A stretch of DNA of 25,451 nucleotides from a virus (Duplodnaviria > Caudoviricetes). The position numbers were made by a program, and so were the translations under genes. Location of the stretch: positions 1 to 25,451 of the IMG/VR virus record IMGVR_UViG_3300034349_000025; one strand, 5' to 3'. The notes under the pieces were generated by a model. It did no database searches. It was given only the letters and a program-made list of their open reading frames with translations, and had not been told where the DNA came from. Each line of letters begins with the position of its first letter. The stretch's first letter is position 1. This document shows positions 1 to 25,451 of the stretch, one piece after another.

Positions 1-2
1 GG

Positions 3-146
3 ATTCAACTCTGGCAACATGGCACGTCCACTGCCGGTGATCCTGTCGTCTGGCATGATCAGGTACAGAACCTCAATTGCATCGAGCATAAGCTGAAAGA
101 AGGCTGGCTCCTCACCAAACCTGAACGCAAAGAGAAAGCGCAATGA
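3..146 (+). CDS. 3' end of a hypothetical protein (truncated by window start)
   Basis: Frame from position 3 is open (IQLWQHG...KPERKEKAQ*). Its TGA at 144-146 overlaps the next ATG (ATGA coupling). Confidence 0.7.
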   Translation: MQLWQHGTSTAGDPVVWHDQVQNLNCIEHKLKEGWLLTKPERKEKAQ

Positions 147-778
147 CCAACATCATCGCCACGATCCACTGTCATACCCGTGAAAGCCAACTGAAGGTGC
201 AGGATTACATCTGTAGTTCGCGTTACCTGATGATCCTCTCCAACGAGGGTGCTGATCTGCGGGTCACCAACAAACCTTTGTCCCATGCTGACTTCGATGC
301 GGTCATTGCACCGGGTAACAGCTTCGGTCAGATGGATGGCGGTTTCGATCAGGGTCTGGTGGATGCTTTCGGTCCGACTATCCAGGCTAACGTCAAGAAC
401 GGTATCCGGGGGTGGCACTACGGCGAACTGAACGTCGGCAGTGCGATTGTCGTACCGACCGGTGGGTTGAACATCCCCTATTGTGCTTATGCACCTACCA
501 TGCGGGTACCGTGCAAACTGCCGAAAGACAGTGACGTTCCGTACCTCGCTACCCGCGCCGGTCTGATCGAACTTATCCAATCACCGTATCTCAGCCGATT
601 GGAGACCGTCCGCGTATTGATCCCGTTGATGGGCGTAGGTACTGGTGGTCTGGAAGTCGACTACGTGTGCAGCCAGATTCAAATGGCAGTCCGCAGTGCT
701 CTGGCAGCGCATCGTGCAACCATCCCTAACCTAGAAGCGGGTCAGATCTACGACTCCCTAATCCGTCACAGTAAGTAA
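143..778 (+). CDS. Macrodomain (Appr-1''-p processing / ADP-ribose-binding) protein
   Basis: DAVIAPGNSFGQMDGGFD, APTMRVP and PLMGVGTGG match the macrodomain NxxxxxxGG and P..GTG loops. Confidence 0.85.
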   Translation: MTNIIATIHCHTRESQLKVQDYICSSRYLMILSNEGADLRVTNKPLSHADFDAVIAPGNSFGQMDGGFDQGLVDAFGPTIQANVKNGIRGWHYGELNVGSAIVVPTGGLNIPYCAYAPTMRVPCKLPKDSDVPYLATRAGLIELIQSPYLSRLETVRVLIPLMGVGTGGLEVDYVCSQIQMAVRSALAAHRATIPNLEAGQIYDSLIRHSK

Positions 779-794
779 CCCGAGGTCTCAACCC

Positions 795-1316
795 ATGGCA
801 ACGCTCAAAGAGAAAGTCGTACACGCTACCTTGCATTTCGTTTTCGTGTACTCGGTCGTGCTGTTCATGAAAGTCTGGTTCCCCGTCAATGACTTCTTCC
901 GCCGTCTCTGGTGGAAAGCATGGGGTCACGAGCCTAAGGGCGATCCTAACTTTCACCTGAGTCAGATGACGTTTGATCATCACTTCGGTAACCGTATCAG
1001 AATCAGTTCATCGGTGCATGCGCTGGTTACGTTCCTGTACGGTGAGAAGAACGTGCTGGACAGTAAAGCTTACCTCCAGATGAACCAGTACTTGAACTTC
1101 AAGTACCAGCCGTACGATGTTCACGAAGCAGTTGCCGCTCTGTGGAAAGAGCAGTTCGTTGGTCTCGCAGTCCTGCGCTGGGTAATGAAGGTTGACAACT
1201 TCTCTCAAGAGCGTATCGACAAGGTACGGGCATTCAACCCAGCGTTCAGCGAGTTCTACGATACCCTCATCGTGACTGAACTCCACAAGCCAGTAGAAGA
1301 AACACCGGCGGAGTAA
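795..1316 (+). CDS. Hypothetical protein with N-terminal hydrophobic segment
   Basis: 173 aa ORF with GAGG RBS, in tandem with its neighbours. Confidence 0.8.
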   Translation: MATLKEKVVHATLHFVFVYSVVLFMKVWFPVNDFFRRLWWKAWGHEPKGDPNFHLSQMTFDHHFGNRIRISSSVHALVTFLYGEKNVLDSKAYLQMNQYLNFKYQPYDVHEAVAALWKEQFVGLAVLRWVMKVDNFSQERIDKVRAFNPAFSEFYDTLIVTELHKPVEETPAE

Positions 1317-1367
1317 TCCGCTGTTGTACAACCCTCGTTTACCAACACTCTATCAAGGAAGCTAACC

Positions 1368-2102
1368 ATGACCACAGAAATCAAACGACCACGTGCACTC
1401 GCTGATGAAGTAACCCCTGAGCAAGTTGGCATCTACGTCGGCGATGACCTGAAACTTGACCCGGCTAATCCGCACAACATCCGCAAAGAGAGCTTCCCGG
1501 TCCCTGAGCCTACGGACCCTGCATCTGGTCAGGTGGACGGCGAACCGACCAACGACCCGAAAGAGTTCGACGCTCGGTTGATGCCAGAACCTGAAGCCGG
1601 TCCGCTGGAACTGCCACCTAGCGATGCAGGGTACTTGGCTCGTGAGAAACTGAAGGTCAAAGATCGCAGTCTCCGTGCCCGTGCCCGTCGCATGTGGAAC
1701 TGGATCAAGTTCATCTGCTTCCTGGCTATCCTGGCTGCTGGTGCGCTGCTGTACTGGCAGTACACCGTGCGTAAGCACACCTACGTTGTCGAGCCTCGTA
1801 TCTGCTTCTTCGAGACGGCTGACAAACAAGTCCGTCTGACCGGTACACGTTACTACTCCTACACCCAGAACGAAATGCTCGGGGTGCGGTGGGCTCATAA
1901 CGACGATACGCAGGTCAAGACCGAACTGGACATCAAGGGCAGTGCCATGGTCATTGCCAGCCTGGGCGGTCCTGATGGCCCAACCTCCAAGTACATCTCC
2001 AACGGCGAACTCGGCAAAGAAGTCTTGCCGGTTGCTGAAACCTACGTGATCACATTCGACAAGCGGTCTGTCGTATTGAATGCGAGCACCTTCTGCCGAT
2101 AG
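1368..2102 (+). CDS. Hypothetical single-pass membrane protein
   Basis: AAGGA RBS, P/E-rich N-terminus, basic patch followed by TM segment WIKFICFLAILAAGALLYW. Confidence 0.8.
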   Translation: MTTEIKRPRALADEVTPEQVGIYVGDDLKLDPANPHNIRKESFPVPEPTDPASGQVDGEPTNDPKEFDARLMPEPEAGPLELPPSDAGYLAREKLKVKDRSLRARARRMWNWIKFICFLAILAAGALLYWQYTVRKHTYVVEPRICFFETADKQVRLTGTRYYSYTQNEMLGVRWAHNDDTQVKTELDIKGSAMVIASLGGPDGPTSKYISNGELGKEVLPVAETYVITFDKRSVVLNASTFCR

Positions 2103-2109
2103 GTGATTC

Positions 2110-3126
2110 ATGTCGCACTACTTAGCTTACGTGTATGGGCCAAAGGACAAAGAGACTTTGGCTCGTGTAATGAGGCCGTACAACGAACAATGGGAGTGCC
2201 CAGAGACGGGCGGCTTGCCTCCTGAGCTGGTGGTCTTGGAGAACGTACCGGTGATGACGTTGGAGACTTCGCTCTTCGACATGATCCAGGCGTTCCGCAA
2301 GGTCACCGACAAGAAGGCCAACTACAACAAGTGCCGTCCGATTGTCTTGGTGGACGATGCGTACGATTACATCGACGTGTCCTCGCTGCGGGAACTGGAT
2401 GCGTTCGTCATCAGTTACGACCTTGACAGCAAGAAAGCCACAGCCAAGGTCGTGGTCTCTCGAGCGTTCTGGGACTGGTGGGTTGTCGGTGGTCGTTGGC
2501 CCATCCAGTTTGAAGCTAAACAGTATTTGTTTGGGTTAGCGAGCAACGTGATCGGTCCGGCCGAAGTCAGTTGGGCGGTGGATAAAGAAGCCTTGGCTGA
2601 GAAGCAGCCAGGTCGGTACACATCCCTTAAGGTCGGCGACATTGATTGGAAGAAAGCCAAACGCGAGCGTGTCAAGTATGCGCTTGAAGTGTGGGAAGTT
2701 ATCCACAAAGCCGATCCAACCCTTGAGCGTGCTGCCAACATCCTCAAACGCATGAACCTCCCCAAAGGTGCACGTTACTACTCCTTCGACCATGAAGAGT
2801 ACGACGCATGGCACAAGAAGGTCATTGCGATTGTCCAAGCCTCGTTGCCTAACTGGATGGAAGGGATGTTCTCGCCGTATGACGTAGCGGGCATGACTCG
2901 TCGGGAACTTATCCGTTACGCTATCGCTCGCACTTACATCGCGGCGATTGGGGTCTTCTACGAAGAAGGGTATAACGAAAAGGCTGGTGGGGCTTTCACT
3001 CAGACCACTGTGTACGACTGGAGCTTCTTTGAGCACCCAACTGACAAAGAAGTTAAAGAAGTCTGGCACCGTGTCCGTAAACTTAAGCCGTCCACAGTAG
3101 TTACTGCGGTCGACATCCACAACTAA
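2110..3126 (+). CDS. Hypothetical phage protein (WDW...GGRW and C-terminal VDIH motifs)
   Basis: 338 aa ORF with AGGTG RBS. The motif pattern is one I recall from uncharacterised phage proteins. Confidence 0.8.
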   Translation: MSHYLAYVYGPKDKETLARVMRPYNEQWECPETGGLPPELVVLENVPVMTLETSLFDMIQAFRKVTDKKANYNKCRPIVLVDDAYDYIDVSSLRELDAFVISYDLDSKKATAKVVVSRAFWDWWVVGGRWPIQFEAKQYLFGLASNVIGPAEVSWAVDKEALAEKQPGRYTSLKVGDIDWKKAKRERVKYALEVWEVIHKADPTLERAANILKRMNLPKGARYYSFDHEEYDAWHKKVIAIVQASLPNWMEGMFSPYDVAGMTRRELIRYAIARTYIAAIGVFYEEGYNEKAGGAFTQTTVYDWSFFEHPTDKEVKEVWHRVRKLKPSTVVTAVDIHN

Positions 3127-3135
3127 GGAGTTTTC

Positions 3136-3441
3136 ATGAGTACTACATCTTATCTGATCAGCTTGCTGGTTCCAGGCGATGACCTGAAGTTCGTGATGCA
3201 AAGTGAAGGTCACTTCGTACTGGGCGGCGACTTCTCTCAAGCCTCTTCTTGGCCGACAATTGAAGAAGCTAAAGTAGTCCGTGATGCATTCGCGGACTCG
3301 CTCCGTGAACAGGGTTACCGCACGGCATTGGGTGGCGAAGCCTTGGGTGATCCTGAAGACCCAGCTTCGAAAGCAGCGATGTTCACCATCCTGCGTTCCA
3401 CGCTTGAGCCCGCGTTGACGTCGGTGTTGATCAAGGACTAA
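3136..3441 (+). CDS. Hypothetical protein
   Basis: AAGGAG RBS, 101 aa, followed by a terminator. Confidence 0.8.
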   Translation: MSTTSYLISLLVPGDDLKFVMQSEGHFVLGGDFSQASSWPTIEEAKVVRDAFADSLREQGYRTALGGEALGDPEDPASKAAMFTILRSTLEPALTSVLIKD

Positions 3442-3450
3442 CCGCATAGA

Positions 3451-3489
3451 CCAGAGGGGGAAACCCCTCTGGCTCTTATTTCTTCTTTT
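3451..3489 (+). terminator. Intrinsic terminator
   Basis: CCAGAGGGG-GAAA-CCCCTCTGG followed by a T-rich tract. Confidence 0.8.
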
Positions 3490-3499
3490 GGAGTGACAC

Positions 3500-4009
3500 A
3501 TGCACGGCGACCATAACATCGAAAAACTGGAACTGTTTGAGAAAGTCTACGAGTTCCTTGGGCACTACGTCTTCAACAATGAGTTCGCGTTGGGTGGACA
3601 TTACTTCGACACGATCGAAGAGTACGTCGACGTGATCCGAATCAACACTGGTGTTACTCGTCCTAACAAACCGGACTTGTTCTCCTGCATGTTCAAAGCT
3701 CACCTGACCGCACACCAGTCCCCGTTCAAAGTCGACACCGTGATCTGGTTCGCTCGTACGGCCGGCATGGACATGCACGCTTACCGGGCGATCACGCCTG
3801 ACCGCGAATACATCGGTAACGACGTAGCGCATCTGGAAATCCCTATCAAGGATGGCGAGATCAACTTTGCCATCGGCGAGACTGCTTCCATGATGAAGCT
3901 GTTACTGATGAAAGATGTCATCATGGACACCCAGGAGTTCATCGATCCCGTGAATGCGAAGATCTACAGCATTTTCGGTTCTGCGGAACTTGACCTATCT
4001 TTGGTATGA
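3500..4009 (+). CDS. Hypothetical protein
   Basis: GGAG RBS, 169 aa. Confidence 0.8.
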   Translation: MHGDHNIEKLELFEKVYEFLGHYVFNNEFALGGHYFDTIEEYVDVIRINTGVTRPNKPDLFSCMFKAHLTAHQSPFKVDTVIWFARTAGMDMHAYRAITPDREYIGNDVAHLEIPIKDGEINFAIGETASMMKLLLMKDVIMDTQEFIDPVNAKIYSIFGSAELDLSLV

Positions 4010-4030
4010 CAACACTTTAAGGAGCCTACC

Positions 4031-4558
4031 ATGGCACAGTCATTGATCAAGCTCATCCCGGTGCCATCCTTCGGGGACGATAAGCAGTTCTACGGCTGCG
4101 AGATCAACGGGAAGCGGTACAAGGTGGAGCCTCGTAACCATCTCGACCACAGATCACCCGACGTGGGCATCCCTGTACGGGTGAATGGTATTCGCCATAA
4201 GCTCTATAGCGAGTACAACGTCCACCACCGTGCTCATCAGATCTACCTGTACGCCGAGATCGGCCCGTACAAGGGTTACAAAGGTCCTCGCCTGATCCGG
4301 CAGCACTTCGAAGTCACCCACAAAGTCTTTGCTGAGCATTTCAACATCGTCATGTGGAAGCGTGAGAACGGTTCAGTCTGGGTATGTCGTGTCCAGACCA
4401 TGAAGGCGGTTGAAGAGCACATGACCGATGGCTGGGAACTCGATATTCCCGTGGATCGACAGACCGACAAGAAGTTCATTACGGTTACTCGCGATGGACG
4501 GGGCGTGGTTGAGCTGAATCCGCACTACATAAAGCCAGTTGAGGTTGCAACACCATGA
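4031..4558 (+). CDS. Hypothetical protein
   Basis: AAGGAG RBS, 175 aa, ATGA overlap with the next gene. Confidence 0.8.
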   Translation: MAQSLIKLIPVPSFGDDKQFYGCEINGKRYKVEPRNHLDHRSPDVGIPVRVNGIRHKLYSEYNVHHRAHQIYLYAEIGPYKGYKGPRLIRQHFEVTHKVFAEHFNIVMWKRENGSVWVCRVQTMKAVEEHMTDGWELDIPVDRQTDKKFITVTRDGRGVVELNPHYIKPVEVATP

Positions 4559-4938
4559 GTGTAGGGCCGTCCAGATGGTTGTACCCCCTAACGGGACGCT
4601 GCAAACGGCCAGCTTTGGTGAAAGAAGGCTGCCTTGTACTCGAACATGAGGGTACAGGGCGCTTCTACGTCACTGAGAGCCTCTCTGTCAGCGAAGAAGC
4701 AGACAAACAGCTCAAGCTACTGGTCGAAGGTAAGCATCCCTGTAAGCTATTCAACGAGCTTGTGGGTAAAGACACCGAAATCCGTGTCACTGAGCACCCC
4801 TGTAAGCCAAAGACGACCCGTAAGAAGCTTTACGAGGCGTTGTTGGTCAGTTCAACCGACTATCTTTGCCTGAATCCGGAAATCTATGACCTCCACAAGC
4901 GAAAACGCCGTCGAAGAAGCAATCCAAAAGGCGCTTGA
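4555..4938 (+). CDS. Degenerate GIY-YIG-like protein
   Basis: GCLVLEHEGTGRFYVTES...LLVEGKHPCKLFNE resembles GIY...tgkfYIGSS...L..gkH.n..Lq. GAGG RBS, basic C-terminal tail. Confidence 0.55.
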   Translation: MSVGPSRWLYPLTGRCKRPALVKEGCLVLEHEGTGRFYVTESLSVSEEADKQLKLLVEGKHPCKLFNELVGKDTEIRVTEHPCKPKTTRKKLYEALLVSSTDYLCLNPEIYDLHKRKRRRRSNPKGA

Positions 4939-5125
4939 AGCCCCTACGTTGATTGACGCCATCCATTCCATCACCGCATGGGAACATAACCGGTCCTTGG
5001 AAGACTTTCTGCAAACCGGTAAGCGTCGGGACAGCTTCAAACTGCTTCAAGAACAAACCATCCGGCGTTTTCAAGCGCTGGATCGCAGCATTCACCACCT
5101 CGGGAGCCACCGTGATGTCGCCTGA
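4886..5125 (+). CDS. Small hypothetical protein
   Basis: 79 aa helical-looking ORF that fills the gap before the SspB-like gene and overlaps both neighbours. Confidence 0.55.
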   Translation: MTSTSENAVEEAIQKALEAPTLIDAIHSITAWEHNRSLEDFLQTGKRRDSFKLLQEQTIRRFQALDRSIHHLGSHRDVA

Positions 5126-5597
5126 AGAAGATCGTCGCCTTTATCTGCAACACATGTTCACCGCACTGCGTCATTACTGCTTGGCAGTGACTGGTAAGGT
5201 GCATGCTTTCACCTACCCGGCCTTCTTTGAGAAGTACGACGTCCTGAAACCGCACATCCGCGATTACGATGGCTTTAAGCTGGTTGCGTTGAACCTGGCT
5301 GACGAAGCTGTTCGTGATCTGGAGTTCTGTGAAGACGGCATCTTCTTCCGTGCACGCTTCAGTGGCGTAGCGCATGAGTTCTACGTGCCGTTTGACCAGA
5401 TCCAAGGGTTGACCAACTGCCGTGACGGCGTGATCCACCGTCTTGCCATTGCACCCACTGCCATGATCCGTAATGGCGTGGACTACATGGTCATGATGGA
5501 CTACTCGATTGGGCAGAACACAGCGAACTACGCTGACCCTACTCCACCCGAGCCACCTAAACCAGAACGTCCGTCGTTCCTTAAAGTGGTCAAGTGA
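5115..5597 (+). CDS. sspB: SspB-like ClpXP adaptor (stringent starvation protein B)
   Basis: LNLADEAVRDLEF...FRARFSGVAHEFYVP core, Pro-rich linker and C-terminal RPSFLKVVK (cf. SspB RPALRVVK ClpX-binding tail). Start moved to ATG 5115 behind GGAG. Confidence 0.85.
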   Translation: MSPEEDRRLYLQHMFTALRHYCLAVTGKVHAFTYPAFFEKYDVLKPHIRDYDGFKLVALNLADEAVRDLEFCEDGIFFRARFSGVAHEFYVPFDQIQGLTNCRDGVIHRLAIAPTAMIRNGVDYMVMMDYSIGQNTANYADPTPPEPPKPERPSFLKVVK

Positions 5598-5602
5598 CAG
5601 AC

Positions 5603-5633
5603 TCCGGGAGGCTACGGCCTCCCGGATATGCCG
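5603..5633 (+). terminator. Hairpin + TATGCCG element
   Basis: TCCGGGAGGC-TACG-GCCTCCCGGA then TATGCCG. Confidence 0.7.
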
Positions 5634-5635
5634 CC

Positions 5636-5671
5636 TTTAACTTTTATCTGGCGCTACATTATCCTTGTGAA
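5636..5671 (+). promoter_or_regulatory. Putative phage promoter (TACATT-N6-GTGAA, AACTTT subclass)
   Basis: TACATT at 5655, GTGAA at 5667. The motif recurs at five intergenic sites. Confidence 0.65.
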
Positions 5672-5746
5672 TAGCACAGGAGATAGTCATTTAGAAAAAA
5701 CCACTGTCATTGTTTGATGCGGCAATAACCATTCTAAGGAACTCTC

Positions 5747-7783
5747 ATGGAAACGCCCGAGAGCTTAAAACTGCTGCACGATTCGTACGCTGTCCTACGG
5801 GATACAATCGTGCACCTAAACAAACGGTACCACGAAGACAGTGTCAGTGAAGTCACTGACCCCGTGTATGATGAGCTGAAGAAAGAACTCATCCAGTACG
5901 AAGAGGTTCTGGGCATTGATGACCCTACCTCTCCGACCAAGACCATCGGTTACACCACTGGCTCTAACGGGTTTGAGGTGGTCAAGCACATTACCCCGAT
6001 GCGCAGCCTCGACAACGTCTTCAACATTGAAGAGTTGATGGAGTGGGATGACACGATCATCGCCGAGGGTGCCGAAGTTGTAATGGAGCCCAAGGTTGAC
6101 GGTCTCAGTCTGAACCTGCTGTACCTCAACGGCTTCCTGAAGTCGGCTACCACGCGTGGTGACGGTTTTGAAGGCGAGGATGTAACCCAGAACGCAATTA
6201 ATGTCTGGGGTGTGCAGACGAGTCTTGGCAACAGTGTTCACCCTGACAGCCGCATTGAAGTCCGCGGTGAGGTCAAGGTTGACAAGAAGGTCTTCAAAGA
6301 GATCAACGATGCCAACCGTGAAGCGGGTAAGAAGACGTATGCCAACCCTCGCAACTATGCAGCAGGGTCGCTACGTCTGAAAGACCCTGATGAGGTGATC
6401 CATCGCCGCCTGAGTTTTGTGGCGTATGACTACATCCTCGACTTCCCGGAGAAGTACTTCCTCGGTACAGGTTCCCATGACCTGCTGTATCAGTGGGGCT
6501 TCAAGACCACCACCCCGGTCCCAGTGATCTTTGACCGCATGAGGCTTACTCGTGAAGAGCGTAAAGCACTCTACGAGCAAATACTGATTCGTGCGGCTGA
6601 ACAGCGTTCTGAGTGGCCGTATGAAATTGACGGCATGGTCTTCAAGGTCGGTCAGTTGGCGCTTCGACAAGCCATGGGGTCTCGCAGTAACTCTCCTCGG
6701 TGGGCTACGGCGTACAAGTTCCCGGCTGAAGAAGCAGTCTCTATCTTCTTTGGGGCTAAGTTCCAAGTCGGTAAGAGTGGTGTGATTACACCCGTGGCTA
6801 CTATCCGTCCTGTCCACATCTGTGGCGTGACCGTGAGCAGTCCGACGTTGCACAACTTTGCTGAGATCGAACGTCTAGGTCTCATGGTGGGCGACCACAT
6901 CATCGTTAGTCGTCGGGGCGATGTGATCCCGAAGATCGAATCCGTGATCACCGACTTACGTTCTGCTGAATGTATCCCATTGGAATACCCAACACACTGT
7001 CCGTCGTGCGAGTGTGAGCTGGTGCGTGAGAACCACTCGCTTTACTGTCCGAACAACAGCGGGTGTCCAGACCAAGCCGTGGCACGTCTGGTGCATTTCG
7101 TGAGTCGTGATGGCATGAACATCAAAGACTTGGGTGAAGCGGGTATCACCGAACTGGTGAAGCATGGGTTGGTAGGATCGTTCTCGTCCCTGTTCTACTT
7201 GGGCGATGAAGATCTCAAGTTGGTGTACCCAAACTCAGAGATCACTCGCAAGAAGGTACTGAAGAACATCCAGGCTGCGAAGACTCAGCCACTGCGTAAG
7301 GTCATCTTTGCTGTAGGGATGCCGGGTGTAGGGGAAGGGACAGCTGAACGGTTGGCTATGAACTATAAAACGTTCGAGCAGATCTGTGACGCTACCTTCG
7401 AAGAGCTGAAAAGTATCCCGGACATTGGCCCAGACACGGCTCAAGCTGTTATTGATGCGTGTGCAGCTAACCGTCGTGAGTATTTATCTTACGACAAGCT
7501 CTTCACTTATGTAGAGGATGCACCGGCTGACCCTTCTATCGTCCGTGACTTGGAAGGTAAGCGAGTGGTTGTGACAGGGGGTTCGTTTGACGGCCTGAGC
7601 CGCAGTCAGATGGAAACCAATGTCAAAGCACGCGGTGGGCGGTTGACCTCTACCATCAGTCCTAACTTGGACATTCTTTACGCCGGTACTGGAGCAGGTC
7701 CTGAGAAGGTCAAGAAGGCTATCAAGCTGGGCTTCGTACAAGACGGCATTATGTTTGTGAATCCACAGGGGATCTCAGAATGA
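5747..7783 (+). CDS. ligA: NAD+-dependent DNA ligase
   Basis: KVDG adenylation motif, EVRGEV, NPRN.AAGSLR, DGMVFK, AYKFPA, OB fold, CPSC...C...C zinc finger, HhH repeats, C-terminal BRCT. Confidence 0.97.
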   Translation: METPESLKLLHDSYAVLRDTIVHLNKRYHEDSVSEVTDPVYDELKKELIQYEEVLGIDDPTSPTKTIGYTTGSNGFEVVKHITPMRSLDNVFNIEELMEWDDTIIAEGAEVVMEPKVDGLSLNLLYLNGFLKSATTRGDGFEGEDVTQNAINVWGVQTSLGNSVHPDSRIEVRGEVKVDKKVFKEINDANREAGKKTYANPRNYAAGSLRLKDPDEVIHRRLSFVAYDYILDFPEKYFLGTGSHDLLYQWGFKTTTPVPVIFDRMRLTREERKALYEQILIRAAEQRSEWPYEIDGMVFKVGQLALRQAMGSRSNSPRWATAYKFPAEEAVSIFFGAKFQVGKSGVITPVATIRPVHICGVTVSSPTLHNFAEIERLGLMVGDHIIVSRRGDVIPKIESVITDLRSAECIPLEYPTHCPSCECELVRENHSLYCPNNSGCPDQAVARLVHFVSRDGMNIKDLGEAGITELVKHGLVGSFSSLFYLGDEDLKLVYPNSEITRKKVLKNIQAAKTQPLRKVIFAVGMPGVGEGTAERLAMNYKTFEQICDATFEELKSIPDIGPDTAQAVIDACAANRREYLSYDKLFTYVEDAPADPSIVRDLEGKRVVVTGGSFDGLSRSQMETNVKARGGRLTSTISPNLDILYAGTGAGPEKVKKAIKLGFVQDGIMFVNPQGISE

Positions 7784-8229
7784 AACTGACTGTAAATGAT
7801 GTTGTGGCAAAAGCACCTGACCTTACACGTGCACTGGGTTGGGGCGAAGTGCGATTGGCTCCGGGCTTGTTCCGTGACCTGATCACTCTCTGCGCTCGTA
7901 AAAGCGAAGCGTCCAAGTACGCGTTCGCTGTGAACGTGGAGATGGCCAACTTCATCAACGGCGACGACCAGTGCGTCATTACGCTGAGCGGCGAATACCG
8001 TCCAGCAGTGCAACAAGGTTCGCGGATCGGTTCCTACCAAGGTTCCGACATGCACGTGTTCGACCAAGTCACCGACAAGGATTGCTTGATGATCCTCTGC
8101 CTGGACGATGAAGACAACGTGGTGCACATCGAAGTCAGTCTGCTCAAGCCGGCTGAGAACCAGGTCAACTTGGTGCCAGTGGTGACCCGCGATAACGTGA
8201 AAGCGTTGAACGGTAACTTCACCGAGTAA
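7780..8229 (+). CDS. Hypothetical protein
   Basis: 149 aa, ATGA-coupled to the ligase gene. Confidence 0.8.
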   Translation: MKLTVNDVVAKAPDLTRALGWGEVRLAPGLFRDLITLCARKSEASKYAFAVNVEMANFINGDDQCVITLSGEYRPAVQQGSRIGSYQGSDMHVFDQVTDKDCLMILCLDDEDNVVHIEVSLLKPAENQVNLVPVVTRDNVKALNGNFTE

Positions 8230-8246
8230 TCGCTGTCAGTGTAGGG

Positions 8247-8287
8247 TTCAATTCGAATTGTTTTGAACCCTACATTGTACATGTGAA
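8247..8287 (+). promoter_or_regulatory. Putative phage promoter (TTCAATTCGAA subclass)
   Basis: TTCAATTCGAA at 8247, TACATT at 8271, GTGAA at 8283. Confidence 0.65.
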
Positions 8288-8315
8288 TCTAACCCACTGT
8301 TCAAGGAACTGCATC

Positions 8316-9584
8316 ATGTCGAACCCAACCTACGCTAACATCTTCAACATCCTGAAACCAATCGAAGCAATGACCGAACGCAAGTCCGGTTACTTCAGCT
8401 TCTCTGCATCTGGCAAAGACCAGAACCTGACTTTCCGTTTGAACTTCGGTCGTGATGACCGTGGCGCCATCAAGTACGAGCTGCTGGAAGAAGGCGAGCG
8501 TAATGCGCTGGAACCTCTGATGGTCGCTGGCCGTCCGAACTGCATCATTGATAAAGACGTCACCGCTATCGCTGAGCAGATGGAGGTGCTGGAAGTGTCC
8601 AAAGGCGTGACTGACGTGATCGTGGCGATCGTCGAAGGTCTGCGTCGTATGGAAGTCGTAGCCCCTGTGTTCGCTCTGAACAAGGCTGTCGACACCAAGA
8701 ACACCAACCGTGCTGAATACGTCTTCGGCATCGCGGCTTATCTGCTGGATGATCTGTACCAGCCAGTGGGTCGCATCTCGCTCAGCATCACGGTCTTCAA
8801 GATGTCGCAACTGGAGAAGACTGCCAATCTGATCCGCAAGGCACACGCCGAACGTGACGCTGAAGAAGCCGGCATCGCTAAAGACGTGGTCGTCACCGAT
8901 GGCGGCAACGAGCGTTACAAGATCACTGCGATGATCCAGCCGGGCTCTCCAGCGATGGAGCAGTTGATGGCCAAGCAGAACCCTGAAACTGTGCAAGCAG
9001 TCGAAGAGTTCGCCGAACTGGTCAACAACAAACTGCCGTTGAAGCTGCCTCTAGCGGATATCGTCGACACCGAACCACGTGAAGCTCTGTCTGATCAAAG
9101 CCCGATCGCGGAACCGAAGATGCTTGACGGCTACCGTCTTACTGAGGAAGGAGTCCGTTATAGACTCACCGAGGCAGGTGTTCCAACTACCCTCGCTCCA
9201 GGTGAGCTGCATTTCCAACCGGTCGATGAGAATGGGTTGATCCTGCAAGGCACTGTCAAAGCGAACGTTCCAGACGAAGCCGATCCGTACACCTACGGGA
9301 CTGAATCGGTCAGTATCACGCCGAGCTTGTTGTACGCTCTGCATGAGAATACTCCAAAGTTCAATCTGACAAACGCCGAGTCCGGTCTCGATGCTGAGAA
9401 CCTCAGCAAATTGGCCGAATACACTGAACAGACCAAGCGTCTGCACATCACACCAGATCCTACTGCGGAAATGGGCTACACCGCCACCGTACAAAACGGC
9501 GACATTGGTGTCGTCGACAAGGGCTACAAGCTCACCGACATGCACGGTGATCGTGGAGTTATCGTACCCGTTAGCAAAGACTAA
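8316..9584 (+). CDS. Hypothetical protein (422 aa)
   Basis: ATG 8316 behind AAGGA, strong codon bias, followed by a terminator. Confidence 0.85.
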   Translation: MSNPTYANIFNILKPIEAMTERKSGYFSFSASGKDQNLTFRLNFGRDDRGAIKYELLEEGERNALEPLMVAGRPNCIIDKDVTAIAEQMEVLEVSKGVTDVIVAIVEGLRRMEVVAPVFALNKAVDTKNTNRAEYVFGIAAYLLDDLYQPVGRISLSITVFKMSQLEKTANLIRKAHAERDAEEAGIAKDVVVTDGGNERYKITAMIQPGSPAMEQLMAKQNPETVQAVEEFAELVNNKLPLKLPLADIVDTEPREALSDQSPIAEPKMLDGYRLTEEGVRYRLTEAGVPTTLAPGELHFQPVDENGLILQGTVKANVPDEADPYTYGTESVSITPSLLYALHENTPKFNLTNAESGLDAENLSKLAEYTEQTKRLHITPDPTAEMGYTATVQNGDIGVVDKGYKLTDMHGDRGVIVPVSKD

Positions 9585-9603
9585 CGTTTGTGCGTACCAA
9601 TGG

Positions 9604-9629
9604 AGGAGCCTTCGGGCTCCTTTCTTTTT
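9604..9629 (+). terminator. Intrinsic terminator
   Basis: AGGAGCC-TTCG-GGCTCCT followed by TTCTTTTT. Confidence 0.85.
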
Positions 9630-9651
9630 ATGTAGAAGGGGGAACTGATAC

Positions 9652-10191
9652 ATGTCTACTCGTCATGCCATCTTTGCTCAATCCCAATCTGGGCACATCG
9701 GACGTAAGGGAAACCATCCGCTCCTTTGGAGACTCAAGGGAGACCTTCCACGCTTCAAAGACCTGACTCATGACAACGCTCTAATCATGGGGCGACACAC
9801 TTACCTGAGTCTACCGGGGCTCTTACCAGGGCGGCTGCACATCGTTGTATCCAAGTCCATGCCAGCGTCTCTTGATCTGGAAGAGAACTTGGCAGTGGTT
9901 AACAGTCTTGAGGAAGCCTTTAACCTGGCCGACCAATACGGTTACGAGGAGCAGTTCGTAATCGGTGGCGGAGACCTGATCAATCAGGCGCTTCCTTATT
10001 GCCACATCGTACACCGCACAGTCGTCAAGGAAACTACTGACGATCTGTCCGAGATGGCCCTAGTTGATCTACCCGATCAAAAGCCTTACTGGGGCCGCTT
10101 CAGAATGACCAAGTGTGAAGTGGATGAGAATCCAACACACTGGTACGAAACCTACGAGCAATCTCAACCTAAAGAACCATCCAAGGGGTAA
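9652..10191 (+). CDS. folA: Dihydrofolate reductase
   Basis: IG...LLWRLKGDLPRFKDLT...IMGRHTYLSLP..LPGR.HIVVS...FVIGGG DHFR signature. Confidence 0.95.
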   Translation: MSTRHAIFAQSQSGHIGRKGNHPLLWRLKGDLPRFKDLTHDNALIMGRHTYLSLPGLLPGRLHIVVSKSMPASLDLEENLAVVNSLEEAFNLADQYGYEEQFVIGGGDLINQALPYCHIVHRTVVKETTDDLSEMALVDLPDQKPYWGRFRMTKCEVDENPTHWYETYEQSQPKEPSKG

Positions 10192-10193
10192 CC

Positions 10194-10523
10194 ATGAAAC
10201 ACGTACTGTTCTGCGTAGCATTTATGTTCTCTGCCGCATCCCAGGCATTTACCATGAGCGAACAGCATTGTGAAATCTTTCACGAGGAGCTGTCTGTTTT
10301 GGTAGCGAAGAAGGCTGCCAAGGTGAACCTCGAAGGCTTCAAGAAGTATCTGGAACATGAGCAGAAGACCGCGTCTAATCCACAGGTCTTCAAAGAGATC
10401 ATTCCGTTCATCGACGCTGCTGCTCAAGAGTACTACAGCAACGATGAGCTGGAAGAGGAAGACTACCCATCTGTCGTGGGTTACAACTGCCGTCGCAGTA
10501 TCGGCCGCAACGTAAAAGCATAA
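10194..10523 (+). CDS. Hypothetical exported protein
   Basis: Sec-type signal peptide MKHVLFCVAFMFSAASQA, two Cys in the mature part. Confidence 0.75.
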   Translation: MKHVLFCVAFMFSAASQAFTMSEQHCEIFHEELSVLVAKKAAKVNLEGFKKYLEHEQKTASNPQVFKEIIPFIDAAAQEYYSNDELEEEDYPSVVGYNCRRSIGRNVKA

Positions 10524-10529
10524 GTCAGC

Positions 10530-10574
10530 ACACAGCGGAGCCATTACGGCTCCGCTGTGTATGCTTTCTTTTTT
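10530..10574 (+). terminator. Intrinsic terminator
   Basis: ACACAGCGGAGCC-ATTAC-GGCTCCGCTGTGT then ATGCTTTCTTTTTT. Confidence 0.85.
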
Positions 10575-10620
10575 GGTCTGATAGTATGTCGCTACACTTT
10601 AAAGTAAAGGGAGGTCGACG

Positions 10621-11046
10621 ATGTCGACGCTGACCATATTCATCGCCAAACTCCACGAGTTCTCAACCGCAGTAGCCTTGAAGATTAGCACTAAACTAGG
10701 TAAGACCGAGCAGGCTGCCGATTCGTTGAAGCTGGGTGGTAAGACGCTTACTGAAGTCAGCGCGTTGTCTGCCCCCAAGGTTCTCCTGAAGATGATCCGC
10801 TTGGCGACTACTGATGCTGAGGTTACCACACTCAAAGCAGCAGTAGACAAGACAGACATCATTGATACCCGTGACCAGACTGTCTGGCGCTGGAACGGTA
10901 CTGCTTACGTCAACGCAGGTAAAGTCACCACCGCTGGTGTAATGACCCGTGACATTCTCTACAAGAACACCGTGGGTAACATGGCGGCGTTCTATTTGGA
11001 TGGGAATGGGGCGTGGGTCACGCTGGGTATCCCGTCTATACCGTGA
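10621..11046 (+). CDS. Hypothetical protein, possibly virion/tail-fibre associated
   Basis: GGGAGG RBS. KLGKTEQAADSLKLGGK and WRWNGTAYV resemble fibre-type segments. Upstream TATG at 10585. Confidence 0.6.
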   Translation: MSTLTIFIAKLHEFSTAVALKISTKLGKTEQAADSLKLGGKTLTEVSALSAPKVLLKMIRLATTDAEVTTLKAAVDKTDIIDTRDQTVWRWNGTAYVNAGKVTTAGVMTRDILYKNTVGNMAAFYLDGNGAWVTLGIPSIP

Positions 11047-11052
11047 TCGCTT

Positions 11053-11086
11053 AGGCAGGAGACTTCGGTCTCCTGTCTGTATGCCC
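11053..11086 (+). terminator. Hairpin + TATGCC element
   Basis: AGGCAGGAGAC-TTCG-GTCTCCTGTCT then GTATGCCC. Confidence 0.7.
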
Positions 11087-11090
11087 TCTA

Positions 11091-11126
11091 TTGAACTTTA
11101 TTAAGGTAATACATTACTAACGTGAA
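11091..11126 (+). promoter_or_regulatory. Putative phage promoter (AACTTT subclass)
   Basis: AACTTT at 11094, TACATT at 11110, GTGAA at 11122. Confidence 0.65.
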
Positions 11127-11258
11127 GGTGGTCGCCTCAACTCGACTTTACCGTTCACCGAGTACTTTTATAAAAGTCCCAGTTATCTTAAGGTCGTGCT
11201 TATACTGTGACAAGCCCACACAGAGGGGTAAACTTAACCAACTAAGCACGAAGGATTC

Positions 11259-11714
11259 ATGATGTCTAAAGGGAAATACGTTATTCCGGTTGTGATGGGG
11301 CAGCCAGGCCAAGAGATGTACGTGATCACAGGCTCCACGCTAAAAGATCAGAAGTCATCGCTTGGGCGGTTTATTACTCGACGCGCTGTTATGCCAGGGG
11401 ACATGGCCGGTATTGCTAAGGCTACCGAGAAGTGCCGTTCGGACTACACCGCTCCACGTTACGTCACCGAAATCGAACTCGTGGATCACACCCACATTCG
11501 TAACGGTAAGTTTACCCGTGCTACGGCACAACTCATCGAGGGGTTCATTCGCAACACTATCCCTAGTTCTAAGACTCAGTCGGAACTGGATGGCTGGTAC
11601 CTCGTGGATAAGAACGGTGACTTGATGCCATTGAAGCTGGCCAAGTTCTCCATCAACCTACTCGATGACACCAACAAGTGGCGCATCATCGATGCGCTGT
11701 ACGGCAGATCCTGA
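11259..11714 (+). CDS. Hypothetical protein
   Basis: AAGGA RBS, 151 aa. Confidence 0.8.
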   Translation: MMSKGKYVIPVVMGQPGQEMYVITGSTLKDQKSSLGRFITRRAVMPGDMAGIAKATEKCRSDYTAPRYVTEIELVDHTHIRNGKFTRATAQLIEGFIRNTIPSSKTQSELDGWYLVDKNGDLMPLKLAKFSINLLDDTNKWRIIDALYGRS

Positions 11715-11736
11715 TACTAACCCAAGGAAGCAACCC

Positions 11737-13038
11737 ATGAAATTCCGTGAACACCGCGGCGGTCTTCAAGAGTCGTTGGACACAACTGTAGAGATCGGCA
11801 ATACCTTCAGCGACGTCTGCGAGAAGGCTCGTGATGTGTTGGCTGCGATCACACCTCCTCTCGGACAAAGTGAAGTCGCACTGCCAACACCTGTCTTCTT
11901 GTCACCGTGTGTTGACCCTCGGATTGGCTGGGACGGTTACTTCGTTCATGTCACTGGTTGGGGCATTGTAGGTCTCATCGACGGTCTTCCAGAAGGGACT
12001 GATCCTGAAAGCATCAAGGTTCCTGGGCGAGTGATGTTGTCGACTCCCCCTGAGAAGAACGAGTTCGATACATCGTTGCTGGATTCCATGTACCCTCATG
12101 TAGAAGGTACTCCGGTTAACACCCCGAGCGAAATCCATCAGGAAATGACTCGGGTGATCGAAGTCACCGTTCCAATGGGCATGGTGCCGGTTGAACCGAG
12201 TTACGTGCTGGATGAGCCAGTTGGTCTGGCTGCGGAAGAAGGCGAAGAGATGGTCAATGAGTTGCTCGATGAAGGTCTTCGGACTATGGGCACTTACACC
12301 GGCGCTGATTGGTTCGCCACTCTGAAGGCTGTGCTGGAAGACGGCGATACCGCAGAAGCCATTCGCATGATCGACTCTATCCCGACCGATCTGCAACCGA
12401 TGAATGAAGTAGCCAAGGGAATGGTGGTACTCCCTGACGCTGAACACATGTCGGAAGCAATGGTGGACTCCACTCGCGGCATGCACCTGTATTACATGGA
12501 AGCCGGTAGCGGCGTGACCTGTGAACAGATGCGTAAGCACTTGAGCCGTTACGCTCCGTGGGCTGAAAAGCATTACCCGCAATGGTTCCGTGACGATAAC
12601 TCTCACTTGACCAAAGCTGGTCGTGCCATCCTGGCTCACGCTTTGACGATCGGCGCTCACAAAGACCCTGACGCTCGCGAGTACTACTTCAAGCCCGAGA
12701 GCATCCGTCGTCAGCGTGTCTGGGATAACCCAATGCACCAGCGTATCCGTTTGACCTTCAAGCCGCTGATCATGGGCGAAGTGTTCGACGACGGTGGCTT
12801 TGTGATCCACAAGCGCTTCCTTGATGCACGTCCAGTGGGTAACGACCGGTTCGTGCTGCAACTGAACCGCTCCGACATGCCGAAGGTGCACCGCGGTAAG
12901 TTCAAGACTGAGGCCTTCACCTTGGCACTGGAACTGACCGAAGAAGGCATGAACGTGAACTTCCTCGAATACCAGGTGAACTCCAAACTCACCAGCTCTT
13001 CGTATGAAGTCATCCCAGCCATGGCGAGTCGCTGGTAA
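11737..13038 (+). CDS. Hypothetical multidomain protein (433 aa)
   Basis: ATG 11737 behind AAGGA. N-terminal MKFREHRGGL module, acidic linker, C-terminal domain. Confidence 0.85.
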   Translation: MKFREHRGGLQESLDTTVEIGNTFSDVCEKARDVLAAITPPLGQSEVALPTPVFLSPCVDPRIGWDGYFVHVTGWGIVGLIDGLPEGTDPESIKVPGRVMLSTPPEKNEFDTSLLDSMYPHVEGTPVNTPSEIHQEMTRVIEVTVPMGMVPVEPSYVLDEPVGLAAEEGEEMVNELLDEGLRTMGTYTGADWFATLKAVLEDGDTAEAIRMIDSIPTDLQPMNEVAKGMVVLPDAEHMSEAMVDSTRGMHLYYMEAGSGVTCEQMRKHLSRYAPWAEKHYPQWFRDDNSHLTKAGRAILAHALTIGAHKDPDAREYYFKPESIRRQRVWDNPMHQRIRLTFKPLIMGEVFDDGGFVIHKRFLDARPVGNDRFVLQLNRSDMPKVHRGKFKTEAFTLALELTEEGMNVNFLEYQVNSKLTSSSYEVIPAMASRW

Positions 13039-13334
13039 TGGACATCGTATTGATCGCCCTCGGACTGACGGTGTGGTTTGCTCTCACGGTTGCAGGGTTC
13101 TACCTGATGTCTTTCTGGTTCGACATGAACCTTCTGCGGCTAGGGTGGGAAGCGGTAGCGCTAATTGCTGTGGTGTACATGCTGGTGATAGGGTTACTCG
13201 ATGTGTTCGTTGCAGGGTACTGTAATGAGCCCAGCGGTCTCATCTTAGCCACAGTTCATGTGGTCGCGTTGTTTATCGTGGGTATCAACCACGAGCGGAT
13301 CTGGCATTGGGTCAAGTACCCGTACCGCAACTGA
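13038..13334 (+). CDS. Small membrane protein (about 3 TM segments)
   Basis: Three hydrophobic stretches, TAATG coupling to the previous gene. Confidence 0.75.
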   Translation: MDIVLIALGLTVWFALTVAGFYLMSFWFDMNLLRLGWEAVALIAVVYMLVIGLLDVFVAGYCNEPSGLILATVHVVALFIVGINHERIWHWVKYPYRN

Positions 13335-13341
13335 CGGATAC

Positions 13342-13374
13342 GACAGGAGCCTTCGCGGGCTCCTGTCTATGCCG
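13342..13374 (+). terminator. Hairpin + TATGCCG element
   Basis: GACAGGAGCC-TTCGCG-GGCTCCTGTC then TATGCCG. Confidence 0.7.
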
Positions 13375-13573
13375 TGTGTAAAAAGATATTACCCCTAACC
13401 ATGTTGTGCTAGCACTTAGGACGATGAAGTAAAGTGTGCAAACCTCTGCAACAAACCGTAAGCCTGCGTCACATCCAAACGAAGTACCGCAAGCAAAAGC
13501 CATCCCTTTATAAACGTTGCGTGACCCTGATCCGCAAACGTTTCACCAATATCTAAACCGCAAGGAGCAACAC

Positions 13574-15502
13574 ATGGAATACGTTTACGACTACCACAAG
13601 ACTCTGGACGAATTGCAAGCCGCCTCCAATGAGCTGCTGTCCAAGCCTCACGGTGTCTTCTTCAATACCCAGGTGCGTAAGACCCTGGCCGCCAAGTTCC
13701 TCTTCCTGCTCTCCTCGCACGCGCTGGAAATCCAGGGCGAAGAGTTCGCCGTTCAACTGCGCAAGCAACTGAACTGCTCTCACTGTGCCCGCTTCTTTGC
13801 TCGCATGGGTTCGGTGGTGTTCTTGGACAACATGGGCTCGCATTCTGTTTACTGGAACCCGGACGTTGTGTCTGACCCAGTAATGAAGAAGGTCGTGGCT
13901 GACATGAAACGCTTCGTCGAAGAAGCGCGTGTGAGCTCGGTCTTCAACATGAACTCGTCGTACGCTCATTACACCGAGCAGACCAACAACGGCGGCAAAG
14001 AGTTCCGTCACTTCTACGTTGAGTCGTCGTTGATGACTCCGCACAGCCCGCTGACGCTGAAGAAGCTGCACATGCCTGATCCGGGCAAGCTGCACGCTCA
14101 AGTCGAAGCCCTGATCCGTTTCGCGGTGAACACTCCGTTCGCGGCTGTGGCGATCATGGAGCAGTGGTTCCAATCGGGCGTCTTGAAGCACGTGGCTTCG
14201 TCCGAAGAAAACCTGCACCTGACCAAAGGCTTCCTGGCTACTATCGCCACCTTGAAGGCTTCGCCGTCTTACGAAGTACTGGGCAACCCGTACGCTCGTG
14301 AAACTGCGATCGTCAACATGGTGTGGCGTTACGCATTGGCTGACCAGAGCCTGCTGACCGTGAAGAACAGCCTGTTGGGCAAAACCATCGCCAAGGTGGT
14401 CGAGCTCGAGAAGACTGGTAATCAAGCGACCAACGTTGCTGCGATCCAAGGTTTCTGGAAGACTCAGTCCAGCGGCCTGAAACATCGCCGCACCACGGCA
14501 CCTGCCTCTAGCAAACAGATCGGCGGTACTCTGCTGTTCCTCGAAGAGAACGGTTACATGCCATCTCTGGAACAAGTGGAAACCCCGGAAGCGGCTCTGC
14601 CTGTTGTGTGGGAATCGAAGTCCAAGTACACCGAAGTCACTAAACCGGCTGACGTGACCACTCAGGCTTCCTTCGCTGACTTCGCGAAAGTCAAGGCCAA
14701 AGCAGCAGGCGAAGATATCCCGAACGGCCCACTGCGCGTACCGGGTACCACCGACGTCGGCTACTTCTTCAACGAAGTGCTGCCACATGTCGAAAGCATG
14801 GCGCTGATCATCCCGGTCAACACCCGGATGCGCCCAGCGTTCTGGAACACCATGGCCAACGCTGAAGCGAAGAAGATCTTCACTTGGGATACCATCGAGA
14901 ACCCGTGCCCGCACATCATGTTCTCGTACGAATCCGTGTTCTCCGTGACCACCATGCTGACCGACAAGACTGAGCGTCAGGGTAACGACCTGATCATCAA
15001 CATCCCGTCGGTAACCACACCGGAAACTATCGGCCTGGACAAATCGAACTCGTCGCCATCGGTCATCTTCATGTTGGATGATCTGGTATCGCCGGGCGCG
15101 CCACGTCCTACGCTGTTCGCCAGCTGCCTGCTCAACGAGCTGTACGATCACCGTCGTGCACTGGAAGACTACTCGGCTGCCACGGTGATCCCGCGTTGCG
15201 AAGGTCAGCAAGCAGTAGGCTTCCCGATTGGTGGCTTCGACCCGCACGCTCAGCGTCAAGGTCAGATGCCTACCATCGAACTGCGCGTCAAGTACACGCG
15301 TGAACATGCGGTCCTGATGGGTCGTGAGTTTGCGATCTACGCCATCTCTCTGCTCGGCTACATGGTGCAGCCTGAGGTGTCGAAGTTCCCACGCATCGTC
15401 GACCGTTACGTGAAGGTTGATGAAGAAGATCTGGTTGAAGATCCAGCGGCAGAAACTCCCCTGCAAACCCAAGTCGTCACTGGTACAGCGTCGGCTTCTT
15501 AA
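13574..15502 (+). CDS. Large hypothetical protein (642 aa) with N-terminal NCxxC motif
   Basis: ATG 13574 behind AAGGAG, LNCSHCARFF motif, strong codon bias. Confidence 0.85.
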   Translation: MEYVYDYHKTLDELQAASNELLSKPHGVFFNTQVRKTLAAKFLFLLSSHALEIQGEEFAVQLRKQLNCSHCARFFARMGSVVFLDNMGSHSVYWNPDVVSDPVMKKVVADMKRFVEEARVSSVFNMNSSYAHYTEQTNNGGKEFRHFYVESSLMTPHSPLTLKKLHMPDPGKLHAQVEALIRFAVNTPFAAVAIMEQWFQSGVLKHVASSEENLHLTKGFLATIATLKASPSYEVLGNPYARETAIVNMVWRYALADQSLLTVKNSLLGKTIAKVVELEKTGNQATNVAAIQGFWKTQSSGLKHRRTTAPASSKQIGGTLLFLEENGYMPSLEQVETPEAALPVVWESKSKYTEVTKPADVTTQASFADFAKVKAKAAGEDIPNGPLRVPGTTDVGYFFNEVLPHVESMALIIPVNTRMRPAFWNTMANAEAKKIFTWDTIENPCPHIMFSYESVFSVTTMLTDKTERQGNDLIINIPSVTTPETIGLDKSNSSPSVIFMLDDLVSPGAPRPTLFASCLLNELYDHRRALEDYSAATVIPRCEGQQAVGFPIGGFDPHAQRQGQMPTIELRVKYTREHAVLMGREFAIYAISLLGYMVQPEVSKFPRIVDRYVKVDEEDLVEDPAAETPLQTQVVTGTASAS

Positions 15503-15515
15503 CCCGTAGCACTGG

Positions 15516-15545
15516 AGAGGGTGGGTGACCACCCTCTTTCTATTC
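15516..15545 (+). terminator. Intrinsic terminator
   Basis: AGAGGGTGG-GTGA-CCACCCTCT then TTCTATT. Confidence 0.75.
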
Positions 15546-15555
15546 GGAGCGTTAC

Positions 15556-15846
15556 ATGTACAGAAAGACCCGTTCATCGTCCCAATACTGGTGGATCACT
15601 CCACTGTTCATGATTGCCTGTGGCTTATTCATCATGCACGGGAATGTAAAATCACCACCGGACACCAAGCGTGCTTTGAAAGAAGCAGGTTATACGGAAG
15701 TGACCTTGACCGGTTACAAACCGTGGGCTTGTGGTAGCGATTCGATCAGTCAGGGGTTCATGGGCAAGAACCGTGATGGATACCAGATCTCTGGTGTTGT
15801 GTGTTCGGGCCTCATTGCGAAAGCTACAACCATTCGTACCAACTAA
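15556..15846 (+). CDS. Small membrane-anchored phage protein
   Basis: GGAG RBS, N-terminal hydrophobic segment, AGYT.V..TGY..WAC...GF...G..ISGVVCSG pattern typical of a small phage protein family. Confidence 0.75.
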   Translation: MYRKTRSSSQYWWITPLFMIACGLFIMHGNVKSPPDTKRALKEAGYTEVTLTGYKPWACGSDSISQGFMGKNRDGYQISGVVCSGLIAKATTIRTN

Positions 15847-15855
15847 GGAGGAGCC

Positions 15856-16101
15856 ATGGCTCTCGGCAGCGCAGCATTGATTCTCAGCGTTTTCATGGCT
15901 GGTCCGTCGTACAGCGTGAACATCACTCCAGTCGAAACGATGGATGATTGTCATGCGTTGCGTACTGCCGTGGCTTTAACTTACGCTCGCAGTGAAGAGT
16001 ACACGAAGACGAGCATCCCAGATGTGTGGGAAACCCGTCGACATGTCGATGTCGGTAACTACTCCGGGATCGTCAAACTCGAATGCACGCCCGTCTCTTA
16101 A
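15856..16101 (+). CDS. Small hypothetical protein with hydrophobic N-terminus
   Basis: AAGGAGG RBS, 81 aa, two Cys. Confidence 0.75.
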   Translation: MALGSAALILSVFMAGPSYSVNITPVETMDDCHALRTAVALTYARSEEYTKTSIPDVWETRRHVDVGNYSGIVKLECTPVS

Positions 16102-16110
16102 GGAGCGACT

Positions 16111-16383
16111 ATGTGTCGTCGTCTTGGTAAGAAGCACTTCCAGTACGTTGGGACAGAAGGTCTCGAGCGTCAGAAGCATGAAAAGATGCACCGTGCTCCG
16201 CACCGTCGCCTGTGCGACAGCTACATGGTGTGCATCTTGAATGACCACACCAACCTGCGGGAAGTGTTCTGGAACTCTCAGCACACCTCCCCGTTAGGTA
16301 TCAGTACTCGCATCACCAAGCGTAAGCAGAAATTGTATGGAAAACTCCAACAATACTACGACCGCGCAAGTACAGGTAGATAA
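16111..16383 (+). CDS. Small basic hypothetical protein
   Basis: AAGGAG RBS, 90 aa. Confidence 0.7.
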   Translation: MCRRLGKKHFQYVGTEGLERQKHEKMHRAPHRRLCDSYMVCILNDHTNLREVFWNSQHTSPLGISTRITKRKQKLYGKLQQYYDRASTGR

Positions 16384-16385
16384 TC

Positions 16386-16613
16386 ATGCAATTCAAGTCC
16401 AAGCTTAACCCTAGTCATCCAGTGGCAATCGACGAGGACACGAAAGTGGCCCTCTGTCTCTGGTATGACAACAACGATGCAGCTCTGGGCGCCCCACCCA
16501 TCGATCCGAAGAAGTTGATCGTCAAGAAACATGACGACAAGTGGGTCGTGTCTTACCCCTTTAATGCAAAGTACCCGACTATCTTGGGCACGTGCAGCGA
16601 AGAACCTGAATGA
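16386..16613 (+). CDS. Small hypothetical protein
   Basis: 75 aa, tightly packed, ATGA overlap with the next gene. Confidence 0.7.
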   Translation: MQFKSKLNPSHPVAIDEDTKVALCLWYDNNDAALGAPPIDPKKLIVKKHDDKWVVSYPFNAKYPTILGTCSEEPE

Positions 16614-17038
16614 CTTCCGAGTACTATCTCGACCATTCCATGAAAGCTGTTTACCCCCACGTTGACTACTACCGTCAGCAACTCACCAGAGGAATCATCC
16701 CCATGCAACTTAATCTCGCTCTGATCCAACCGTACATCGACACCCTCGACGTTGCCCTGAACCGCACCGAGATCGAAGGCGTGACTCATTTCAGCGCTAC
16801 CGTGATCGACATCAACGACAACGGTATCCACCTGCAACTGGGTGCTGACGTTTCGGCTCGTCTGAAGTTCACCGGCGACGTGGCTGTCAAGGCTGGCTCG
16901 ACCATCCTGTTCACCGCCGATGGCACCATCACCGAAGTGACCATTCCTCCTGTCCCAGAACGCGCACCGGCTCAAAGCAGCCGTCGTAGCCCGGACAAAG
17001 CAATGGGTGGCGGTATCTGCGCTGCTCGTCGCGACTAA
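16610..17038 (+). CDS. Hypothetical protein
   Basis: 142 aa, coupled to the previous gene, followed by a hairpin. Confidence 0.75.
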   Translation: MTSEYYLDHSMKAVYPHVDYYRQQLTRGIIPMQLNLALIQPYIDTLDVALNRTEIEGVTHFSATVIDINDNGIHLQLGADVSARLKFTGDVAVKAGSTILFTADGTITEVTIPPVPERAPAQSSRRSPDKAMGGGICAARRD

Positions 17039-17056
17039 GCAATCCGTTCGGATCAA

Positions 17057-17090
17057 CATATAGCCCGGTGACAAGCCGGGCTATATGCCG
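17057..17090 (+). terminator. Hairpin + TATGCCG element
   Basis: CATATAGCCCGG-TGACAAG-CCGGGCTATATG then CCG. Confidence 0.7.
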
Positions 17091-17109
17091 CCAACCTGAG
17101 AGACCAACC

Positions 17110-17631
17110 ATGACCACGATAGTTTATCGCGCTGGCATCCTGGCTTCTGACTCGTCTTCTGTAACGGGCATGAGCATTACTTACATCACGTACCAGCGAA
17201 AGATCCAGACGAGTTCTTGCAAGCGCTTTGCATGGGGCTTCTCCGGTAGCGTGATTGATCCTGACTACCTGAAGCGTGCCGAGGTACTGCTTCTGTCTCA
17301 CCTGATGGATGTCCGCTCTAAGGGTACCGAGAAGGTACTGTTTTCCAAAGAACTGATCGAATTGATTGACGGTCGGGACTTCATCATCATGACCAACGAT
17401 ACGGTCTATGTTCGACGTAAGTCGGAAGAGACCAGCCTAGTCAAGCTTCTCCCTGAGGAGTTTGTGGCAGTAGGGACTGGCAAGATACTCGCGACGGCTT
17501 CATTCATCGCCGGTAAGAATGCCAAGCAAGCGGTAGCATTCGCGATGGAACACGATTACTACACGTACGCCAGTAAGATCCTTGAGATCAAACAGGCATC
17601 CCTTAAACCACTGCCTACGGAGATCAAATAA
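17110..17631 (+). CDS. HslV/proteasome-beta-like Ntn hydrolase (putative Thr peptidase)
   Basis: Start MTTIVY gives an N-terminal Thr. GILASDS, RKI, GFSGS, AVGTG and AKQAVAFA..HD.YT match the Ntn/proteasome-beta pattern. Confidence 0.75.
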   Translation: MTTIVYRAGILASDSSSVTGMSITYITYQRKIQTSSCKRFAWGFSGSVIDPDYLKRAEVLLLSHLMDVRSKGTEKVLFSKELIELIDGRDFIIMTNDTVYVRRKSEETSLVKLLPEEFVAVGTGKILATASFIAGKNAKQAVAFAMEHDYYTYASKILEIKQASLKPLPTEIK

Positions 17632-18194
17632 TGTCCAGTGTTGTACTCTACAGCGAAGAACACATTGCGTTCTCCAAAGACATCATCAAGTCCAGCTATA
17701 CCCTCATTCGCATGCCACTCGATGCGTGGATGTGTGAGCTGGGCCTCGTCGTACCATTGAGCACCTCGAGCTTCGGCGCTGTGCGTACCTTCGATGGCAA
17801 AGTGACTGGCATCAAAGACCAGCACATCCACACTGTCGGGTTGTTGATCCGCCTCGATGGCTCCATCTGCAACTTCGCCTTTGATTCCATGCTGGGGTTT
17901 GTGGACAAGGAGCGCCATCGTTATAGCTACGAGCTCCCCACAGGCCCAGGAGTGATGTGGTGTCAGAGTGAGCATGACGCTTACGAAGAGAAGGCTTACG
18001 CCGCTCTGCTGGCCACTGAGAAGCGTGAAGACGTCCTCAAGAACCTTGACATCGCCGACCTGTTAATGGCTCGTCAGATCAAGTGGTACAAGATGGATGA
18101 TCTGGTGGTTGAGATCAACGCCATGCACAAAACCAAATACCCTAACCACGTCATCTATACGGCCAAGCCAAAGGAGAAGACCAATGCAGTATGA
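17631..18194 (+). CDS. Hypothetical protein, possible degenerate Ntn-fold paralog
   Basis: TAATG coupling. N- and C-terminal patterns parallel those of the preceding protein. Confidence 0.7.
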   Translation: MSSVVLYSEEHIAFSKDIIKSSYTLIRMPLDAWMCELGLVVPLSTSSFGAVRTFDGKVTGIKDQHIHTVGLLIRLDGSICNFAFDSMLGFVDKERHRYSYELPTGPGVMWCQSEHDAYEEKAYAALLATEKREDVLKNLDIADLLMARQIKWYKMDDLVVEINAMHKTKYPNHVIYTAKPKEKTNAV

Positions 18195-18717
18195 TTACCA
18201 CAGCGAGTACCCTGTCACCCTGAAATACGACCCTGAGAACGGGGTGACAGGAGTCTGGTACCAGAACAACATGAAAGGCATCGAGCAGATGCTTGAGGAA
18301 CTGGAAGCCCATGGCCACGGCGAAGAGTTGAACAAGATCCGTCAGTACATGGGGGATACTCCAGACTTCGCGAAGAAGATGGAAGCAGGTCGTCGGTGTC
18401 GTCATCTGGTTGCCAACCTGAAAGCCATGAACGCCTTTCACGTGGTTGAGATCGTGGGCAAGGTAGTCTTCGAACCGTTGTCTAACGTTAACTGGGCAGT
18501 AACCGGTGCAACGTCCATCGAGTTCGAGATCCTTAATGACGAAGATCCTGAACTCGATGCTCGCTACGCAGTCCATCTGGATGGCGAACGTGCAGTCGGG
18601 CTGTCCAAGTGGAACGGTCAGGCTTGGGTGACAACTGATGAAATCATCATTCCACACAACACTGACATGCACGAACGCTTCGAAGGGAAAGAGTGTACCA
18701 CCACTCCGTGTAAATAA
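18184..18717 (+). CDS. Hypothetical protein (177 aa)
   Basis: ATG 18184 behind AAGGAG, overlaps the previous stop. Confidence 0.8.
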   Translation: MQYDYHSEYPVTLKYDPENGVTGVWYQNNMKGIEQMLEELEAHGHGEELNKIRQYMGDTPDFAKKMEAGRRCRHLVANLKAMNAFHVVEIVGKVVFEPLSNVNWAVTGATSIEFEILNDEDPELDARYAVHLDGERAVGLSKWNGQAWVTTDEIIIPHNTDMHERFEGKECTTTPCK

Positions 18718-18736
18718 TTCCATGATATCAATGTGC

Positions 18737-19534
18737 TATGAGTGAAAAGATTGCCGGTGGTTTGTAAAAGGATGTTCTGAATGCCGTCTCTGTTCTCGGC
18801 ATTGCGTGACGTGTTTAGGACGCTCAGGGTGTCCTACGAGCAATGGAGGGCGCAAGTTCTTGCGTCGCTCCGCGCTGATTGGATACGCGTCTACGCAAAG
18901 CCGATGATCCCGCGAAACCTGCCCATGCCGTCCGGGAGACGGCGAACCCACGACCATAAGGCGGTCGTCAGGGGACGCCTCTAACGTGATTGCGAAAATA
19001 TAACTCCTACTCCGAGGGAAAACGTATCCCTCTAAGGACCTTGAACTGAGCTTTGCCGCAATCGTTTGTGGTATCGCAATGTGCTTCAGTAATGCCGGTG
19101 CTATTGGGTATAAACAACCCGAAGCCTGCCATGTTCAACTTGCACCCACGGGAGTGAATAGCGATGCGTCGCTTTACACAGTCCCGGTTGCGGTCACGTT
19201 CGTTCGACATCGTCCGGGTAAAACCTTCGAGTCGCCCGAACAAGCCGCCGTCCAGCGAGTTGATCTGTTCACACTGCCACGCCGCATGACGAGTACTACG
19301 GCCCCAAGCCCAGGGTTCCAGACCCTGTAAGCCCAACGGCACCCGCGTCAACAATCAAAACGGATTAAGTTCCGCCTTATAAGGGATAGCCATCCCTCAT
19401 CGCATCCCTCCTTAGGTCAATGCGAGCTGTATCAATGTGCCCCTTCTCACTATCGACGAACTGATTGATCCGGCATACGTGCACGGTGATACAGAAGAGT
19501 CTTAGATGAGTGGGGCCATTCCTTTCTTATGCCG
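18737..19534 (+). ncRNA. Candidate large structured non-coding RNA (~800 nt), class not recognised
   Basis: No convincing gene and more than ten stems, with G-U pairs favouring the + strand. Bounded by TATG (18737) and TATGCCG (19528). Boundaries are approximate. Confidence 0.65.
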
Positions 19535-19581
19535 TGATGATATGAAGTACCTTTCTTTTTTGTGTTCTTAGGGAACCCGTC

Positions 19582-19989
19582 ATGGCTGACACCGATACAC
19601 ATGTCTTTGGTAACTTAGACACTCGACACGTAGGTAGACGTAAGAGGATGTTGCTCGCTCCATTCATGTACCGTGACAGGGACTATGGTCCAATCACCGC
19701 ACCGATGGGCAACATCACGGACTTTGCCTCCATTGAAACCCTTCGTGATATTGGCTTCTTCATCATCTATGCTCTGCTGACGGGGTATGGGGATAAAGGC
19801 GCTACCATCCATGATTATCTCTACGGCGGTGGTCTTCCTGATTCTGGTGCTTACATCTCTCGTGCAGACGCCGACAGTGTGTTCTACCGAGCCCTTCGTA
19901 AAGAAGGTGTGGCCAAGTGGAGAACCATGCTGTTCTATAGCGGCGTACGTCTCTTCGGGGGTAAACGCTGGAAAGGCAAACGCAAATGA
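19582..19989 (+). CDS. DUF1353-family protein
   Basis: TDFASI...A.IHDYLY...SRADAD.VF..AL...GV...R....Y.GVRLFG signature. Confidence 0.85.
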   Translation: MADTDTHVFGNLDTRHVGRRKRMLLAPFMYRDRDYGPITAPMGNITDFASIETLRDIGFFIIYALLTGYGDKGATIHDYLYGGGLPDSGAYISRADADSVFYRALRKEGVAKWRTMLFYSGVRLFGGKRWKGKRK

Positions 19990-20285
19990 CTCCAGTCGTT
20001 CAAGTAACCAGTAGCATCAACATCGACCGTGGTAACTCGGCTAAGTGGTTAGAGGTGTACCGCAACGCTAACGCACTCAGAATCCTCATGGAGACGTGGA
20101 AGATCGCTCCAGTGGAAAAGCTAGTGGGTGATGAGTTTGAAGCCGTACGTGTGCTCCTATCGCACATCATGGCCTCATCTGGTCACTTCATCGACGCAGT
20201 GCAAACTGCTTCAACCATGGACCAACTGTTTGACATCCACGCTGAGTTTCTTGCTGTAGCCAAGTCACGGTGTCCAACCATGTGA
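19986..20285 (+). CDS. Hypothetical protein
   Basis: 99 aa, ATGA-coupled, followed by a hairpin. Confidence 0.75.
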   Translation: MTPVVQVTSSINIDRGNSAKWLEVYRNANALRILMETWKIAPVEKLVGDEFEAVRVLLSHIMASSGHFIDAVQTASTMDQLFDIHAEFLAVAKSRCPTM

Positions 20286-20323
20286 GCATAGAGGGAGAGC
20301 CTGATGGCTCTCCCTCTATGCCG
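20286..20323 (+). terminator. 16-bp hairpin + TATGCCG element
   Basis: GCATAGAGGGAGAGCC-TGAT-GGCTCTCCCTCTATGC then CG. Confidence 0.75.
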
Positions 20324-20326
20324 TAT

Positions 20327-20367
20327 GTCGATTCCAATTATTTTCAGCAATACATTGTACAGTTGAA
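20327..20367 (+). promoter_or_regulatory. Putative phage promoter (TCRATTCSAA subclass)
   Basis: GTCGATTCCAA at 20327, TACATT at 20351, TTGAA at 20363. Confidence 0.6.
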
Positions 20368-20416
20368 TAGAGAGACTAATCTTTCTACTCTTAACCTTAT
20401 CTTTAGGAGATTCAAC

Positions 20417-21241
20417 ATGAGCGTTCTCGCCTGCATCGCTATTCGCACCGTCGCTAGAGTCGTACTGGTTCGTCACCTCTTCGGTGGCGTTCGCGGTACA
20501 GTGATCGACGGTGGTCGTCTTCCTCTGTCGCCAGTGGAAGAACTCAAAGAACAACTCCGTGCCAGCATCCTCGAACGTCGGGGTTGTGTGGCTACGGAAG
20601 AGGTTCCTCAAATGGAACCGATCGAAGTGGTTCTGCCACCGAACTTGGATCTCAAAGAGATGGCTCAGAAACGAGGCCACCTCAAAGGCGTCACCACTAT
20701 CGATGTTCATCATCGTGCAGTGTTGAAACCTGAAGTCCAGCTGGAGATCGTTCAAGGTACTCCTGCTGAGAAAGGCGTGACTGTTGAAGTCATTGCTGAC
20801 GACGCAGTTCTGCCAGAGACTCCAGTGAATGCAGAGATCGTGATCTTCGGACCACGTGCTGGTGAACTGGAAGCAGCTGCTCAGGCAGAGATGCCATATG
20901 CTGGTCTCGAGTTCGAAGTCGCATCATTCGAGAAAGCTGACCTGCGCTTCTGGGATAACTTCTTTGCACGTATCGCACAGAAGTCGCATGTACTGGACAT
21001 GCTGGACGATGCTCACCTACTTGGTCTGAAAGACAAGTACAGCAAAGGTTACCATCCGATCCGCGAAATGGGTACCGACGTATACGGCATCGTGCATGTT
21101 ACCAAAAATAGCATGAATGCCCTCTATCTCACTGACCGTGAGTCTGGTACATTCCGTACCGTAACCGCAACCAAACGCTTCAATGAAGCAGACGAGGTAG
21201 GAGTCCTCGAAGCCAAGGCCTTCCTTAACGGACGGTACTGA
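20417..21241 (+). CDS. Hypothetical protein (274 aa)
   Basis: ATG 20417 behind TAGGAG. The upstream extension in the ORF track runs through a hairpin and promoter. Confidence 0.8.
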   Translation: MSVLACIAIRTVARVVLVRHLFGGVRGTVIDGGRLPLSPVEELKEQLRASILERRGCVATEEVPQMEPIEVVLPPNLDLKEMAQKRGHLKGVTTIDVHHRAVLKPEVQLEIVQGTPAEKGVTVEVIADDAVLPETPVNAEIVIFGPRAGELEAAAQAEMPYAGLEFEVASFEKADLRFWDNFFARIAQKSHVLDMLDDAHLLGLKDKYSKGYHPIREMGTDVYGIVHVTKNSMNALYLTDRESGTFRTVTATKRFNEADEVGVLEAKAFLNGRY

Positions 21242-21309
21242 TAACACCGCTGTAAAACACTTTATCTAACCTCGCGGCAATCTCGCCGCATTTGGAAATG
21301 AGCCTTAAC

Positions 21310-21702
21310 ATGAAACCATTGAAACAAGCAATCTACTCCTCCCGCACCGCTGATAAGTTCGTAGTACGTCTGCCGGATGGCATGCGTGAACGTATCGCGG
21401 AAGTGGCCCGTACCCACCACCGTTCCATGAACAGCGAAATCATCGCTCGCCTGGAACGCACTCTGGTCGCTGAAGTTGATGCCGACAAGAGCAAAGGGTC
21501 GGACAAGCCTGTGGAGTCTGTGGAACTGAACGGCCAGTGGATTCCACAGGTCGGTCAACTGATACGCACGCCTCACGGCGCTGTGCGTACCATCCACAGC
21601 TTCATCGCTTACGAGGATGGGTCGATCGAGGCTCGTTTCCCCGGCATGATCCCTGAGTACATTCCACTCGGTGATCTCAAGCCGTTCGTACTGAACCGTT
21701 AA
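21310..21702 (+). CDS. amrZ: AmrZ (AlgZ)-like Arc/ribbon-helix-helix transcription regulator
   Basis: [49 protein letters not shown] is nearly identical to the Pseudomonas AmrZ N-terminal domain as I recall it. The C-terminus differs. Confidence 0.9.
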
Positions 21703-21713
21703 GGAGACGGAAT

Positions 21714-21762
21714 AGATAGGGCGCCGTGAGGCGCCCTATCTCTGCCTTCCTTTTTTCTTTGT
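21714..21762. terminator. Terminator between convergent genes
   Basis: AGATAGGGCGCC-GTGA-GGCGCCCTATCT followed by a pyrimidine/T tract. Confidence 0.8.
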
Positions 21763-22230
21763 TTACCAGTCGTACGAGCGGTTGTTCACGCTGACCACCT
21801 TGACCTGCTTACCTGCGAACCATTTGGCGATGTCGACCTTCTCTTTGCTGACGATCGAATCCTTGATGGTCTCTTGGGTCTTGTACTCGTCCTTGATACC
21901 GTTTGTAGCGTTGAGCACGAGACGCCAGCAGTCTGTGTGGTCAATGGTATACAGCCAGACGTCAAGTGCCTTCATCTCGTTCGTAGTGGGCACACGACCC
22001 TTGTCGATCTCGATGGTGATCTTGTTACCGTCAGACTTGAAGCGAGAAACGTTGAAGTGTTTCTCCAGAGTGGAAGCAAACCCCTGTGAGACGGCCTCTT
22101 CCATAGACGAAGCAGCGTACAGCCATTCGTTGGATTCAGTCCCGTCCCACTGTACCAACTTGCCCGAGTGTTTGATCCCCGGCATTAGCTCGTCTTGACT
22201 ATAGCCTGATCCATGGTAGAGCTTCTTCAT
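21763..22230 (-). CDS. Possible ADP-ribosyltransferase-fold protein
   Basis: LYHGS...WLYAAS...WLYTID...DEY spacing resembles H-Y-x class ARTs. It is the only convincing minus-strand gene and has an AGGGA RBS. Confidence 0.55.
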   Translation of the reverse strand: MKKLYHGSGYSQDELMPGIKHSGKLVQWDGTESNEWLYAASSMEEAVSQGFASTLEKHFNVSRFKSDGNKITIEIDKGRVPTTNEMKALDVWLYTIDHTDCWRLVLNATNGIKDEYKTQETIKDSIVSKEKVDIAKWFAGKQVKVVSVNNRSYDW

Positions 22231-22293
22231 GGTAATCCCTACGTTAAATTAGAATGTTGTCTCAAATCCTGTAATAGACTAAGAGCCACCACG

Positions 22294-22854
22294 ATGAAGA
22301 AGCTGTTGATTTTCCATCCACAGTCTCGGTTCGACGCTAATGACCTTGAACACTACCTATACGATAGTCAAGCGACACGAGATGACTATCTAGACATGTC
22401 CCCGGTGAACATCATATCGGGCGTGTTGAGCATGACCAAATACAACTACTCAGAGTGGGACCTCGCATTGAAGGAAGGAGATGACTCTCACCACTGGCAT
22501 ATCTGCTGGTGCAGTGAAGAGACCTTCGCCTTTGACGACCCCTATCTGAAAGAGCTGTCAGAGTTCGAAAAGGCATTCCGGGGAACACGAGCGCAATGTA
22601 TAGCTGTAATTCATAAGCCAAAGGTGACGTATGCTGTTTACAAAATGGAAGCAGAAGTCTCCGATCTTCTTGCTCTGCACTTGGCCGATATTCTTGGCAA
22701 CGTGGATAATCACACTTATACGCCAGAGATGGCTGAGTGGTTCGGTCTCGGTGCCGAGTACCTCCGACACACCGTCCACGTCGAACCCGAAGCTCTCTCC
22801 GGAGGCAGAACCCACAACGGAAGACCCGCCGAAGTCACGTCCGTCGTGGACTGA
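22294..22854 (+). CDS. Hypothetical protein
   Basis: ATG 22294 (MKKLLIF), divergent from the minus-strand gene. Confidence 0.7.
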   Translation: MKKLLIFHPQSRFDANDLEHYLYDSQATRDDYLDMSPVNIISGVLSMTKYNYSEWDLALKEGDDSHHWHICWCSEETFAFDDPYLKELSEFEKAFRGTRAQCIAVIHKPKVTYAVYKMEAEVSDLLALHLADILGNVDNHTYTPEMAEWFGLGAEYLRHTVHVEPEALSGGRTHNGRPAEVTSVVD

Positions 22855-23365
22855 GATAGTCAGAAAGGTGGAGACTTATCTTGAGTCGACCCTGTTCTAT
22901 TTCATGGAAGCCTCAACGGGTGGTCTAGACGGTAAACCTGTCCGGGTCATGATGGACGATGAGATTCGCATCATGCTGCTCAATGACCTTGCTGAGCAAC
23001 ATGAGTTGACTGCTCTTGAGCGCATGCACTTCTGTTACATGGTCGGCCAAATCAATAGCCGTGCTGTGAGACTGACCAGCAAACCAATGACTGGTGGGGA
23101 AGGTTCTCGGTACATGCTGCACTGTATCATCGTGCCGAGGATCGGTGCTGATCCTGCGGTTCACCAAACGGACAAGATCTCTGTCACAGCAGGGTGCGGT
23201 AAACGCGACTGGGATCACTGGACGCATCTGGAGCAGATGGATGTCCAGAACTTCGTCTTCGACCTCAATGACAAGGCAGGTGATCCTGAGGTGCCATTGG
23301 AGATCAAACTCAAGATGGGTAGGCTGACTACAGTCGTAACCGTTGGAGACATGGTTAAAAATTAA
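22631..23365 (+). CDS. Hypothetical protein with possible N-terminal TM and S/T/P linker (start uncertain)
   Basis: 244 aa ORF with AAGGTG before ATG 22631. Overlaps the previous ORF by 224 nt. Confidence 0.65.
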   Translation: MLFTKWKQKSPIFLLCTWPIFLATWIITLIRQRWLSGSVSVPSTSDTPSTSNPKLSPEAEPTTEDPPKSRPSWTEIVRKVETYLESTLFYFMEASTGGLDGKPVRVMMDDEIRIMLLNDLAEQHELTALERMHFCYMVGQINSRAVRLTSKPMTGGEGSRYMLHCIIVPRIGADPAVHQTDKISVTAGCGKRDWDHWTHLEQMDVQNFVFDLNDKAGDPEVPLEIKLKMGRLTTVVTVGDMVKN

Positions 23366-23425
23366 CCACCTCATCCGAGATATGAGGGAAACATTTCATT
23401 CCCATAACGAAGTAAGGATTACTCC

Positions 23426-24244
23426 ATGCCAGCTCCAAAGAAAGCCGTTGTGCCGAAGAAAGCTACCACCACTGCCGCTGCCAAGCCAGCAGCGAAGAAA
23501 CCTGCTCCAGCCAAGAAGCCCGCTGCTAAAAAGCCAGCCGCTTCGATCAAGGCTCCAGCGGTAAAGAAACCCGCCGTGGCGAAGAAAGCCCCAACTGTCC
23601 CTGCTGTTAAAGCACCAGCGGCGAAGCCTGCACTGAAAGCTCCAGCCAAACCTGCTGCTGTGAAGAAGCCAGTGGCCAAGATCGGTGCTGCTGACGGCAT
23701 CAAGAAGACCGCCATCCCTGCGACCCCGATTGCCAAGCCTGCTCCAAAGCGCGCTGCTGCCAAACCAGCGGCGAAGCCAAAAGCCGAAGTCAAGGCTGCC
23801 GTTTCCAGAGCAGTGCCTGCCGGTTTCAGCGGCACCATGAAGTCTGACGATCAGCTGAAAGAAACCGTGGCCACTGCTCGTCCAAGCGACCTCGGTGAAG
23901 AAGTCACCGTGCTCAGCGCCGAGCCAACCGACCACGTGGTGCTGGCTCAGACCAATCCGTTGGGTTCGGACTACACCATCAACTTCTTCAGCGGCAAAGG
24001 CGGCGTTGCTTTCCGTCAACTGCACGTGACTGCTCAGCAGAAGTCGAAGAAGCGTCTGGCCATCGAAGTGACCATCTCCAGCGTCCTGAAAGCCGTCCTC
24101 GGTTACGAGAACAAGCGCAGCCAGACCAAGGCGTTCCGTGGTCTGACCAAGCTGTCCGTTGTGGTTACTCGCAACAGCACTTCGGTTACCCAGCCGCTGT
24201 CGGTTCTGCTGCACCTGAACCCGCTGCAAGCCATGGCGTTCTAA
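23426..24244 (+). CDS. Histone H1-like/AlgP-like protein with KPAA/KKPA repeats and a globular C-terminus
   Basis: AAGGA RBS. About 125 aa of K/P/A repeats followed by a beta-rich domain. Confidence 0.8.
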   Translation: MPAPKKAVVPKKATTTAAAKPAAKKPAPAKKPAAKKPAASIKAPAVKKPAVAKKAPTVPAVKAPAAKPALKAPAKPAAVKKPVAKIGAADGIKKTAIPATPIAKPAPKRAAAKPAAKPKAEVKAAVSRAVPAGFSGTMKSDDQLKETVATARPSDLGEEVTVLSAEPTDHVVLAQTNPLGSDYTINFFSGKGGVAFRQLHVTAQQKSKKRLAIEVTISSVLKAVLGYENKRSQTKAFRGLTKLSVVVTRNSTSVTQPLSVLLHLNPLQAMAF

Positions 24245-24252
24245 GTCGTTAA

Positions 24253-24287
24253 CATAAAGGGAGGGCTTCGGCTCTCCTTTTATGCCG
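24253..24287 (+). terminator. Hairpin + TATGCCG element
   Basis: CATAAAGGGAGGGC-TTCG-GCTCTCCTTTTATG then CCG. Confidence 0.75.
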
Positions 24288-24319
24288 TCTACTATGAATC
24301 ATCTTACAGGTAAATAGCC

Positions 24320-24820
24320 ATGGGCTTTATAACCGCGCTAAGGACGTTCGTCGGTGGAATCACAGTCAAAGCGCTTATGATCGTCATAGGCCTCGTTGCT
24401 GCGGTTGTATTCGGTAACTACGTCTTGGATCTACACAGCGAACGGGATGCTGCTGTGACTGCTGCCGCTGATTGGAAGAAGAAGGCAGAAGGTCTCGACT
24501 TGCGTGTCAAGTCGGTAGACGATACCCAGCAAAAACGGGAAGAGAAGTTCGCTGACCTTGATCAATCGAACATTGACCTGTTGTGCATGGCTCGCTATGA
24601 CCTGCCACCTATCCAGATTGAAGGGCCGAAGGCTGTCCCTGAAGTCATTGAGGTGACCAAGTACAAGGACAAGATCGTGCCTGTGAAAGTACAGGGAACC
24701 GCTAAAGACCGTGCTACTTCCGATCAGATCGGTACACAGGCTTTAAGCAATAGCTGGAAGGCATACTGCATCGCCACTGATCATAAGGCGGAGATCTGTA
24801 AGCCCTACCGCAAGGAGTAA
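24320..24820 (+). CDS. Putative inner-membrane spanin (Rz-like)
   Basis: N-terminal TM, coiled-coil-like periplasmic region with Cys, directly upstream of a lipoprotein gene. Confidence 0.7.
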   Translation: MGFITALRTFVGGITVKALMIVIGLVAAVVFGNYVLDLHSERDAAVTAAADWKKKAEGLDLRVKSVDDTQQKREEKFADLDQSNIDLLCMARYDLPPIQIEGPKAVPEVIEVTKYKDKIVPVKVQGTAKDRATSDQIGTQALSNSWKAYCIATDHKAEICKPYRKE

Positions 24821-24823
24821 CGC

Positions 24824-25075
24824 ATGAGAGTATTGTTGGTAATTATCCTGATGGTGGTCGTTATGACTACCGCAGGGTGCACACATTGGAACTACACCCC
24901 TACGCCGGAGTGCGAGTACGCTAAGCCTCCGACCCCTCAAGCATACCTGAAGGGTAGCGTGGATGAGCGTTTGGTCATGATGACCCAGGCCTACACGGGA
25001 CAGGTAGTGAAGACAACCGAATGCAACAGCAACATCGAGAAGATCAACGCAAAGAACACCGCGCTCTTCCAGTAA
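24824..25075 (+). CDS. Putative outer-membrane spanin lipoprotein (Rz1-like)
   Basis: AAGGAG RBS, signal peptide with lipobox TAG-C19, Pro-rich linker, C-terminal C-N motif. Confidence 0.75.
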   Translation: MRVLLVIILMVVVMTTAGCTHWNYTPTPECEYAKPPTPQAYLKGSVDERLVMMTQAYTGQVVKTTECNSNIEKINAKNTALFQ

Positions 25076-25110
25076 CATACGGCCGGGGGTTCGCCCCTGG
25101 CTTTATGCCG
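25076..25110 (+). terminator. Hairpin + TATGCCG element
   Basis: CATA-C-GGCCGGGGG-TTCG-CCCCTGGCT-T-TATGCCG. Confidence 0.7.
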
Positions 25111-25116
25111 CATCGC

Positions 25117-25157
25117 TTCAATTCGAAAATATCTTGGCAATACATTGTAGTAGTGAG
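25117..25157 (+). promoter_or_regulatory. Putative phage promoter (TTCAATTCGAA subclass)
   Basis: TTCAATTCGAA at 25117, TACATT at 25141, GTGAG at 25153. Confidence 0.65.
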
Positions 25158-25197
25158 TACAACCTACTACCTACCCCGTTCTTTAGGAGAACACACC

Positions 25198-25451
25198 ATG
25201 CAACACGATATCGTTGAGCTCTTGGACGCCATCAAACACGCCAAAGATAACTTTGGCAGTGATAAGGATGCCAAGTACTACTTTGTTCGTAAGGAATTGG
25301 AAGATGCATTCGGCGTAGCCTATCGTGAAGATCAGGTGAAGTTCGAATGTGTTCAGATCTTGGCCTGGACTAAAGGAACCAAGATTGAGATCAAGGTCAT
25401 CGGCTTGAACGATGATGTCCAGTTCCAACGGGAGTTCATTGCCGACGCGGT
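25198..25451 (+). CDS. 5' part of a hypothetical protein (runs off window end)
   Basis: TAGGAG RBS, ATG 25198, MQHDIVELLDAIKHAK... open to the end. Confidence 0.8.
   Translation, partial: MQHDIVELLDAIKHAKDNFGSDKDAKYYFVRKELEDAFGVAYREDQVKFECVQILAWTKGTKIEIKVIGLNDDVQFQREFIADA

What the first reader, a model, noticed from the sequence alone, without database searches (positions are those of the whole stretch)
18718..19581. Candidate ~800-nt highly structured ncRNA in an otherwise gene-dense phage genome
Seen: an ~860-nt gap, far longer than any other here, with no RBS-supported ORF. It is tiled with stems: AATGCCG/CGGCATT (18780-18803), TAGGACGC/GTGTCCTA (18816-18836), GGAG-GGCGCAAG/CTTGCGTC-G-CTCC (18845-18871), GCCGTC/GACGGC (18927-18943), ACGACC/GGTCGT (18950-18968), GATTGCG/CGCAATC (18988-19063) enclosing GAGGGA/TCCCTC (19014-19032), TTGGGT/ACCCGA (19104-19122), GAACA/TGTTC (19238-19270), CAGGGT/ACCCTG (19311-19327), AGGGAT/ATCCCT (19382-19397), TCGCAT/ATGCGA (19400-19425) and CTGTATCA/TGATACAG (19427-19494). 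The non-Watson-Crick pairs I found are G-U on the + strand, which points to a + strand RNA. It begins near a TATG (the phiKZ late-promoter core) and ends at TATGCCG, the motif that closes other transcription units here. Known: large ornate ncRNAs such as GOLLD and ROOL occur in phages. I found no tmRNA, RNase P, group I or group II signature. Inference: a large phage RNA of possibly undescribed class.
Basis: partly seen in the sequence, partly recalled or inferred. Interest (0 to 1): 0.9.

Follow-up and report, generated by a model that had tools for sequence, protein, structure and literature searches.

The report
Folded two-gene jumbo-phage messenger RNA
The apparently gene-free 860-base gap in this jumbo-phage genome holds two small conserved reading frames, one opening on an unusual start codon, inside a conserved stem-rich sequence, so it is likely a folded messenger RNA that rations two small, predicted membrane-directed proteins rather than a new giant non-coding RNA.

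Summary
All 13 stems are at the stated places, the + strand folds better than shuffles, substitutions in a relative avoid breaking pairs, and no Rfam family matches. But the stretch is not non-coding. ORF1 (18781-18984, 67 aa) has an AAGGA site and ATG. ORF2 (19046-19330, 94 aa) likely starts at CTG behind a TAAGGA site. A relative at about 50% identity (L160) has the same promoter and gene order, both frames, TTG in the CTG column and the same 94-aa length. Protein-level selection is shown; three hairpins stay nearly invariant even at synonymous sites, so RNA is selected too. ORF2 begins with a signal-like hydrophobic stretch. The cultured phage pPa_SNUABM_DT01 likely has a far counterpart (synteny, promoter, loops; no significant model hit). 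The promoter type also precedes tRNA arrays and may be middle, not late. Best reading: a structured two-gene mRNA that likely keeps two envelope-acting proteins scarce; their function is inferred. The scan noted the two-ORF reading three times before on other DNA; the start codon, signal-like segment, promoter class and cultured counterpart are added here.

The parts
18710..18740 (+). Phage promoter: GTAAATAATTCC box at about -24 plus TATG with predicted +1 at G18740
   Evidence: Same motif and spacing before the counterparts in G001, L160 and DT01 and before the tRNA arrays of G001 and G002; +1 rule and middle box from PMC4666361 passages. Start site inferred, not mapped.
18768..18772 (+). 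Ribosome-binding site AAGGA of ORF1
   Evidence: 8 nt before ATG; TAAGGA 6 nt before ATG in L160; AAGGA in DT01
18781..18984 (+). ORF1, 67 aa, basic amphipathic N-terminal helix, variable stop (58-84 aa in relatives)
   Evidence: profile match to L160 ORF1 E 2.7e-6; 11 of 15 identical residues outside the hairpin use different codons; hydrophobic moment above 98% of shuffled stretches
18796..18904 (+). Predicted three-way-junction domain inside ORF1
   Evidence: Pair probabilities 0.88-0.99; one compensatory pair 18810/18889 in L001
18947..18973 (+). Conserved hairpin with ATAAGGC loop (encodes HDHKAV)
   Evidence: Identical in L160 including all 6 codons; same loop on a different stem in DT01; matched by distant contigs in X5 and X17
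19014..19038 (+). Hairpin GAGGGA/TCCCTC followed directly by the TAAGGA ribosome-binding site of ORF2 (19033-19038)
   Evidence: CTCTAAGGA kept in L001, L160 and DT01
19046..19330 (+). ORF2, 94 aa, predicted CTG start, hydrophobic signal-like N terminus, C terminus PGFQTL
   Evidence: TTG in the same column and 94 aa in L160; 13 of 20 changes against L001 synonymous, P 0.001; 12-residue hydropathy 2.56, reached by 0.4% of shuffled stretches; model of low confidence, pLDDT 37, helix 4-18 only
19062..19292 (+). Predicted long stem with nested junctions spanning most of ORF2
   Evidence: Consensus fold with L001, compensatory pair 19077/19276; a long stem between the same codons in L160, pair-by-pair register not cleanly mapped
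19311..19334 (+). Invariant hairpin CAGGGTT-CCA-GACCCTG followed by the ORF2 stop in TAAGCC
   Evidence: 7 of 7 pairs identical in L160, no synonymous change in the last 8 identical codons; matched by distant contigs in X5 and X17
19361..19374 (+). Conserved hairpin CGGA-TTAAGT-TCCG in the 3' untranslated part
   Evidence: Loop TTGAGT in L160; loop TTAAGT on a changed stem in DT01
19400..19425 (+). Hairpin whose loop shows CCTCCTTAG, complementary to the ORF2 ribosome-binding site
   Evidence: Loop unpaired, duplex -10 kcal/mol; heptamer in DT01; loop kept on a changed stem in X17; absent from L160
19427..19494 (+). Last long stem, variable among relatives
   Evidence: 6 of 8 basal pairs kept in L001; different sequence in L160
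19505..19534 (+). Weak hairpin and TATGCCG: possible 3' end or promoter of the DUF1353 gene
   Evidence: similar run kept in L160

Best explanation
This is a conserved two-ORF unit of a phiKZ-like jumbo phage, likely transcribed as one heavily folded messenger RNA whose structure and weak second start codon would keep two small, predicted envelope-acting proteins scarce. Shown: own promoter motif, two reading frames under protein-level selection, and hairpins under RNA-level selection. Inferred: the phage non-virion RNA polymerase starts at G18740; ORF1 is read from AUG and ends shortly before the second ribosome-binding site; ORF2 is read from CUG (UUG in L160, AUC likely in DT01) at a few percent of AUG efficiency; both frames lie in long stems, and the invariant loops likely bind a protein or RNA partner that sets when the message is read or how long it lasts. 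ORF1's amphipathic helix would sit on the inner membrane and ORF2's hydrophobic N terminus would send it into or across it. The likeliest job, about 0.3 on its own and by analogy only, is control at the cell envelope such as superinfection exclusion or lysis timing.
For: Relative L160 (1 of 85 pattern hits besides L001's own contig, nhmmer E 1e-24) was found after the CTG start had been predicted (note) and has TAAGGA + 6 nt + TTG in that column, a 94-aa frame and the same flanking genes. ORF1 window/L160 and ORF2 window/L160 alignments beat 1000 of 1000 shuffles; first 30 aa of ORF2 likewise, first 40 aa of ORF1 P 0.023. ORF2 against L001: 13 of 20 changes synonymous, null 6.15, P 0.001; in run X5 4 of 5 changes in ORF2 are synonymous, 2 of the 5 being new changes. 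All uncompensated one-base indels that were listed lie outside both frames. Two ordered frames of these lengths arise in 0.7% (window) and 0.5% (DT01) of 5000 shuffles. Structure: pairs broken 9 against 17.5 expected (P 0.005) and 15 against 23.8 (P 0.007) on the + strand; - strand 0.047 and 0.12; best of 14 coding controls 0.022. Folding z -4.98 L001, -3.86 L160, -4.85 DT01. Near-cognate starts give 1-2% of AUG in E. coli (bioRxiv 063800, passages).
Against: No transcript end, translation or protein was observed. ORF1 shows no synonymous excess against L001 (10 of 31, P 0.30) and its stop varies. The middle of ORF2 is poorly conserved and has no family or confident fold. The N terminus lacks the basic residue of a standard signal peptide in the window and L160. 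The DT01 frames show no amino-acid similarity to these (P 0.20-0.87). L001 also folds well on the - strand (z -4.43). Only 1 to 3 two-sided compensatory changes were counted against L001. Three gap letters in run X17 could not be placed (2 of 14 indel rows not shown). The envelope role has no direct evidence.
Confidence: 0.62

Rival explanations
1. Dual-function RNA: the message is translated, but the folded RNA also acts on its own, for example by pairing its exposed CCUCCUUA loop with ribosome-binding sites of other messages, or by serving as a scaffold or protein sponge through the invariant loops.
For: Promoter type shared with tRNA arrays (2 sites in 172,837 bases of G001, 3 in 154,261 of G002, 1 in 265,520 of DT01); hairpins invariant at synonymous sites; a 170-nt folded 3' part with a conserved loop; loops outlast the protein sequences in DT01. 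RNAIII is the precedent (PMC12612679, passages).
Against: The anti-SD heptamer is absent from L160; no target or partner was found; the same promoter pattern lies inside an ordinary gene of Phabio; cis control explains the same loops.
Confidence: 0.23
2. Ordinary two-gene operon of fast-evolving small proteins; the stems are a by-product of GC content and only a few local hairpins matter (stability, termination).
For: Local folding z-scores are not outstanding in the window; 4 of 13 stems are not in the ensemble; two-sided changes are few; covariance models did not pick out DT01.
Against: Four lineages fold at z -2.7 to -5.0; pair-breaking changes are avoided more than in any of 14 coding controls; synonymous sites are frozen in two hairpins at 50% divergence.
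Confidence: 0.1
3. Large ornate non-coding RNA of a new class, like GOLLD or ROOL, with chance reading frames.
For: Size, folding, no Rfam match; tRNA-type promoter; an RNA-library contig of run X8 covers 18743-19516 (weak).
Against: Both frames, both ribosome-binding sites, the start column and the length of ORF2 are kept in L160 with synonymous divergence; synonymous excess in ORF2; listed indels avoid the frames.
Confidence: 0.05

Closest known systems
GOLLD and ROOL RNAs (Rfam families; bioRxiv 2024.12.08.627333, passages)
   Same: Phage-borne, 600-800+ nt, many stems, own promoter, no assigned function.
   Different: Carries two conserved reading frames; no Rfam match; lies about 29 kb from the tRNA array in G001; no kissing loop shown.
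Dual-function RNAs, above all Staphylococcus aureus RNAIII (PMC12612679, passages)
   Same: Long multi-hairpin RNA with a 5' frame for a small amphipathic membrane-acting peptide and a folded 3' part; translation possibly held back by the 3' end.
   Different: Phage-encoded, two frames, near-cognate start; no trans target shown; no sequence relation. The passages read named no phage-encoded member.
T4 small envelope proteins Imm, Spackle and RI (recalled, no call)
   Same: 80-100 aa phage proteins with a hydrophobic N terminus acting at the envelope: size and topology analogy for ORF2.
   Different: No sequence or fold match; those genes are not known to me to lie in a conserved folded RNA.
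phiKZ small non-coding RNAs from UTRs (PMC10914365, passages)
   Same: Structured RNAs of a phiKZ-like phage.
   Different: Those are 70-200 nt; this unit is about 760-890 nt and coding; no BLAST match in 50,697 phage records.

Membership tests
GOLLD / ROOL large ornate ncRNAs | Match to the family covariance model | tested here: not met
   No hit at gathering score or E up to 10; none in the DT01 stretch
GOLLD / ROOL large ornate ncRNAs | No conserved protein-coding frame | tested here: not met
   Two frames conserved
GOLLD / ROOL large ornate ncRNAs | Covariation-supported pseudoknots or kissing loops | tested here: inconclusive
   CTAAGGA/TCCTTAG invariant where present and absent from L160; ATAAGGC/GCCTTAT broken in X5
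GOLLD / ROOL large ornate ncRNAs | Very high abundance and self-assembly into cages | not testable with these tools
   Only contigs were available; their depth cannot rank RNAs
tmRNA | tRNA-like domain and tag frame without a start codon | tested here: not met
   ARAGORN and Rfam negative; both frames have ribosome-binding sites
RNase P RNA, group I and group II introns | Conserved catalytic core; for introns an interrupted host gene | tested here: not met
   No Rfam match; flanking genes are whole and separate in L001 and L160
Dual-function RNA (RNAIII type) | Encodes a small protein | tested here: met
   Comparative evidence only; translation not observed
Dual-function RNA (RNAIII type) | RNA acts in trans independently of the protein | not testable with these tools
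   No target search possible without the host; anti-SD loop not universal
Sec signal peptide (ORF2; rules recalled) | Hydrophobic core near the N terminus | tested here: met
   12-residue hydropathy 2.56 window, 2.70 L001, 2.30 DT01, 2.33 L160
Sec signal peptide (ORF2; rules recalled) | Basic N-terminal residue and A-x-A cleavage site | tested here: inconclusive
   DT01 has K2 and ANA; window has AGA but no basic residue; L160 has NTA and no basic residue. No predictor was available.
phiKZ late promoter | TATG at +1 without the middle-promoter box at -24 | tested here: inconclusive
   TATG present, but with a conserved box resembling AAanTTACc; two phiKZ middle promoters also carry TATG (PMC4666361)

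The most novel reading that the evidence does not exclude
An ornate phage RNA that is delivered by its own translation: a stable, tRNA-promoter-driven structured RNA whose conserved loops are the working part, while its weakly initiated signal-peptide frame tows the RNA-ribosome complex to the host inner membrane. That would explain why loops, frame layout and N-terminal hydrophobicity persist out to DT01 while the protein sequences do not.
Probability: 0.12. Interest if true: 0.85.

Novelty: new variant of a known kind. Interest (0 to 1): 0.5.

Why it matters
It shows that an 'empty' structured gap in jumbo-phage genomes can hide genes that gene callers truncate or miss (ORF2 is called from an internal ATG in the protein collection, and is absent from DT01's annotation). 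It gives a testable case of overlapping RNA-structure and protein selection in a phiKZ-like phage, with a cultured phage on Pseudomonas that likely carries a counterpart. If the RNA also acts on its own it would be a phage dual-function RNA. I found no description of it in the searches (listings; one search returned no paper); subscription papers and most supplements are outside these searches.

Tried and rejected
BLASTN of the region against 50,697 phage and 72,556 plasmid records: no match; the DT01 region matches only itself. IMG/VR scans: HslV protein none; 19-mer only L001's contig; three-part pattern none, because it excluded L001's variant loop; GATTAAGTTC...TCCTTAG 57 hits, 1 real; ORF1 profile 7 loci, 1 real and 6 weak 24-residue matches not followed; 661-aa neighbour only L001's contig. 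Metagenome scan gave one DUF1353 locus without the motifs; prokaryote genome scans none. Covariance models from two near-identical sequences hit the DT01 place only at E 9.1 and 3, below other chance hits; model R1 had one hairpin set one column off. Collinear-word chain to DT01: 14 of 1132 control windows and 2 of 500 shuffles scored as high; coarse tree distance P 0.04 for the first domain, 0.27 for the second. So DT01 homology is likely, not proven. Pairing of the ATAAGGC loop with GCCTTAT 19374-19380 rejected: X5 changes 19378-19379 with the loop unchanged. A frameshift joining ORF1 to ORF2 rejected: a stop at 19001-19003 separates them in the window. SD/anti-SD pairing kept only as a lead: absent from L160. 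Promoter pattern in five other jumbo phages: 0 in PA1C, Noxifer, Moabite; 1 in Phabio inside a gene; 2 in phiKZ not examined; 0 in PaBG. RNA-library contigs: X8 has one 853-nt contig over 18743-19516, X4 has one running through the flanks; neither shows ends, strand or level. ESM Atlas hits under 0.9 for both ORF2 versions. A profile search of the 1.84-billion protein set could not be run, so distant protein relatives remain open. The JPTI55 paper's supplement could not be read and may hold that phage's annotation.

Full report
Setting. The window is a 25,451-base virus record of a phiKZ-like jumbo phage. Its ligase is closest to Pseudomonas phage pPa_SNUABM_DT01 (43%), and the close relative G001 encodes split RNA polymerase beta subunits (27 large frames were scanned, chimallin was not identified). 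DT01 has virion and non-virion RNA polymerases (PMC8541153, passages). The stretch lies between an HslV-like gene with two unknown genes and a DUF1353 gene.

The observation. The + strand folds better than shuffles (z -2.95; -2.7) and better than the - strand, though 150-nt windows are not exceptional for this genome. Rfam and ARAGORN find nothing. The statement that no frame has a ribosome-binding site is wrong, and the TATGCC at 19528 lacks the strong hairpin seen at 7 other intergenic sites.

Relatives. L001 is 89% identical over the region. L160 came from a scan with the ATAAGGC hairpin: of 85 hits two were real, L001's contig and L160 (E 1e-24); L160 aligns at 49% and has the same flanking genes. 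DT01 has a 1-kb stretch at the same place, after HslV and before the homologue of 19986-20285. It folds at z -4.85, carries the only copy of the promoter pattern in 265,520 bases (the pattern was drawn with this site in view), and shows the loops ATAAGGC and TTAAGT on stems of different sequence plus CCTCTAAGGA and TCCTTAG in order. Word-chain P is 0.004-0.012 and covariance models are not significant, so I call it a likely counterpart.

It is coding. Earlier notes of this scan pointed to two frames; I tested that. ORF1 starts 41 nt after the predicted +1 in the window, 39 in L160 and 42 in DT01, each behind AAGGA. Against L001 it shows no synonymous excess (10 of 31), but against L160 11 of 15 identical residues outside the hairpin use different codons and the profile match is E 2.7e-6. 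ORF2 is called from ATG 19079 by gene finders, yet the eight L001 changes in 19054-19077 are five synonymous changes plus I to L and A to V in that frame. That led to the prediction of a start at CTG 19046, 7 nt behind TAAGGA (note). L160, found later, has TTG in that column, 6 nt behind TAAGGA, and a frame of the same 94 residues with a similar N terminus and the same last six residues. From CTG, 13 of 20 changes against L001 are synonymous (P 0.001). In DT01 an in-frame ATC lies 9 nt behind TAAGGA and opens a 108-aa frame with a lysine, a hydrophobic run and ANA, but no sequence similarity to the others. Listed uncompensated indels all avoid the frames; three gap letters of X17 could not be placed.

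It is also selected as RNA. With structure taken from one sequence and changes from the other, broken pairs are about half to two thirds of expectation on the + strand (P 0.005 and 0.007), stronger than the - strand and than all 14 coding controls. The codons under the ATAAGGC hairpin (6 of 6) and under the hairpin before the ORF2 stop (8 of 8 identical residues) have no synonymous change at 50% divergence. L160 forms a long stem between the same two ends of ORF2, but my gap-free mapping left 6 of 18 pairs broken and 2 changed on both sides, so this is no formal covariation test. Distant contigs in X5 and X17 match only these two hairpins, 337 bases apart against 340.

Promoter. The box at about -24 and the TATG are both conserved while the bases between vary. 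The same pattern precedes the tRNA arrays of G001 and G002 and two ORF-poor stretches of G002. It resembles the phiKZ middle box, and two phiKZ middle promoters also carry TATG (PMC4666361, passages). In Phabio the pattern lies inside an ordinary gene. Timing is therefore open.

How it most likely works. Shown: promoter motif, two selected frames, selected hairpins. Inferred: one transcript; ORF1 read from AUG; ORF2 read weakly from a near-cognate codon (1-2% of AUG for CUG and AUC in E. coli, bioRxiv 063800, passages); long stems over both frames and a hairpin against the second ribosome-binding site hold output down; the invariant loops bind a partner. A 3' loop complementary to that site is exposed in the window and kept in DT01 and X17 but missing in L160, so it is a lead only. 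ORF1 has an amphipathic basic helix in this clade but not in DT01; ORF2 has a hydrophobic N terminus in all four and no fold or family. An envelope role such as superinfection exclusion or lysis timing is my best guess, by analogy with T4 proteins that I recall and did not test.

Comparison and novelty. It is not GOLLD, ROOL, tmRNA, RNase P or an intron. It works most like a structured message, possibly a dual-function RNA of the RNAIII kind (PMC12612679, passages), but action in trans is untested. Papers seen as passages: bioRxiv 2024.12.08.627333, PMC10914365, PMC13282480, bioRxiv 2024.08.29.610337 and PMC12595487 (supplement unreadable). Searches were seen as listings and showed no description of this element. 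The scan noted the two-frame reading three times on other DNA.

Verdict. A real, conserved, structured two-gene unit; not a giant non-coding RNA. New variant of a known kind, interest 0.5. The boldest reading not excluded, an ornate RNA towed to the membrane by its own signal-peptide frame, has probability about 0.12.

Noticed in passing
G002:C1:100126-100550 + (L034:126-550): About 395 nt behind the same promoter type, not covered by any ORF of 90 aa or more, folding z -2.43 (1 of 40 shuffles as good), ending in a strong hairpin and U run, no Rfam hit: a separate candidate non-coding RNA of another jumbo phage.
   Followed up: partly
G002:C1:63527-64135 + (L032:3527-4135): Same promoter type, TAAGGA and ATG 39 nt after +1, an 87-aa frame with a hydrophobic N terminus, a loop with TAAGGT, then about 270 nt poor in ORFs; folding not significant (z -1.09). 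Possibly an analogous cassette.
   Followed up: partly
G001:C1:142806-142835 - and G002:C1:66431-66460 +: The tRNA arrays of two jumbo-phage contigs start at the same rare promoter pattern as this RNA; useful for finding stable RNAs in this clade.
   Followed up: partly
window 5627, 11080, 13368, 17084, 20317, 24281, 25104: Strong hairpins directly followed by TATGCC; 32 of 52 TATGCC sites in G001 follow a hairpin. Could be terminators joined to late promoters.
   Followed up: partly
window 17068-18717: The HslV-like gene and its two neighbours are far more diverged from L001 (47% and 30% identity; the third is 76% to one copy and has a second, distant copy next to the RNA) than flanking genes at 79-95%, suggesting exchange or duplication of this block.
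   Followed up: no
window 21641-21790 and 20291-20440: The two lowest local folding scores of the window (z -6.4 and -5.0; 8141-8290 also -5.0); an inverted repeat links about 21706-21749 to the opposite strand in L001.
   Followed up: no
L006:12720-14196 and 17367-18861 (PaBG 116153-117629, 120800-122294): Two unannotated gaps of about 1.5 kb near the tRNA cluster of phage PaBG.
   Followed up: no
L032:6893-7014 and 7571-7656: Two tRNA-like matches in G002 found by Rfam but not by ARAGORN, one 122 nt long.
   Followed up: no
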